A DNA stretch of 64,000 nt, taken from a bacterium. Lineage in GTDB: Bacteria > RBG-13-61-14 > DATKZS01. Below the pieces are notes generated by a model. That model saw only the letters and a list, made by a program, of their open reading frames with translations. It did not search any database and had not been told where the DNA came from. The position numbers and the translations under genes are program-made. The stretch's first letter is position 1, and the number at the start of each line of letters is the position of its first letter. This document shows positions 1 to 64,000 of this stretch, in pieces. The DNA lies in the NCBI GenBank assembly GCA_046484135.1, contig JAWOBU010000269.1, positions 401 through 64,400 on the forward strand. The letters are read 5' to 3'.

Positions 1-133
1 AGGGATAACCCGGCGGGGCTCATCAGACGATGAGAGGGGCGTAGGGATTTCCCCTGCGCCCACCCGATAAATCTCTCATCGGATGATAGACCCCTTATGC
101 CTCAAAAAACTCCCGCCCGAAGGGCGGAAACAA
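1..133. repeat. Rep-1 interspersed repeat, copy A (possibly truncated by the window edge); contains the ctcatc-agac-gatgag hairpin
   Basis: Positions 1-133 are the near-exact reverse complement of 20519-20675, apart from a ~30-nt hairpin insertion in copy B. The inner end is the shared motif gggcggaaacaa. Confidence 0.6.
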
Positions 134-164
134 AGGCAGTGAGTACCACCATCGTACTCACAAA

Positions 165-455
165 TCAAAAACGGAGGCTCTCCAATTCACGCTGAACCAG
201 GACAAAAAGTGGAGAGCCCACTTCCATATTGAAGCTTACGGTGCAGTCGGCCGAACAACCGTCTCCCACAGTAAGGTTTCCATCGTCGCATTGCTCTCCC
301 GCGTCAACACTGCCGTCTCCGCAAACGTCTTTTTCAAAAACAAAGTAGGAGATCAAAAAAAGACCGACAAGCAGAAAAAAGCAGATGAATATAAAGAATT
401 TTGATTTGTCATTCATTCTTCTCTCTCCAAAAATAAAGTGAAGCAAGTTTATCAA
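165..455 (-). CDS. Small membrane-anchored protein with one Myxococcus-type cysteine-rich repeat ([16 protein letters not shown]...GDGCSADC)
   Basis: The ORF has a hydrophobic N-terminal segment and a C-terminal CxxGxVxxGExCDDGN..GDGCSxxC motif typical of the cysteine-rich repeat family (DUF4215/TIGR02232-like). The surrounding DNA is AT-rich and the start is uncertain (a second Met lies at codon 14). Confidence 0.45.
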
Positions 456-483
456 AACATCTTATTCTTCTACATTGGTGTTG

Positions 484-2262
484 TTATTCTCGCCCCCTCT
501 GGTCGGAGTAGGGTTTGCCGGGAGTGTACTTGAACAACATGCTGTTGGATTCCGGAAGACGGTAGACAAGCTGGAACCGTTCCCGAAAGTTGTTTATGGC
601 CGGCTGAAAGTGTTCCTTCATGGCCGGATAGACTTCGTCCACCAGCATGTAGCTCACCCGCTTTTGTTCCATCTGGCGGATGAACTCGGCAGGCTCAGGC
701 GCGAACGGAGGGCCCACCGTGGTTCTCTCGGAGGCGAACGCCACCAGGCGGGGCTTCCGGGCTATAATGACCGTATCGGGTGAAGTGTTTTCCCTTGCGT
801 AAATGGCGACTCCCAGCATATGGGCCATTCCCCGGTTGAAGCTGATAATATGGAAGTTCTCGTTTATCTCGACCCCTCGAGCTCTTTTCATCCTGGAGGC
901 CCGGCTCAAGAAATCGAGGTTCTCGGGAACGTAAGAGCCGAGCAAAAGGACGCTTACTATCAGGATGGCCGCATATTTAAAGGCAGGATGTCCCACTCTC
1001 TTGTCCGCCCTGGAGAGCAGAACCGGCACGGTTTCCACCCCTTTTAGAAAGTAATATATAAGCACGGGGTAAAGCGGGATAAGAAAGCGGTTTTCCACGA
1101 AAGTCCATATTACGATGAGCGCCGAGTAAAAGAGCGCGTAGAGCTCGGAAGCTCCGCGCCTGTTCAGCAGGCTGCGCACAAGCCCGACCGTGGCCACCGC
1201 AAAAATAATGGCTCCCGGAACAATAAGCTCGCTTTCTTGCGCCTTGTCCAGGTAAGGCCATAAGGTTTTGGCGAGCTCCTTCAAGTAAAAGACAAAGTGC
1301 TCACCGACCCTGGAGATGAATCCCCCCACCCCTATAAGCGGAGAGTCCAGGTTGGAAGGGTCCTTTAACAGAAGCTCTTGCCAGTAAGCCGTGCCCTCGC
1401 CTCCAGTAACCGAGCGATTCCTCAAAGACCAGCCCAAAAAGCCGATTATAAAAGGACCGGTCATGACAGCGGCCAGGACCGCGTTCTTCTTGAGCCTTGG
1501 CCTTATCGGGCTTCTAAGGAGTGCCGCTCCCACAACCACCGGCGCCAGCACGATGCCCGCCGATCGGGTGAAGTAGGCTATCACCAGAAATATGGCGGCG
1601 AGATAGGTATAGGGACTTTTGAGAGAGTCTCTATCGAGGGCGAGCTCAGTGAAAAGGAGTGTCAAAACCACAAACGCGGTAAAAGGTATCTCTGACAAAA
1701 GACGGATGGAATAGGACAGTGTAAAAGGCACGGACATCAGGAGAAGCGCGGCAAGAAAAGCTATCAGGTTATGGTCCCTTTGCTTGTAGAGCAGGGCCGT
1801 GCCTGCAGTAGCGACAGCGGCAGACAGCGCTATCAGTGATTTCATTAACACCATGTTCTTTCCGAACAAAAGAATAATGCTCGCCAGCATGAGCGGGAAG
1901 AAAGGAGGATACTTGGTGTGGGGCTCGGGTGGAGAGCTGTTGATGCTCATGTACTCGCCGTCGAGCAGGGAGCGGGCCAGGTTCAAGTACTCGGCGTTGT
2001 CTCCGCCCTGGAAGAAAAAAAGCTTGTTGACTCCCCCCCAATACTGGAGCAGGCAGAGGAGTGCGACCAGTATCACCCAGTAGCTCAGCAGCACCCGCAC
2101 CTCGGGTCTCTGGAGAAGTTGCTGGTAAGGGGACGGCTCCGGGGGTTTAGGGGCTTTTGGGGAGGAAGGTTTCTTGGCCCCCTTCTTGGCTGGTCTTTCT
2201 TTTTCGGGTTGGTCGGGTTTATCTTTGGACTTTTTTGTTCTGGATTTCTTTTTCTTGGTCAA
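484..2262 (-). CDS. GT-C family membrane glycosyltransferase (GT39 / ArnT / PMT-like) with a Lys-rich N-terminal tail
   Basis: The 592-aa ORF is multi-TM with a periplasmic loop (…GGDNAEYLNLARSLLDGEYM…HTKYPPFFPLMLA…) characteristic of dolichyl-phosphate-mannose/ArnT-like transferases. It is paralogous to the gene at 44995..46638. The track start is a TTG, so the true start is uncertain. Confidence 0.6.
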   Translation of the reverse strand: MTKKKKSRTKKSKDKPDQPEKERPAKKGAKKPSSPKAPKPPEPSPYQQLLQRPEVRVLLSYWVILVALLCLLQYWGGVNKLFFFQGGDNAEYLNLARSLLDGEYMSINSSPPEPHTKYPPFFPLMLASIILLFGKNMVLMKSLIALSAAVATAGTALLYKQRDHNLIAFLAALLLMSVPFTLSYSIRLLSEIPFTAFVVLTLLFTELALDRDSLKSPYTYLAAIFLVIAYFTRSAGIVLAPVVVGAALLRSPIRPRLKKNAVLAAVMTGPFIIGFLGWSLRNRSVTGGEGTAYWQELLLKDPSNLDSPLIGVGGFISRVGEHFVFYLKELAKTLWPYLDKAQESELIVPGAIIFAVATVGLVRSLLNRRGASELYALFYSALIVIWTFVENRFLIPLYPVLIYYFLKGVETVPVLLSRADKRVGHPAFKYAAILIVSVLLLGSYVPENLDFLSRASRMKRARGVEINENFHIISFNRGMAHMLGVAIYARENTSPDTVIIARKPRLVAFASERTTVGPPFAPEPAEFIRQMEQKRVSYMLVDEVYPAMKEHFQPAINNFRERFQLVYRLPESNSMLFKYTPGKPYSDQRGRE

Positions 2263-2488
2263 GGTATTTTACCCTTTGGTCCGGACGCCGGTTTCAGGCT
2301 CCGGGGAGGACTGTTTTTTGAAAGAGAGATGAATTTAACAACGGCAGAAATATACCGGAGGCCGGAGTTGCTGTCAAATGCACCTTGAAGACAATTTGAC
2401 TTGGCAGTTGTTTCGGAGAGAAAATAATATAATCTAGAAGCCATGCTTAGTGTATGGATTTCCCTTTAAGTTAGAGGAAGGAAGGTAG

Positions 2489-3169
2489 ATGGAAGTATTA
2501 GCTGATGCCTTGAAGAAGAAGTCCCATAGTCTCTCCGAGTATGATTCCAAGCGGGTCTTGCAGGAGTACGGCATACCGGTTACCAGAGAGCGCCTGGTGC
2601 GGGGTCAGAAGGACGCGGTGGCGGCCGCGGAGGAGATAGGCTACCCGGTGGTGATAAAGGCGACCGGTCCCGAGCTCACCCACAAGACGGAGATGGACGC
2701 CATCCGCTTGAACCTCGCAGACGCCAAGTCTGTCCGGCAGGCCGTACGCGAGCTCAAGGAGGCAACCAAGGGCGAAAAGATTCAGGGGCTGGTGGTCCAG
2801 GAGATGGTAAAGGGCCGGCGCGAGCTGGTGTTGGGTCTCATCCGGGACCCGCAGTTCGGTCCCTGCGTGATGTTCGGCCTGGGAGGCATCTACACGGAGA
2901 TTCTCCGCGACGTGTCTTTCCGGGTGGCGCCCCTCTCCGAGCGGGACGCCCTCGAGATGATGGACGAGATCAGGGGCAAGAAAATCCTGGACGCGGTCCG
3001 GGGGATGGCCGCGGCCGATCGCCAAGCCCTGGCCGAGTCCCTGGTGGCCCTGGGCAGGATCGGCATGGACCAGGACGAGGTCAAAGAAATAGACGTAAAC
3101 CCGATGATCCTGACCGGGGAAGGCCGGCCGGTGGCAGTGGACGCCCTGGTGGTATTAAAAAGCCAGTAG
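2489..3169 (+). CDS. ATP-grasp domain protein, acetate--CoA ligase (ADP-forming) beta-subunit-like
   Basis: The 226-aa ORF has the signature ...YGIPV...GYPVVIKATGPELTHKTEMDAIRLNL...VQEMV..GRELVLG...VNPMI of ACD/succinyl-CoA-synthetase-beta-type ATP-grasp domains. A GGAAGG RBS precedes the ATG. Confidence 0.7.
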   Translation: MEVLADALKKKSHSLSEYDSKRVLQEYGIPVTRERLVRGQKDAVAAAEEIGYPVVIKATGPELTHKTEMDAIRLNLADAKSVRQAVRELKEATKGEKIQGLVVQEMVKGRRELVLGLIRDPQFGPCVMFGLGGIYTEILRDVSFRVAPLSERDALEMMDEIRGKKILDAVRGMAAADRQALAESLVALGRIGMDQDEVKEIDVNPMILTGEGRPVAVDALVVLKSQ

Positions 3170-3231
3170 CCCACACAGAGGTCTGTTAATAAGCGGCGGT
3201 AGCCCACTTCCGTTGCAGGGCTCTTTGGAGT

Positions 3232-4296
3232 TTGACAAGCCATTTTATATCCGGAGCGAACAAGACGCCATCTACGGACAGTAAAATATCAAGGGCATCG
3301 AAGAGCTTGATTAAAAAGGCCGGCGGCCGCCCGCTGAAGCTGCTGTATCAACAGGCCCTCCTCAGGTACTCCTCCGAGGTCCGGAACCTGTCGCCATACG
3401 CGCCGAACCCGCGGATCGTCCTGCTCGAACTCTCCAGCCTGTGCAACCTCCATTGCCCCAAGTGCGCGCTCAAGGCGACCAGGCGCGAAAAAGGGCTCAT
3501 GCCCGCGGAAAAGGCCATGGAGCTGATAGACCGGTGCAGCGAAATCAGTCCCGACATCATTAACCTGTCCATGCTGGGAGAGCCGCTCCTGCACCCGGAG
3601 GCAGAAAGGATCGTTTCTTATGCATCGGGCAAAGGGTTTCCGGCCGGGCTTACCACCAACGCCATTCTCCTTGCCCCGGAAAGGTCGAAAAAGCTCCTGC
3701 AAGCCGGGATCAAGTTAATCGTGGTTTCCATAGACGGATGGGACCGCGAGTCGAACGCAAAGCGCCAGCACGGCGCCGACCTGGACAAGATGCTTTTCAA
3801 CCTGAATAAACTCCGCGAGATGCGAGGAAAGAGCGCAAAACCCCGCATCGTGGCCAACACCATCTGGGACAGGGAATGCCTCGAGCATCTTTCCGAAATA
3901 AAAGCGCTGCTCGCTCCCTACGTGGACGACATCCGCCCCATTCCCCTCATAGACTTCGGGGTCCCCGGCCATGAAATAGACCCCGCTCTTGTGCCCGGAA
4001 CCAGATCGTGGAAAAGAGTGCCCTGCCGCTACCTGTGGAACATATTGAGCATCGGGTGGGACGGAGCGGTCACAGCCTGCTGCAGCGACTACGCCTACAT
4101 GCTGAAATACCACCACGTAGACTTAGCCCCCCTTTCCGAAATATGGAACAGCGAAAAGATAAGAAAATGGCGCGAGCTTCATATCGAGGGCAGGTTCAAC
4201 GAAATGCCCATGTGCGGCAGGTGTACAAAAGACTATCTCGATTCCTTTGCCTTCTACCGGCTGAAAGACCGCTTCCATGGAATCGAGGTAAGCTAA
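3232..4296 (+). CDS. Radical SAM protein with C-terminal SPASM/twitch domain
   Basis: It carries a CNLHCPKC (CxxxCxxC) cluster, a C-terminal CCSDY…CGRC Cys-rich SPASM-like region, and a GEPLLHP motif. The track start is a TTG; an alternative TTG near 3304 is possible. Confidence 0.7.
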   Translation: MTSHFISGANKTPSTDSKISRASKSLIKKAGGRPLKLLYQQALLRYSSEVRNLSPYAPNPRIVLLELSSLCNLHCPKCALKATRREKGLMPAEKAMELIDRCSEISPDIINLSMLGEPLLHPEAERIVSYASGKGFPAGLTTNAILLAPERSKKLLQAGIKLIVVSIDGWDRESNAKRQHGADLDKMLFNLNKLREMRGKSAKPRIVANTIWDRECLEHLSEIKALLAPYVDDIRPIPLIDFGVPGHEIDPALVPGTRSWKRVPCRYLWNILSIGWDGAVTACCSDYAYMLKYHHVDLAPLSEIWNSEKIRKWRELHIEGRFNEMPMCGRCTKDYLDSFAFYRLKDRFHGIEVS

Positions 4297-4337
4297 GGCA
4301 TATAAAAAGGCCGCTCTTTAAGGCGGCCGGAATCTTA

Positions 4338-4415
4338 TGGCGGGGCCGACGGGACTTGAACCCGCGACCTCTGGCTTGACAGGCCAGCGTTCTATCCGGA
4401 CTGAACTACGACCCC
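4338..4415 (-). tRNA. tRNA-Asp (anticodon GTC), CCA encoded
   Basis: Manual fold: acceptor ggggtcg/cggcccc, anticodon stem ctggc/gccag with loop cTGTCaa, T-arm gcggg-ttcaagt-cccgt, 3' GCCA. Confidence 0.85.
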
Positions 4416-4479
4416 TTATGTTTTACGGATACGCGGAACTCTCTTTCATCAAGACTGAAGCGTGCCGCTACTTCTTAAA

Positions 4480-4552
4480 TAGGCGGGACAGGGATTGAAC
4501 CTGCGACTTTCGGCTTGTAAGGCCGACGCTCTCCCAACTGAGCTACCCGCCT
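4480..4552 (-). tRNA. tRNA-Val (anticodon TAC), CCA not encoded
   Basis: Manual fold: acceptor aggcggg/cccgcct, anticodon stem tcggc/gccga with loop ctTACaa, T-loop ttcaatc. Confidence 0.8.
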
Positions 4553-4681
4553 TTATGACATCAGATTATTATAATAGCAGTTTCTCCAAAGTCAATCACC
4601 CCCGCATCAGAAAACCCGGAAAATCTGCATGAAACCGCTGTCGGCATGAGCTCCGATCAAATGCCCGGCTTCTTACCATGC

Positions 4682-5731
4682 TCAACCAGGGGGATTAGCC
4701 GGTATGAGCCCTGCGCCGGGAACGTGAACACGATATTTTTGCGGCGCGAGCATTTCAAAGGACACGGACACACTGAGAAAGCTTTTTATGACCTCGGCGT
4801 GGGTCCGAGTGTGCTCGGTGACTTCAGAGGTCAAGAAACTTCCGCCTTGCCCCAGCGCCAGCGGCAGAAGCAACTGGTCTGCCAGCCGGGGATCAACCGG
4901 CACCCGGGTCCGGACAAAGTTTTTCGCCTCCCGCGCCGCTTCCCTCGCGACCCGCTCCGCTTTCTTGCCCGGCTGGCCAAAGCCGGTTATAAGGACAGTC
5001 CGGTCTCCCGACTCATACCTTATGAGAAGGGCATTGCCGGGCCCCACTTCGCCGGGAAGCACTCGCGTGTGGACAGAGGCGGGGTCCAGCCCCAGCCGCT
5101 CCGAAAGCTCCATCTGCTCTCGGTCCGCAACGTGCTCCGGCAGGTTGCTTATCAGGACCTCGCAATCGGGCCCCCGCCAGTCCGTCTCCTCTTCCAGCCG
5201 GAGAGGCGAAGAAAAACGCCAGGGACGCACAACCGCACGGAGCGCGCCGCCTCCCCTCGGATAAAAGCCGTGCCTGATAAGCTCGACCTCTGCGTCCATG
5301 CCCAGCTTGCGGACCTCGGGAAGGAAGCACTCCGAAAGGTACTCCACCGGCGGCGCGCCCGGGTTATGGGTCCCGCCGTGAATGGTTATCACGCTCTCGT
5401 CCTTTCCGAAAGAGAGTACCGGCAAAAGGGTCTGGAAAACCAGCGCAGTGCTTCCCGCGGTGCCTATCTCGAAGCTGTACCTGCCCGGCCGAACTTCGCC
5501 CGGCTCGAACTCGAGATCGCCGGAGAAGCGCTTGGCCCCTGTTGCCGTGCCCTTAACCACCTTGTTTATTGACCGGACCGCGGAGAGGTGCTGGGGCTGC
5601 AAACCGGGCTTGGAACGGCGCGAGCGGATGTTCTCCATCTTAAGACTGCGGCCCGAAACCGCGGCCAGGGAAAGCGCGCTCCGGAGTATCTGCCCTCCGC
5701 CCTCGCCGAAACTGCCGTCAATAAATATCAT
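4682..5731 (-). CDS. rtcA: RNA 3'-terminal phosphate cyclase
   Basis: The N-terminus MIFIDGSFGEGGGQILRSALSLAAVSG is the hallmark of RtcA, and the 349-aa length fits. Confidence 0.85.
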   Translation of the reverse strand: MIFIDGSFGEGGGQILRSALSLAAVSGRSLKMENIRSRRSKPGLQPQHLSAVRSINKVVKGTATGAKRFSGDLEFEPGEVRPGRYSFEIGTAGSTALVFQTLLPVLSFGKDESVITIHGGTHNPGAPPVEYLSECFLPEVRKLGMDAEVELIRHGFYPRGGGALRAVVRPWRFSSPLRLEEETDWRGPDCEVLISNLPEHVADREQMELSERLGLDPASVHTRVLPGEVGPGNALLIRYESGDRTVLITGFGQPGKKAERVAREAAREAKNFVRTRVPVDPRLADQLLLPLALGQGGSFLTSEVTEHTRTHAEVIKSFLSVSVSFEMLAPQKYRVHVPGAGLIPANPPG

Positions 5732-5874
5732 AACCGCTCCCGCGCCGGAGGTCTCGACTCGCGAAGAATGAACATATCCTCCTCCGGCTTTTCAAGCCCC
5801 TATGATAATAGCGCCTTTGCTTAAAAAAAAGTCCTTCCGGGCCGGGAATGCATAAGATAAGCTCTTTTCGGTGA

Positions 5875-5902
5875 TTGACACTGCCGGTGAAGCGTTTATA
5901 AT
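5875..5902 (+). promoter_or_regulatory. Near-consensus sigma70 promoter for rplC (TTGACA–16 nt–TATAAT)
   Basis: TTGACA at 5875-5880 and TATAAT at 5897-5902 lie ~40 nt upstream of the rplC GTG. An aaaggagag RBS sits at 5930-5938. Confidence 0.5.
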
Positions 5903-5944
5903 AAATAGTTCAGTTTTTCCTCACGGCAGAAAGGAGAGTCGGCG

Positions 5945-6607
5945 GTGATTGAAGGAATAATAGGCAAGAAGCTCGGAATGACCAGTATATTTGACGAAGC
6001 GGGCCGGATGATACCGGTTACGGTCATCGAGGCGGGGCCGATAACGGTGATGCAGATCAAGACCCCGGAGCGGGACGGCTACGCCGCCTTGCAGGTGGGG
6101 TTCGAGGACAAAAAGCTTCAGCGGGCCACAAAGCCCGAGATAGGCCGGGCCCGGAAGTCCGAGACCAGTCCCAAGAAGGTGATAAAAGAGGTCCGCATCG
6201 AACCGGAGGAAGTTGCGAACTATAAGCTCGGCCAGGCGTTAAGCCTTTCCGAGATGCCGTTTGCCAAGGGAGACTTGGTAGACATAATCGGCAAGAGCAT
6301 CGGCAAAGGCTTCAGCGGGGTAATGAAGCGTCACAACTTCTCCGGCGCCCGCGCGACGCACGGGACCCACGAGTACAAACGGCATGGCGGCGCCATCGGC
6401 CACTCCGCGGACCCCTCCCGCGTGTTCAAGGGAAAAAAGATGGCAGGCCAGCAGGGCAATAAAAGAATCACGACCCAGAACCTGGAGATCGTCGAGGTCC
6501 GGCCGGAAGAGAACCTGATCATGATTAAAGGAGCGGTGCCCGGCCACCGGAACGGCATTTTGAAGATAAGAAGCGCCAAGAAAAAGAAAGCCGGCCGGGC
6601 CGCTTGA
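5945..6607 (+). CDS. rplC: 50S ribosomal protein L3
   Basis: MIEGIIGKKLGMTSIFDE…VTVIEAGP…FKGKKMAGQQGN…IKGAVPG aligns along its length with bacterial L3. It uses a GTG start. It is not followed by rplD, rplW or rplB. Confidence 0.9.
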   Translation: MIEGIIGKKLGMTSIFDEAGRMIPVTVIEAGPITVMQIKTPERDGYAALQVGFEDKKLQRATKPEIGRARKSETSPKKVIKEVRIEPEEVANYKLGQALSLSEMPFAKGDLVDIIGKSIGKGFSGVMKRHNFSGARATHGTHEYKRHGGAIGHSADPSRVFKGKKMAGQQGNKRITTQNLEIVEVRPEENLIMIKGAVPGHRNGILKIRSAKKKKAGRAA

Positions 6608-6643
6608 TTCAATCACTCCGCCTTCGTAAAACAGCCGCTCGAC

Positions 6644-7453
6644 ATGGATGAATCTTTTAAAAAGGCCATAGACCATCCTCTCATAACCGAGGTCCTGTTC
6701 TTTCCCCGCCGGATCAGCGAGCACGACCTGCCCAAAGACCCGAACGGCCGGGTGGAACGCATTCCTGCAGGGAACGACACCCTGGGCGCTTACTGGTACC
6801 GTCCTTTTCCGGAGTCGCCCACCGTTTTGTTCTTCCACGGCAACGGCGAGGTCATAAGCGATTATCTTATGGACTTCCACGGCTTCCTGGAAAAGCTCTC
6901 GCTGAACTTCCTGCCCGTGGATTATCGCGGTTACGGCCTTTCCACCGGCTCTCCCTGCCTGTCCGCGATGCTGGAAGACGCCCGGGCGGCATGGGACTAC
7001 GCCGTGTCCGAGCTGGGGTTGTCCTCCCGGGACATCATCATCATGGGAAGGTCGCTGGGTTCCCTGGCCGCGCTCGAGATCGCAGGCGGGCCAGGCAAGG
7101 ACGCCCGGGCTCTCGTGATCGAAAGCGGCATCGCCAGGTTTGACAACTGGATCAAACGGATGGAGTACCTCCTGCAACAGATGGGAGTTGACGTCGAGCT
7201 TTTAAGGAAAGCACTTAATCAAGCCTTTGACCACCAGACCAAAATACGCTCATATAAGGGGCCCCTCCTTGTCATGCACGCGCCCAACGACGAGATAGTG
7301 CCGGTCGAACAAGGCAAACAGCTCGCCTCATGGGCCGACCCCGAAAAAACCACCCTCCACGTCTTTCCCCGCGGCGGACACAACGACATCCAGATTTTCA
7401 ACCGCGAGGAGTACTTCCGGGTGCTGGCCGACTTTATCAATAATTTCTGTTGA
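6644..7453 (+). CDS. Alpha/beta hydrolase fold protein
   Basis: FFHGNGE…, a GRSLGS nucleophile-elbow-like motif, and a C-terminal …HAPNDEIVP…GGHND catalytic His region. Confidence 0.7.
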   Translation: MDESFKKAIDHPLITEVLFFPRRISEHDLPKDPNGRVERIPAGNDTLGAYWYRPFPESPTVLFFHGNGEVISDYLMDFHGFLEKLSLNFLPVDYRGYGLSTGSPCLSAMLEDARAAWDYAVSELGLSSRDIIIMGRSLGSLAALEIAGGPGKDARALVIESGIARFDNWIKRMEYLLQQMGVDVELLRKALNQAFDHQTKIRSYKGPLLVMHAPNDEIVPVEQGKQLASWADPEKTTLHVFPRGGHNDIQIFNREEYFRVLADFINNFC

Positions 7454-7635
7454 CCCGCGTTTCCGGAAAAACATGAGCTTCTTTGCAAGTGCTCCATTGG
7501 AAGCGATATGCTTTTAATGAGAGACAATTAAAGTGAAAAGATTGCCTTCTCTCGCGTGTGCACTTCTTTCGGTCCGCAAAAGCGGAAGAAGAGAGAAGGG
7601 GAAAAAAAAAGCGGGCCGAAGCTGAAAAGCCCTTC

Positions 7636-8586
7636 CTACATGTCTTCAGAGAGTCCGAGGTAGAACGGGTCCTGGACCCAGCCGCGGCCGAGTCCCAGGC
7701 TTTCCATGGTCTCGACTGCCTGCCGGTACTCGGCGCGGCTCGGTCTTCTTGCAAGGCCCGGAAAGTCGAAGGCCTGGTAAGCGGGGAAGTACTGGCTCAT
7801 GAGGCTGATGGCGGTATTGGGCGATATCTTGCGGGCGATAAAATCGAGCACTCCTTCCGATCCGGCGTGTCCAGCGGGAAGCACCAGGTGGCGGATAAGC
7901 AGGCCCCGCATGGCAATGCCGTCTTCGTCCAGGACCAGGTCTCCCGCCTGCCGGTGCATCTCTTTAACAGCGGCGCGGTTCCGCCGGGGGTAGTCGGGAG
8001 CTTCGGATATGAGGCGGGCCGAGTCGCTGCTGCCGTACTTCATGTCCGGCATGTAAATGTCCACGACTCCATCCAGCAGCTTGAGCGCTTCCACTGATTC
8101 GTACCCTCCGCAGTTGTAAACCAGGGGCAGCCGGAGCCCCAGCCGGACGGCGACGGGCAGTGCCTCCACTATAAAAGGCATCATGTGGGTGGGGGTTACG
8201 AAATTGATGTTGTGGCAGCCCCGGTGCTGGAGGCGCATCATCATGTCCGCGAGCTCGTCTGCATCCGTCTCGTCGCCGTTTTCCAGGTGGCTTATGGGAT
8301 AGTTCTGGCAGAACACGCACCTTAAGTTGCAGTGGCTGAAGAAGATGGTTCCCGATCCATGCCGGCCGGAGACAGGCGGCTCTTCACCGTGATGGGCGTT
8401 AAAGGACGCCACCCTGGCCTTGCCGCCGGCCCCGCAAAATCCCTTCTCGCCGGAAAGCCGGTCCACGCCGCAGCCGCGGGGACACAGCCGGCAGGAGGCA
8501 AGCAAGCTCCTCGCCTTTTCTGTCCTTTCGGCCCACTCCCCTTGGGCTATCCCCAGGTAAGCGGGCCACGGCTCATTAACCCGCAT
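7636..8586 (-). CDS. Radical SAM enzyme, PFL-activase-like (AmmeMemoRadiSam-type signature CNLRCVFCQN with N-terminal CxxCxxGC cluster)
   Basis: …GTIFFSHCNLRCVFCQNYPIS… and the N-terminal CRLCPRGCGVD…GFCGAG. The assignment to the AmmeMemoRadiSam subfamily comes from motif recall only. Confidence 0.6.
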   Translation of the reverse strand: MRVNEPWPAYLGIAQGEWAERTEKARSLLASCRLCPRGCGVDRLSGEKGFCGAGGKARVASFNAHHGEEPPVSGRHGSGTIFFSHCNLRCVFCQNYPISHLENGDETDADELADMMMRLQHRGCHNINFVTPTHMMPFIVEALPVAVRLGLRLPLVYNCGGYESVEALKLLDGVVDIYMPDMKYGSSDSARLISEAPDYPRRNRAAVKEMHRQAGDLVLDEDGIAMRGLLIRHLVLPAGHAGSEGVLDFIARKISPNTAISLMSQYFPAYQAFDFPGLARRPSRAEYRQAVETMESLGLGRGWVQDPFYLGLSEDM

Positions 8587-9199
8587 AGACCTTGTCCTTG
8601 ACCGGGCGGGGCGCCCGTTCGTACTTCGTGTTCAATAAGATAAGAGAAAGAAGCAGCTCATCCGGGTCGCCGCCGTTTTTTCTTAACTCCTTGAGCTTCT
8701 TCTTGATGTGTTTTTTGGCGGAATAAGGATGGACGCACAGCGCGTCAGTGGCATACCAGTCCTCGCCCAGCGGGAAGATGCGCAGGTCAGCCATGTCACC
8801 TTTACCAAGGGTAACCGGCGCCCGCTTTACTTCTTTATAAACTTTGTTCGAAAGCATGTCCTTGAGGTTGACCTTGCCGGGCGCGCGCTTTTTTACCAGG
8901 AAGATGCTGTGGACCGCCTGCTGGAGGCCCTGCAGGGCTTCCTTGACCGGCGCGTCAAGCTCGGGGTGGCGCTGAAGGCACTCGGCAGCGGGTGTACGGC
9001 CGGAGGACAGCAAAGGCCGGTCGAACGCGAACCACTCGACGAAGCTGCCCAGCCTGATCTCCTCCAGCGGCTCGCCCGGCAAAGGAGCGCCTACTTTACG
9101 GAAGTAATCCTCCTTGGCTTTCTGCAGCTCCTCCCGGAACTCTTCATTGCCGATCATTTCGTGGACCAGCCGCAGAGCTTCATAAACCGCTTCCGCCAT
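8576..9199 (-). CDS. Hypothetical protein (207 aa), translationally coupled between carA and the radical SAM gene
   Basis: Its start shares position 9199 with the carA stop, and its 3' end overlaps the radical SAM ORF. I recognise no domain. Confidence 0.5.
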   Translation of the reverse strand: MAEAVYEALRLVHEMIGNEEFREELQKAKEDYFRKVGAPLPGEPLEEIRLGSFVEWFAFDRPLLSSGRTPAAECLQRHPELDAPVKEALQGLQQAVHSIFLVKKRAPGKVNLKDMLSNKVYKEVKRAPVTLGKGDMADLRIFPLGEDWYATDALCVHPYSAKKHIKKKLKELRKNGGDPDELLLSLILLNTKYERAPRPVKDKVYAG

Positions 9200-10344
9200 C
9201 AGCGTTCCTCCAAAAGCTCGATGAACTCGTCGAACAAACCAGCCGCGTCGTGCGGTCCCGGCGAAGCCTCGGGGTGGTACTGCACGCTCATGACGGGCCT
9301 CTCAAGATGCTGCATCCCTTCGCACGTCTTGTCGTTCAAGTTAAGGTGGGTCATTACCAGGTCAGTGCCTTCTCGCTCGACCCAGTCGGTGGGCACGGCA
9401 AAGTTATGGTTCTGGCTGGTGATGGCGACCTCCCTGGTGCGCAGGTCCATGACCGGATGGTTGGCCCCGTGATGACCGAACTTGAGCTTCAAAGTCTTGC
9501 AGCCCATGGCCAGGCCCAGAAGCTGGTGCCCGAGACAGATGCCGAAGAGGGGAAGCTCGGGTTTCCGGTTCATGATCTCCCGCACCGCCTGGAAAGCGTA
9601 CGGCACGCCTTCCGGGTCGCCCGGGCCGTTGGACAGGAATAGCCCGTCCGGCTGGTGCGAAAGGATGGTTTCCGCGTCAGTGGACGCTGGCACAACAACC
9701 ACCCGGCAGCCCCGGTCGGAGAGCATGCGCAGGATGTTGGTCTTGATGCCGAAGTCCATGGCCACTACCGTAAAGCGCGGTTCTTGCTCCGGCCTGCAAT
9801 GCCCGGTCTCGAGCTTCCAGGTGCCTTCGTAAAACTCGTAGGGTTCGGCGCAGGTGACCTCTTGGACCAGGTCGCGGCCCACGATCTCGGGCGCTTCCCT
9901 CACCGTCGTCAGAAGCTCGTCCGGGTCGCGCTCGCCGGTGGCGATGATACCCGGCATGCTGCCTTTGTCGCGAATAAGCCGGGTGAGGTACCGGGTGTCA
10001 ACTCCCTCGATGCCGATAATACTGTTTTCGACCAGGTAGTCTCTCAATGTCATGGCAGAACGGAAGTTGCTCGGATAGTCAATGCACTCCTTTACAATGA
10101 AGCCGTTTAAGTTCACCGCGGATGACTCCGTATCTTCCGGGTTGACACCGGTGTTTCCGATCTCGGTGTAGGTCATGGTGACGATCTGGCCGTAATAGGA
10201 AGGATCGGTCAGAATCTCCTGGTAGCCGGTCATGCCCGTGTGGAAGACGACCTCTCCGATGGTCTCGCCATCCGCGCCAATGGACCGGCCCGACAACACG
10301 GTACCGTCCGCCAAAACCAGCGTGGCCTTTTGTCTACTCTTCAA
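9199..10344 (-). CDS. carA: Carbamoyl-phosphate synthase small (glutamine amidotransferase) subunit
   Basis: It has the N-terminal CPSase small-chain domain (…[23 protein letters not shown]…) and the class I GATase triad region (…[10 protein letters not shown]…HPE…). No carB is adjacent. Confidence 0.85.
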
Positions 10345-10558
10345 GCTTCACCTCTCTCCCCTGAGCTCACAGATTCAGTTTAATAGAGATTATCCGCAAA
10401 GTAAGGTGCGAAGTAAAAAATTTTTTCGTGCACGAAGTCGGCAAGTCAAAGGCCGGTCTCTGGGGGACAGGAGTGTTCACTCGGCAGGGTCCGCGCATTG
10501 AGGAGTACTCGAAACGAGGTGCCTCAATTTCGGTTACGCGAGACGTGTCTGTTGGTCA

Positions 10559-12205
10559 TTAGTCGCTTTGTAATTTGCCGGCACGCGAGTCGCCGCCTTC
10601 TTCCGGCGGCAGAATCTTGTATGCGTTGATCCCCAAAGAGTGCAGAAACACCGGCCGCGGGTAGAACGGGTAATGAAACCTATCCATGAGACCCAGCCGG
10701 TAGAGGCGGCCATAGTCCTTCTTTACGCCGGTGATCCTTTCGGAGTCGTGTCTTACCATGGCGAAGTAATGGGTGGCATTCTTTTCCATCAGATATGGGC
10801 CGGTGCGGTCCTTCTCCAGCCAGGGGATTACCGCCGGGTCTATAAGCCCGCCCAGGTCTATAACGTATCTTTCCGAGTAAAAGCCCAGTATGCCCACGTC
10901 CAGGCAGGCGATGCGGGCGTCCTTCTCCAGGAACACATTAGCCCATTCTGCCGCGGCTTTATGCTCCTTCTGGAGCTGGTCCGTGTTCCTCGCATAGTAG
11001 GTTCTCCACCTTTGGATTCCCATACCTTCGATTATTACAGGCGCGAGAAGAAATAAAATCGCTAGAACGAAAACCGCGCGGCTTCGGCCGGCGCGAGCAA
11101 AAGCGGCTGCACAGTAGAAGAGCGAAATCGCGGAAAGACTGAAGACGGCGGGGAACAGCATGGGATGATACCTGAGGTTGTGATAGGGGGTGATGATCTC
11201 CGCGGAACGGAATAACAGCATGTGGGCGCCAAAATGAAGGACAAACCACAGGCCGAGCACGGACGCGGGTGAGAGGGAGGCTATGCGTTCTGCAAGGCGT
11301 TTTCCGTCTCGGGTTTGGGTATCCTTGTTTTTCTTTTTTGTAGCAAGGTAAAGAACGAGCGACAGGATTGCCGCGGCCAGGCAGATAAGGGCCATGATCA
11401 CGATGCCGCGCTCGTAGAGCCACAGGTGGGCCAGGTGCCGCCAGGCATAGAGTGCCGCGCCTTTGGCTGAAGGTCCGGCGTTGAAGAGGTTGGAGGCCAG
11501 CTTTCCCGCCCGGGTGGGCGGGATCAGGTGGCCGGTGGCAATAAAGGAGTAGAGGTGCCATGCCGCCGGCAAAAGAACTGCCACGGCAAGTCCCGCCCAC
11601 GCCCGCAGGCTGCGCTTTCGGCTGAAGACGGTTATAAGGGCGATTATTATGATAAGCGCGAGCGCGCTGGTGCGGGCCAGCCCTGCCAGACCGAGCAGTG
11701 CTCCCGCGCAAAGCGGTTTCGGCTTTTCGGTTTGTACAAGAAGTATGGCGCCGAGTCCGAGCGCCAGGAACAAGAACGGCTCCATACCCGCTCCTGCGAG
11801 CCAGAGCATGTTTCCGGAGAGAAACACGCCGGCGCTCGCGAGCATGGCCATGGCCAGATGCCGCCACTGGTCAGCCTGATCTTTTGGCAGGGACCTCCTG
11901 GTTATCTCGAAGACGAGTGCGCAGGATATTGCGAAGGCGATCTGGGAGAAGACTTTTGCGGCCTGGACCAGTGCCGCGCCTGCGAGCTTCGCTCCGGCGA
12001 GGAGAGCTATCCAGAGGGGGCTGGAGAACCCGAGGCTGAACTCTCCGGGATTGAAGCACAGGCCTTTGCCCTGGGCCAGGTTGCGGGCGAAGGTGAGATG
12101 GATATAAGCATCGTCCAGGGGCAGGCCGGTCAAACCTCGGCTAAAGGCCGCGGCTGCCGCCAAAGAGGCCGCTCCTACGGCGGCCATGATGATCTTGTAA
12201 CGCAT
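10559..12205 (-). CDS. Polytopic membrane protein, putative GT-C glycosyltransferase (DDAYIH…ARNL…GKG motif)
   Basis: The 548-aa ORF has more than 10 predicted TM helices and an N-terminal extracytoplasmic loop carrying a DD/DxD-like motif, similar in architecture to the two GT39-like genes. Confidence 0.5.
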   Translation of the reverse strand: MRYKIIMAAVGAASLAAAAAFSRGLTGLPLDDAYIHLTFARNLAQGKGLCFNPGEFSLGFSSPLWIALLAGAKLAGAALVQAAKVFSQIAFAISCALVFEITRRSLPKDQADQWRHLAMAMLASAGVFLSGNMLWLAGAGMEPFLFLALGLGAILLVQTEKPKPLCAGALLGLAGLARTSALALIIIIALITVFSRKRSLRAWAGLAVAVLLPAAWHLYSFIATGHLIPPTRAGKLASNLFNAGPSAKGAALYAWRHLAHLWLYERGIVIMALICLAAAILSLVLYLATKKKNKDTQTRDGKRLAERIASLSPASVLGLWFVLHFGAHMLLFRSAEIITPYHNLRYHPMLFPAVFSLSAISLFYCAAAFARAGRSRAVFVLAILFLLAPVIIEGMGIQRWRTYYARNTDQLQKEHKAAAEWANVFLEKDARIACLDVGILGFYSERYVIDLGGLIDPAVIPWLEKDRTGPYLMEKNATHYFAMVRHDSERITGVKKDYGRLYRLGLMDRFHYPFYPRPVFLHSLGINAYKILPPEEGGDSRAGKLQSD

Positions 12206-12255
12206 GGGAGTCCATTATTAAGGGAAGTGCGGGGGGATGCAACCGCGGAGGAGTT

Positions 12256-15200
12256 TCAGAGTCGTGCGACTGCCCTTGCTATCACGCGCAGCCAGTTGGA
12301 GACGTCGTCGAAGATGGAGTAGATCATGGGAATGATAAAGGGCGTCAGGAAGGTTGACACGAGCAGTCCTCCCAGGACGGCGATGGCTAGGGGGGAGTAC
12401 ATCATTCTTCCGGTGTCGTTCAGGCCCAGCGCCATGGGCAAGAGCCCGACAATGGTGGTGAGGGCTGTCATCATGATGGGCCGGAGCCGGTCGCGGGATG
12501 CGTTTATGAGGCTGTCGTGATGGGAGTAGCCGCGCTTTCTCAGGTTATGAATGTGGTCCACCAGCACGATGGCGTTGTTGACCACGATGCCCACCAGCAA
12601 GAGGCATCCGGCTCCGGAGAGGATATTGAAGGTTGCGCGCGATATGAGTAGTGCCAGGACGACCCCTATCATGGCGAAGGGGAGGGTGAACATGATGACA
12701 AAGGGCAGGAAGAAGGACTCGAACTGTGCGGTCATGACCAGGAACACCAGTACCATGGCGAGAAGGATGGCGACGCCCAGAACCATGAGGTCCCGCTTTA
12801 CTTCCTGGAACTCCTCTCCCAGTACCCAGGAGTATCCGCTGGGAAGCCGGTAGTTGGCGAGCCGTTCATGGATACGTTTCGAAACGGTGCCCAGGTCTTT
12901 GCCCTTGGGAATGACGGGTATGCGTACCGTAATCAAGCGGTTGTCCCTGCGCACCATGTCGGGTATGGGGACCTGTCGGAAGGAGGCGATGTTTTTCAAG
13001 GGGATGTACTCTCCCCTCATATTTTGGACCATCATGGACTGGAGCTCCGGCAGGCTCTTTTCGTCCGCCCCCTTGATCTGGATGTAGATGTCCAGGGGGG
13101 TCTCGGCTGACAAAAGCTGGCCTACCGGGACGCCCCGGATGGAGTAGGATATGGCCATGGCCACTTGAGAGGGATCAAAGCCGAACTGCTTGGCTTGCAG
13201 CCTGTCCACTATTACGTGGACCTCTTCCTCTCCGGAGCGCTCCAGCGGTTTTATCTCTTTGAGGCCGTCAATGGTCAAGAGCTTTTTGCGGATGTCCTCG
13301 GCAAACTTGTAGACCTGGTGCGGGTCCGGACCCCGGACCTTGATGGAAGTGCTCATTCCGCCCATGCCGGGCGGACCGCCTCCCATGCCCTCGCCTCCCA
13401 CGTCCAGCTTGATGCCGGGCCAGTTAACGTTTTTCTTGACATACTCGCGGGCTTTGTCCTGGACCTCTGCCGCGGTGTACTTGGGGGTCTCGTCGAAAGG
13501 GAGCACGAGAAGGATGCGGTTTACCCGCTGGCTCACTATGGCGGCCACGGTGTCAATCCCCCAGTCTTCTCTTTTGTCCATGAACATTCTTTCCAAGAGG
13601 GCCATCTTCCGGTCCACTTCTTTCAGGGTCGGTTTTTTCTCGAAGTCGACTTTGATGCGGACGATGCGCAAAAGCGCCTTGGGGATGGCTTCCTTTTCTA
13701 TGAGCGGATAAAACTTGTAGTCCTTGAACTTTTCGTTCTTGTCCCAGGGACTGGGCCAGATGAAGATGAGTACGGATACGATAAAGATGGCCCCGACCGT
13801 GCTCATGGCCAGGAGGCGGTGTCGTAATGCCTTTTCCAGCAGACGGATGAACCGGTCGGAGAGGGCGGCGTACCAGCGTGGTATTCCTCCGGCGGTGGGC
13901 TTCATGATGCGTGAAGCCAGAAGAGGTATGAGGGTCAGGCTTACCACCAGGCTGGACCCGATGGACAGCACCAGCACTATCCCCATCTGGCGCATCAGCA
14001 CCGTCTCCATGCTCTTCTCCACGAAGATGAGCGGCAAAAACACGATCAGGGTGGTAGTGGTGGCCACGCTGATGGCCAGTCCCACTTCCCTGGCGCCGAA
14101 TATGGCCGCCCGGATGGGAGACATTCCCTGCCGGTGCCGGAGGTCTATGGCCTCCAGGATGACCACGGAGTTGTCCACCAGCATGCCCACGGCAACGATG
14201 AGACCGGAGAGGGTGATCATGTTGAAGGTAAGGCCCATAAAGTACATGCAGGCTATGGTGGCGAGGATGGACATGGGAACCGCGGCGGACACGATCAGGG
14301 TGGACCGGAAGTCCCTGAGAAAAAGCCACAGCACGAAGAAGGCGAGCAAAGCTCCCGCCACTCCGCTTTTGACCAGGATGTCCAGCGAGGTCGTGATCTC
14401 CTGGGACTGGTCGAACCATATCTTCAGCCTGGCCCCCTCGAGCCGTTCACTGGCAAGAAGCTCGTCCAGCCTTTCCCTGACGTTCCGGCAGACCTCGACC
14501 GTGTTGGCTCCGGACTCCTTGAGCACCGTGAGGAAGTAAGCACGGCGGCGGTTGAACCTGCCCACGAAATAAGGCTCCACGTAATCCACGTGCACGTTGG
14601 CCACGTCCCTTATGTCCACCTTCGAGTTCAGCGGCAGGTCGCGGATGTCCTCCAGGTCCTGGAACTCGCCCACGATCCGGACGTTGTGGGTCTTGTCCGC
14701 ATAGTCCACCGACCCCGCGGACATGGTCATGTTGCCCGAGGTCAGGCTTTCGAAGACCTGGATCACGGAAACGCCGTAGTTGGTGAGCCGGTCCTCGTTC
14801 ATCTCCACCAGGACGCGCCTCTCCTCCAGCCCCTCGATCCGGATGTCGGCCACACCGTCCAGGGTCTTCAGCGGCCTTACAATGTAGCGTTCTATGAGAC
14901 GGTTGTTCTCCGCCCGGTCCTCGGTAAAGGTAAGGGCGCCCATGATTACGGGGAACTGCTCGGTGTCGAACTTCATGATCATGATGTTGCGCACGTCGTC
15001 GGGTAGCTCGTTCCGGACTGCGTCTATCCTTTCCTGCACGTCCATGACCATGTAGTCCATGTTGGCGGAGGAGGCGAGCTCGAGGCCTATGTAGCCATAG
15101 CCGGGGGAGCAGCGGGAGCGTATCTTGTCTATTCCGGGAAGGGTGGCCACCGACTCCTCGATGGGCTCGGCGATCTTGTCGCAGATTTCGACCGGGCTCG

Positions 15201-15360
15201 CTCCTTCATAGGGCACGTGGATTTCCACGAAAGGCACGTCCAGCTTGGGCATGAACTCGAGCGGTATCTTGGGAATGGCCACCGACCCCAACAGCACCAG
15301 CAGCACGTAGCACATGGCAGTGGTGATTCCCCGCCGGATGGCCTTTTCCGATATCTTCAA
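12256..15360 (-). CDS. RND efflux transporter permease (HAE1/AcrB family), 1034 aa
   Basis: Typical RND N-terminus (…AIRRGITTAM…LLGSVA), 12-TM organisation, and a TTG start behind an aagggagg RBS. Confidence 0.9.
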   Translation of the reverse strand: MKISEKAIRRGITTAMCYVLLVLLGSVAIPKIPLEFMPKLDVPFVEIHVPYEGASPVEICDKIAEPIEESVATLPGIDKIRSRCSPGYGYIGLELASSANMDYMVMDVQERIDAVRNELPDDVRNIMIMKFDTEQFPVIMGALTFTEDRAENNRLIERYIVRPLKTLDGVADIRIEGLEERRVLVEMNEDRLTNYGVSVIQVFESLTSGNMTMSAGSVDYADKTHNVRIVGEFQDLEDIRDLPLNSKVDIRDVANVHVDYVEPYFVGRFNRRRAYFLTVLKESGANTVEVCRNVRERLDELLASERLEGARLKIWFDQSQEITTSLDILVKSGVAGALLAFFVLWLFLRDFRSTLIVSAAVPMSILATIACMYFMGLTFNMITLSGLIVAVGMLVDNSVVILEAIDLRHRQGMSPIRAAIFGAREVGLAISVATTTTLIVFLPLIFVEKSMETVLMRQMGIVLVLSIGSSLVVSLTLIPLLASRIMKPTAGGIPRWYAALSDRFIRLLEKALRHRLLAMSTVGAIFIVSVLIFIWPSPWDKNEKFKDYKFYPLIEKEAIPKALLRIVRIKVDFEKKPTLKEVDRKMALLERMFMDKREDWGIDTVAAIVSQRVNRILLVLPFDETPKYTAAEVQDKAREYVKKNVNWPGIKLDVGGEGMGGGPPGMGGMSTSIKVRGPDPHQVYKFAEDIRKKLLTIDGLKEIKPLERSGEEEVHVIVDRLQAKQFGFDPSQVAMAISYSIRGVPVGQLLSAETPLDIYIQIKGADEKSLPELQSMMVQNMRGEYIPLKNIASFRQVPIPDMVRRDNRLITVRIPVIPKGKDLGTVSKRIHERLANYRLPSGYSWVLGEEFQEVKRDLMVLGVAILLAMVLVFLVMTAQFESFFLPFVIMFTLPFAMIGVVLALLISRATFNILSGAGCLLLVGIVVNNAIVLVDHIHNLRKRGYSHHDSLINASRDRLRPIMMTALTTIVGLLPMALGLNDTGRMMYSPLAIAVLGGLLVSTFLTPFIIPMIYSIFDDVSNWLRVIARAVARL

Positions 15361-15387
15361 GCGCGGCCCTCCCTTATCAGCATGAGC

Positions 15388-18300
15388 TCAAGAAGAGGAG
15401 TCGCCGGAGGAACCGGGAGTGAGGTGCTCCTCCCTGCTCTCTTCCTCCGCGGTTTCATACTCTTTCACCATCTTCCGCCGGTGCTGGTAGGACCGGGGAA
15501 TTATTTTGTCCAGGACCAGGTAGAGGCAGGGGATGGCGAAGATGGTAAAGATGGTGGACGAGGTCAGCCCGCCTATAACGCTGAGGGCCATGGGCGTCCG
15601 GAGCTCCGCGCCCGGTCCCAAAGCCAGCGCCAGCGGCACCATGCCGAGCGCGGTGGTGAGAGTGGTGATGGCGATGGGCCGCAACCGCGATTTGCCCGCT
15701 TCCACGATGGCGTCGGAGCGCTCCATGCCCTCGTCCCGCCGGTTGTTGATGGTGGTGACTAACACGATGGCGTCGTTCACCGCGATCCCTATCATCATCA
15801 GCATCCCGATCAGGGAGAAGATGTTGATGGTCTGGCCCGTCAAAAAGAGGATCACGGCGAGCCCCACCAGCGAGAAGGGCACGCAGAACATGATGACGAA
15901 AGGATGGAGAAGGCTCTCGAACTGGGCGGCCAGCACGATGTAAACCAGGGCGATGGCCAGGGTGAGGGCCAGGTAAAGGCTGGACTTGGACCTTTCCATC
16001 TCCTCGTTCTGGCCGGTGATGTCCCACCGGATGTCCGGCGGGAGCGAGCGGACCGTCTCCTCTTCGGAAAGCGCTCTCTTGATGTCCGCCACCACGTCTC
16101 CCAGAGGACGGCCGTGGATATTGGCCCGGATCAATGCCACCCGGCTGTTCTCAGAGCGGGTGATATTGGCCGGTCCCTGCGCGCGCCGGATGGACGCCAC
16201 CTGGCCGAGACGGATGTTCCCGGAAGCCGAAGGAATAGTGATACGCCGCAGCCGCTCCGGGGAGTTCCGGTCCCTCTCCTGCAGGGCCACCACGATATCA
16301 ATCTGTTCTTCCGGAAGCTCGAAAGTGGTGGAAGCTTCTCCCTTGACCTTGCGGCGGACCACCTCGGTGATCTCGGAAACCGACAGGCCCAGCGCCGCCG
16401 CCCTGTCCCGGTCAATGGTAATGTTGACCTCCGGGTTCTTCTCCGCCATGCTCGACTCGATCTCCAAAAGACCCGGGATGCGCCGGATGCGGCCCATGAC
16501 CGTTTCCGCGGCGCTGGAGAGACCCGCCAGGTCGTTGCCTTCCAGCTCGATCTCCACCGGCGTCTTGTAGCTCAGAATCCGGGGCTTGCTCGAACGGGCG
16601 TCCACCTCCACCGACCTCTCCACCCCGTGCATGGCCTGGGTGATAATGACCTCGTCCACCACGTCCCGCATGTCCCGGTCCACCAGGTTCACGTGTATCT
16701 CGCCGATGTTCTCCGCCTTCTCCTCCGCGCCTTCTCCTTCGGCCGAGCCCGTGCCCACGGTGGCGAAAAGCGAAGTGATCTTGTCCGCGTGGGAGATGGT
16801 TTTGATCTTGTCCTCCAGGTCGGCGATCCGCCGGTTGGTCTCCTGGATGGGGGTCCCGGTGGGAAGCTCGACCCGGATGCGGAACTCTCCCTGGTCCACC
16901 GAAGGCAGAAGCTCCCATCCCAGCCGATAGAGCCCGTAGGCCGCGGAACCTGCCAGGGACACGGCCACCAGGATGACAATAAAAGGATGGGCCAGGAGCT
17001 TGCGCAGGGCGCCCGGGTACCACGCCTTCAAGCGGTTGAAACCGGCGTCGAACAGAGCGAGCGGGTACCTGGCTATGGCACCCGCGCCGGTTGAGGCGCC
17101 CCGGCCGAGCTTTTTTGCCACAAAGGCCACGGGCACGATCATGATGATAAAGAACAGGTAAGATACGATAGTCATTACGAGATGAAGACAGCCGGGCTTT
17201 TCTCCTTTTTTCCGCAGGGCGTTTTCCCGGAGCTCCCTGAAGTTCCTGAACCTGACGGAGGAGCCGGCAGTGGTTTTTTTGTCTTCCGGTGCCGGTCCTG
17301 TTTGCCCGGCATTATTCTCCTCCCCGCGGGTGGGGGAGCCTCCGGTGGCCCCGCTTTCCCGGAGCATCTCGGGGGGCAGTCGGACCCGGTTTCCCATGAC
17401 CACCGAGAGCATGGGCACCACGGACAGGGCCACGGCCTCGGAGCACACCAGGCTGAAGGCCACGGTATAAGCCAGGTCCCCGAAAATCTGTCGGAACATT
17501 CCTTCCAGATAAAGGATGGGGAAGAAGACCATGATGTTGGTCAGGGTGGAAGCGGTAATGGCGGATGCGACCTCGGAGGTCCCGCTATGGGCGCTTTGAC
17601 CGAGGTCGGGCTCGAAGGTTCTTCGTCGCAGGATGTTCTCGAGGACCACGATGGAGTTGTCCACCATCAGGCCCACTCCCAGGGCCAGTCCTCCCAGGCT
17701 CATGACGTTAAAGGAGATGTCGCCGAAGTACATGAGGTTGAAGGTCGCGATAATGGAGACCGGAATGGCTATGCCCACGATAAAGGTCGAGCTTATGTTG
17801 CGGAGGAACACGTAAATGATAAAAACGGCCAGGAGCGCTCCCCAGATCGCGGTCTGGGCCACCGAGAAGACGGACTGGACAATGAACACCGACTGGTCGG
17901 AGATGACTTCCAGGTTAATGCCGTGTTTGAGCTGGACCGGTTCTTTCTCGATCTTGAAAGGACGGTAGTTTAAAAGAACGTGGGAGACGCCGTTTGCGAA
18001 CTTCTTCAGATGGCGCCGCGGGTCTTTCAGTTTTTTCTGCCACTCGATGGAGCGCGGCTCCGCCCGGTGCCCCAGCCGTATGCCTTGCAGGGCTTTCTCC
18101 ACCTCGTCGGCCACGGTGACAATGTTGGCGTCGCCTTCTTTGTATACCGAGACCTTGATGCACTCGTTGCCGTTGAGCCTGGCTATCTCGGTCCTTTCTT
18201 TATGTCGCTTGCGTACGCGGGCCACGTCCTTGACCCGGATCAAGGACTTATAGTCCTCCTCTGCGGCGGGAGCGGCGGCAGCCGGTGTTTCCATGTCTCC

Positions 18301-19161
18301 CAGCAGGCCGGACAGGCCGGCGGGAAAGCCGCCGCCCATTCCCATGCCGCTCATTCCCATGCCTCCCATGGAGATGGAAGGAAGGGAAGGACCGCCGCTT
18401 ACAGCCTCCTTTTCGCCCTTCTCCGCCACCACCACGTTCCTTATGTCCTCGAGGCTTTGAAAGCGGTTGATGGTCCGGACCGCCAGCTTGGCCCCCCCGT
18501 GCTCCAGGGACCCGCTCGCCACGTTAAGGTTGGCCCGGGAGAGACGATCGGAGACGGTGGAGATGCTCAAACCGTAGCGGCTCAGCTTCTCTTCGTCTAT
18601 TTCCACTCTGACTTCGTCCTGGTAGCCGCCTTCGATCTTGACCGCGGCGATCCCGTCCAGGCGCTCGAGCTCGAGCTCCACGTTCATCTCCACCCACCGG
18701 CGAAGCTCGGAGAGGTCCTCCATCTCCCCGCTTACCGCCAGCGTCATGATCGGGTCCTGGTTCGGGTCGTAACGGAGCAGGATGGGCTTTTCCACCTCCT
18801 CCGGAAGAAGGTTGTTCAAAAGCTGGAGCTTCTCCCGGATGTCCATGGCGATCACGTCCACGTCCGAGCCCCAGATGAACTCGACGTAAACGTCGGACCA
18901 GCCGGGCCGGGAGACCGAGCTCACCTTGACCACGTTGTTGATGATGCCCACGTAGCTCTCGATGGGCTTGGTTACCCTCTCCTCGATCTCGCGGGGTGCC
19001 GCGTGAGGGTACTCGGTCCGGATGGTTATCTTGGGGTAGGTGATGTCAGGCAGAAGGTTTAAGGGTATCTTTTGCAGGCTCACGAACCCGAGAAGCAGTA
19101 TCCCCATTACCACCATGGAGACCGCCACCGGGCGGCGTATGGAAATACCGGACAGGTTCAA
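15388..19161 (-). CDS. RND efflux transporter permease, 1257 aa, with a Gly/Met-rich periplasmic insertion and a cytoplasmic insertion
   Basis: MNLSGISIRRPVAVSMVVMGILLLG… is a standard RND start. The insertion reads …ISMGGMGMSGMGMGGGFPAGLSGLLGDM…. The gene overlaps the adaptor gene by 4 nt. Confidence 0.9.
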   Translation of the reverse strand: MNLSGISIRRPVAVSMVVMGILLLGFVSLQKIPLNLLPDITYPKITIRTEYPHAAPREIEERVTKPIESYVGIINNVVKVSSVSRPGWSDVYVEFIWGSDVDVIAMDIREKLQLLNNLLPEEVEKPILLRYDPNQDPIMTLAVSGEMEDLSELRRWVEMNVELELERLDGIAAVKIEGGYQDEVRVEIDEEKLSRYGLSISTVSDRLSRANLNVASGSLEHGGAKLAVRTINRFQSLEDIRNVVVAEKGEKEAVSGGPSLPSISMGGMGMSGMGMGGGFPAGLSGLLGDMETPAAAAPAAEEDYKSLIRVKDVARVRKRHKERTEIARLNGNECIKVSVYKEGDANIVTVADEVEKALQGIRLGHRAEPRSIEWQKKLKDPRRHLKKFANGVSHVLLNYRPFKIEKEPVQLKHGINLEVISDQSVFIVQSVFSVAQTAIWGALLAVFIIYVFLRNISSTFIVGIAIPVSIIATFNLMYFGDISFNVMSLGGLALGVGLMVDNSIVVLENILRRRTFEPDLGQSAHSGTSEVASAITASTLTNIMVFFPILYLEGMFRQIFGDLAYTVAFSLVCSEAVALSVVPMLSVVMGNRVRLPPEMLRESGATGGSPTRGEENNAGQTGPAPEDKKTTAGSSVRFRNFRELRENALRKKGEKPGCLHLVMTIVSYLFFIIMIVPVAFVAKKLGRGASTGAGAIARYPLALFDAGFNRLKAWYPGALRKLLAHPFIVILVAVSLAGSAAYGLYRLGWELLPSVDQGEFRIRVELPTGTPIQETNRRIADLEDKIKTISHADKITSLFATVGTGSAEGEGAEEKAENIGEIHVNLVDRDMRDVVDEVIITQAMHGVERSVEVDARSSKPRILSYKTPVEIELEGNDLAGLSSAAETVMGRIRRIPGLLEIESSMAEKNPEVNITIDRDRAAALGLSVSEITEVVRRKVKGEASTTFELPEEQIDIVVALQERDRNSPERLRRITIPSASGNIRLGQVASIRRAQGPANITRSENSRVALIRANIHGRPLGDVVADIKRALSEEETVRSLPPDIRWDITGQNEEMERSKSSLYLALTLAIALVYIVLAAQFESLLHPFVIMFCVPFSLVGLAVILFLTGQTINIFSLIGMLMMIGIAVNDAIVLVTTINNRRDEGMERSDAIVEAGKSRLRPIAITTLTTALGMVPLALALGPGAELRTPMALSVIGGLTSSTIFTIFAIPCLYLVLDKIIPRSYQHRRKMVKEYETAEEESREEHLTPGSSGDSSS

Positions 19162-27305: not shown

Positions 27306-28565
27306 TTAAATAGCCTTGACCCGCTCCAGGATAATAATGTTCATGGCCGCTTCCTCGACCCCGATGTTGCCGCCGCCGTTCTCGCACATGCCGATCCTGG
27401 CGTTCTCAACCTGTCTTTTGTCCGCTTCTCCTCTGAGCTGCCAGACCAGCTCGCACACCTGGCCAACACCGGTGGCCCCTACCGGATGGCCCTTGCTCTC
27501 CAGTCCTCCCGAAGTGTTCACCGGAATTTTTCCATCCAGAGCGGTGGCCCCGGACTCGGAGAACGGGCCGCCTTGGCCGAGGGGACAGAACCCCAGTCCT
27601 TCCAGCGCCCGGAGTTCGCCAAACGCGGTGGCGTCGTGCACCTCGAGAACGTCCACGTCCTCCGGCCCCAGGTCGGCCATCTCGTAGGCCCGGGAAGACA
27701 GCCTCTCTCCCAGGTCGGGGGCGTTCATGTCCCGGTCCATGCCGGAGCCCAGCACCGCGGCCCTGACCTTGACCGGCTTGGTGGATATGCCCATCTTCTT
27801 GAGACCCGCCTGGGTGCAGAGGATGACCGCGGCCGCGCCGTCCCCCACCGGCGAGCACATGGGCCGCGTCAACGGATACGATATCTCGGGCGCCGCCAGC
27901 ACCTCCTCGACCGTCATGGGCTCCCGGTACTGGGCATAAGGGTTATACTGGCTGTTGGTGTGGTTCTTGGCGCTGATGATTGCGAACTGGCGCTGGGTGG
28001 TCCCGTACTTGTCCATGTGCATGCGCGCGGCCATGGCGTAAAGGTCCATGAAAGCGCTCCGCTTGCCCTTGCTCTGCTTGGCCTCGCCGCCTTCGCTCTC
28101 GCGCTTCTTCCGGGACTCCTCCTCGTTCCGGCCGGCCATCTTCATGATCATCTGCACCACGTCCTGGTCCATGGCGGCGGAGAACAGGGAAAGCCGCTTC
28201 TCCCGGTCCTCCAGGTACATCTTCTCGAACCCGAGAGCCAGGGCCACGTCCTGGATACCGAGCGCCAGGTTCATCCAGGCCACCTGGAAGGCGGTGGCCG
28301 AGCTGGCGCAGGCGTTCTCGAGGTTGAAAACCGGAATGTCGCCGATGCCCATGGCCCTGAGCACCACCTGGCCCCGGATGGACTCCTGCCCGGTGGCTAT
28401 CCCCTGGAAAGCGTTTCCCACCGCGGCCATCTCGATCTTCGACTTGTCTATGTCCGCGTGCTCGCATGCCTTGTCCACTGCAGTCTTGGAAAGCGACTTT
28501 ATGGACTCCTCCTGCCACTTGCCGAACCTGGTCATACCGGCGCCGATTACGTATACCTTTTCCAT
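27306..28565 (-). CDS. SCP-x-type (nonspecific lipid-transfer protein-like) thiolase / propanoyl-CoA C-acyltransferase
   Basis: MEKVYVIGAGMTRFGK…NLENACASSATAF… is typical of the SCP2-thiolase subfamily. A GGAGGA RBS precedes it. Confidence 0.85.
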   Translation of the reverse strand: MEKVYVIGAGMTRFGKWQEESIKSLSKTAVDKACEHADIDKSKIEMAAVGNAFQGIATGQESIRGQVVLRAMGIGDIPVFNLENACASSATAFQVAWMNLALGIQDVALALGFEKMYLEDREKRLSLFSAAMDQDVVQMIMKMAGRNEEESRKKRESEGGEAKQSKGKRSAFMDLYAMAARMHMDKYGTTQRQFAIISAKNHTNSQYNPYAQYREPMTVEEVLAAPEISYPLTRPMCSPVGDGAAAVILCTQAGLKKMGISTKPVKVRAAVLGSGMDRDMNAPDLGERLSSRAYEMADLGPEDVDVLEVHDATAFGELRALEGLGFCPLGQGGPFSESGATALDGKIPVNTSGGLESKGHPVGATGVGQVCELVWQLRGEADKRQVENARIGMCENGGGNIGVEEAAMNIIILERVKAI

Positions 28566-28637
28566 GGTTCATCCTCCGACTGTACTCTTGCTTTTACCAC
28601 GAGGTTAACCCTTTCGCAACGGCCTTTCCCGCCTTGT

Positions 28638-29393
28638 CTATAAAGCCTTCACCGTCATTCCTCCGTCTATCACCAGCACCGCTCCGGTTATAAAAGAGGC
28701 CTCCGGTCCGGCCAGGAAAGCCACGGCGCCGGCCACGTCCTCGGGCTCGCCCAGCCTGCGGAGCGGTATGCCCTTTTTGCACTTTTGCCGGAACCTCTCG
28801 TCAGCCAGAAGAGGCGCCAGCATGTCGGTGTTGATGGGCCCGGGACAAAGCGCGTTCACGGTGACCCCGTAGCGGGCGAGTTCTACGGCGTTGGACCTCG
28901 TGAGCCCTATCAAACCGGCCTTGGAAGAGCTGTACACCGGCACCAGGCCGGAGCCCCTTATGCCTTCCACCGATGATATGTTCACGATCCTTCCGCGGCC
29001 GCTCTCCTTAAGATATGAAGCAAAAGCACGGGTCATGCGAATAGCTCCCGTGAGGTTCACCTTGAACACCTTGTCCACGTCCTCGTCGCTCACCGACTCG
29101 ATGAAACCCGCCGCGGAAATGCCGGCGTTGTTCACCAACACGTCCAGGCCGCCCAGGAGCTTTTCGCACTCTTTGGCCAGAGCATCCACCCGTCCCTGGT
29201 CTGACACGTCCGAGGGAACCGTATACGCGTCCCCTCCCCTCTTTCGGACTTCCTCCGCGGTCTGCTCCGACCGCTCGGGGAGAACGTCACTCACCAGGAC
29301 CCGCGATCCCGCCCCCGCCAGCCGCAATGCTACGGCCCGGCCGATGCCGGAACCAGCTCCCGTAACCAGAGACCTCACCCCTTCAAGGTCCAA
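28638..29393 (-). CDS. SDR family oxidoreductase (3-oxoacyl/3-hydroxyacyl reductase-like)
   Basis: TGAGSGIG Rossmann motif, …NNAG…, and a Y…K catalytic region. The probable start is the TTG at 29391-29393 behind an aaggaggagg RBS. The track ORF extends further upstream to 29501. Confidence 0.75.
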   Translation of the reverse strand: MDLEGVRSLVTGAGSGIGRAVALRLAGAGSRVLVSDVLPERSEQTAEEVRKRGGDAYTVPSDVSDQGRVDALAKECEKLLGGLDVLVNNAGISAAGFIESVSDEDVDKVFKVNLTGAIRMTRAFASYLKESGRGRIVNISSVEGIRGSGLVPVYSSSKAGLIGLTRSNAVELARYGVTVNALCPGPINTDMLAPLLADERFRQKCKKGIPLRRLGEPEDVAGAVAFLAGPEASFITGAVLVIDGGMTVKAL

Positions 29394-29616
29394 CTTTTCC
29401 TCCTCCTTTTCATTCACGCTCTCCACTCGAGCCGCTTTTTCCTCTCTACCTCTCCTGAAGTTAAAAGTATATGCGGCAAACCACAAAGGCGGCATAACCA
29501 ATCTACCCGCGTCATCTTTACCCTATCAAAAGTACGGCCCGCAGACCAGGGTCCGACAAGTATGCTTGCGAATCCAAGGAGAAGGATTAAGATTATAAAA
29601 CAAGGAACCTTTCAGA

Positions 29617-30717
29617 ATGATCTACTATCTTGTGTTCGGCGTGAGCGTGGTGGCAGTGCTCCTGGCGGTGGGAATTCCCGCGGTTACGAAGCTGGTCCGA
29701 ATCCCGGCCCGCGTCCGGCTGCGGCCGGTAAACGACAGCGAGCTTTCCGACCAGGCCCGCTCTTATTTCGAAAGCGTTGATGACGAGGCCCTTGCTGTCG
29801 GGTTTCAGCATGAGCTTGACTTCGTTCTTTCCGGACACATGACCGCGAACGAGAACCGGCTTTATTACCGGCCGTCGGAGGGGACCATGCTGGTGGTCTC
29901 TCTGCAAAGCTCGGGGAGCCGCTCGGTACGGCTTTTCGAGCTCATCACCACCCTCTCCGACGGCACCGAGATCACCACCACCAATGCGCCCGTGTCGCTG
30001 GTTTTTGAAGAGCCTCCCTGGCAGGACATAAAGAGGCTCCCGAACGTCTCCCGGCTGGAGAGTCTTTATAACTCGCACAAAAGCCGCGTTGCAAAGAGCA
30101 GTGCCGGTATCCGCTACCCAGAGGAGGATCGGCTCCTGGAAGAGATTGCCGATTCCCAGGCGCGGCTTCTCAAGCACCAGGTGGAAGCCGGACTTTTCCG
30201 GGAGGACGAAGAGAGCGGCATGTATGTGGCGACCTATAAGGTGGCCCTCCGGAGCGTGGCCAACATCCTGAACCCTTTTACGGAGGAGTTCACCTGGGGC
30301 CGGTTTGCCGTGGGGGTCGGAGGTTCTCTGGGACTGTACCTCGGTGGGTTGGTTATCGCCCGGGAAGCGGGGCTATCCGGCTTTCTCCGCGATTTTCTTT
30401 CGGGGGCAACCGAAGGCCAGGTGGTGTTTGTGGTGTTCGCGCCCTGCTTTGTGCTGGCGGGCCTGGTGGCGGGCTTTGCCTTCACGAGAAAGGGGTTCCT
30501 GTGGGGGTTTCTGGTAAGCTTGCCCGCCATCCTGGTGGCGGTAGGCTTTCAGCCGGACCTGTCCCACCCCATCTTTTACTCGCTCATCTCCGCCCAATCA
30601 GGGAGGACGGCAAACGTACTGGGGGCCGCCCGCAGGGAGAGCTCGAGGCAGGCCGCCAGCACCACTTTGCTGGTTCTGTTTTTCCTTCTGGTGGTGGGCT
30701 ACTATTATTTGACCTGA
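29617..30717 (+). CDS. Hypothetical membrane protein (366 aa)
   Basis: An N-terminal TM helix, a ~200-aa soluble segment, and C-terminal multi-TM segments. I recognise no domain. Confidence 0.5.
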   Translation: MIYYLVFGVSVVAVLLAVGIPAVTKLVRIPARVRLRPVNDSELSDQARSYFESVDDEALAVGFQHELDFVLSGHMTANENRLYYRPSEGTMLVVSLQSSGSRSVRLFELITTLSDGTEITTTNAPVSLVFEEPPWQDIKRLPNVSRLESLYNSHKSRVAKSSAGIRYPEEDRLLEEIADSQARLLKHQVEAGLFREDEESGMYVATYKVALRSVANILNPFTEEFTWGRFAVGVGGSLGLYLGGLVIAREAGLSGFLRDFLSGATEGQVVFVVFAPCFVLAGLVAGFAFTRKGFLWGFLVSLPAILVAVGFQPDLSHPIFYSLISAQSGRTANVLGAARRESSRQAASTTLLVLFFLLVVGYYYLT

Positions 30718-31318
30718 GTTTTCTATCCAGTCCACATCTCGACTTGCAACTTTCTGGAATAATTAGACATTATACGGCCGTTCGTGTATGGTTAAAAGTC
30801 TTTCCTTCTCTCCCAGATCAAAGAGCTGCCAAAGTTTCTCTTGGAGGTGAGGTGCGGGGTCAGTTCTTTACAATTAAGTTTATGTAGGTCTTGAGACGCC
30901 ATACTTTAGAACAGCAGCAGTTATCTTTGGGAGTGCGGTGGCTTGCCGCCGCTTTGTGTCAGGGAGCTTGCTCCCGGTTGCCTTTCTTCCAGCTCCAACG
31001 GAGCGCCGTATATTAGCCAGGGGTTTTAACCCCTGGAAAAATGGGTATGGTTATGGCGCGTCCTGAAGGGACGCTGGAGTCCGTGGGATCGCGGGCGTCC
31101 CTGTCTGCGTGCGGACACGCACAGGCAGGCCGCCCGCTCTTGTTCTGCGGCCGAGACGGCCGCGTTCCCGGCCATTCTCCGCCGTCCCTTTGGGACTTGA
31201 GATGCTGGTCTTGATCGTGTCTGGAAGTCGCTCGCACAGGGGAGATGGGAGGAAACGCAACGGCGCTATGACGCAAGGGAAGAAGGAATATATTTTCAGC
31301 TAACGGAACAAAGACATA

Positions 31319-31340
31319 TCGCGACTGAAGTCGCTCGCAC
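31319..31340. repeat. Rep-3 REP-like repeat copy (a partial copy also at 31224-31237)
   Basis: The sequence here is tcgcgactgaagtcgctcgcac. Confidence 0.5.
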
Positions 31341-31383
31341 TAAAGTCATGTTGAAAAAAAGAACCGTTGCGGCGTTGTGTCGT

Positions 31384-31480
31384 TGCGTTTAGAGCCAGGC
31401 TGGTGCTTGGCGGTCCCGGGGGAATTTTGCCAGGCTTCCGCCTGGCGGTCCCGGGGGGAGTTGCGTTTGGAGCCAGGCTG
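31384..31480. repeat. GC-rich degenerate tandem repeats (gccaggctNNNNcNNggcggtcccggggg units); a related copy at ~31650-31740
   Basis: By eye there are three consecutive ~40-nt units, each ending in ggcggtcccggggg. They are not CRISPR-like, having no unique spacers of fixed length. Confidence 0.5.
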
Positions 31481-31487
31481 TGCTTAT

Positions 31488-31540
31488 GGTGGGAGAGACC
31501 TCCAGGTCTCGATTATCGTGAGCAGGAGCTCACTCCCACC
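31488..31540. repeat. Rep-2 core: a 53-nt cloverleaf-like structured repeat (outer stem ggtgggag/ctcccacc enclosing three hairpins)
   Basis: ggtgggagagacctccaggtctcgattatcgtgagcaggagctcactcccacc. The second copy at 55591-55642 differs by a compensatory pair in the third hairpin (gTgagc…gctcAc versus gCgagc…gctcGc). Confidence 0.6.
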
Positions 31541-31834
31541 CGGATAGGCTATGCAGGCGGCGAGAAGCCGCAGGATGAAACCATCCTGTGCCAATGGCAC
31601 CCGGATAGACGAGCTATCCGGGCTACCGATCCATCCTGCGCTTTTTTCAACCGCCAGGCTGGAGCCTGGCGCTCCCAGGTTTTTTTGCCGGGCTCCCGCC
31701 CGGCGGTCCGGGGGGCAGGGCTCAGGCCCTTTCAACCAACTTCATCCTCACAACATCTTCCCTGAATATCCCTCCTGAAGCCTGCGCATGATGATAAGGC
31801 GGCTTAAAAGATCGCGTCTTTTCATGCTCGTAAC

Positions 31835-34800
31835 ATGACTTCAAAGTACTCGGAGCCGGTCGCGGAGAGCGCGTCCTGTTTATTCATTTCCAATGCCTCT
31901 TATAAAGGGACTTTGACACCTTCACCGCCTCCACCTAAAATGTCCTCGCAAGGAGGCTCCATGAGCTTTTACGCTGATCTTCATATCCATTCCAAGTACT
32001 CGCGGGCCACGAGCCTGGAGTGCGACCTCGAGCACCTGGCGTTGTGGGCGGCCAGGAAAGGCATCGCGTTGGTGGGCACCGGCGACTTCACCCACCCGGC
32101 CTGGTTTGCCGAGATCAAGGACAAGCTGGTGGCCGCGGAGCCGGGTCTGTTCCGTCTTCGCGACGACATTAATCGCGAGGTCTTCAAAACGGCTGACACG
32201 GTGCCCTCCGTGCCGGTGCGGTTCATGCTCACGGTGGAGATATCCACCATCTACAAGCGCGGCGACTACACCCGCAAGGTCCATCACGTGATCGTGTGCC
32301 CGGACCTCGAGTCCGCGGGCCGCTTCCGGGAAAGCCTCGACCGGATCGGCAACATCAGCTCGGACGGCCGGCCCATCCTGGGCCTGGACTCGCGGGACCT
32401 CTTGGAGATCACCCTCGAGACGGGCGGCGACAACTACTTGATCCCTGCCCATATCTGGACGCCGTGGTTCTCCGTGCTCGGCTCCAAGTCGGGCTTCAAC
32501 TCCATCGAGGAGTGTTACGGCGACCTGTCTTCCCATATCTTCGCCCTGGAGACCGGGCTATCATCGGACCCGCCCATGAACTGGCGGCTCTCCGGCCTCG
32601 ACCGCTACACCCTGGTGTCCAACTCCGATGCCCACTCGCCGGCCAAGCTGGGCCGGGAGGCCTGCGTGTTCGAGTGCGACCCGGACTACTACTCGATTCG
32701 CAAGGCCATGGAGACGGGCCACGGCTACCAGGGCACCGTCGAGTTCTTCCCCGAAGAAGGCAAGTATCACATGGACGGGCACCGCAAATGCCGCGCCTGC
32801 CTGGAGCCGGGCGAGACCCGGTCGCGGGACGGGGTGTGCCCGGTGTGCGGCAAGCCGGTTACCGTGGGGGTCATGCACCGGGTGGAGGCGCTGGCTGACC
32901 GGGCCGACGGTGCCAGGCCGGAGAACCCAGACCCCTTCCGCAGCTTTATCCCCCTTGACGAGATCATCTCCGAGACCTTGCAGGTAGGTCCCAAGAGCAA
33001 GAAGGTCATGAGAGCCTACGAGTCCATAGTGGCGCGGCTGGGGCCGGAGCTTGATATCCTCGAACAGGTGCCGATAGAAGACATAAAAACCGGTGGCTCG
33101 ACCCTGATCGCGGAGGCTGTCTCAAGAATGCGAGAGGGCCGGGTCATAAAGCAGGCGGGCTACGACGGCGAGTATGGAGTGATAAGGCTTTTCCAGCCCG
33201 AAGAGCTCGAATGTCAAAGCAAGGGCGGGCTCCTGTTCGAGCTCCCGGAGGCGCAGAAAGAGCCCCGCAAAAAGCAGAAGGAGAAGAAAGCCGCAAAACC
33301 GGCAAGCAAAGGAGAAGCTGAAAAGCGAAAGACAGAAAAGGCGCAGCCCGAAACCGGGGTTGCTAGCGGAACAGCCTCGGAGCCCGGCACAGGCGTTCTT
33401 GCGGGACTGGACCCCGACCAGGCAGAGGCCGCCCGAATCATGGAAGGACCTCTGCTTATCCTGGCCGGACCCGGCACCGGCAAGACGCGTACGCTTACTC
33501 ATCGCATCGCTGCACTGGTCTCGGATAAAGGAGCGGACCCCGACTCCTGCCTGGCGCTCACCTTCTCGAGACGGGCGGCCTTCGAGATGAAGGAAAGGCT
33601 GGAGGTGCTTCTGCCTGAGACCTGTTCACAAGTGCCGGTCATGACCTTCCACGCCCTGGGTCTGTCCATCCTGCGCGAGCACGCGGACAAGCTGGACATT
33701 CCCCGCAGGTTCGCTGTCATGGGCGAACAGGAAAGGGTGGAGCTTTTGGCCGCGGCCGGCGGGTGGAGCGAGTCCAAGGCCCGGAAGCTGGTCTCGCGCA
33801 TCGCCCGGCAAAAGCGCACCGGCGAGGCGCCTGCGCCGGACAGCGAGTTCAGCTCTGCTTACGAGCTTTATGAAAAGGAGCGGAGCTCGCGCGGTCTGGT
33901 TGATTTCGAGGACCTGGTGGGACTCGCGGCGTGGCTTTTGGAGTCCGATCCCGGTGTTTGCGCCGACTACCGGGAGCGATTTCAGTGGGTGTCGGTGGAC
34001 GAGTACCAGGACGTGGACGAGCTCCAGTACCGGCTGGTGCGCGCGCTTTGTCCTTCGGACGGCAACATCTGCGCGATCGGCGACCCGGACCAGGCGGTGT
34101 ACGGTTTCCGGGGCTCGGACGTGCGTTTCTTTCTGCGCTTTCAGGAGGACTTCCCCGGCGCCCGCGTGGTCCGGCTCAGCCGGAACTACCGTTCGAGCCG
34201 GAACATCCTGGACGCGGGTCTGCAGGTGATCTCGGAGTCGGAGCTTTGCCTGGAGCGGTCGCTGGAGCCTCTGCTGGAGGACCCGTCTCGAGTGGCCATC
34301 CATGAAGGGGCCACCGAGCGCGCCGAGGCCGAGTTCGTGGTCCAGTCCCTGGAGCGGATGCTGGGCGGGCACAGCTTCTTTTCCATTGACAGCGGCCGGG
34401 CGGAGGAGGACGAAGGCAAGGATTATACCTTCTCCGACTTCGCTGTACTCTATCGCACTGATGCGCAGGCGGCTCCTTTGGTGGAGGCACTAGACCGGTC
34501 GGGCATCCCCTTCCAGAAGCGCTCGCATGAAAGGCTCATGGACAGGCCGGGCGTGCAAAAGCTCACCGAGCTTCTTCGGCAGGAGGAGCGCGGCAGACCG
34601 GTTTCCGAGCTGATCGGGGAGGCCGCGGAAAAAGCGAAAGAGCTAACAGAGAGCTTTTCTTCTGGAGAGCCGGAGGCGAAAGAAGAAGATTTTTCAGCGG
34701 AGCTGAACAAGGCGGTGGAGCTTTTGTCGCTCCTGGCGGACAAGTGGGACCGGGACCTGGCCGGGTTTTTGGCCGAGATATCGTTGGGCGCCGAGGTTGA

Positions 34801-35158
34801 TACGTGGGACCCGCGTGCGGAGCGGGTCTCGCTTTTGACGCTTCACGCGGCCAAGGGCCTCGAGTTCCGGGTGGTCTTTATCACGGGCTGCGAGGACGGG
34901 CTTCTGCCGCTCCGGTGGAAAAAGGAGGACGACTCGAACATCGAGGAGGAGCGTCGGCTCTTTTACGTGGGAATGACCCGGTCGAAGGAAAGGCTTTTTT
35001 TAAGCCGGGCCGTGAAAAGAAAGATCGGCTCCGCTTACCGCAAGCTCGGTCCTTCCCCGTTTTTGAAACAGATCGAAGAGCGGCTTCTGGAGAGGATCGA
35101 GTCAAAGCCGCTGCCGAAGAAGGAGAAGCCCGCCGCGGAGCAGTTGGACCTGTTTTGA
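31835..35158 (+). CDS. Fusion protein: N-terminal EndoQ-like PHP-domain nuclease with Zn ribbon, plus C-terminal UvrD/PcrA-like superfamily-1 DNA helicase (1107 aa)
   Basis: The N-terminus FYADLHIHSKYSRATS… and …LIPAHIWTPWFSVLGSKSGF…SNSDAHSP…CRAC…CPVCGK match the PHP/TIGR00375 (EndoQ-type) pattern. The C-terminal half carries Walker A LAGPGTGKTRTLTHRIA, VDEYQDVD, and VGMTRSKERLFLS helicase motifs. A Lys-rich linker joins the two halves. Confidence 0.75.
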   Translation: MTSKYSEPVAESASCLFISNASYKGTLTPSPPPPKMSSQGGSMSFYADLHIHSKYSRATSLECDLEHLALWAARKGIALVGTGDFTHPAWFAEIKDKLVAAEPGLFRLRDDINREVFKTADTVPSVPVRFMLTVEISTIYKRGDYTRKVHHVIVCPDLESAGRFRESLDRIGNISSDGRPILGLDSRDLLEITLETGGDNYLIPAHIWTPWFSVLGSKSGFNSIEECYGDLSSHIFALETGLSSDPPMNWRLSGLDRYTLVSNSDAHSPAKLGREACVFECDPDYYSIRKAMETGHGYQGTVEFFPEEGKYHMDGHRKCRACLEPGETRSRDGVCPVCGKPVTVGVMHRVEALADRADGARPENPDPFRSFIPLDEIISETLQVGPKSKKVMRAYESIVARLGPELDILEQVPIEDIKTGGSTLIAEAVSRMREGRVIKQAGYDGEYGVIRLFQPEELECQSKGGLLFELPEAQKEPRKKQKEKKAAKPASKGEAEKRKTEKAQPETGVASGTASEPGTGVLAGLDPDQAEAARIMEGPLLILAGPGTGKTRTLTHRIAALVSDKGADPDSCLALTFSRRAAFEMKERLEVLLPETCSQVPVMTFHALGLSILREHADKLDIPRRFAVMGEQERVELLAAAGGWSESKARKLVSRIARQKRTGEAPAPDSEFSSAYELYEKERSSRGLVDFEDLVGLAAWLLESDPGVCADYRERFQWVSVDEYQDVDELQYRLVRALCPSDGNICAIGDPDQAVYGFRGSDVRFFLRFQEDFPGARVVRLSRNYRSSRNILDAGLQVISESELCLERSLEPLLEDPSRVAIHEGATERAEAEFVVQSLERMLGGHSFFSIDSGRAEEDEGKDYTFSDFAVLYRTDAQAAPLVEALDRSGIPFQKRSHERLMDRPGVQKLTELLRQEERGRPVSELIGEAAEKAKELTESFSSGEPEAKEEDFSAELNKAVELLSLLADKWDRDLAGFLAEISLGAEVDTWDPRAERVSLLTLHAAKGLEFRVVFITGCEDGLLPLRWKKEDDSNIEEERRLFYVGMTRSKERLFLSRAVKRKIGSAYRKLGPSPFLKQIEERLLERIESKPLPKKEKPAAEQLDLF

Positions 35159-35240
35159 AACATTCCGCTATATAAAAAGCCGGGAGCGGAAGCGCACGGC
35201 CTCCGCTCCGGGGAAGGTATACAAAGTAGAGCTCGAAAGC

Positions 35241-36029
35241 TCAGCGTTCCGGTCGGGCGCGGTGGTGCCGCATGCGGGAGCCGGGCCAGGCTTTAAGATA
35301 CGAGTGCTGGCCTGTGATGTCCTCAATGGTGTAGTCCACCACCTGGTCCCAGTTCTCCTCCCGGTCCTTCAGTATCCGCTTCATCTCTTTCAGCTTCTCC
35401 TCCAGCCGCTCGATCCTCTCCTTGTTGTTTTCATGCTGGATCTTGAGCTCTTTTTCCACCAGGGGCCGGAGCTCTTTCTCGATCTCCTTTTCCCGGCTCT
35501 CGCTGTCAGTAGTGCGGTACTCCTCGGCCAGCTCGCGGATTCTGGTAAGCCGCTCATAACGCTCGGGGTCGGTCTGTTTGATCCGCTCCAGGTGCCTGCC
35601 GCGGCCCATACCGGTTCCGGCCGCTCCCATGGAACGACCCGTGCGTGGGCGCTCTCCGGCAGCACGTCCTTTCCCGTCCCGGTCGCCGCGGCGCGCCATC
35701 CAATCATGGTGCCCGTCACCGCGCATCCGGCCATGGCCTTCCGGGTGAGCCATCCTTCCATGACCGCTGCCCACTCCAGCATCCATCAGACCGCTCCCGT
35801 CGCGACGATGGCTACGCACTCCCTTTCCAGAACCATTGCCTTCACGAGGGGAGTCCATGCCGGCAAAGAGCGGCAAGTCGGAGCTGAACTCCTCCTGAAA
35901 AGATTGGCCTTTCACGCCGGCCTTTGCTTTATCGAGCCTGTCCGCGCTTGTCTTGCCCAGATAGGCGAAGCCGCCTATCGTCAACGTCAGCACCGCCATG
36001 CCCACTATCATCCATGCCAGTTTTTTCAT
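35241..36029 (-). CDS. Periplasmic Gly/His/Arg/Met-rich protein with C-terminal coiled coil (possible metal-binding / Spy-ZraP-like stress protein)
   Basis: N-terminal signal anchor, a …HPEGHGRMRGDGHHDWM… segment, then a charged helical C-terminus. It is the last gene of the ECF sigma / anti-sigma operon. Confidence 0.4.
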   Translation of the reverse strand: MKKLAWMIVGMAVLTLTIGGFAYLGKTSADRLDKAKAGVKGQSFQEEFSSDLPLFAGMDSPREGNGSGKGVRSHRRDGSGLMDAGVGSGHGRMAHPEGHGRMRGDGHHDWMARRGDRDGKGRAAGERPRTGRSMGAAGTGMGRGRHLERIKQTDPERYERLTRIRELAEEYRTTDSESREKEIEKELRPLVEKELKIQHENNKERIERLEEKLKEMKRILKDREENWDQVVDYTIEDITGQHSYLKAWPGSRMRHHRARPER

Positions 36030-36079
36030 TGTTTTGCTCCTTTCATATTAAGTCGGTTTCATGTTTAAAAAAGCCCGCT

Positions 36080-36754
36080 TCAGTAGTCCTCCGGATATGA
36101 CTCGGCAAGGCCCATCTCATACTCGAGCTCGTTTACGGCCACCTCTATATCGTCAACCGCGGAGGCCTCCACAAACACGTAGTCCAGAACTTCATCCTGC
36201 GCATCCGCGGTTTCATTCTCCGACGCGGGGGTTTCCTGCTTTTCGGGCTGGGCTTCGGTGTAATGTTCCGCGGTGTCTCCGCCTAAAAGCAGGGCCTCTT
36301 CCCGGTACATCATCTGTTCAAGATCATCTATCTCCGTCTCCATTGCGACCAGGTAGGAAGGTACCTCGGATTTTTTCCGCGCTTGTCGGACATCAGAAGC
36401 GCGGTCCGTGAAGAAACTCTGATTTATAATGAGTGCAAGGGCCAGCACCAGCACGGCCGCCGCGGGGACCAGCACCCGCGGATTCGAGAAGACCCCGCCA
36501 AAAATGGATTTAATGGCCCTTCTTTGTTTACGTTTTGCCTTTTTCCGGACCGCGGCCACGGAAGTTTCCGAGGGGATGTCCCACGCCTCGCCGGTGGCGG
36601 CCCTTACTTCGCCTATCATGGAAAGGTAGGCCCCGCAGGCCGGGCAGTCCCGCACGTGCGCGGCGATGGCCGCGTCCGGGGACTCTCCATAAGCGAAAAG
36701 CAGAAGGTCGCCGGTGGAAACCTTGTCACAGCCGTGCTCGTAAAACGGTTTCAT
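36080..36754 (-). CDS. Zinc-binding anti-sigma factor (ZAS-type, single TM, acidic periplasmic domain)
   Basis: HVRDCPAC (HxxxCxxC) motif, one TM helix (…AAAVLVLALALII…), and a 4-nt overlap with the sigma factor gene. Confidence 0.65.
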   Translation of the reverse strand: MKPFYEHGCDKVSTGDLLLFAYGESPDAAIAAHVRDCPACGAYLSMIGEVRAATGEAWDIPSETSVAAVRKKAKRKQRRAIKSIFGGVFSNPRVLVPAAAVLVLALALIINQSFFTDRASDVRQARKKSEVPSYLVAMETEIDDLEQMMYREEALLLGGDTAEHYTEAQPEKQETPASENETADAQDEVLDYVFVEASAVDDIEVAVNELEYEMGLAESYPEDY

Positions 36755-37302
36755 TTTTTCTCCTCCGCAAGCGGGCTCAGCTCTTGCCGGAGCTTCTTCA
36801 TGGCCAGGTGCATCCTGGAGAGGACGGTGTTCAAGTTGGTCTCCTTCATGCTTGCTATCTCTTTAAAAGAAAGTCCTCCATACTCGCGCAAAAGGAAGAC
36901 CTCTTTCTGCTCGGGGGAAAGACTTTCCAAGGCCCCCTCCAGGGCTTTTTTCATCTCGTTTTTCATGGTCCGGGTCTCGGGGTCCTCTCCTCCCGCGTAC
37001 TCAGGAGGATCGGCCTCCATGCTCACCGGGTCGCGCTTCCTCCGCCGGAGCCGGTCTTTTGCCAGGTTCGTAGCTATGGAAAAGACCCATGTCGAAAAGC
37101 TCCGGTCCGAATCAAAGCTGTCCCGGTGTTTGACCACCCTGATGAAGGTGTCCTGAAAGATGTCCTCGGCTTCCTGTCGGTCTCTAACCATTCTCATGAC
37201 CACCGTGAAAAGCGGCTTCCGGTAACGCTCCAAAAGCTCCTCGAACGATCCCCTGTCACCTGCGCGATATCTGTCAAACAGCTCCTCGTCGGAATTCTTC
37301 AT
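36751..37302 (-). CDS. ECF-type RNA polymerase sigma-70 family sigma factor
   Basis: Region 2 (…DIFQDTFIRVVKH…) and region 4 (…KEIASMKETNLNTVLSRMHLAMKKLR) signatures in a 183-aa ORF. Confidence 0.85.
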   Translation of the reverse strand: MKNSDEELFDRYRAGDRGSFEELLERYRKPLFTVVMRMVRDRQEAEDIFQDTFIRVVKHRDSFDSDRSFSTWVFSIATNLAKDRLRRRKRDPVSMEADPPEYAGGEDPETRTMKNEMKKALEGALESLSPEQKEVFLLREYGGLSFKEIASMKETNLNTVLSRMHLAMKKLRQELSPLAEEKK

Positions 37303-37475
37303 TATGCTCTCCGATTTCCCGCTTCCATTAGATACTACGAACGGAAGACGGATTTATTTGAACAACGCCGGGTGTTCCCGTTTGGGTTAAAATAAAAAAG
37401 CAGGGCTTCTTCGCCCCGGTGCGGAAAGGATAAAGTTTCCTGGACAAAAGTCGGGGGGGTAAAAAATATGCATAA

Positions 37476-37505
37476 AAAAGGGCGGCAAAGCCGCCCTTTT
37501 TTACT
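37476..37505 (-). terminator. Rho-independent terminator downstream of the RRM protein gene
   Basis: On the minus strand, aaagggcggctttgccgcccttt forms a hairpin followed by a T-run. Confidence 0.6.
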
Positions 37506-37507
37506 TT

Positions 37508-37789
37508 TTAAAACCTGTTTTGCTGAGGTTTCCTTTTCTGCTGCTCCCTGGCATAGTTCACCTTGAGGTTTCTTCCCTCAAAGGCATAGCCGTCGAGCGC
37601 GTCTATGGACTGCTGGGCTTCGTCTTCCGTTCCCATTTCCACAAACCCGAAACCCCTGGACCTCCCCGTCTCGCGATCGGTTATGATCCTGCATTCCACT
37701 ACCTGTCTCCCGTCGCCCTCGAAGAGCTCGCGCAGAGCCTCCTCCGAGGTACGGAAGGGCAGGTTGCCCACGTACAAACGATTACTCAT
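37508..37789 (-). CDS. RRM-domain RNA-binding protein
   Basis: RNP-2 (LYVGNL) and RNP-1 (RGFGFVEM) motifs. The likely start is MSNRLYVGNL…; the track ORF extends to 37909. Confidence 0.8.
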   Translation of the reverse strand: MSNRLYVGNLPFRTSEEALRELFEGDGRQVVECRIITDRETGRSRGFGFVEMGTEDEAQQSIDALDGYAFEGRNLKVNYAREQQKRKPQQNRF

Positions 37790-38265
37790 CTCTCTTTTCT
37801 CCTTTTCGAAACTTGACCGCTTACGGTCTTCCATCCTCGCTTCCGGGCCGCGATCCAGAAGCCTCCTTACCAAGCCCTGCTGACGAAGCCGTGCATCCTT
37901 TGCGATCAAGCGAACGAAAGGAGCCGATCGAGCACGAGCCGTCCGGGTAGATTACTTCGCGGCGAACTGCCCGGCTATTTAATTGTAGATTACTCCAGTA
38001 TTTTCAATCTGTCAATATGGAAATTGAAAAAAAACGAAATAAACTCTCCGCGCCGGCGAGGAAAAAGCCGGGCCTGTAGAACACTCTTTTTATGGACCGT
38101 TACCGAAAAACCTTCCCCCTCTTAAAACCATACCGGCCCTGATGCGTTTTACCCTGACAGGTTTTGGAAACAGCCGGTCGCTATATTTGGCCGGACCCGG
38201 TTGCCGGAGATAAAATTCTTCCGGTACCAAGAAAGATGAGGATTCAAACAAAGGAGAGAGTAAAG

Positions 38266-41200
38266 ATGAAATCTTACGCTGCCATCGCAACCCTGTTTCT
38301 GGCCATGTTCCTGACCCTGTTCAGCACGGGAGAAACCAGGGAGAACCCGGTACTGGACGTCTACGTTTTCTCGCCGGCGGAGCTCGATCCCGGCTCCCGC
38401 GCCTCCTTCCGGGTGGTGGTCAAGGAAGCGAAGAGCCTGACCGACTCCCGGCCGGTGGAAGGCGCCCGGGTGTGGGTAGGCTTAAAGGGCGAAGAAGACC
38501 ATTCCCTTTTGGTGGCCCGGACCAATGAGTCGGGCAGTATAACCCGGTCGGCGCGAATACCCGATGTGCCCGCGGGAGATGATTACGAGCTCGAGGTCCG
38601 GGTATCATCCCGGCTCGGAACAAAGAAGCTCAGCAAAGAAGTAAAGATAGCGCCGCGCTACCGGGTGCTCCTAACTACTGACAAGCCGCTCTACCAGCCG
38701 GGGCAGCTCATCCACATCAGGTCGGTGTCGCTGGGCATGGCCGAGCTTTCGCCCGTGGCAAATGAAAAGGTGGTCCTCGATGTCGAGGACCCGCAAGGCA
38801 ACAAGGTGTTCAAGAAGATCGGCGAGACCGACGAGTACGGCATCTTTGCCGCGGACTTTCAACTGGCGTCGGAAATCCGACTGGGCAGATACCTGGTCCG
38901 GGCCAGCGTGGGTGACCGGAGCGCGGAAAAGACAATCAAAGTTGACCGCTACGTGCTTCCCAAGTACAAGGTGGTCCTGGACACCGACCGGAGCTACTAC
39001 AAGCCGGGCGAGGAGGTGCACGGCACGGTGAGCGCCAACTACTTCTTCGGAAAGCCGGTTGCGGGCGGCAAGGTAGAGGTAACCGCAGAGGCCTTTGACG
39101 TGGAGTTCCACAAGGTGGCTGAGGTTACCGGCCGCACCGACGACGACGGCAACTTCGAGTTCGAGCTCGAGCTTCCCGACTACTTTGCCGGACAGCCCTT
39201 GGAGCAGGGGGACGCTTTTGTAAAGATCACCGCCAAGGTAACGGACCAGGCCGAGCACGAGGAAGAGGCCACGGTACAGCGCAAGGTGTCGGCCACCGAC
39301 CTCAACCTTGCGCTGGTGCCGGAGGCCGGCCGGATCATTCCCGGGGTCGAGAACACCATCTACGCGGTGGCGTCCACCCCGGACGACAAGCCGGCCCGCG
39401 CCCGCGTAACCATCAAGGCGGGAGACAAGACCATGACCGCCCGCACCGGCCGGGCGGGTATCGCGTCCGTGTCTTTCGTGCCCGAGGCCGACGACTTCCT
39501 GCGTCGCGGCAACAAACTTCATCTTTCCATCCGGGCGCACGCAGAGGACAGGCGCGGCAACGAGGTCGAGATAAAAAAGGACTTATCCGCAAAGGACACT
39601 AATGACAATGTCATGTTGCGCACCGACCGGGCGCTCTACACTGCGGGCGAGGACATGGAGCTCGAGGTCCTGTCCACCCGTGGCACCGGCACGGTTTACA
39701 TAGACCTCATCAAGAACCGGCAGACGGTGCTCACGCGGTCGGTGGAGATCAAGGACGGCAGGGGCCACACCCGGGTCTCCATTGGACCGGACGTTTTCGG
39801 GACCGTCGAGGTCCACGCTTACTCGATCCTGGGCGACGGCGAGATCATGCGGGACAGCCGGGTGGTCTACATCGAGCCGCAAGACGACCTCGATATTGAC
39901 GTGTCCCTGGACAAGGACACCTACCGGCCGGGGGAAGAGGCCCGGCTTGTATTCAAGGTTACGGATGATAAAGGCCGGGGAAAGGCCGCGGCCCTGGGCC
40001 TGTCCATAGTTGACGAAGCGGTGTTCGCCATCCAGGAGATGCAGCCCGGGCTTCTCAAGGTGTACTTCACCCTGGAGAAGGAGCTGGCCAAGCCGCGCTA
40101 CGAGGTCCACTTCTCGCCCGGCGGCTACACCATGGAAAAGGCGATACAGGAGCAAGAAGCCAAGGCGTCCCGCGACCGGGCCATGAAGGTCATGCTGGCG
40201 GGCGTGAAAAACCCCACCGAGCCGGAGTGGGCCAACAACCCGGCAAAGGAAAGGCTGGAAAAGGAGAAGAAACAGCTTCAAAGCTACGCCCGCAAGTTCG
40301 CTGGCTGGGCGAGCTCGCACCGGTTCCTGGAGAAAAACCGGCAGGGACAGTGGGTGTACCGGAGCGATGTAACCGAGCGGATGATAAAGGACGGCGCCAT
40401 CAGCGAGAAAAAGGCCCGCGACTCTTTCGGCGGGCTTTATAAGCCGGAGATGCTGGAGAGGGTGGATTCGATTTTCAAGCTCCCGAACTTTGCCCGCAAC
40501 ATGGCTTCTTACCGGCTGGCGGTGATCTACTCGGCGCTGAACATAATGTTCGAGGAGGAGGAAGAATCGTGGCTGGGCGGCATGTTTGACGGAGGCGAGG
40601 AGCCCGAGATAACGCCTGAGCTCCTGGATAAGATGGTAAAGAAAGAGTACCTGACAGAAGGCCACATCAAGGACCCGTGGGGGAAGCGCTACATAGTGCG
40701 CTATGACGAGGACAGCAAGCGAAACCCCTACAGCAACCAATACAAGCATTACGTGATAAAGTCGGCGGGACTGGACGGAGAGCCGGACACCAGGGACGAC
40801 ATCTCCGACCCGTGGGGAGCGGGACCCCGGTTTTATCAATATGTATCGAGAATCCGCAGAGAACAGGACAAGGGGCTTTTGGGCAGGGTCCTGGACCGGG
40901 TCCGGCCGTGGTTCTCGGTGGAGGAAAAAGCCCTGCGCCGGGCCCGGCCCGTAGCAGAAGCTCCCGAGGCCCAGGGGGGCGCTATGCTGGGCGACGCTGC
41001 GGAAATGGAAAGCACGGGCAAAGACACGAGCGGCAGCGGCTCGGGCAACCAGGGCGAACAAATCCGGGTCCGGGACTACTTCCCGGAGACCCTGCTGTGG
41101 GAGCCTTCGCTCATCACCGACCGGAACGGCCGCGCCGAGCTTACTTTGCCGCTTGCCGACTCGATCACCACCTGGCGGCTCACTGCGCTGGGTCATTCCG

Positions 41201-43176
41201 CGGACGGTATGTTGGGTTCGGTAACCGACGGCATCAAGGTTTTCCAGGACTTTTTCGTTGACATAGACTTCCCGGTACAGCTCACTCAGGGCGACGAGGT
41301 CGAGGTCCCGGTAGCGGTTTACAACTACCTTCCGGGCTCGCAAAAGATCAAGCTCGAGGTCCGCGAGCACCAGGGATTCGAGCTTCTTTCCGGGGCGGTA
41401 AAAAGACTCAGGCTGAAGACGAACCAGGTGGACGTGGTGTACTTCCGGGTGAAGGCGGAGGAGCTCGGCAAGCAGAGCCTGACGGTCTATGCCATCGGCT
41501 CGAAGATGAGCGACGCTGTGAAGCGGTCGGTGGAGGTTATCCCGGACGGCCTGCGCATGGAGGACGTAAAGAACGGGCAGATCACGGGAGACCTTGCCGA
41601 GACCATCAAGATACCGGATTACGCCATCGAGGACGCCAGCCGGATCATGGTGAAAGTTTACCCGGGCGTGTTCGCGCAGGTGCTGGAGGGGCTGGACAGC
41701 ATCTTCCGCATGCCCAACGGCTGCTTCGAGCAGACCACCTCGACCACCTACCCCAACGTCATGGTCCTGGCCTACATGAAAAAGACCGGCACCATCAGGC
41801 CGGAAATCCAGATGAAGGCGGAGGAGTACATCAACCTGGGCTACCAGCGACTCCTTTCCTTCGAAGTCCCCGGCGGAGGGTTCGAATGGTTCGGAAAAGA
41901 GCCAGCCCACAAGGTACTCACCGCGTACGGGCTCATGGAATTCCATGACATGAGCAAGGTCTATCCGGTAGACCCCGCGGTGATCGAAAGAACTCAGAGG
42001 TGGCTCGCTGACAAGCAGAAGGACGACGGCTCCTGGGAGCCTGCTAAGCACTGGATGGAGACCCTGTCCGGCAACGCCTTCTCGAGGTCGGTCGAGCTCA
42101 ACACCGCCTATATAACATGGTCGCTGGCCGAGACCGGCTATGAAGGACAAGAGGTGCAGAAAGGGATCAATTACTTGAAGGAGAACATGAAAGAGATTGA
42201 TGACGCTTATACCCTGGCGCTGGCCCTGAACGCGCTGGTGGCCCACGACCGGAATGATCCCGCTGCCCGCGACATCATGGACAAGCTGAACCGGCTCAAG
42301 AAAAAGGACGACAAGCGCGGGACCATCCACTGGGAGCCCGCGGGCGAGACCGCGGTGAACGGCAAGGGCAAGACCGCCAAGATCGAGACCACGGCGCTGA
42401 TCCTCTATGCCATGATCAAGGCAAGGGCTTACCCCGCCACCGTGAACCAGGGGCTTGGCTGGCTTTCGCAGCAGAAAGACGCGTTCGGGACCTTCCAGTC
42501 CACCCAGGCCACTATTCTTACATTCAAGGCCATGCTGGCCGCGGAAGAAGGGACCGGCTCGGACGTAAAAGGGGACATCACCATCAAGGCGGGAGACCGC
42601 GAGCACACCGTGTCCATCACCCCCGAGACCTCGGACGTGATGAGGATGATAGACTTCAAAGGCCAGACCGTAAAAGGCAAAAACAGAATCGAGATCGAAG
42701 CTCCCGACAACATGGGCCTCATGTACCAGGTGGTGGGCATACACTACGCGCCCTGGAAAAAGGTTGCTGAGATAAAGGGAGAGCCGCTCCTGTCCCTGGA
42801 TGTGGACTACGACCGCACGAAGCTCGAGACCAATGACGTGCTCACCGCGAATGTAAAAGCCCAGTACAACGGCGAGAAGTCAACCGAGATGGTGATCCTG
42901 GACCTCGGCATTCCGCCGGGATTCGAGCTCCTGCCCGAGAACCTGCAAAAACTGAGAGATAAGAACGTGATCGAGAAGTACAACGCCACCGGCAGGCAGA
43001 TCACGGTTTACGTGCGCAGGATGAAAAAAGGCGAGCCCCTCGAGTTCTCCTATGAGCTCAAGGCCAAGTTCCCGGTCAAGGCCAAGGCACCCAAAAGCGC
43101 GGCCTACGAGTACTACAACCCGGAGAACCGGGTGGAGACCACCCCGGTGGAGATCGAGGTAAAGAAGGCAAATTAA
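38266..43176 (+). CDS. Alpha-2-macroglobulin family protein (bacterial A2M, thioester-containing; CFEQ variant), secreted
   Basis: Signal peptide MKSYAAIATLFLAMFLTLFS (ATG at 38266 behind an aaggagag RBS). Repeated MG-like beta-sandwich segments. The thioester motif is …RMPNGCFEQTTSTTYPNVMV. The 1637-aa length fits the family. Confidence 0.85.
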   Translation: MKSYAAIATLFLAMFLTLFSTGETRENPVLDVYVFSPAELDPGSRASFRVVVKEAKSLTDSRPVEGARVWVGLKGEEDHSLLVARTNESGSITRSARIPDVPAGDDYELEVRVSSRLGTKKLSKEVKIAPRYRVLLTTDKPLYQPGQLIHIRSVSLGMAELSPVANEKVVLDVEDPQGNKVFKKIGETDEYGIFAADFQLASEIRLGRYLVRASVGDRSAEKTIKVDRYVLPKYKVVLDTDRSYYKPGEEVHGTVSANYFFGKPVAGGKVEVTAEAFDVEFHKVAEVTGRTDDDGNFEFELELPDYFAGQPLEQGDAFVKITAKVTDQAEHEEEATVQRKVSATDLNLALVPEAGRIIPGVENTIYAVASTPDDKPARARVTIKAGDKTMTARTGRAGIASVSFVPEADDFLRRGNKLHLSIRAHAEDRRGNEVEIKKDLSAKDTNDNVMLRTDRALYTAGEDMELEVLSTRGTGTVYIDLIKNRQTVLTRSVEIKDGRGHTRVSIGPDVFGTVEVHAYSILGDGEIMRDSRVVYIEPQDDLDIDVSLDKDTYRPGEEARLVFKVTDDKGRGKAAALGLSIVDEAVFAIQEMQPGLLKVYFTLEKELAKPRYEVHFSPGGYTMEKAIQEQEAKASRDRAMKVMLAGVKNPTEPEWANNPAKERLEKEKKQLQSYARKFAGWASSHRFLEKNRQGQWVYRSDVTERMIKDGAISEKKARDSFGGLYKPEMLERVDSIFKLPNFARNMASYRLAVIYSALNIMFEEEEESWLGGMFDGGEEPEITPELLDKMVKKEYLTEGHIKDPWGKRYIVRYDEDSKRNPYSNQYKHYVIKSAGLDGEPDTRDDISDPWGAGPRFYQYVSRIRREQDKGLLGRVLDRVRPWFSVEEKALRRARPVAEAPEAQGGAMLGDAAEMESTGKDTSGSGSGNQGEQIRVRDYFPETLLWEPSLITDRNGRAELTLPLADSITTWRLTALGHSADGMLGSVTDGIKVFQDFFVDIDFPVQLTQGDEVEVPVAVYNYLPGSQKIKLEVREHQGFELLSGAVKRLRLKTNQVDVVYFRVKAEELGKQSLTVYAIGSKMSDAVKRSVEVIPDGLRMEDVKNGQITGDLAETIKIPDYAIEDASRIMVKVYPGVFAQVLEGLDSIFRMPNGCFEQTTSTTYPNVMVLAYMKKTGTIRPEIQMKAEEYINLGYQRLLSFEVPGGGFEWFGKEPAHKVLTAYGLMEFHDMSKVYPVDPAVIERTQRWLADKQKDDGSWEPAKHWMETLSGNAFSRSVELNTAYITWSLAETGYEGQEVQKGINYLKENMKEIDDAYTLALALNALVAHDRNDPAARDIMDKLNRLKKKDDKRGTIHWEPAGETAVNGKGKTAKIETTALILYAMIKARAYPATVNQGLGWLSQQKDAFGTFQSTQATILTFKAMLAAEEGTGSDVKGDITIKAGDREHTVSITPETSDVMRMIDFKGQTVKGKNRIEIEAPDNMGLMYQVVGIHYAPWKKVAEIKGEPLLSLDVDYDRTKLETNDVLTANVKAQYNGEKSTEMVILDLGIPPGFELLPENLQKLRDKNVIEKYNATGRQITVYVRRMKKGEPLEFSYELKAKFPVKAKAPKSAAYEYYNPENRVETTPVEIEVKKAN

Positions 43177-43195
43177 ATTTCAAGTAAAACCAGTG

Positions 43196-43245
43196 ATAAT
43201 AAAAATCGTGCGAGCGACGGAGGCCGTGGCTTCCGTCGCTCGCAC
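43196..43245 (-). terminator. Hairpin terminator (gtgcgagcgacgg…ccgtcgctcgcac) between the A2M gene and the Hsp20 gene
   Basis: On the minus strand the 14-bp stem is followed by ATTTTTATTAT. Its motif is related to the Rep-3 family. Confidence 0.5.
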
Positions 43246-43284
43246 ATGCATTTGTTACTGGAGCCGATTAAAGAGATATAGAAA

Positions 43285-43788
43285 TCACTTGCTGCTTTTA
43301 ACCTTGATGCTCTTCTGCTTTCCGGTCTCGGTCTTGGGGAGGGTTACGTTCAGGACCCCGTCCTTGAACTCGGCTTCCACCTTGTCCTCGTCAATCTCAG
43401 AGGGCACCGGTATGCGGCGGTAGAAGGAACCGTAGCCTCTTTCCACCACGTGGTAGCCCTCTTCGTCGCTCTCTCTTTCGTGCTTCTTCTCGCCCTTCAG
43501 TACCAGGTTGTTGCCGTCCAGGCTCAACTCCACGTCGTCTTCCTTCATGCCGGGAAGCTCCGCGGTGACCTCGATCTTGTCCTTCTTCTCCTTCACGTTG
43601 ACGCGCGGCTCGAACTCGGTCAAGATTTCCCTTCCGCTAAAGGGAGCGAGTCCGGCGTCGCCAAAGAAGCTGTCGAACATCCGGTTCATCTCGCGCTGAA
43701 AGGCGGTGAAGGGGTCCGCGTATTCCCTCGGACTCAGACCTTCCTCTGCTTCACGTCTCCTCCACGGTACCAAGCTCCGTATGGTCAT
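43285..43788 (-). CDS. Hsp20/alpha-crystallin family small heat-shock protein
   Basis: Alpha-crystallin domain pattern (…KDKIEVTAELPGMKEDDVELSLDGNNLVLKGEK…GSFYRRIPVP…AEFKDGVLNVTLPK). Confidence 0.85.
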   Translation of the reverse strand: MTIRSLVPWRRREAEEGLSPREYADPFTAFQREMNRMFDSFFGDAGLAPFSGREILTEFEPRVNVKEKKDKIEVTAELPGMKEDDVELSLDGNNLVLKGEKKHERESDEEGYHVVERGYGSFYRRIPVPSEIDEDKVEAEFKDGVLNVTLPKTETGKQKSIKVKSSK

Positions 43789-43834
43789 CTCTCATCCCTC
43801 CTTTCGAGATTAGAGTTATATAGTTTGCGGCCTC

Positions 43835-44185
43835 TTACGCCGCGTTGACCTTGATCTGCCTGGGCTTCTCTTTCTCCGACTTGGGCAGGGTCAAGGTCAG
43901 GATGCCGTCTTTGAGCTCCGCGTTAATGTTGTCCCGGTCAATCTCGCCGGCGATCCGGAGAGTAGTCTCGAAATCGCCTATGTTGTACTCCCGGTAAAGC
44001 CTGGGAAGGTCTTTTGGTTCCTCGTTCACGTTTCCTTTTATGGTGAGCAGATCACCTTCGAGGTGAACTTCTATATTCTCAGAGGCGGTCCCCGGCAGAT
44101 CGCCTTTGACCAGGTAGGAGTCGCTTTTTTCCACTATATCCAGCGTCGGCGAGAACACCGGTTTTCTCGTTTCTCTCTCCGCCAT
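43835..44185 (-). CDS. Hsp20 family small heat-shock protein
   Basis: …DLPGTASENIEVHLEGDLLTIKG…GDFETTLRIAGEID…AELKDGILTLTLPK. Confidence 0.8.
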   Translation of the reverse strand: MAERETRKPVFSPTLDIVEKSDSYLVKGDLPGTASENIEVHLEGDLLTIKGNVNEEPKDLPRLYREYNIGDFETTLRIAGEIDRDNINAELKDGILTLTLPKSEKEKPRQIKVNAA

Positions 44186-44232
44186 GCTCTGTCCCTCCTT
44201 TCGTGTGTTGGAAGTTTTTACTTTTCAGCTTT

Positions 44233-44658
44233 TCAAGCCACCTTTACGGGTATCTTGCGCGGCTTCTCCTCTTCCGCCCGGGGAAGATGGATGTAAAGCA
44301 CGCCGTTCTCATAGTTGGCCTCCACTTTGTCCGATTCCACTCCATAAGGCAGTGTCACCGAGCGGGAGAAGTCGCCGGATGCACGTTCGTTCAAAACCAC
44401 TCTTTCGTCTTCTCCCGGCTCTATCCCCTGGCGGGTGCCGCTAAGGGTCAGGTTCCTTCCCTGGATGGATATGTCCAGGTTCTCCATGTCCAGCCCCGGG
44501 ATCTCGCTCGTTATAACAAGCTTTTCATCATTGCCGTACATGTTGATGGCCGGGAACGTGCCGTAGCCGACTCCCCTGCCCCGATAAGGCGTCCTGCCTC
44601 TTGCCGCGAGGGGGGACCCCCACATATCGCTTGCTAGTCCGAAAGGCATAACGGTCAC
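44233..44658 (-). CDS. Hsp20 family small heat-shock protein
   Basis: …EIPGLDMENLDISIQGRNLTLSG…GDFSRSVTLPYGV…ANYENGVLYIHLPR. Confidence 0.8.
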   Translation of the reverse strand: MTVMPFGLASDMWGSPLAARGRTPYRGRGVGYGTFPAINMYGNDEKLVITSEIPGLDMENLDISIQGRNLTLSGTRQGIEPGEDERVVLNERASGDFSRSVTLPYGVESDKVEANYENGVLYIHLPRAEEEKPRKIPVKVA

Positions 44659-44994
44659 CTCCTTTGCTTTTTGTGCTATAACTTACTCTTTTGACTCACT
44701 TTTTCACTTCAGCCTATAAATAAATTTAAACACAACTTTCATTCTGTCAAGGCCGAAAATAAACACCCCCCTAAAATTTTTCGGACTTGAACTTGCTTCG
44801 CCATCTACAGCAACGACCCGGCGATTGCGGCACCTGGATAGGGCCTGCAAAACGGATGCAAAACTTGACTGGAGAGACGGGAAGCGCGTACCATTGTTTT
44901 GTTTTCTTTTTCCATGGCTTCTGGTTTAGGTTTATGAGTTCATGCCCTGACATTAAATGACAGGAGGCCGGCTCGTTGGCGGAGGAAGGACCTT

Positions 44995-46638
44995 TTGACA
45001 GGGGGTATTAATAACCGGGGATGGTTATGGAACCGACAGCTTGCTCTGGCAGGGGCGGGGCTTGTGTTCCTGTCTTTTTTGTATCTTTCTACCGTTCGGG
45101 ACCAGCTTGGTGATTTTGGAGGAGATGCCTGCACCTATATCATGCTGGCCGAGAACATAGCGGAGGGCCGGGGCTATGAGGACCCCTCCATGCCGGGCCA
45201 CTTTACTCATACCAAGTATCCTTTCATGTTCCCTTTGCTTCTTTCGCCGGTGGTGGCCGCCTTTGGGCGGGACCTGCTTGCTGTGCGTATCGAGACTGCG
45301 CTTATGGGCGTGCTTTCGGTCATGGCGTGGGGGGCTTTTTTCTTCAGGTCCACTTCCCGGCAAAGGGCGCTGGCTCTTACGGTCCTGTTCGCTATTCATC
45401 CGTATACCTTCAGCTTTCTTACCAGGACCCTGTCCGAGACCCCCTTCCTTTTTTTCACCGGACTTTGTCTTTACCTTTTTCACCGTTACGAACAAGAGGA
45501 TGAGAGGAAAGCGCTTCTGTTCTGCATCGGCATTGCCGCGGCGGCCTACTTGACAAGGACGGCGGCGTTGCCGCTTTTGGGGGCCCTTGTCCTGGCCATG
45601 GTTGCCTCCGGCCGTTTGCGCCGACGCAGGATCATCGGGCGGGTGCCCGACTTTGCGCCGATGCTTGTGGCATTCGCGGCCGTGGTTCTGGCGTGGTCCG
45701 CTTTCGTGGCCCTCCATCCCAATCCGTCCTATAATTACTTCCAGGAGCTGTCGCAGGTCATCAGGTCCGGACAACAGCTCGGGTTCTCCCCCCTTCTGTC
45801 GAGAATAACAACCAACCTCAATTACTACTCGCTCGAGATACCGCGGCAGATGGTGCCAGTACTGCCTGCCGGCTCCACTGCTTTGCCGGCCCTGGCCATA
45901 CCGGTATGGGCGCTTATAGGCTGGGGCATGGTTTCCATGCTTCGGGAAAAACGACTTCTCGAACCAGCTTATTTTTTGGCCTACGCCGTCATGGTGGCAG
46001 TGTGGCCTCCTCACCTCGACTTCCGCTTCTTCTATCCCTTACTGCCGCTGTTCCTGTTCTTTATGCTCCAGGGCCTGCCGGTGGAAAAGGAAGCACGGAC
46101 ACGGCGCCGGGCCTTTCGCGTGGCTTTCGCTCTCCTGTGTCTTTTCCTTCTCGGCATTAACGCAACCAGGACCGTGCAGACCATCATCGCCCAGCATACG
46201 CCGGACCCGTACCCGCCCCGTCCCGCGGTCATGTTCGGACACCAGATCAATAAACCGGTCATTGACTGGTCACACACCGTTTTCGCTTACAACACCCCGC
46301 CCCACCTCTTCGCGCTGGGAGAGTTCATCGTTTTAAACCGCATCGCCAAAGACGCCCTGCCGGCCGATTCCGTCATCGCCGGCAACAAACCGAGAGTAAC
46401 CACTTTCTATACGGGAAAAAAAGCCGTCCAGATACCTCTCAATGCCGCTCCCGAGCAGGCTTTGGAGTTCCTGGCTTCCTGGAAAGTGGATTACATTATA
46501 GCGGACAGGTTCAGTGCCGAGACCAAAAACGTTGTCCTTCCCCTGTTGCGCAAAAACCCGGAGCTGTTCGAGAGGGAGATAGGTAAAAGCGGCAAGATCG
46601 CACCTGCCATTTATCGCTTCAGCCACGGTATGGATTGA
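44995..46638 (+). CDS. GT-C family membrane glycosyltransferase (GT39 / ArnT-like), paralog of 484..2262
   Basis: …GGDACTYIMLAENIAEGRGYEDPSMPGHFTHTKYPFMFPLLLSPVVAAFG… parallels the loop of the first GT39-like gene. The 547-aa ORF is multi-TM. Confidence 0.6.
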   Translation: MTGGINNRGWLWNRQLALAGAGLVFLSFLYLSTVRDQLGDFGGDACTYIMLAENIAEGRGYEDPSMPGHFTHTKYPFMFPLLLSPVVAAFGRDLLAVRIETALMGVLSVMAWGAFFFRSTSRQRALALTVLFAIHPYTFSFLTRTLSETPFLFFTGLCLYLFHRYEQEDERKALLFCIGIAAAAYLTRTAALPLLGALVLAMVASGRLRRRRIIGRVPDFAPMLVAFAAVVLAWSAFVALHPNPSYNYFQELSQVIRSGQQLGFSPLLSRITTNLNYYSLEIPRQMVPVLPAGSTALPALAIPVWALIGWGMVSMLREKRLLEPAYFLAYAVMVAVWPPHLDFRFFYPLLPLFLFFMLQGLPVEKEARTRRRAFRVAFALLCLFLLGINATRTVQTIIAQHTPDPYPPRPAVMFGHQINKPVIDWSHTVFAYNTPPHLFALGEFIVLNRIAKDALPADSVIAGNKPRVTTFYTGKKAVQIPLNAAPEQALEFLASWKVDYIIADRFSAETKNVVLPLLRKNPELFEREIGKSGKIAPAIYRFSHGMD

Positions 46639-46795
46639 TCTTCTCTGAGACCGGTAGTGAAGTTCCCCCATTTTTTATGACCGGTCAATCCCTCCATCAG
46701 CGTCTCCGGCAAGCAGGACGTTTCTCTTAAGTTTCCAATCGGCCACATACATCTCTTCCTTGTCAAATGAACTACACCAGTCGGCCACCATGATG

Positions 46796-47034
46796 GCCCA
46801 CACAACTTGTTGTGTGGGCAGACTCACGAAGTGGGTCTGCAGGTACATTGTAAAAGATGTTTGCCGTACCCCTCCGTCAGCAAACAATCCGGTCTTCTTC
46901 GTGTACTTTACCAACCGAAGCGGATTCTCTCATGATCTTTGATCCCCACACAACAAGTTGTGTGGGCCATCTTCGGGAGTTGTGTGGGCTGCCTTACGGG
47001 CGTTGTGCGGGTTGGCTTTCGGGGGTTGTGTGGG
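46796..47034. promoter_or_regulatory. Array of two perfect 11-2-11 palindromes (gcccacacaac-NN-gttgtgtgggc at 46796-46819 and 46945-46966) plus four phased direct half-sites GTTGTG[TC]GGG (46957, 46979, 47003, 47025; 22-24-bp spacing); a putative operator/iteron array upstream of thi4
   Basis: Read directly from the sequence. The half-site spacing of about two helical turns puts the sites on one face of the DNA. Confidence 0.5.
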
Positions 47035-47253
47035 CCGGCTTGCGGAAAGGAGTCATGGCCTACATCACAGTCCGCGGCTTATGCACGCCCCGGCAGCTTG
47101 TGTGTTTTCCCATTTTCACTTTGGCCCCGAGGCATCTGTGCGTTTTCAAAGAGGACGCGAGAGTAACACGAGAATTTTTGAGGAAAGTTCAAAGACCGGT
47201 ACGCTTGCAATTCCGAACCAACCCTCCACAATAGTCAGCAAGGAGGTTTAATA

Positions 47254-48036
47254 ATGGGAGAGTGGGAGTACGAAGTAAGCAGGATTATAATTGATCGCTA
47301 CAACCGCAAGCTCATGAACGCCTTGCGCTGCGACGTGCTTATCACCGGCGCCGGTCCCGCCGGCCTGGTGGCTGGTTATTACCTCGCCGGTAACGACGTG
47401 CGGGTCACTATAATAGAGAAGAAGCTGGCGCCCGGCGGCGGCATCTGGGGCGGGGGCATGGAAAGAAACGAAGTGGTGGTCCAGGAAGAGGCCCGGTTCA
47501 TCCTGGACGAGATCGGTATCGCGGTAGAGCCGGAGGGCGATGGCTTCTACGCCCTGGATGCGGGGACCCTGGCCTCCGGCCTCGCCTTCAAGGCCCTCCA
47601 GGAAGGCGCGACCCTGTTAAACCTGGTAACGGTGGAAGACGTGATGATAGAAGACAAACGGCTTACCGGCCTGGTGATAAACGCAACCGGTGTAATGCTG
47701 GCCCGGATGCACGTGGACCCCTTGACCCTGGCCGCGGACGCAGTCATGGACGGCACCGGCCACGACGCTGTGCTGGCATCCCTGGTCCAGTCCCACGGCT
47801 ACAAGCTCGACACCGAAACAGGGAGCATGAAAGGACAGGGTCCCATGGAGGCCCAATCTGCCGAGAACTTCGTGGTGGACAACACCCGGCAGGTGTTCCC
47901 CGGCCTTTTCCTGGCGGGTATGTCTGTAGCAGCAGTGCATGGCGGACCCCGCATGGGACCTATCTTCGGCGGCATGATCCTGTCCGGCAAAAAAGCCGCG
48001 GACATGATCCTGGAAGAGCTGCGGCCAAAAGGGTAG
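47254..48036 (+). CDS. thi4: Thi4-family thiazole synthase (sulfide-dependent, archaeal/bacterial type)
   Basis: …DVLITGAGPAGLVAGYYLA…IIEKKLAPGGGIWGGGM… FAD-binding pattern at a 260-aa length. A ggagg RBS precedes it. Confidence 0.85.
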   Translation: MGEWEYEVSRIIIDRYNRKLMNALRCDVLITGAGPAGLVAGYYLAGNDVRVTIIEKKLAPGGGIWGGGMERNEVVVQEEARFILDEIGIAVEPEGDGFYALDAGTLASGLAFKALQEGATLLNLVTVEDVMIEDKRLTGLVINATGVMLARMHVDPLTLAADAVMDGTGHDAVLASLVQSHGYKLDTETGSMKGQGPMEAQSAENFVVDNTRQVFPGLFLAGMSVAAVHGGPRMGPIFGGMILSGKKAADMILEELRPKG

Positions 48037-48067
48037 TAGCGGCTCACATTAAAGCTTACGAGTTGGA

Positions 48068-48089
48068 TCCGAGCGACTTTAGTCGCGAA
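48068..48089. repeat. Rep-3 REP-like repeat copy (reverse orientation)
   Basis: The reverse complement reads ttcgcgactaaagtcgctcgg. Confidence 0.5.
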
Positions 48090-48243
48090 TGGAGATGTTC
48101 GGCCGGTAACCGGGATTTTCCCTTCGAGACCTTGGATACACTTGACATAATGCTCGTGCCCGGCTTAATCTACGGGACAGCTTTGTTGAGAGTGCTTGCT
48201 TGTAAACACTGTCAATTATCACGCCTTTTGGAAGGAGGATTTC

Positions 48244-49086
48244 ATGGCTATTAATCTTGACCTGGTGGGCCAGGAATTGAAGGAGGTCGAGCACCCTTAC
48301 ACCTGGAAGGACGTGGTTCTTTATCACCTGGGCATCGGGGCCCGGGCTACCGAGCTCCAGTACGTTTACGAGAACGTGAAGGGCGGGCTCAAGGTGATCC
48401 CCACCTTTTCGGTGATACCGTCGCTGGCGGCCATGGCAACCCAGGTGATTGGAAGCCTGGGCGCAAACCCCATGATGCTTTTGCACGGCGAGCAGGGCAT
48501 CTTCATGAACAAGCCCATCCCGCAGAAGGGGACCTTCAAGACCACTCCCGAGGTAAAGGGCATCTATGACAAGGGCAAGGGCGCGCTGGTGGCGATTGAA
48601 ACGCGGACCACCGACGAGAGCGGGGAGGAGCTTTTTAGAAATTACATAAGCCTGTTCTGCCGGGGCGAGGGCAACTTCGGGGGCGAGCGGGGACCGGAGC
48701 AGCCCTCTTACGATCCCCCGGAAGGCAAGGCCCCGGACTTCGAGGACTCCTATAAAACCTCGGAGGACCAGGCCGCGCTCTATCGCCTGTCCGGCGACTT
48801 AAACCCGCTTCATATAGACCCCAACTTCGCCAAGGTGGGCGGGTTCGACCGGCCCATCCTTCACGGCCTCTGCACCTTCGGGATCGTGTGCAAGCTGTTG
48901 GTGAAGGGCCTTTGCGAGGACGAGCCTTCCCGGGTGAAGGAGTACAAGGCCCGGTTCTCGAAACCGGTCATGCCGGGCGACACCATCACCGCCAAGGCCT
49001 GGAAGCTGGAGGACGGAACTTACGCGGTCCAGGCCTTTACCCAAGAGAACCAGGTCATGAACCAGGCCTATATCAAGGTCGAGTGA
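48244..49086 (+). CDS. MaoC-like (R)-specific enoyl-CoA hydratase / double hot-dog dehydratase
   Basis: …LYRLSGDLNPLHIDPNFAKVGGFDRPILHGLCTFG… is the hydratase-2 motif. The start is at MAINLDL… behind a ggaggat RBS. Confidence 0.8.
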   Translation: MAINLDLVGQELKEVEHPYTWKDVVLYHLGIGARATELQYVYENVKGGLKVIPTFSVIPSLAAMATQVIGSLGANPMMLLHGEQGIFMNKPIPQKGTFKTTPEVKGIYDKGKGALVAIETRTTDESGEELFRNYISLFCRGEGNFGGERGPEQPSYDPPEGKAPDFEDSYKTSEDQAALYRLSGDLNPLHIDPNFAKVGGFDRPILHGLCTFGIVCKLLVKGLCEDEPSRVKEYKARFSKPVMPGDTITAKAWKLEDGTYAVQAFTQENQVMNQAYIKVE

Positions 49087-49126
49087 TAAGCGGCCCGCCT
49101 CCAAAATAAAGAGGGCAAGTAAAACC

Positions 49127-49939
49127 ATGACGGAGAGCTATCAGGTCATAACCCTGGAAAAAAGGGACGGCGTGGCCGAGGTGTTCTTAAACCGGCCGGA
49201 GAAGTCCAATGCCATGGGTCCGGACCTGTGGCCGGAGCTCCGGGACGTGTTCGGAAAGATAGATGCTGATGACGATGTCCGGGCCGTGGTGGTCGGAGGC
49301 GCAGGCAAGAACTTCTGCGCCGGTCTGGACCTGGCGGCCTCCGCCCAGGAGTTCGGCGGGACCATGGGCTCGGGCGAGATGAGCTCGATTTTTCATCACA
49401 TCCTTGGTCTCCAGGAGTCATTGAACGCGATCGAGGAATGCAGGAAGCCGGTTATCGCGGCCGTGCACCGGGCCTGCATCGGAGGCGGTCTGGACCTGAT
49501 TGCAGCGTGCGACGTGCGGCTGTGCACTGAGGACGCCCGGTTCTCGCTCCGGGAAGCCCGGGTCGCCATGATCGCGGACCTGGGCAGCTTGAACCGCCTT
49601 CCCGCCATCATCGGCCAGGGGCACACCCGGGAGCTGGCCTTTACCGGCAAGGACATTGACGCACAGCGGGCGCTTCGCATAAACCTGGTAAACGACATCT
49701 ACCCCGACCGGGAGAAATGTCTCGATGCGGCGCGGGAGCTGGCGCGCGAGATGGCTGCGGCCGCTCCGCTCGCGGTGCAGGGCGCCAAGGAGGTCATGAA
49801 CTACAGCCGCGACAAGTCCGTCCGGGACGGCCTCCACTACGCCGCGGCCCGGAGCTGCCTGATCCTGAAATCCAACGACCTTGCGGAGGCCATGAGCGCC
49901 TTCATGAAAAAGAAAGAGCCGGAGTTCAAGGGAAAGTAA
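49127..49939 (+). CDS. Enoyl-CoA hydratase/isomerase (crotonase family)
   Basis: …VVVGGAGKNFCAGLDL… and …IAAVHRACIGGGLDLIAACDVR…. Confidence 0.85.
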   Translation: MTESYQVITLEKRDGVAEVFLNRPEKSNAMGPDLWPELRDVFGKIDADDDVRAVVVGGAGKNFCAGLDLAASAQEFGGTMGSGEMSSIFHHILGLQESLNAIEECRKPVIAAVHRACIGGGLDLIAACDVRLCTEDARFSLREARVAMIADLGSLNRLPAIIGQGHTRELAFTGKDIDAQRALRINLVNDIYPDREKCLDAARELAREMAAAAPLAVQGAKEVMNYSRDKSVRDGLHYAAARSCLILKSNDLAEAMSAFMKKKEPEFKGK

Positions 49940-49951
49940 AAAGTCAAAATC

Positions 49952-51061
49952 TCAGTTGTCTTCTCTTTCGGAGGGAGGATCGGGAAAAGGCAGGAGCATC
50001 TGCCGCCATCTTCGCGGATAGTCCTCCCAAGGCGCCAGCCCGGATATGCTCACCCCCAAAAGCCGGACCGGTTTTTCACCTACCTTTGTCTTATCAAGAA
50101 GCTTTTTAACATTCTTCATGATCTCGACCGCGGTTGCCGGCGGGTCCTCCAGGGTCAGGCTCCGGGTTATGAGTGTAAAGTCCGCGTACCTTACCTTGAG
50201 GGTTACGGTACGCCCTTTGAGCCCCTTTTGTTCGAGCCTGTCATAAACCTTGCCGGCCAGCTCTTCCAGCATCCGGAGCGCTTCTTCCCGGTCGCTTATG
50301 TCCCGCTCGAAGGTCTTTTCTTTGCCCACCGACTTGCGGTCGCGGGACGGGTTTACCTGCCGGTCATCCTCTCCGTGGGCTATGGCGTGGTAGTACTCGC
50401 CCGCCTTTCCGAAAAGCCCGGTCAGCTCTTCGCGAGATAGTCGCTTCAGGTCGGCGCCGGTTTTAATCCCGATCTCTTTCATCTTCTGTTCGGTCACCTT
50501 GCCCACTCCGTGGAACTTGCCTACCGGCAGGCGATCAATGAACTCGGGCGCCTTTTCGGGAGTGATCACGGTAAGCCCGTCCGGCTTTTGCCAGGCGGAT
50601 GCGACCTTGGCCAGGAACTTGTTGAAGGACACCCCTGCTGACGCGGTCAAGCCGGTCTTTTGTTTTATCTTGTCCTTGATCTGTTTTGCTGCTTCGGTTG
50701 CGGAGGGGATGTTTTTCTTGTTCTCGGTTACGTCCAGGTATGCTTCATCCAGTGAGAGCGGCTCGACCAGGTCGGTGTACTCGTGAAAAATCTCGTGGAC
50801 TTCTCGGGAGACGCTCTCGTAGACCCGGAAGCGGGGCCTTATAAACACGGCATGCGGACAAAGCCGATAGGCCCTGCTTGCGGGCATGGCCGAGTGGATG
50901 CCGTACTTGCGGGCTTCGTAAGAGCAGGCCGCCACCACTCCCCTGCCTTCCGGGTCGCCCCCCACGATCACCGGCTTGCCTTGATGGTCCGGATTATCAC
51001 GTTGCTCCACTGACGCATAAAAAGCGTCCATGTCCACGTGGATGATTTTGCGGGTTGTCAT
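49952..51061 (-). CDS. dinB: DNA polymerase IV
   Basis: MTTRKIIHVDMDAFYASVEQRDNP…VIVGG…GVVAACSYEARKYGI…. Confidence 0.85.
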   Translation of the reverse strand: MTTRKIIHVDMDAFYASVEQRDNPDHQGKPVIVGGDPEGRGVVAACSYEARKYGIHSAMPASRAYRLCPHAVFIRPRFRVYESVSREVHEIFHEYTDLVEPLSLDEAYLDVTENKKNIPSATEAAKQIKDKIKQKTGLTASAGVSFNKFLAKVASAWQKPDGLTVITPEKAPEFIDRLPVGKFHGVGKVTEQKMKEIGIKTGADLKRLSREELTGLFGKAGEYYHAIAHGEDDRQVNPSRDRKSVGKEKTFERDISDREEALRMLEELAGKVYDRLEQKGLKGRTVTLKVRYADFTLITRSLTLEDPPATAVEIMKNVKKLLDKTKVGEKPVRLLGVSISGLAPWEDYPRRWRQMLLPFPDPPSEREDN

Positions 51062-51126
51062 GTAATAACGGGCTTTGTTTCACTCCATCGCCATGAAGGT
51101 CTTGACAAGCTCGGTCGCGGTTTCGG

Positions 51127-52734
51127 CTACGGGCTCGAGCTCGGAGACCTCGACCTTGTCCAGGGTGTCGTGCTCGTCGAGGAGGTAGTAAGGACAGCCT
51201 CCAGGGTGTCGTGCTCGTCGAGGAGGTAGTAAGGACAGCCGATCCAGGAGATCACGGGCACTCCGGCTTCCAGCACGTAGCCGGAGGCGTCCGAGGTTGG
51301 CGCGGGCCCGAAGAAATCGGCGGGTATGGACGCGGTGGCTGCCGCGGGTTTCCGCTCCAGGCTCTTCATGACCGCGGCCACCACGTCTTCCTGCGGTGAG
51401 GTGAACATCACGGTGAGCGCGAGGTTCCCGGTTTCCTTGTACCCTCTCCCGCTCTCTTCCACTTCCTTGGCCGCCAGGTGTTCGAGGGTGATAAGGATTC
51501 GGGTCCGGTCCATGATGTCGGGATGATTGCGGGCGAAAAAGTGGCCTCCCTTGGAGTCGTAGAAATGACCGCCGTCCACCACAAAGACCATGGTCTTTTG
51601 CCTTTGTTCCTTCGGCACGCGCGACCATGCCCATGCCTGGGCCAGCACCTGGGCCACTCCGGCGCCGTCTTCCACCGCCCCTTTAAAGGGCGCGTCGTGA
51701 TGCGAGGTTACCAGTATGACTTCGTCTGACTGGCCGGGAAGCACTCCCCATACGTTGTGCATGACCCCCGGCTGTTTGATGCCGGTAAGGTTCAACGTGG
51801 CTTGTTCTCCGGCGATGGCCATCTCGCGGAGCTTTTCTCCTTCGTACTTTCCTATCCACAGGCCGGGCATGGGCTTCATGATGCCGTCGTAAGGGCCGTA
51901 ATGTGAATTGGTGCCGCCGGGCTGGTCCTTGAGTATAAGGCAGATGCCCGCGGCGCCGTTTTTTACGGAGTTCCAGTACACGTCGTTTGGCGGCGCCGTG
52001 CCTACTGTGGTGCCTCCCAGGAAGTTGGGCCGGACGAAGTTCAGGTACTGGCCGGAGCCGAGATTGATGGACCCGTGCGGATCGGACACGGTATAGGCCG
52101 CGTTCAGATATTTCAAAAGCAGGCCGCTGGGAAGGTATGGAAACGGCAGGTCAGCGACCACTATCTTGCCCTTGACGCCTTTTTCCTCGAAGTCCGCGGG
52201 AGTGCCCTCGCCCACGTACACCAGGGGAGCGGTTACTCCTTCCGGACCGGTAAAGCCGGTGTTTACCACGAAGAAGCTCGGTATGGTCTGTCCTCCTGCT
52301 TTAAGGGACCAGTTCTTTGCGTCCCATACGGTTACGGGCACGGGATCCATGGTGATGTTCTGGAGTCCGATTTCCTGGAACCGGTCGCGGACCCACTTTT
52401 CCGCGGCGTGGTCTTCTTCGGTCCCGGGCCGGCGGTGGGGCCACTGGCAGATGCCTTTGATCCAGGAGAAGATGGTCTCCGAATCCGGCACCCGGACCTC
52501 GCCCTGGTAGTCGGGCAGGTCGCGGGCTTTCATCTTTGCCTTCATGGTAAGGGACCAGACCGAAGGAAGTCTTTTCAATATCTTTACAAGGGTCTGGTTT
52601 TCACTAACCGGCGACTCGTCTCCCCACATCTCGGTGGTTCCCGACCCCATGAAAAAAGGAGCCGCGGCAATCAACAACGCCAGCATATAGATCGCTTTCT
52701 TCTTTGTCGTGCTCATGCGCTTCATAGGTTTCAC
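51127..52734 (-). CDS. M28-family zinc peptidase with PA domain (secreted); 3' end altered by a 41-bp tandem duplication (frameshift)
   Basis: Signal peptide plus M28 metal-binding pattern (…VTSHHDAPF…, …VDGGHFYDSKGGHFF…). The overlapping alternative-frame ORF 51080..51634 encodes the presumably original C-terminus. Confidence 0.7.
   Translation of the reverse strand: MKPMKRMSTTKKKAIYMLALLIAAAPFFMGSGTTEMWGDESPVSENQTLVKILKRLPSVWSLTMKAKMKARDLPDYQGEVRVPDSETIFSWIKGICQWPHRRPGTEEDHAAEKWVRDRFQEIGLQNITMDPVPVTVWDAKNWSLKAGGQTIPSFFVVNTGFTGPEGVTAPLVYVGEGTPADFEEKGVKGKIVVADLPFPYLPSGLLLKYLNAAYTVSDPHGSINLGSGQYLNFVRPNFLGGTTVGTAPPNDVYWNSVKNGAAGICLILKDQPGGTNSHYGPYDGIMKPMPGLWIGKYEGEKLREMAIAGEQATLNLTGIKQPGVMHNVWGVLPGQSDEVILVTSHHDAPFKGAVEDGAGVAQVLAQAWAWSRVPKEQRQKTMVFVVDGGHFYDSKGGHFFARNHPDIMDRTRILITLEHLAAKEVEESGRGYKETGNLALTVMFTSPQEDVVAAVMKSLERKPAAATASIPADFFGPAPTSDASGYVLEAGVPVISWIGCPYYLLDEHDTLEAVLTTSSTSTTPWTRSRSPSSSP
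51159..51240. repeat. Perfect 2 x 41-bp tandem duplication (tccagggtgtcgtgctcgtcgaggaggtagtaaggacagcc) inside the peptidase gene
   Basis: Read directly; the copies span 51159-51199 and 51200-51240. A 41-nt insert shifts the reading frame. Confidence 0.8.
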
Positions 52735-52750
52735 CTTCCTTGAATGAGTG

Positions 52751-54433
52751 TTATAAAAGCCCGAAGATGTCTCGCCAGGTTACGCCGCAACCGACGCCCC
52801 GCTTCTGCATGTCCTTTTTGACCCTTTTAAGACGCGACTGGAAGTGCTCCCAATCCTTGAGCTCAGGCGGGGTCCACATGACCTCGGCGTGGCCGATCAC
52901 GCGGGGAAAGGCCTTCCGGTCAATGTTGTCCACTGTAACCCGCTCGCCCCACAGGTTGACCTCGCCGCCCAGGATGTAATGGCGGAGCTCCCGGTCGAGC
53001 CCTTCCGGTATCGGCTCGAAGTGATAGAGGTTCTTCAGGGTAAAGGTAAGCTGGGGGTAATCAATATAGCAGTGGGAGGTGGGCGAGACCACCGAGTAGT
53101 GTCCTTTCTCCGCGGCGACGCGGGCGTACTTGTGCTTTCGCCAGGCCTGGACCACCGCGCCTTCAGGAATATAGTGGGTTACCTCGTCCCAGGCGATCAT
53201 GGTCTTGCCGTGCTTTTCGAGAATCTCGTTTACCCGCTCGACAAAGTACCTCTGGAGCCCTTCCCTCCCCTTATACCCGGTTTTTTCCAGGATGTCCTGA
53301 TTGGGAGGATACTCCATCCAGTCGGATGCCACGACCTCGTCGGAGCCGATGTGCAGGTAGGGCGCCGGGAATACGGTCTCGAGCTCGCCGAACAGGGTGT
53401 CCAGGAACTCGTACACCGACTCCTTACCCGGGCAGACCGCGGTGGGGTAGATGCCGGGGCCTTTTCGGAGGGGGACCTCTTTGCCGGAGCAGGAAAGCTC
53501 GGGGTAGGCCGCCAGCATGGCAGAGGTGTGGCCGGGCACGTCTATCTCGGGCACGATCATGACCTGCCGGGCCTCGGCGTACTCGACTATCTCCTTTAAC
53601 TCTTCCTGCGTATAGTAGCCGCGGTTGTCCGAGCCCCAGCCGTGCCGGTCCAAAGCACGCTTCTTTTTGTCTTCAAGGTTCGAAAGCACTCCGCCCCCTT
53701 CATGGAGCCGGGGCAGGGATTTCACCTCTATCCGCCATCCCTGATCATCCACCAGGTGCCAGTGGAGCACGTTCAGCTTGAGCTCGGAAAGGAGGTCAAT
53801 GTACTTTTTGATGATGTCGGGCGGCAGGAAGCTGCGGGCGGAGTCGAGGAGCATCCCCCTCCACTGGAAGCGCGGATGGTCGAGTACGTGGACCGCGGGC
53901 AGCTCCGGACCGCGCTCGTTTTCCCGGACAAGCTGAAGCAGGGTCATGAGACCGTTGTGCATCCCGGCCGGGCTCATGGCGGTGAGCTTGACGGTATGGG
54001 GTCCTGCTTTTATTTCGTAGCCTTCTGCTTCCGGGAAGTTTATATGCTTCTTTTCCTGCTCCTGGCACCAGCCGGGGGGGCCGGAGATGATGGAGCTCTG
54101 GCAGGGCATACATCCGGTCGAGACCGGTACCTCGTCTTTTCCGCACCTGCTTTCTGCTTCTGAAGCCGCAACCGGGCTGTAGGCCTCGAGCTTCACCCCG
54201 TGGCGTTTCTCTATTTTTTCCATGAACACCAGCGCCGGCCGCTTCCAATCTTCCTTGCCAGGAAACACAAAGGCGGCGCCGTCCCGGAGGGGAAAATCTC
54301 CGGACTTCTCTGTAAGCTGTACCGGCCTTGGTATGACAGGCATGGGCTTCTCCTTATTAATCCACCCCGGCGCTGACACCACCGGCGTGCAAAGCGTCAG
54401 GAACAATAGAGCGGCAATGATTTTTCTTTTCAT
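52751..54433 (-). CDS. Beta-N-acetylhexosaminidase (glycoside hydrolase family 20), secreted
   Basis: …HVLDHPRFQWRGMLLDSARSF…LNVLHWHLVDDQGWR… catalytic region. Signal peptide MKRKIIAALLFLTLCTPVVSA. ATG at 54431-54433 behind a ggaggt RBS; the track ORF extends upstream. Confidence 0.8.
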   Translation of the reverse strand: MKRKIIAALLFLTLCTPVVSAPGWINKEKPMPVIPRPVQLTEKSGDFPLRDGAAFVFPGKEDWKRPALVFMEKIEKRHGVKLEAYSPVAASEAESRCGKDEVPVSTGCMPCQSSIISGPPGWCQEQEKKHINFPEAEGYEIKAGPHTVKLTAMSPAGMHNGLMTLLQLVRENERGPELPAVHVLDHPRFQWRGMLLDSARSFLPPDIIKKYIDLLSELKLNVLHWHLVDDQGWRIEVKSLPRLHEGGGVLSNLEDKKKRALDRHGWGSDNRGYYTQEELKEIVEYAEARQVMIVPEIDVPGHTSAMLAAYPELSCSGKEVPLRKGPGIYPTAVCPGKESVYEFLDTLFGELETVFPAPYLHIGSDEVVASDWMEYPPNQDILEKTGYKGREGLQRYFVERVNEILEKHGKTMIAWDEVTHYIPEGAVVQAWRKHKYARVAAEKGHYSVVSPTSHCYIDYPQLTFTLKNLYHFEPIPEGLDRELRHYILGGEVNLWGERVTVDNIDRKAFPRVIGHAEVMWTPPELKDWEHFQSRLKRVKKDMQKRGVGCGVTWRDIFGLL

Positions 54434-54656
54434 GGTAATGAACCTCCGGGGCCGGTATATATCATAACTTGGCAAAGAGTTGAAGTTCGGGAGGATGCCC
54501 CGCTTTTCGGGGACCATCAGGGGTAGAACCGGTTCCGGAAATCGCCGTCCCTTATGGCCCGGATGACGCGGTCCTGGTCCCGGCCGGCATTTCCAGGGCG
54601 TCGTATGGGGGTATGTACGTGGAAGGCGCACTTCATGCGGGAACAGACGTGTTGCT

Positions 54657-54947
54657 TCACAGCCCGCGTTCTTCGATCTCCTCTGCGGAGCGGTGGGTGG
54701 CCTTATCCCAATTGTCGCTCGACTTGTCAATGGCCTTGCCCATGAAGCCGCGCTCCTCGTCTTTGTTCTCCTCCTGGCCGGAGTCCTTGTTCACGAGCTT
54801 CTCGGCACGCTCTTGCGCCCTCTGTTCCTTCTTTTTCATGTCCTCTTTGCGCTCCGCTTTCTCTTTTTCGAGGATGCCGGGAAGCACGAACACGATAAAC
54901 GCAACTATCGCCCCGATCACCACTCCGAGGAAAATCTTCTTGCCCAT
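54657..54947 (-). CDS. Small membrane-anchored Lys/Glu-rich protein (96 aa), hypothetical
   Basis: An N-terminal TM helix and an aggagg RBS. Confidence 0.45.
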   Translation of the reverse strand: MGKKIFLGVVIGAIVAFIVFVLPGILEKEKAERKEDMKKKEQRAQERAEKLVNKDSGQEENKDEERGFMGKAIDKSSDNWDKATHRSAEEIEERGL

Positions 54948-54969
54948 GGCTCCTCCTGTTCCGGCCGGT

Positions 54970-55542
54970 TCAGGTCGGCCTCATTCCCGCTTTCCGGAAA
55001 ATGCGGAACATGGTGATCAATGCAGCCGCGGCCAAGAGGGCCACAACTGGTATGACGTACCCGATGGTGTGCCCGTACAGGAAAACGGTTTCTTTGGGCG
55101 AAGCAGTGAACTCCGCATACGTGCCGACCTCCATGAGCCGGGGCATGGTGATAAGACTGAATAGGCCGAGGCCCGCGGCCAACACCGCGAACGCCATCCA
55201 CGCCTGCCTGGCCCGGTTCTTACGGATAAGAGTGGCGGACACTGCGAAGCCCGCCATGGCCGCGATCATGTAGCCCGACACCGCGAAAAGGCCGGTAAGC
55301 CGCACCGCTACCGGGTCCATGGCTGCGGGGTCCGCAAAGAACATGAGGCTCCAGTCCGGGTAATAGAAGTACAGGTACGTCCCCAGCGGAATAAAGAAGA
55401 ACAGTTGGAACATGACGAGCGCCATGAAGTACCAGTTTCTGACCGCGTACCGGGCCTGCTTTACATATGCGGGGCATAAGAGCGGAACCACCAGGCCCAG
55501 CACCAGGCTTGCTGTTATGTCGAATTGAACGGTTTTAATCAC
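54970..55542 (-). CDS. Hypothetical polytopic membrane protein (start uncertain)
   Basis: Five to six TM helices. The track ORF's N-terminus runs through the Rep-2 repeat, so I trimmed the start to the in-frame GTG at 55540-55542. Confidence 0.4.
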   Translation of the reverse strand: MIKTVQFDITASLVLGLVVPLLCPAYVKQARYAVRNWYFMALVMFQLFFFIPLGTYLYFYYPDWSLMFFADPAAMDPVAVRLTGLFAVSGYMIAAMAGFAVSATLIRKNRARQAWMAFAVLAAGLGLFSLITMPRLMEVGTYAEFTASPKETVFLYGHTIGYVIPVVALLAAAALITMFRIFRKAGMRPT

Positions 55543-55562
55543 CCCCTTTTTTCTATCGTTTA

Positions 55563-55693
55563 GAGCCTCTTGCAAAAAGGGCGGAGAGAAGGTGGGAGAG
55601 ACCTCCAGGTCTCGATGATCGCGAGCTGGAGCTCGCTCCCACCATCCAAAGTCTAACTTACCCCCTCGATAATCAGACTTTTGCAAGAGGCTC
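55563..55693. repeat. Rep-2 full-length structured repeat (~130 nt): 15-bp terminal inverted repeat gagcctcttgcaaaa / ttttgcaagaggctc enclosing the 53-nt cloverleaf core (55591-55642)
   Basis: Read directly. The core matches 31488-31540 and the 3' half matches 22524-22593. Confidence 0.6.
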
Positions 55694-55695
55694 GT

Positions 55696-58209
55696 TTATA
55701 TAAAGTCGCTCCCGTCCATCTGGATGTCGTCCTCGGGACCGCCTTCTTCCTTGCCGGCCTCGTCCATGCGGCGGTAGCCCTCCAGCATCAGGGACTCGTA
55801 GGACACGGTAATGAGCCGCTCGGATATCTCCGCGGTCGGGTCTATGGTAAAGGAGCCTTCGCTCCAGTAGAGAATCTGGTAAAAGGCCTCCTCGCCCTTA
55901 AGGTCGTCCACGGAAGCGTTTACCACCTGGCCGTCCTCCATGTCTATGGAACAGGATTTGCCGTTGTTCTCGAGAATGATCCGGCCGGTCTTCCGGCCGG
56001 CGCCCATGATCTGGATGATGTCCGGTAGCGCCATCTCGGAGAGGCTCCCGGAGACCCCCGCGGCTTTTGACTCGGTCTTCTTCTCACTCCGGAGCTTGGT
56101 CATCAGGTTGTTGATCTTGGCCGCCAGGATCTCGATCCGGACCGGCTTTATCATGTAGTCCTCGGCTCCCAGCCGGAAGCCCTTGGTAACGGAGTTGGAG
56201 TCGTCCTTGCTGGCCAGGAACAAGAAGGGCACGTCTTTGGTCTCCGGTTCTTGCTTTATCTTTTCGATGAACTCGAAGCCCGAGTAGTCGGGCAGGTCGG
56301 TCTCGGTAATGATCAAGGAAGGGTTTTCCGCGCTCGCCTTTTCCAGGGCGTCCTCCGCGGTCTTGGCGGTGGACACGTTGAATCCCATGTTCACCAGCCG
56401 GAGCTCGAGCAGGGTCAGCATCTCCATCTCGGTGTCAACCACCAGCACTTTCTCTTGCCCCTCGGAAATCTGCTGGAGGTAGATGTCGTCCCGGACCACG
56501 CCCATAAAGTAGTCCACCAGGTCGGGATCGAACAAGGACCCGGAGGCCTGCTTTATCTTTTCCAGGGCCGCGGTGGCCTCGAGCGGCTCCTGTCCGGAGG
56601 ACTTGTTGGTCAGGTCTTCAAAGGCCTCGACAATGGACAGCACCCGGGAACCCACCGGTATCTCCTCGCCCTTGAGGCCGTCGGGCAGACCGCTCCCGTC
56701 CCATTTCTCGTACTGGTGCTTGATCACGGGCTTGATATCAAAGGGGTACTTGGCGGAGGCCAGTAGTTTCAGCGGTATCTCGGTCTGCTCCATGAGCTGT
56801 TCGGGGTCGGTGTTTTTATCCACCTTGAAGGCGGACCAGTGATACATCCCCTTCTTGCCCAGGTCGTGTACGTAGCCGGCCAGGGCGATGGAATCAATCT
56901 CCTTTTGCAACAGGTCCAGCTTGGAGGCCAGGAGCCGGGAGTACTTGCCCACGTTATGGCTGTGGCCCCGCATGCCGCCGCTCTCCATCTCCAGAAGACC
57001 CACCAGTATGTCCAGGGTCTCCAGGAAGGAGGTCATCAGGTTCTTGTATTGCCTGGTCTCTCCGATTACCGCGGAAGCGTAGTCCTTGATGATACAGAGC
57101 TGTACCGCGGGGAACTGCTCGGCCATGCGGTTGGCGAACTCCTCGCCTTCCCCTAAGTCCTGCTCCTTTATTACCAGGGAATCGTACTCCTCGCTCTCCA
57201 AAGCCTCCACCGCTTCCTCCCGCGACTTGACGCCGTGCACGCGGAAGCCTTCCGTGTTGAAAAGCTTGACTATGAACTTCTTGATGTTTTCGTGGGACTC
57301 GACCACCAGCATCCGGAGGCGGTAACGCTTGGACTCCGACCGGCGGGACGGCTTCTGTTCCACCTCTTCTACCGACTGGACCTGTTCCGAGGCCTCGGAG
57401 CCTCCCACCGGCGACACCATGACCTCTTCCACGTTCTCCTCGGCACCGGAGTCCATGTCCTGGATGACCACCTGGTCCCGGGCCGTATTATCGTCCCCCG
57501 GCATGTCGGCCATCCCGCCCAGGAAAACGCCCTCTTCGTCCTCCGTGTCAGCGCCCAAGGATATCCGGTCGTCCTCCTCTGCCTCCTCTCCCTCGGGAAC
57601 TATCTCCACCTGCCCCTCGTCCTTGGAGGAAGAAACCAGTTGAGAGAGGTCCAGGGACTTGTCCTGCTCGCCCAGGTCCTGGGAAAAGCTGGACCCCTGC
57701 AGCTCGTATCCGGCCATGCCGTCCCCCGAACCCAGTATCCGGTTAAAGGCGGACTCGTCTTTTTTGTACCACTTGTCTATAGCGGCCTGGATGGCCTCCT
57801 CCATGCCCACCAGGGCCTTGACGGTGCCGATTCCGGAAACAAAGGTGACCTCGTCCACCGCGGCCACGTTCTGAGGGTTGGTCATCACGATGGTCAGGGT
57901 CTTCTCGCTGCGCTTGTACTGGACCGGGAACAGGCGGTGCTTCTCCGCCACGTTCTGGGGGACCATCTTCAAAACGATCTCGGGGACTTTTAACTCGGAG
58001 AGCTTCTTGGTGGTAAGGTACTGGGTATGGAACTGCTTGGCCAGAAGACGTAAAAGGTCGGACTCCTCGATGTAGCCGAACTCCATCAAGACTTCGCCTA
58101 TGGATTTGCCATAGGCCTGCTCCTGCGCCTGCAGAGCTTCCTGGAGCTGGGCTTCGGTTATAATGTTCTCCCGTAAAAGTATTTGCCCGATTTTTTGATC
58201 TTCCATCAT
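55696..58209 (-). CDS. Multidomain signalling protein: GspE-N/MshEN-like domain, REC-like, HD-GYP-type phosphodiesterase (variant HQYEKWDGSGLP), REC, C-terminal DUF4388
   Basis: N-terminus …ITEAQLQEALQAQEQAYGKSIGEVLMEFGYIEESDLLRLLAKQF… (T2SS-E N-terminal / MshEN-type). HD domain with …GYVHDLGKK…. Receiver domain with …FLFLASKDD…YMIKP…. Confidence 0.75.
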   Translation of the reverse strand: MMEDQKIGQILLRENIITEAQLQEALQAQEQAYGKSIGEVLMEFGYIEESDLLRLLAKQFHTQYLTTKKLSELKVPEIVLKMVPQNVAEKHRLFPVQYKRSEKTLTIVMTNPQNVAAVDEVTFVSGIGTVKALVGMEEAIQAAIDKWYKKDESAFNRILGSGDGMAGYELQGSSFSQDLGEQDKSLDLSQLVSSSKDEGQVEIVPEGEEAEEDDRISLGADTEDEEGVFLGGMADMPGDDNTARDQVVIQDMDSGAEENVEEVMVSPVGGSEASEQVQSVEEVEQKPSRRSESKRYRLRMLVVESHENIKKFIVKLFNTEGFRVHGVKSREEAVEALESEEYDSLVIKEQDLGEGEEFANRMAEQFPAVQLCIIKDYASAVIGETRQYKNLMTSFLETLDILVGLLEMESGGMRGHSHNVGKYSRLLASKLDLLQKEIDSIALAGYVHDLGKKGMYHWSAFKVDKNTDPEQLMEQTEIPLKLLASAKYPFDIKPVIKHQYEKWDGSGLPDGLKGEEIPVGSRVLSIVEAFEDLTNKSSGQEPLEATAALEKIKQASGSLFDPDLVDYFMGVVRDDIYLQQISEGQEKVLVVDTEMEMLTLLELRLVNMGFNVSTAKTAEDALEKASAENPSLIITETDLPDYSGFEFIEKIKQEPETKDVPFLFLASKDDSNSVTKGFRLGAEDYMIKPVRIEILAAKINNLMTKLRSEKKTESKAAGVSGSLSEMALPDIIQIMGAGRKTGRIILENNGKSCSIDMEDGQVVNASVDDLKGEEAFYQILYWSEGSFTIDPTAEISERLITVSYESLMLEGYRRMDEAGKEEGGPEDDIQMDGSDFI

Positions 58210-58400
58210 GGAAAAGCCTTGAGAAGCAGACTGCCCTCCCCCTGCCGATCGGATAATGCCCCTTACAATCGGTCGGTGTTTGTTAGTATATCATCAGCCC
58301 ATAATCCTCGCAACAGCCGAAAAACCTTCCTCAGAAAGGAAAACCACGGCTTCGGGGGCTGGAGATCAAGTTAGCATGGATAGCCGTTCATAAAAAGTAA

Positions 58401-58411
58401 GGGGGGGGGGG
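58401..58411. repeat. Homopolymeric G11 tract in the divergent promoter region between the signalling protein gene and the DsbA-like gene
   Basis: Read directly: gtaaGGGGGGGGGGGaat. Confidence 0.7.
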
Positions 58412-58537
58412 AATATTCGTCCCCCGGGATTTTGAACAGAACGGCGTAATGCGGTTTGACAGTTGCCCTCAATAAAGTTATTTTTCTTAAAACAGTATGA
58501 AAGAATGCGCACGAACCCACCAAAAAGGGAGAATGAA

Positions 58538-59479
58538 ATGGAAAATACTGCCTGGAACACAAAGCTGGTCTCGCGGCTTTCGATTGCATCGCTTCTGGTT
58601 GCGGTTGCGGTCCTGGCCGCGGGTTACTTTGCCGGATGCCGGAACTCTTCCGCGGACTCGGGCGGAGAGCGGGTCAAGGTGGTGCTGGAAGACGGGACCC
58701 CCCTGGCGGATCGGCTTGACAAGCTCGAGAGCGACATCGCCGAGCTCAAGTCCGGCTCGACCGGCGCTGCCGCCGGAGGGTGCGAGAATCTTGATAAGAG
58801 CCTTTCCGACTCGAACCAGAATCTCGTAAAAGAGGTACAGAAGTTACTCAAGAACCACAGTCTTATAAATATCAATCCCACTTACCCTCCTCTTCAGCTT
58901 TTCGACCTCAGTAAGCTGCCCAGCAAAGGCTCCAAGGACGCGCTGGTCACTATCATCGAGTTCTCCGATTTCCAGTGCCCTGCCTGCCGCCGCATGGCCC
59001 TTTACCTGGACAACCTGGTAAACAAGAACCAGGGCCAGGTGCGGCTGGTGTTCGTGGACCGCATTCTTCGGGCCGAGTACAGGGACGGATACCCCTTTCA
59101 TCCTTACGCCCTGATCGCCCACGAGGCGGCCGCGGAAGCACAGGTCCAGGGCAAGTTCTGGGACATGTACATCCACATCTTTAAGAACCAGAAGGCCCTG
59201 TTCCCGGCAAGGCCCAAGAGCGAAGAGGACTACGAGAAGAAAAAGAAACAGGTGCGGGAAAAACTCATTCAGGCCGCCGGAGAGCTCGACATGGACAAGG
59301 AGGCCATGCGGGAGGCCCTTTCCAACCATACTCACAGAGAAGCTCTTTTAGATACCAACGAGATGGCTAAGAAGATGGACATAAACTCCACGCCCACTGT
59401 CTGGAGCAGCGCCTTCTTCCGGACCAAGAACCCTCAGCAGGTGGTGGACATGATAAACCGGGCCACCGAGCTCAAGTAA
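58538..59479 (+). CDS. DsbA-family thioredoxin-fold protein (CPAC active site), membrane-anchored/periplasmic
   Basis: …IIEFSDFQCPACRRMA… and DsbA-like helical-insert spacing. ATG at 58538 behind an aagggag RBS. Confidence 0.75.
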   Translation: MENTAWNTKLVSRLSIASLLVAVAVLAAGYFAGCRNSSADSGGERVKVVLEDGTPLADRLDKLESDIAELKSGSTGAAAGGCENLDKSLSDSNQNLVKEVQKLLKNHSLININPTYPPLQLFDLSKLPSKGSKDALVTIIEFSDFQCPACRRMALYLDNLVNKNQGQVRLVFVDRILRAEYRDGYPFHPYALIAHEAAAEAQVQGKFWDMYIHIFKNQKALFPARPKSEEDYEKKKKQVREKLIQAAGELDMDKEAMREALSNHTHREALLDTNEMAKKMDINSTPTVWSSAFFRTKNPQQVVDMINRATELK

Positions 59480-59506
59480 GACAGCGCCCTGCCGGAAAAG
59501 GAGAGG

Positions 59507-61030
59507 ATGAAGATGAAAAAGGCCGCGCTATTTGCTGTCATTGCTTTGGCGGCCGCTGTCTGTTACTGCAAGCCGTCCCCTGATAAACCAGCACCCGAGC
59601 CCGCGGAACAGCCGGAAAAGGAACCGGCGCCCGCCCGGGTGCGACCGGCTGTTGCCGACGGTTCATCCCTGGCAGTCGTGTTCAAGTCCATCGAAAAAAA
59701 CCTGGACCGGCTCTCCCGGGAGGCCGAGCTTTTAAAACACAAGCCCTCGCTGAAGCGGGACAAAACCTATGAGTTCGACACCGCCGGGGCCCCCACTAAA
59801 GGCCCGGAGGACGCCGACATCAAGGTGGTGGCCTTTACCGACTTCGAATGTCCGGCCTGTGCCAAGTTTGCCTCCACCATGAAAAAGATCGTGAAAAAGT
59901 TCCCCGACCACGTGAGCATCACCGTCATGAACTTTCCCTTGAATAAAGAATGCAACCCTATGCTCGCAACCCGCATGCATCCCCGGGCCTGCTTCCTGGC
60001 CGAGCTCGCCATGGCTGCCCACGACCAGGAAAAGTACTGGACCATGCACGACTACATCTTTGGAAACCGCTCCCGCGTCCGGAGGGACAACATAAAGGAG
60101 TTCGCCAAACGCCACGGCATGGAGGGGGAGAAGCTTCTCCAGGCGGTGCAGGAGCACAAGTACAAGCAGAAAATCCAGGACCAGGCCCGGCAGCTTGCCA
60201 AGACCGGGAAGCGCGGGACCCCTGCGGTGTTCATTAACGGCATGGAGGTCAAAAAACCCGCCTGGCACAACGCCGAGAAAACCGAGAGCTTCATAAAAGA
60301 ACTGATAAGTCCCGAGCGGGAAGAGGAACCCGTGCAAAAGACGGTTTCGGACCCGGCTTCACTGCCTGCGGCCGCGGTGGTACTCGAGGACGGGACCTCT
60401 CTTGATGAGCGGCTCCGCCGTGTCCTCGACAAGCTGGAAAACATAAGACTCCGAAGAGAACGCGAATCATCCGCGACCTCCCGGCAGAGCAACCCGCGCG
60501 ACCCGGACAGGAAGTACCCCTTTCATCTCGAAAACCGGCCCGGCCTGGGGCCGGAAGACGCTCCGGTTACAGTAGTGGCCTTTCTGGACCTCCTCTCCGC
60601 CCACACCGAAAGGATGGTCCCCGTCCTTCGCGAGGTCCACAACGAGTATCCGGAAAAAGCAAGGATTGTCTTCAAGTTCAAGCCGCGCGCCCGCAGGGAC
60701 GTGGCGGGCGACGTTCACGTCATCGCGCTGGAAGCATGGCGGCAGGGCAAGTTCCACGAGCTTCTGGACCTGGTACTGGAACAAAGAAGGGACCTTACCG
60801 AGCAGGACCTCGCCAATCTCGCGAAAGAGGCCGGTCTGGACATGGAAGCCTATAAAAAGGCTTTGGATGACAACAAGGCCAGGAGACCTCTTATAAAGGA
60901 CCTCCAGGACGCCAGGCACGCCCGGGTAAAAAGGACCCCCGCCGTCTTCGTGAACGGCAAGTTTCTGCCCGAGGTGAACAAATCCTCAATCCTGGAAGCG
61001 ATCGAGAAGAAAGTTAATGGCGGTGATTAA
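59507..61030 (+). CDS. Lipoprotein with two tandem DsbA/thioredoxin-like domains (first CPAC-containing, second lacking CxxC)
   Basis: Lipobox-like MKMKKAALFAVIALAAAVCYC, then …FTDFECPACAKFA…. The second domain is …VVAFLDLLSAHTERMVP…. Confidence 0.7.
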   Translation: MKMKKAALFAVIALAAAVCYCKPSPDKPAPEPAEQPEKEPAPARVRPAVADGSSLAVVFKSIEKNLDRLSREAELLKHKPSLKRDKTYEFDTAGAPTKGPEDADIKVVAFTDFECPACAKFASTMKKIVKKFPDHVSITVMNFPLNKECNPMLATRMHPRACFLAELAMAAHDQEKYWTMHDYIFGNRSRVRRDNIKEFAKRHGMEGEKLLQAVQEHKYKQKIQDQARQLAKTGKRGTPAVFINGMEVKKPAWHNAEKTESFIKELISPEREEEPVQKTVSDPASLPAAAVVLEDGTSLDERLRRVLDKLENIRLRRERESSATSRQSNPRDPDRKYPFHLENRPGLGPEDAPVTVVAFLDLLSAHTERMVPVLREVHNEYPEKARIVFKFKPRARRDVAGDVHVIALEAWRQGKFHELLDLVLEQRRDLTEQDLANLAKEAGLDMEAYKKALDDNKARRPLIKDLQDARHARVKRTPAVFVNGKFLPEVNKSSILEAIEKKVNGGD

Positions 61031-61034
61031 AAAC

Positions 61035-61964
61035 ATGAAGAAAAAAATTCTTTTACTTTTCCTGGTCCCTGTTTTGCTTGTCGGAACCAATGCCGGCCCT
61101 TTACAGGCCGCAGAGGACGAGAGGGCCGCGTTGCAAAAATATCCCTCGCGGGAGACACAACGGCCCATTACCATGGGGAAACATCTTTACGAGACCAACC
61201 TGTCCATTAGCTCGCTTTCCACCGACCGGGCGTGGAACGAGGACGGCGAAGTAGTGGAGACCTACGGGCCCTATAACCTTTTTACTGCCGAGCTCATGAT
61301 ACGCTACGGGCTCTCCGAAAGCTGGCAGGTGTCGGCTACCCTGCCTTACATAACCGGCGAGATAGGAGAGACCACCGGCGGCTCCATCGGGGACATCCGG
61401 GCGGGGCTCGAATACGAGCTCTTTTTCGGTCCGCGTAACAGCATGAGCTTTGCCGCCGAGGCTTCCTACCCCAGCGGGCTGTCCGATTACCACTACGAGA
61501 TACTGGGTGAGGACCTGCGGGCGAAGAACTTTCGGACCGGGGACCCCGGCTATAACGTGTATCCGTCCATGGCCTACCGGTACCGCAGCGAGAGCTTCTC
61601 GTTCCGCTTGCGGGCCACCGGCGTGTTTACCGGCCCGGGCGAAATCCGTTTCAACCAGATACGGGGGTTCGAAAAAAACGTGGACATGGACCCGGGCGAC
61701 GGTTACCGGGCCAAAGTCGGCTTTTATTACCAGTTCCATGACAAGTGGGCCGGGGGACTGTTCGGCAGGTACGTAACGATCTCGGCGAGCGAGGTTGACG
61801 GCGAGAGCCTGGAGGACGACAATGAATTATTCGAAGCCAGGCCCTTCCTGGCGTATCAGCCCAATCAAAAGCTGGATGTTTCCCTGGGGGTCGGCGTTCC
61901 CGTCTACGGCAGGAACAACCCCTTGGGGTATCCGGTGCTGCTGGAAGTAAGAAGCAGGTTTTAA
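61035..61964 (+). CDS. Putative outer-membrane beta-barrel protein (signal peptide; C-terminal Phe)
   Basis: MKKKILLLFLVPVLLVGTNA signal, alternating amphipathic beta-strand pattern, and a terminal …LLEVRSRF. Confidence 0.5.
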   Translation: MKKKILLLFLVPVLLVGTNAGPLQAAEDERAALQKYPSRETQRPITMGKHLYETNLSISSLSTDRAWNEDGEVVETYGPYNLFTAELMIRYGLSESWQVSATLPYITGEIGETTGGSIGDIRAGLEYELFFGPRNSMSFAAEASYPSGLSDYHYEILGEDLRAKNFRTGDPGYNVYPSMAYRYRSESFSFRLRATGVFTGPGEIRFNQIRGFEKNVDMDPGDGYRAKVGFYYQFHDKWAGGLFGRYVTISASEVDGESLEDDNELFEARPFLAYQPNQKLDVSLGVGVPVYGRNNPLGYPVLLEVRSRF

Positions 61965-61971
61965 GGAGGAT

Positions 61972-63219
61972 ATGATGGAGTACTCCGACAGGTACAAGGG
62001 TTCTTATCAGTTGTTTGAAAGGGCCACCGAGGTCATCCCCGGAGGGATTCCCAGCCCCCGCACTCCCTACTTTCTGGTGTTCGGACAACAGCCCGTGTTT
62101 ATTGACCGGGCGGAAGGGGCAAAGCTCTGGGACGTGGACGGCCACGAGTACATTGATTACATGTGCGCCTATGGAGCGGTGTTCCTGGGATACAAGCACC
62201 CCGCGGTGGAAAAAGCTGTCCGCGAACAGTCGGAAAAAAGCAACTGCACCAGCCTGCCCAGCAGAAAATGGGTCGAGCTTGCCGAGTTCCTGGTGGACGA
62301 GGTCCCCATGGCGGACTGGTGCGTGTTCGCCAAGAACGGGTCGGACGTGACCTCACACGCCGCCATGGTCGCCAGGACCCACACCGACAAGCCCGGCATC
62401 GCCAGGGCACATCACGCCTACCACGGCCTCCATCACTGGTGCGTCGAGTCCCAGGTGGGAATACCGCCCGAGTACAAGGCCCACAATTACTTTTTCAACT
62501 ACAACGACATCGAGGACATGGAGGACGTGGTCGAGAAAAACAAGGACCAGCTCGCAGCCCTCTTCCTCACCCCGGTCGGACACTGGGCCCTCAAAGACCA
62601 GGAAGAGCCGGTCCCCGGCTTCATGGAAAAGGCCCGCGAGCTGTGCGACAAGCACGGCATGCTGCTCGTGATTGACGACATCCGTTGCGGCTTCCGCATT
62701 CAGTATGAAGGCACTCATGCCTACTACAGCAACATCGAACCGGACATCATCTCCTTCGGAAAAGCCATCGGAAACGGACACCCCCTGGCGGTCAACCTGG
62801 GAAAGAAAGAGTTCTTCGAGTCAGCCAAGAGGCTCTACTTCTCCGGCACCCACTTCTACTCCGCCGAGCCCATGGCAGCGGCCATGGCGTGCCTTAACGA
62901 GATCAAAGCATCCGGCGCCATCGAAAAGGTCCATAAGCTGGGCACCAGGCTCATGGAAGGGCTCCGCCAGGCCGGTAAAACCAACGGCTTCAACGTCTCC
63001 GTTACCGGACATCCCGCCATGCCCTACATCACCTTCGAGGACGACCAGAACCGTGAGAAAAACCGGGCCTTCTGCGCAGAGGCCGCCAAGCGGGGAGTGT
63101 TCTTCCACCCCCACCATAACTGGTTCGTAAGCGCCGCACTTACCGAAGAAGACATCGAGAAAACACTGGAAGCGTCCGAGCAGTCCTTTAAGGCGATGAA
63201 GGAGACATACGGCGGCTGA
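61972..63219 (+). CDS. Class-III (aspartate aminotransferase fold-type I) aminotransferase, glutamate-1-semialdehyde aminomutase-like
   Basis: …VIPGGIPSPRT…DVDGHEYIDY…, …LVIDDIRCGFRIQYEG… and …SFGKAIGNGHPLA (PLP lysine region). Confidence 0.8.
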   Translation: MMEYSDRYKGSYQLFERATEVIPGGIPSPRTPYFLVFGQQPVFIDRAEGAKLWDVDGHEYIDYMCAYGAVFLGYKHPAVEKAVREQSEKSNCTSLPSRKWVELAEFLVDEVPMADWCVFAKNGSDVTSHAAMVARTHTDKPGIARAHHAYHGLHHWCVESQVGIPPEYKAHNYFFNYNDIEDMEDVVEKNKDQLAALFLTPVGHWALKDQEEPVPGFMEKARELCDKHGMLLVIDDIRCGFRIQYEGTHAYYSNIEPDIISFGKAIGNGHPLAVNLGKKEFFESAKRLYFSGTHFYSAEPMAAAMACLNEIKASGAIEKVHKLGTRLMEGLRQAGKTNGFNVSVTGHPAMPYITFEDDQNREKNRAFCAEAAKRGVFFHPHHNWFVSAALTEEDIEKTLEASEQSFKAMKETYGG

Positions 63220-63552
63220 TCACTGTTTTACCCTGCCGTATCCAAGAGCGGGAGCTTCTCCTGCCTTTCGAAAACCTTCGGCATTTCCGCCGAGGATATC
63301 AGCAGAATCTAGAGGTCCGCCGAGCTCATAAAGGAAGGCCAATACGCCATGCTGACAGACCCCAACGTGGTTTACCCCCACAATAATTTCTTGCTCCTGA
63401 TGAAAATCTGCTCTGAAACAGACTTCTCAGTAACCAATATCTTGACAATATGAGCTTTCAACAAGCCGGAGGACAAATCACCCGAACCCCCAGGGATTTT
63501 GGAGGCATGGCTCCGGTGGCCCATGGCATGAGATGAAGGAGGTGTTTTTAGC

Positions 63553-64000
63553 ATGGAGAAAACGATATCGGGAGTCATAATCGAGTGTGTCATGGGAGAT
63601 ATCGCCTCGCAAACAGGGATTACCGCGGTTGTCAATGCCGCGAATGCTCAGCTCATGATAGGCGGAGGTGTGGCGGGTGCGATTCACCGTGCAGCGGGTC
63701 CGGGGCTTGCGGAAGAATGTCGTCCCTTAGCGCCCATCGAACCGGGCGAGGCGGTGATTACGGGCGGACACAATCTGCCCAACCAGTATGTCATTCACTG
63801 CCTGGGGCCTGTTTACGGCGCGGATAAACCGGAAGATGAGCTCCTTGCGAACTGCTATCGCAACGCCTTACAGCTCGCCGAAAAACATGGGATAGAATCG
63901 GTTGCGTTTCCTGCGATCTCCACCGGCGCGTTCGGGTATCCCCTGCAAGACGCGGCCGAGGTGGCATTCGGAACCATCATGGATATCGTTCCGAACCTGA
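63553..64000 (+). CDS. Macro-domain protein (O-acetyl-ADP-ribose deacetylase-like), 3'-partial at the window edge
   Basis: …VNAANAQLMIGGGVAGAIHRAAGP… and …VAFPAISTGAFGYP…. A gaaggagg RBS precedes the ATG. Confidence 0.7.
   Translation, partial: MEKTISGVIIECVMGDIASQTGITAVVNAANAQLMIGGGVAGAIHRAAGPGLAEECRPLAPIEPGEAVITGGHNLPNQYVIHCLGPVYGADKPEDELLANCYRNALQLAEKHGIESVAFPAISTGAFGYPLQDAAEVAFGTIMDIVPNL

Follow-up and report, generated by a model that had tools for sequence, protein, structure and literature searches.

A bacterial protein family joining an endonuclease Q-like module to a UvrD/PcrA-type helicase core in one polypeptide

A long reading frame in a 64,000-nt stretch of bacterial DNA (contig JAWOBU010000269.1; hereafter the window) raised the question whether a nuclease resembling endonuclease Q (EndoQ) and a UvrD-like helicase are made as one protein and, if so, what such an enzyme might do.

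A fused gene and its family

The longest ORF, of 1107 codons plus stop, occupies 31835..35158 (+) and is an uninterrupted single frame. It encodes both halves, so that the single polypeptide proposed in a sequence-only reading of the locus stands. The alternative, that a frameshift introduced in sequencing or assembly had merged adjacent endoQ and uvrD genes, had nothing in its favor beyond its prior plausibility for a metagenome-derived contig. It was refuted by a survey of fused versus adjacent arrangements, in which a single-ORF fusion was found at 80 of 80 species-representative genome loci, both halves sharing one continuous frame in these independent genomes, complete chromosomes included, and by the best 120 database matches; we regard its probability as practically nil. 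All of these 120 matches cover 96% of the query and have the same fused architecture. Among the best 150 cluster representatives at 50% identity, 123 are at least 950 aa long and most of the shorter ones are fragments still bearing helicase motifs.

The one-ORF architecture is kept in hundreds of bacterial species. Carriers belong to the Actinomycetota (Micromonospora, Salinispora), Myxococcota (Sorangium), Planctomycetota, Binatia, Chloroflexota and Melainabacteria, a patchy phyletic distribution across which family identity is 55-68%. Cultured carrier genera are Micromonospora, Salinispora, Actinoplanes, Saccharopolyspora and Sorangium, and the fusion is present on the complete chromosomes of the cultured strains Sorangium sp. 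So ce1078 and Actinoplanes sp. CA-015351. The median GC content of the carriers is 70% in a sample biased to relatives of the GC-rich query, and ten loci lie below 50% GC. From the database matches and genome loci we conclude that the fusion is real and under selection, and that it represents a large bacterial family already present in the databases rather than a rarity. Its members are named there 'UvrD-helicase domain-containing protein', which is uninformative, conceals the nuclease half and would have to be corrected. The earlier statement that no fused protein of this kind has been characterized agrees with our finding of no description in the accessible full-text literature and no PDB chain across both halves; nor did that literature yield biochemical or genetic data on any fused member.

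The true start is most likely not the first codon of the ORF but M43 at 31961, about 126 nt downstream of 31835 (residues are numbered here from the latter). The coding sequence would then span 31961..35158 (+) and encode 1065 aa beginning MSFYADLHIHS. We favor M43 because all 19 homologues aligned start with MxFYADLHIHS, because the 1065-aa protein of the NCBI annotation is 100% identical to the product read from M43, and because a GGAGG ribosome-binding site (31952..31956, +) lies 5-9 nt upstream of M43 and is accompanied by a sigma-70-type promoter-like site. The latter, TTGACA-17-TAAAAT at 31913..31941 (+), matches 11 of 12 consensus positions, the only basis on which it was assigned, and falls within the supposed 42-aa N-terminal extension. 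In addition, ADLHxHS is found at residue 5 in 105 of 120 homologues. The start at 31835 was therefore dropped on the grounds of homologue starts, NCBI protein and promoter-like site.

An EndoQ module followed by a UvrD/PcrA-type motor

The N-terminal half had been assigned to the PHP/TIGR00375 pattern of EndoQ, and its sequence, conserved catalytic residues and predicted fold all uphold the assignment. Annotation with Pfam and TIGRFAM matched TIGR00375 in this half (E 6.7e-43, model positions 2-374 of 374 aligned; 147.5 bits, below the curated NCBIfam cutoff of 326.6) and UvrD-helicase and UvrD_C in the C-terminal half. PF27218.1, a precomputed Pfam domain listed for every homologue, presumably spans the N-terminal half. 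Residues 47-457 match Pyrococcus furiosus EndoQ (PfuEndoQ, PDB 5zb8) with E 3.1e-45, and the AlphaFold model has the same three-domain fold as 5zb8, with a TM score (target) of 0.83-0.85 and an rmsd of 3.2-4.1 Å over about 425 columns. The PHP/Zn/helical fold is thus common to the fused protein and to EndoQ enzymes as represented by PfuEndoQ (PF1551), TkoEndoQ (TK0887; structures 5zb8 and 7k30) and the standalone proteins of Bacillus pumilus and Brevibacillus; identity is ~31-33% to the P. furiosus enzyme and 29% to a Brevibacillus 'endonuclease Q family protein'.

The PHP catalytic domain comprises aa 43-305 (31961..32749, +) as judged from the alignment to EndoQ, the homologues and the fold. 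Its metal ligands, on whose presence the EndoQ reading had been made to depend, are all there as His, Asp and Glu, and the reading was not refuted: H50, H52, E135, H150, H206, D265 and H267, counterparts of His8, His10, Glu76, His84, His139, Asp193 (and His195) of PfuEndoQ, are invariant in homologue sets of 20 and of 72. Mutagenesis of PfuEndoQ showed E76, H84, H139 and D193 to be required (PMC5961232), and these correspond to E135, H150, H206 and D265, invariant in the 72 fused homologues. The lesion-pocket and wedge residues T209, W211, E239, G241, L242, S243 and N263 (Thr142, Trp144, Glu167, Gly169, Leu170, Ser171 and Asn191 in PfuEndoQ) are likewise all invariant, the sole pocket difference from PfuEndoQ being T240 in place of Leu168. 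H139, G169 and S171, described as pocket and steric-gate residues of EndoQ (PMC8307549), are represented by the invariant H206, G241 and S243. In contrast to EndoQ, the fused proteins have an invariant loop past the wedge Trp that is longer by 3 aa (WTPWF..LGSKSGF).

The C-terminal "Zn ribbon" recognized in the sequence-only reading had to be revised in part. A Zn-binding domain is there (aa 306-372; 32750..32950, +), followed by the EndoQ C-terminal helical domain (aa 373-453; 32951..33193, +; alignment and predicted fold). However, a C4 ribbon formed by C319, C322, C335 and C338 was rejected, as C322 is not conserved, the pattern CxxC...CPxCG occurs in only 19 of 120 homologues, and the position of Cys249 in the C4 site of PfuEndoQ (Cys249, Cys252, Cys268 and Cys271) is taken by a His, His316, invariant in the fused family. 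The predicted Zn ligands are His316 and Cys319/335/338 (HxxC...CPxCG), with CPVCG and C319 conserved, and the site plausibly has a His-Cys3 rather than a Cys4 ligand set, its first ligand being His and not the Cys of EndoQ.

Where EndoQ ends, the fused protein continues into a UvrD-type helicase of ~590 aa. The claim of an SF1A UvrD/PcrA-type core was borne out by sequence, catalytic motifs and predicted fold. The core, with domains 1A, 1B, 2A and a short 2B, extends over aa 521-1091 (33395..35107, +) and was matched by Pfam UvrD-helicase (1e-64, 219.3 bits, cutoff 23) and UvrD_C (2.4e-41, 142.8 bits, cutoff 25.6) and by PcrA 1pjr with E 7.5e-85; UvrD in its DNA complex (2is2_A) fits the model with a TM score of 0.78 and an rmsd of 3.0 Å. 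Motifs Q, I, Ia, II, III, IV, V and VI were all located and are conserved, among them Walker A/motif I (AGPGTGKT, aa 544-551; 33464..33487, +) and motif II (DEYQD, aa 722-726; 33998..34012, +). Motifs and domain layout are common to the SF1A 3'-5' DNA helicases UvrD, PcrA and Rep (PDB 2is2, 1pjr, 4c2t, 1uaa), at 27-31% identity, but three differences stand out. First, homologue alignment revealed a 16-aa family-specific insertion in 2A, GGHSFFSxDSGR (aa 844-859; 34364..34411, +), whose residues are invariant and whose model confidence is low. Second, the 2B-like helical subdomain (aa ~902-987; 34538..34795, +) is poorly conserved and about 70 residues shorter, PcrA 400-479 being without counterpart. 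Third, the C-terminal domain that follows the core is absent: the alignment stops at PcrA residue 652 of 724, and only 16 residues remain beyond it, disordered in the model and carrying a clamp motif. In UvrD and PcrA this domain is the partner-binding region. Because it is missing, the architecture suggests that the motor would not be tied to RNA polymerase, UvrB or MutL pathways and would serve its own nuclease.

Equivalog scores of the helicase half were far below the cutoffs for PcrA (395.7 vs 911), UvrD (308.8 vs 1144) and Rep (319 vs 951). Since TIGR00375 also scored under its cutoff, the protein is the orthologue of none of the characterized enzymes and could have come to act on a different range of substrates.

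AddAB, AdnAB and RecBCD also combine a UvrD-like motor and a nuclease in one polypeptide. By analogy, the fused protein might process breaks or gaps as a helicase-nuclease whose PHP domain is a non-specific 3'-5' exonuclease or phosphoesterase of the PolX/DnaE kind. AddA, RecB and AdnB are among the sequence and fold neighbors of the helicase half, and polymerase PHP domains show exonuclease activity (PMC3820547). We nevertheless consider this reading very unlikely. Rather than a lone PHP domain, the N-terminal half has all three EndoQ domains with invariant lesion-pocket and steric-gate residues, Pfam found no RecB-type PD-(D/E)XK domain, and the AddA/RecB matches are limited to the motor and far under cutoffs. 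In AddAB, AdnAB and RecBCD the nuclease is a RecB-family domain at the C terminus, docked on the motor, and these enzymes need a partner subunit and work at DNA ends. The fused protein instead carries its predicted lesion-specific PHP endonuclease at the N terminus, flexibly tethered, and has no conserved partner-subunit gene adjacent.

Linker, clamp motifs and a predicted route of repair

The two modules are separated by a disordered, hypervariable linker (aa 454-520; 33194..33394, +; homologue alignment and predicted structure), which is Lys/Glu-rich in the query, as its earlier description as Lys-rich had it, and rich in Ala, Pro, Glu and Ser family-wide, where its length ranges from 59 to 177 aa. 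With a linker pLDDT of ~30 and a model pTM of 0.65, the relative orientation of the modules in the model is not reliable. Such a long and flexible linker allows either order of events, and the motor might act first, moving along DNA or unwinding it, for instance at forks or at gaps behind the clamp, and threading single strands past an EndoQ site that cuts deaminated or abasic residues in ssDNA. The fusion would then serve lesion surveillance and not the removal of a strand after incision. This would resemble AddAB/RecBCD-type enzymes, structural neighbors of the helicase half whose UvrD-like motor feeds single-stranded DNA to a fused nuclease, and EndoQ is reported to be active on both ssDNA and dsDNA (PMC8307549). 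Against this order of events, which we regard as unlikely, stand the N-terminal position of the nuclease, 59-177 disordered residues away from the motor instead of docked, like that of AddA/RecB, where the ssDNA leaves, and the conservation of the duplex-bending cleft and wedge of EndoQ (W144, W211 here), which argues for duplex substrates.

The polypeptide ends in QLDLF (aa 1103-1107; 35141..35155, +), a match to the beta-sliding-clamp-binding consensus QLxLF, which is usually C-terminal (PMC4549789). Q[LM]x[LM][FLW] occurs in the last 15 aa of 110 of 120 homologues, the Gln is invariant in 72 of 72 and the tail is disordered in the model; the Micromonosporaceae version, QLRLI, is degenerate. 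The terminus is thus a probable sliding-clamp tether. The predicted clamp binding is read from five residues only. A second conserved element, E-L-x7-[S/L]-L-F (aa 457-468; 33203..33238, +; L467 and F468 in 71 of 72), lies in the linker, where its [S/L]LF sits at the position of the PCNA-binding box of archaeal EndoQ, and we consider it a candidate internal clamp-binding motif. Archaeal EndoQ depends on its C-terminal PIP box to bind PCNA and be stimulated by it, and standalone bacterial EndoQ has been noted to carry clamp motifs (PMC4858679). A sliding-clamp motif on a flexible C-terminal extension is common to EndoQ and the fused protein, but in the latter it belongs to the bacterial QLxLF type and has moved behind the helicase, leaving an [S/L]LF remnant where it used to be.

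We infer that the fusion would constitute a dedicated nick-and-unwind lesion repair module, a proposal strengthened by the conserved C-terminal clamp consensus, a parallel to the dependence of archaeal EndoQ on PCNA (PMC4858679). The pathway sketched by the discoverers of EndoQ, in which a helicase clears the incised strand (PMC4357722, Fig. 10 legend), is in keeping with such a module as well. Taken together, the protein is probably a chromosomal DNA-repair enzyme of one chain, in which incision at specific lesions is linked, on the replication clamp, to strand unwinding. The EndoQ module would flip the lesion out, be it uracil, hypoxanthine or an abasic site, and cut the phosphodiester bond directly 5' of it, leaving 3'-OH and 5'-P as in archaeal and Bacillus EndoQ. 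The incision sites typical of EndoQ are dU, dI, dX and AP. The tethered helicase would then load at the nick, run 3'->5' on the intact strand and peel off the strand with the lesion to give a 5' flap or gap; the loading strand and the direction relative to the lesion are purely inferred. The terminal QLDLF, possibly together with the internal [S/L]LF, would keep the enzyme on the beta clamp, target it to newly replicated DNA and pass the 3'-OH on, so that a polymerase bound to the clamp could resynthesize the strand; a flap nuclease and ligase would then complete repair.

The proposed logic of lesion-adjacent incision, strand removal by a helicase and clamp-dependent resynthesis is like that of UvrABC-UvrD nucleotide excision repair and of UVDE/Nfo incision repair. 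Yet the fused protein is unrelated in sequence to UvrA/B/C, UVDE or Nfo, it is one polypeptide rather than the four or more of UvrABC-UvrD, and it would make a single 5' incision at deaminated or abasic rather than bulky lesions.

EndoQ has been described as conserved in few species and in 'limited groups' of Bacteria (PMC6202378, PMC8438529), and the EndoQ literature leaves open how the lesion is taken out after the 5' nick. The family described here is a close relative of archaeal EndoQ that is widespread in Bacteria and hard-wired to a UvrD-type motor and a predicted clamp tether. New here are the clamp consensus at the terminus, the linker motif, the predicted His-Cys3 Zn site, and the missing helicase C-terminal domain with the short 2B. 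The fusion can be viewed as a natural experiment whose outcome points to a helicase, acting on the sliding clamp, as what removes the strand downstream of the nick. More tentatively, and with doubts somewhat outweighing our confidence, we suggest that bacterial EndoQ repair may mainly be the task of this self-contained, clamp-riding 'nick-and-peel' enzyme, providing glycosylase-independent excision behind the fork in hundreds of species. It would find deaminated or abasic bases there, nick the damaged strand and clear it away by means of its own motor, its two clamp motifs occupying one cleft each of the beta dimer. If this were true, EndoQ repair would be no archaeal specialty with a few bacterial stragglers; the step after the EndoQ nick would be revealed, and antibiotic-producing actinomycetes and myxobacteria would be included. 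The cultured genera in the family make the model directly testable.

Genomic context

The fusion might alternatively be an anti-phage or anti-foreign-DNA defense enzyme, destroying invading DNA that contains uracil or is otherwise modified, or it might counter interbacterial DNA-deaminase toxins. A review relays a suggested antiviral role for Bacillus EndoQ (PMC8307549), the helicase half matches the Gabija GajB and DRT helicase models of PADLOC, and the phyletic distribution is patchy. The PADLOC matches are, however, only generic UvrD-core matches; no match to the nuclease half and no GajA or other defense partner nearby was returned, and membership in a defense system was rejected. When 1017 ORFs from 81 loci were clustered all against all, no conserved neighbor or operon partner emerged, synteny being confined to Micromonosporaceae. 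The fused family had no match in 50,697 phage records, and among 72,556 plasmids there was one match, a standalone protein on a megaplasmid, so that an association with mobile elements was dismissed as well. The conserved clamp-binding tail and the 55-68% identity across phyla also look housekeeping and replication-linked. We therefore judge a defense role highly improbable and conclude, from the near-absence on phages and plasmids and the lack of a conserved neighbor, that the fused enzyme is housekeeping rather than mobile.

No Pfam family was found in antisense or overlapping ORFs inside the gene or in the small ORFs of the upstream gap. Neighboring genes encode functions in fatty-acid oxidation, an ECF sigma factor, an RRM protein and an alpha-2-macroglobulin, and a G+C-rich, terminator-like hairpin of 11 bp (35183..35209) lies between convergent genes.

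One reading frame for nuclease and helicase

The EndoQ-UvrD fusion gene occupies positions 31835-35158 (+) of the window as one ORF of 1107 codons, and both halves were found where the sequence-only reading had placed them. Residues are numbered here along this ORF; numbering based on M43 is obtained by subtracting 42. Translation probably skips the first 42 codons and begins at M43: all 19 aligned fused homologues start at this position (MxFYADLHIHS), the 100% identical NCBI protein has 1065 aa, a GGAGG sequence (31952-31956) lies just 5' of the ATG at 31961, and a promoter-like site of the sigma-70 type (near-consensus TTGACA-17-TAAAAT, 11/12, at 31913-31941; a consensus match only) falls within the putative extension. 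The ADLHxHS motif stands at residue 5 in 105 of 120 homologues. Antisense and overlapping ORFs inside the gene gave no family match and are shadow ORFs of the kind usual in GC-rich DNA. A G+C-rich hairpin is present 3' of the stop codon.

Two genes joined by a sequencing frameshift would also yield such an ORF. This artefact is excluded by the survey of genomes for fused arrangements: in a scan with one genome per species, which returned at least 600 matching stretches, or at least about 300 genes even on the assumption that each was counted twice, once per search pattern, every one of the best 80 loci matched query residues ~43-1107 and carried EndoQ and helicase motifs in one uninterrupted frame (80/80). 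The 120 best protein matches (1019-1259 aa, 54-77% identity) had an identical precomputed domain set and query coverages of 92-96%, with one at 79%. Carriers include Binatia, Planctomycetota, Gemmatimonadota, Melainabacteria, Rhodothermaceae, a spirochaete, Desulfonema limicola, Myxococcota (Sorangium sp. So ce1078), Chloroflexota (Caldilinea) and many Actinomycetota (Micromonospora, Salinispora pacifica, Actinoplanes, Saccharopolyspora hirsuta, Dactylosporangium and one Streptomyces). Among 1.84 billion representatives clustered at 50% identity, the EndoQ module had 3878 matches at E<=1e-3, of which 1122 reached E<=1e-30; 123 of the best 150 were at least 950 aa long and most of the shorter ones were fragments retaining Walker A or DExQD. 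Regional conservation was 68% for EndoQ, 56% for the helicase and 19% for the linker, which varies from 59 to 177 aa across the family and in this protein is Lys/Glu-rich (...EAQKEPRKKQKEKKAAKPASKGEAEKRKTEKAQPE...), as had been described. The fusion is widespread as well as old, and has been under selection; we are nearly certain that the protein is a genuine EndoQ-UvrD fusion.

The protein belongs to a large family, visible in databases but functionally unstudied, whose members are listed there under no other names than 'UvrD-helicase domain-containing protein', 'ATP-dependent DNA helicase UvrD/PcrA' and 'TIGR00375 family'. No paper describing an EndoQ-UvrD fusion was found in the openly searchable full-text literature to mid-2026, and no PDB chain covers both halves, in agreement with the sequence-only reading, which knew of no characterised fused protein of this kind. 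The distribution of EndoQ in bacteria has been described as limited (PMC6202378, PMC8438529); our survey contradicts this.

Two intact catalytic modules

Domain annotation matched TIGR00375 in the N-terminal half and Pfam UvrD-helicase and UvrD_C in the C-terminal half. The alignment of residues 47-457 with Pyrococcus furiosus EndoQ (PfuEndoQ; PDB 5zb8, E 3.1e-45; 7k30, E 1.5e-44) runs from end to end, and the TIGR00375 model is covered whole (positions 2-374 of 374, E 6.7e-43). The two-metal site of PfuEndoQ consists of His8, His10, Glu76, His84, His139 and Asp193 (plus His195), and the E76Q, H84A, H139A and D193N exchanges almost abolish activity (PMC5961232). These ligands correspond to H50, H52, E135, H150, H206, D265 and H267, none of which varies in alignments of either 20 or 72 fused proteins, so that the loss of PHP His/Asp ligands, named beforehand as evidence against an EndoQ-like nuclease, was not observed. 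The pocket and wedge residues Thr142, Trp144, Glu167, Gly169, Leu170 and Asn191 and the steric-gate Ser171 are likewise represented by invariant residues (T209, W211, E239, G241, L242, N263 and S243, respectively), the sole pocket difference from PfuEndoQ being Leu168, replaced by T240. An AlphaFold2 model built from 72 sequences (mean pLDDT 80.7, pTM 0.65) superimposed on 5zb8 over ~425 columns (TM 0.83-0.85, rmsd 3.2-4.1 A), covering all three EndoQ domains. Sequence match, conserved active site and modelled fold thus agree on the EndoQ-like PHP assignment. The loop TPWF..LGSKSGF after the wedge Trp (aa 209-220, 32459-32494) is invariant, 3 aa longer than in PfuEndoQ and of low model confidence; it probably becomes ordered only on DNA.

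The module is EndoQ by fold and active site, but it forms a divergent branch, as its TIGR00375 score of 147.5 bits lies below the curated cutoff of 326.6 and its identity is only 31-33% to the P. furiosus and 29% to the Brevibacillus protein. The Zn ribbon that had been proposed is plausible, though with another set of ligands. The putative zinc site includes invariant C319, C335 and C338 (CPVCG); however, where PfuEndoQ coordinates zinc by Cys249/252/268/271, the fused family has an invariant His316 at the Cys249 position, whereas the standalone Brevibacillus EndoQ has Cys there, as in Pfu. The apparent CxxC of this protein includes C322, which is not conserved (CxxC pattern in 19 of 120 only). 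A C4 site with C322 was therefore ruled out, and the predicted arrangement is HCCC. A precomputed Pfam accession, PF27218.1, is assigned to every fused homologue among the best 120 and presumably models the N-terminal EndoQ-like region, in which case the Pfam curators would have defined this region recently.

The helicase half (residues 521-1091) has matches to Pfam UvrD-helicase (E 1e-64) and UvrD_C (E 2.4e-41), PcrA (1pjr, E 7.5e-85) and the UvrD proteins of D. radiodurans, M. tuberculosis and E. coli. The set of helicase motifs is complete and conserved, comprising the Q motif, Walker A AGPGTGKT (aa 544-551), DEYQD (722-726), GDPDQAVYGFRG (749-760), NYRS (784-787), TLHAAKGLEF (1002-1011) and VGMTRS (1045-1050). 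With the model superimposing on the UvrD-DNA binary complex 2is2_A (TM 0.78, rmsd 3.0 A), the earlier description of a full SF1A UvrD/PcrA-type core is upheld. Nevertheless, the PcrA, UvrD and Rep equivalog cutoffs were missed by a wide margin, and this half is an SF1A UvrD-like motor not orthologous to any of the three. It lacks a counterpart of PcrA residues 400-479, and its 2B-like region (aa ~902-987) is short and only 32% conserved in the family. Domain 2A contains a 16-residue insertion, GGHSFFSxDSGR (aa 844-859, 34364-34411), which is absent from PcrA/UvrD, has several invariant residues and a pLDDT <50, and might contact DNA or form an interface with the EndoQ part. Also absent is the C-terminal, partner-binding domain of UvrD/PcrA, the chain ending 16 residues past the PcrA-aligned core. 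This absence suggests that the motor serves the attached nuclease and not nucleotide excision repair, mismatch repair or transcription-coupled pathways.

Clamp-type motifs and a possible course of repair

The polypeptide terminates in ...EQLDLF-COOH, preceded by a variable tail that is disordered in the model. QLxLF is a bacterial beta-clamp-binding consensus and typically C-terminal (PMC4549789). Neither Q1103 nor L1106 varies among 20 aligned sequences, the Gln is kept in 72/72, and Q[LM]x[LM][FLW] occurs within 15 residues of the end in 110 of 120 homologues, forming the very last residues in 66; most exceptions are QxTLF, and Micromonosporaceae have QLRLI. In archaeal EndoQ, a C-terminal PIP box binds PCNA (KD 55 nM) and is required for stimulation, and beta-clamp motifs were noted in the same study at the C-terminal ends of standalone homologues from bacteria (PMC4858679). 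In the fused family, by contrast, the terminal motif stands at the end of the helicase. A further motif, E457-L458-x7-[S/L]466-L467-F468 (33203-33238), is kept in 67-72 of 72 sequences (L467 and F468 in 71/72) within the otherwise unconserved, disordered linker. It lies ~13 residues beyond the EndoQ fold, at the point where standalone EndoQ chains terminate. As this is also the position of the archaeal PIP box, it may be a retained ancestral clamp motif without the Gln and a candidate second clamp-binding motif; together with the terminal motif it could allow both clefts of the beta dimer to be occupied.

Computation thus reveals two intact catalytic modules, a flexible tether and a conserved clamp-type motif in one ORF in hundreds of species. 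Characterised EndoQ relatives cut immediately 5' of the lesion, leaving 3'-OH and 5'-P (PMC4357722). In the mechanism that we propose, the EndoQ module would flip out dU, dI or an AP site and incise immediately 5' of it, leaving the same termini. The tethered SF1A motor would load at the nick and move 3'-5' on the intact strand, displacing the lesion-bearing strand, while the clamp tether would place the enzyme on recently replicated DNA and pass the 3'-OH to a clamp-bound polymerase. The scheme of the EndoQ discoverers has one branch that shows the incised segment as 'removed by helicase activity' (PMC4357722, Fig. 10 legend); in the fused protein this helicase is built in. We consider the mechanism as a whole moderately probable. 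Its rivals are a helicase that first scans ssDNA and a non-specific end-processing helicase-nuclease; compared with AddAB/RecBCD, the fused protein has neither a RecB nuclease nor a partner. The fusion offers a directly testable answer to what follows the EndoQ nick.

Genomic surroundings

A role in anti-phage or anti-toxin defence would be a further alternative, but PADLOC returned generic UvrD-core matches only (GajB, DRT helicase), and the protein is not a member of Gabija. The EndoQ module had no tblastn match in 50,697 phage records; among 72,556 plasmids the single match was a standalone 'endonuclease Q family protein' of 393 aa, encoded next to chromosomal-type genes on a Brevibacillus replicon of 733 kb. 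The gene is of a chromosomal housekeeping type, neither mobile nor part of a defence island. It stands alone in the window, and no neighbour gene was conserved across phyla among the loci compared, clusters in 11-20 loci reflecting Micromonosporaceae synteny. In Brevibacillus laterosporus (NZ_CP011075.1, locus positions 2426-4173), a standalone endoQ begins 3 nt after a same-strand NUDIX hydrolase gene, suggesting an operon; no helicase gene adjoins it, and the genes around it (spoIIM, fur, xerD) are of chromosomal type, despite the plasmid label of the 733-kb replicon.

Downstream of the fusion gene are a convergent gene for a 262-aa protein without Pfam match, an ECF sigma factor gene (36751-37302, -) overlapped by the downstream gene for an anti-sigma-partner-like protein without Pfam match (36080-36754, -), an adjoining gene for a small bacterial RRM_1 RNA-binding protein (37508-37909, -) and one for a 1670-aa alpha-2-macroglobulin-like protein with MG2, MG3, bait-region, A2M, thioester (TED) and receptor-binding domains (38164-43176, +). 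Upstream, on the opposite strand, a fatty-acid oxidation cluster of acyl-CoA dehydrogenases (24653-27120, -), thiolase and SDR is followed by a gene for a 366-aa protein without Pfam match and then by a gene-poor stretch of 1.2 kb. This stretch holds an Acido-Lenti-1 sRNA motif (Rfam RF01687; 30991-31036, -; 41.2 bits, above gathering) and, 115 nt away and inverted, a second, weaker copy (31151-31197, +; 25.3 bits, E 0.003). The presence of this motif hints that the DNA comes from a source resembling Acidobacteriota or Lentisphaerota. The longest forms of the two acyl-CoA dehydrogenase ORFs (24653-26296 and 25960-27120, both -) overlap by ~340 nt, and the start of the downstream one (24653-26296) is probably over-extended.
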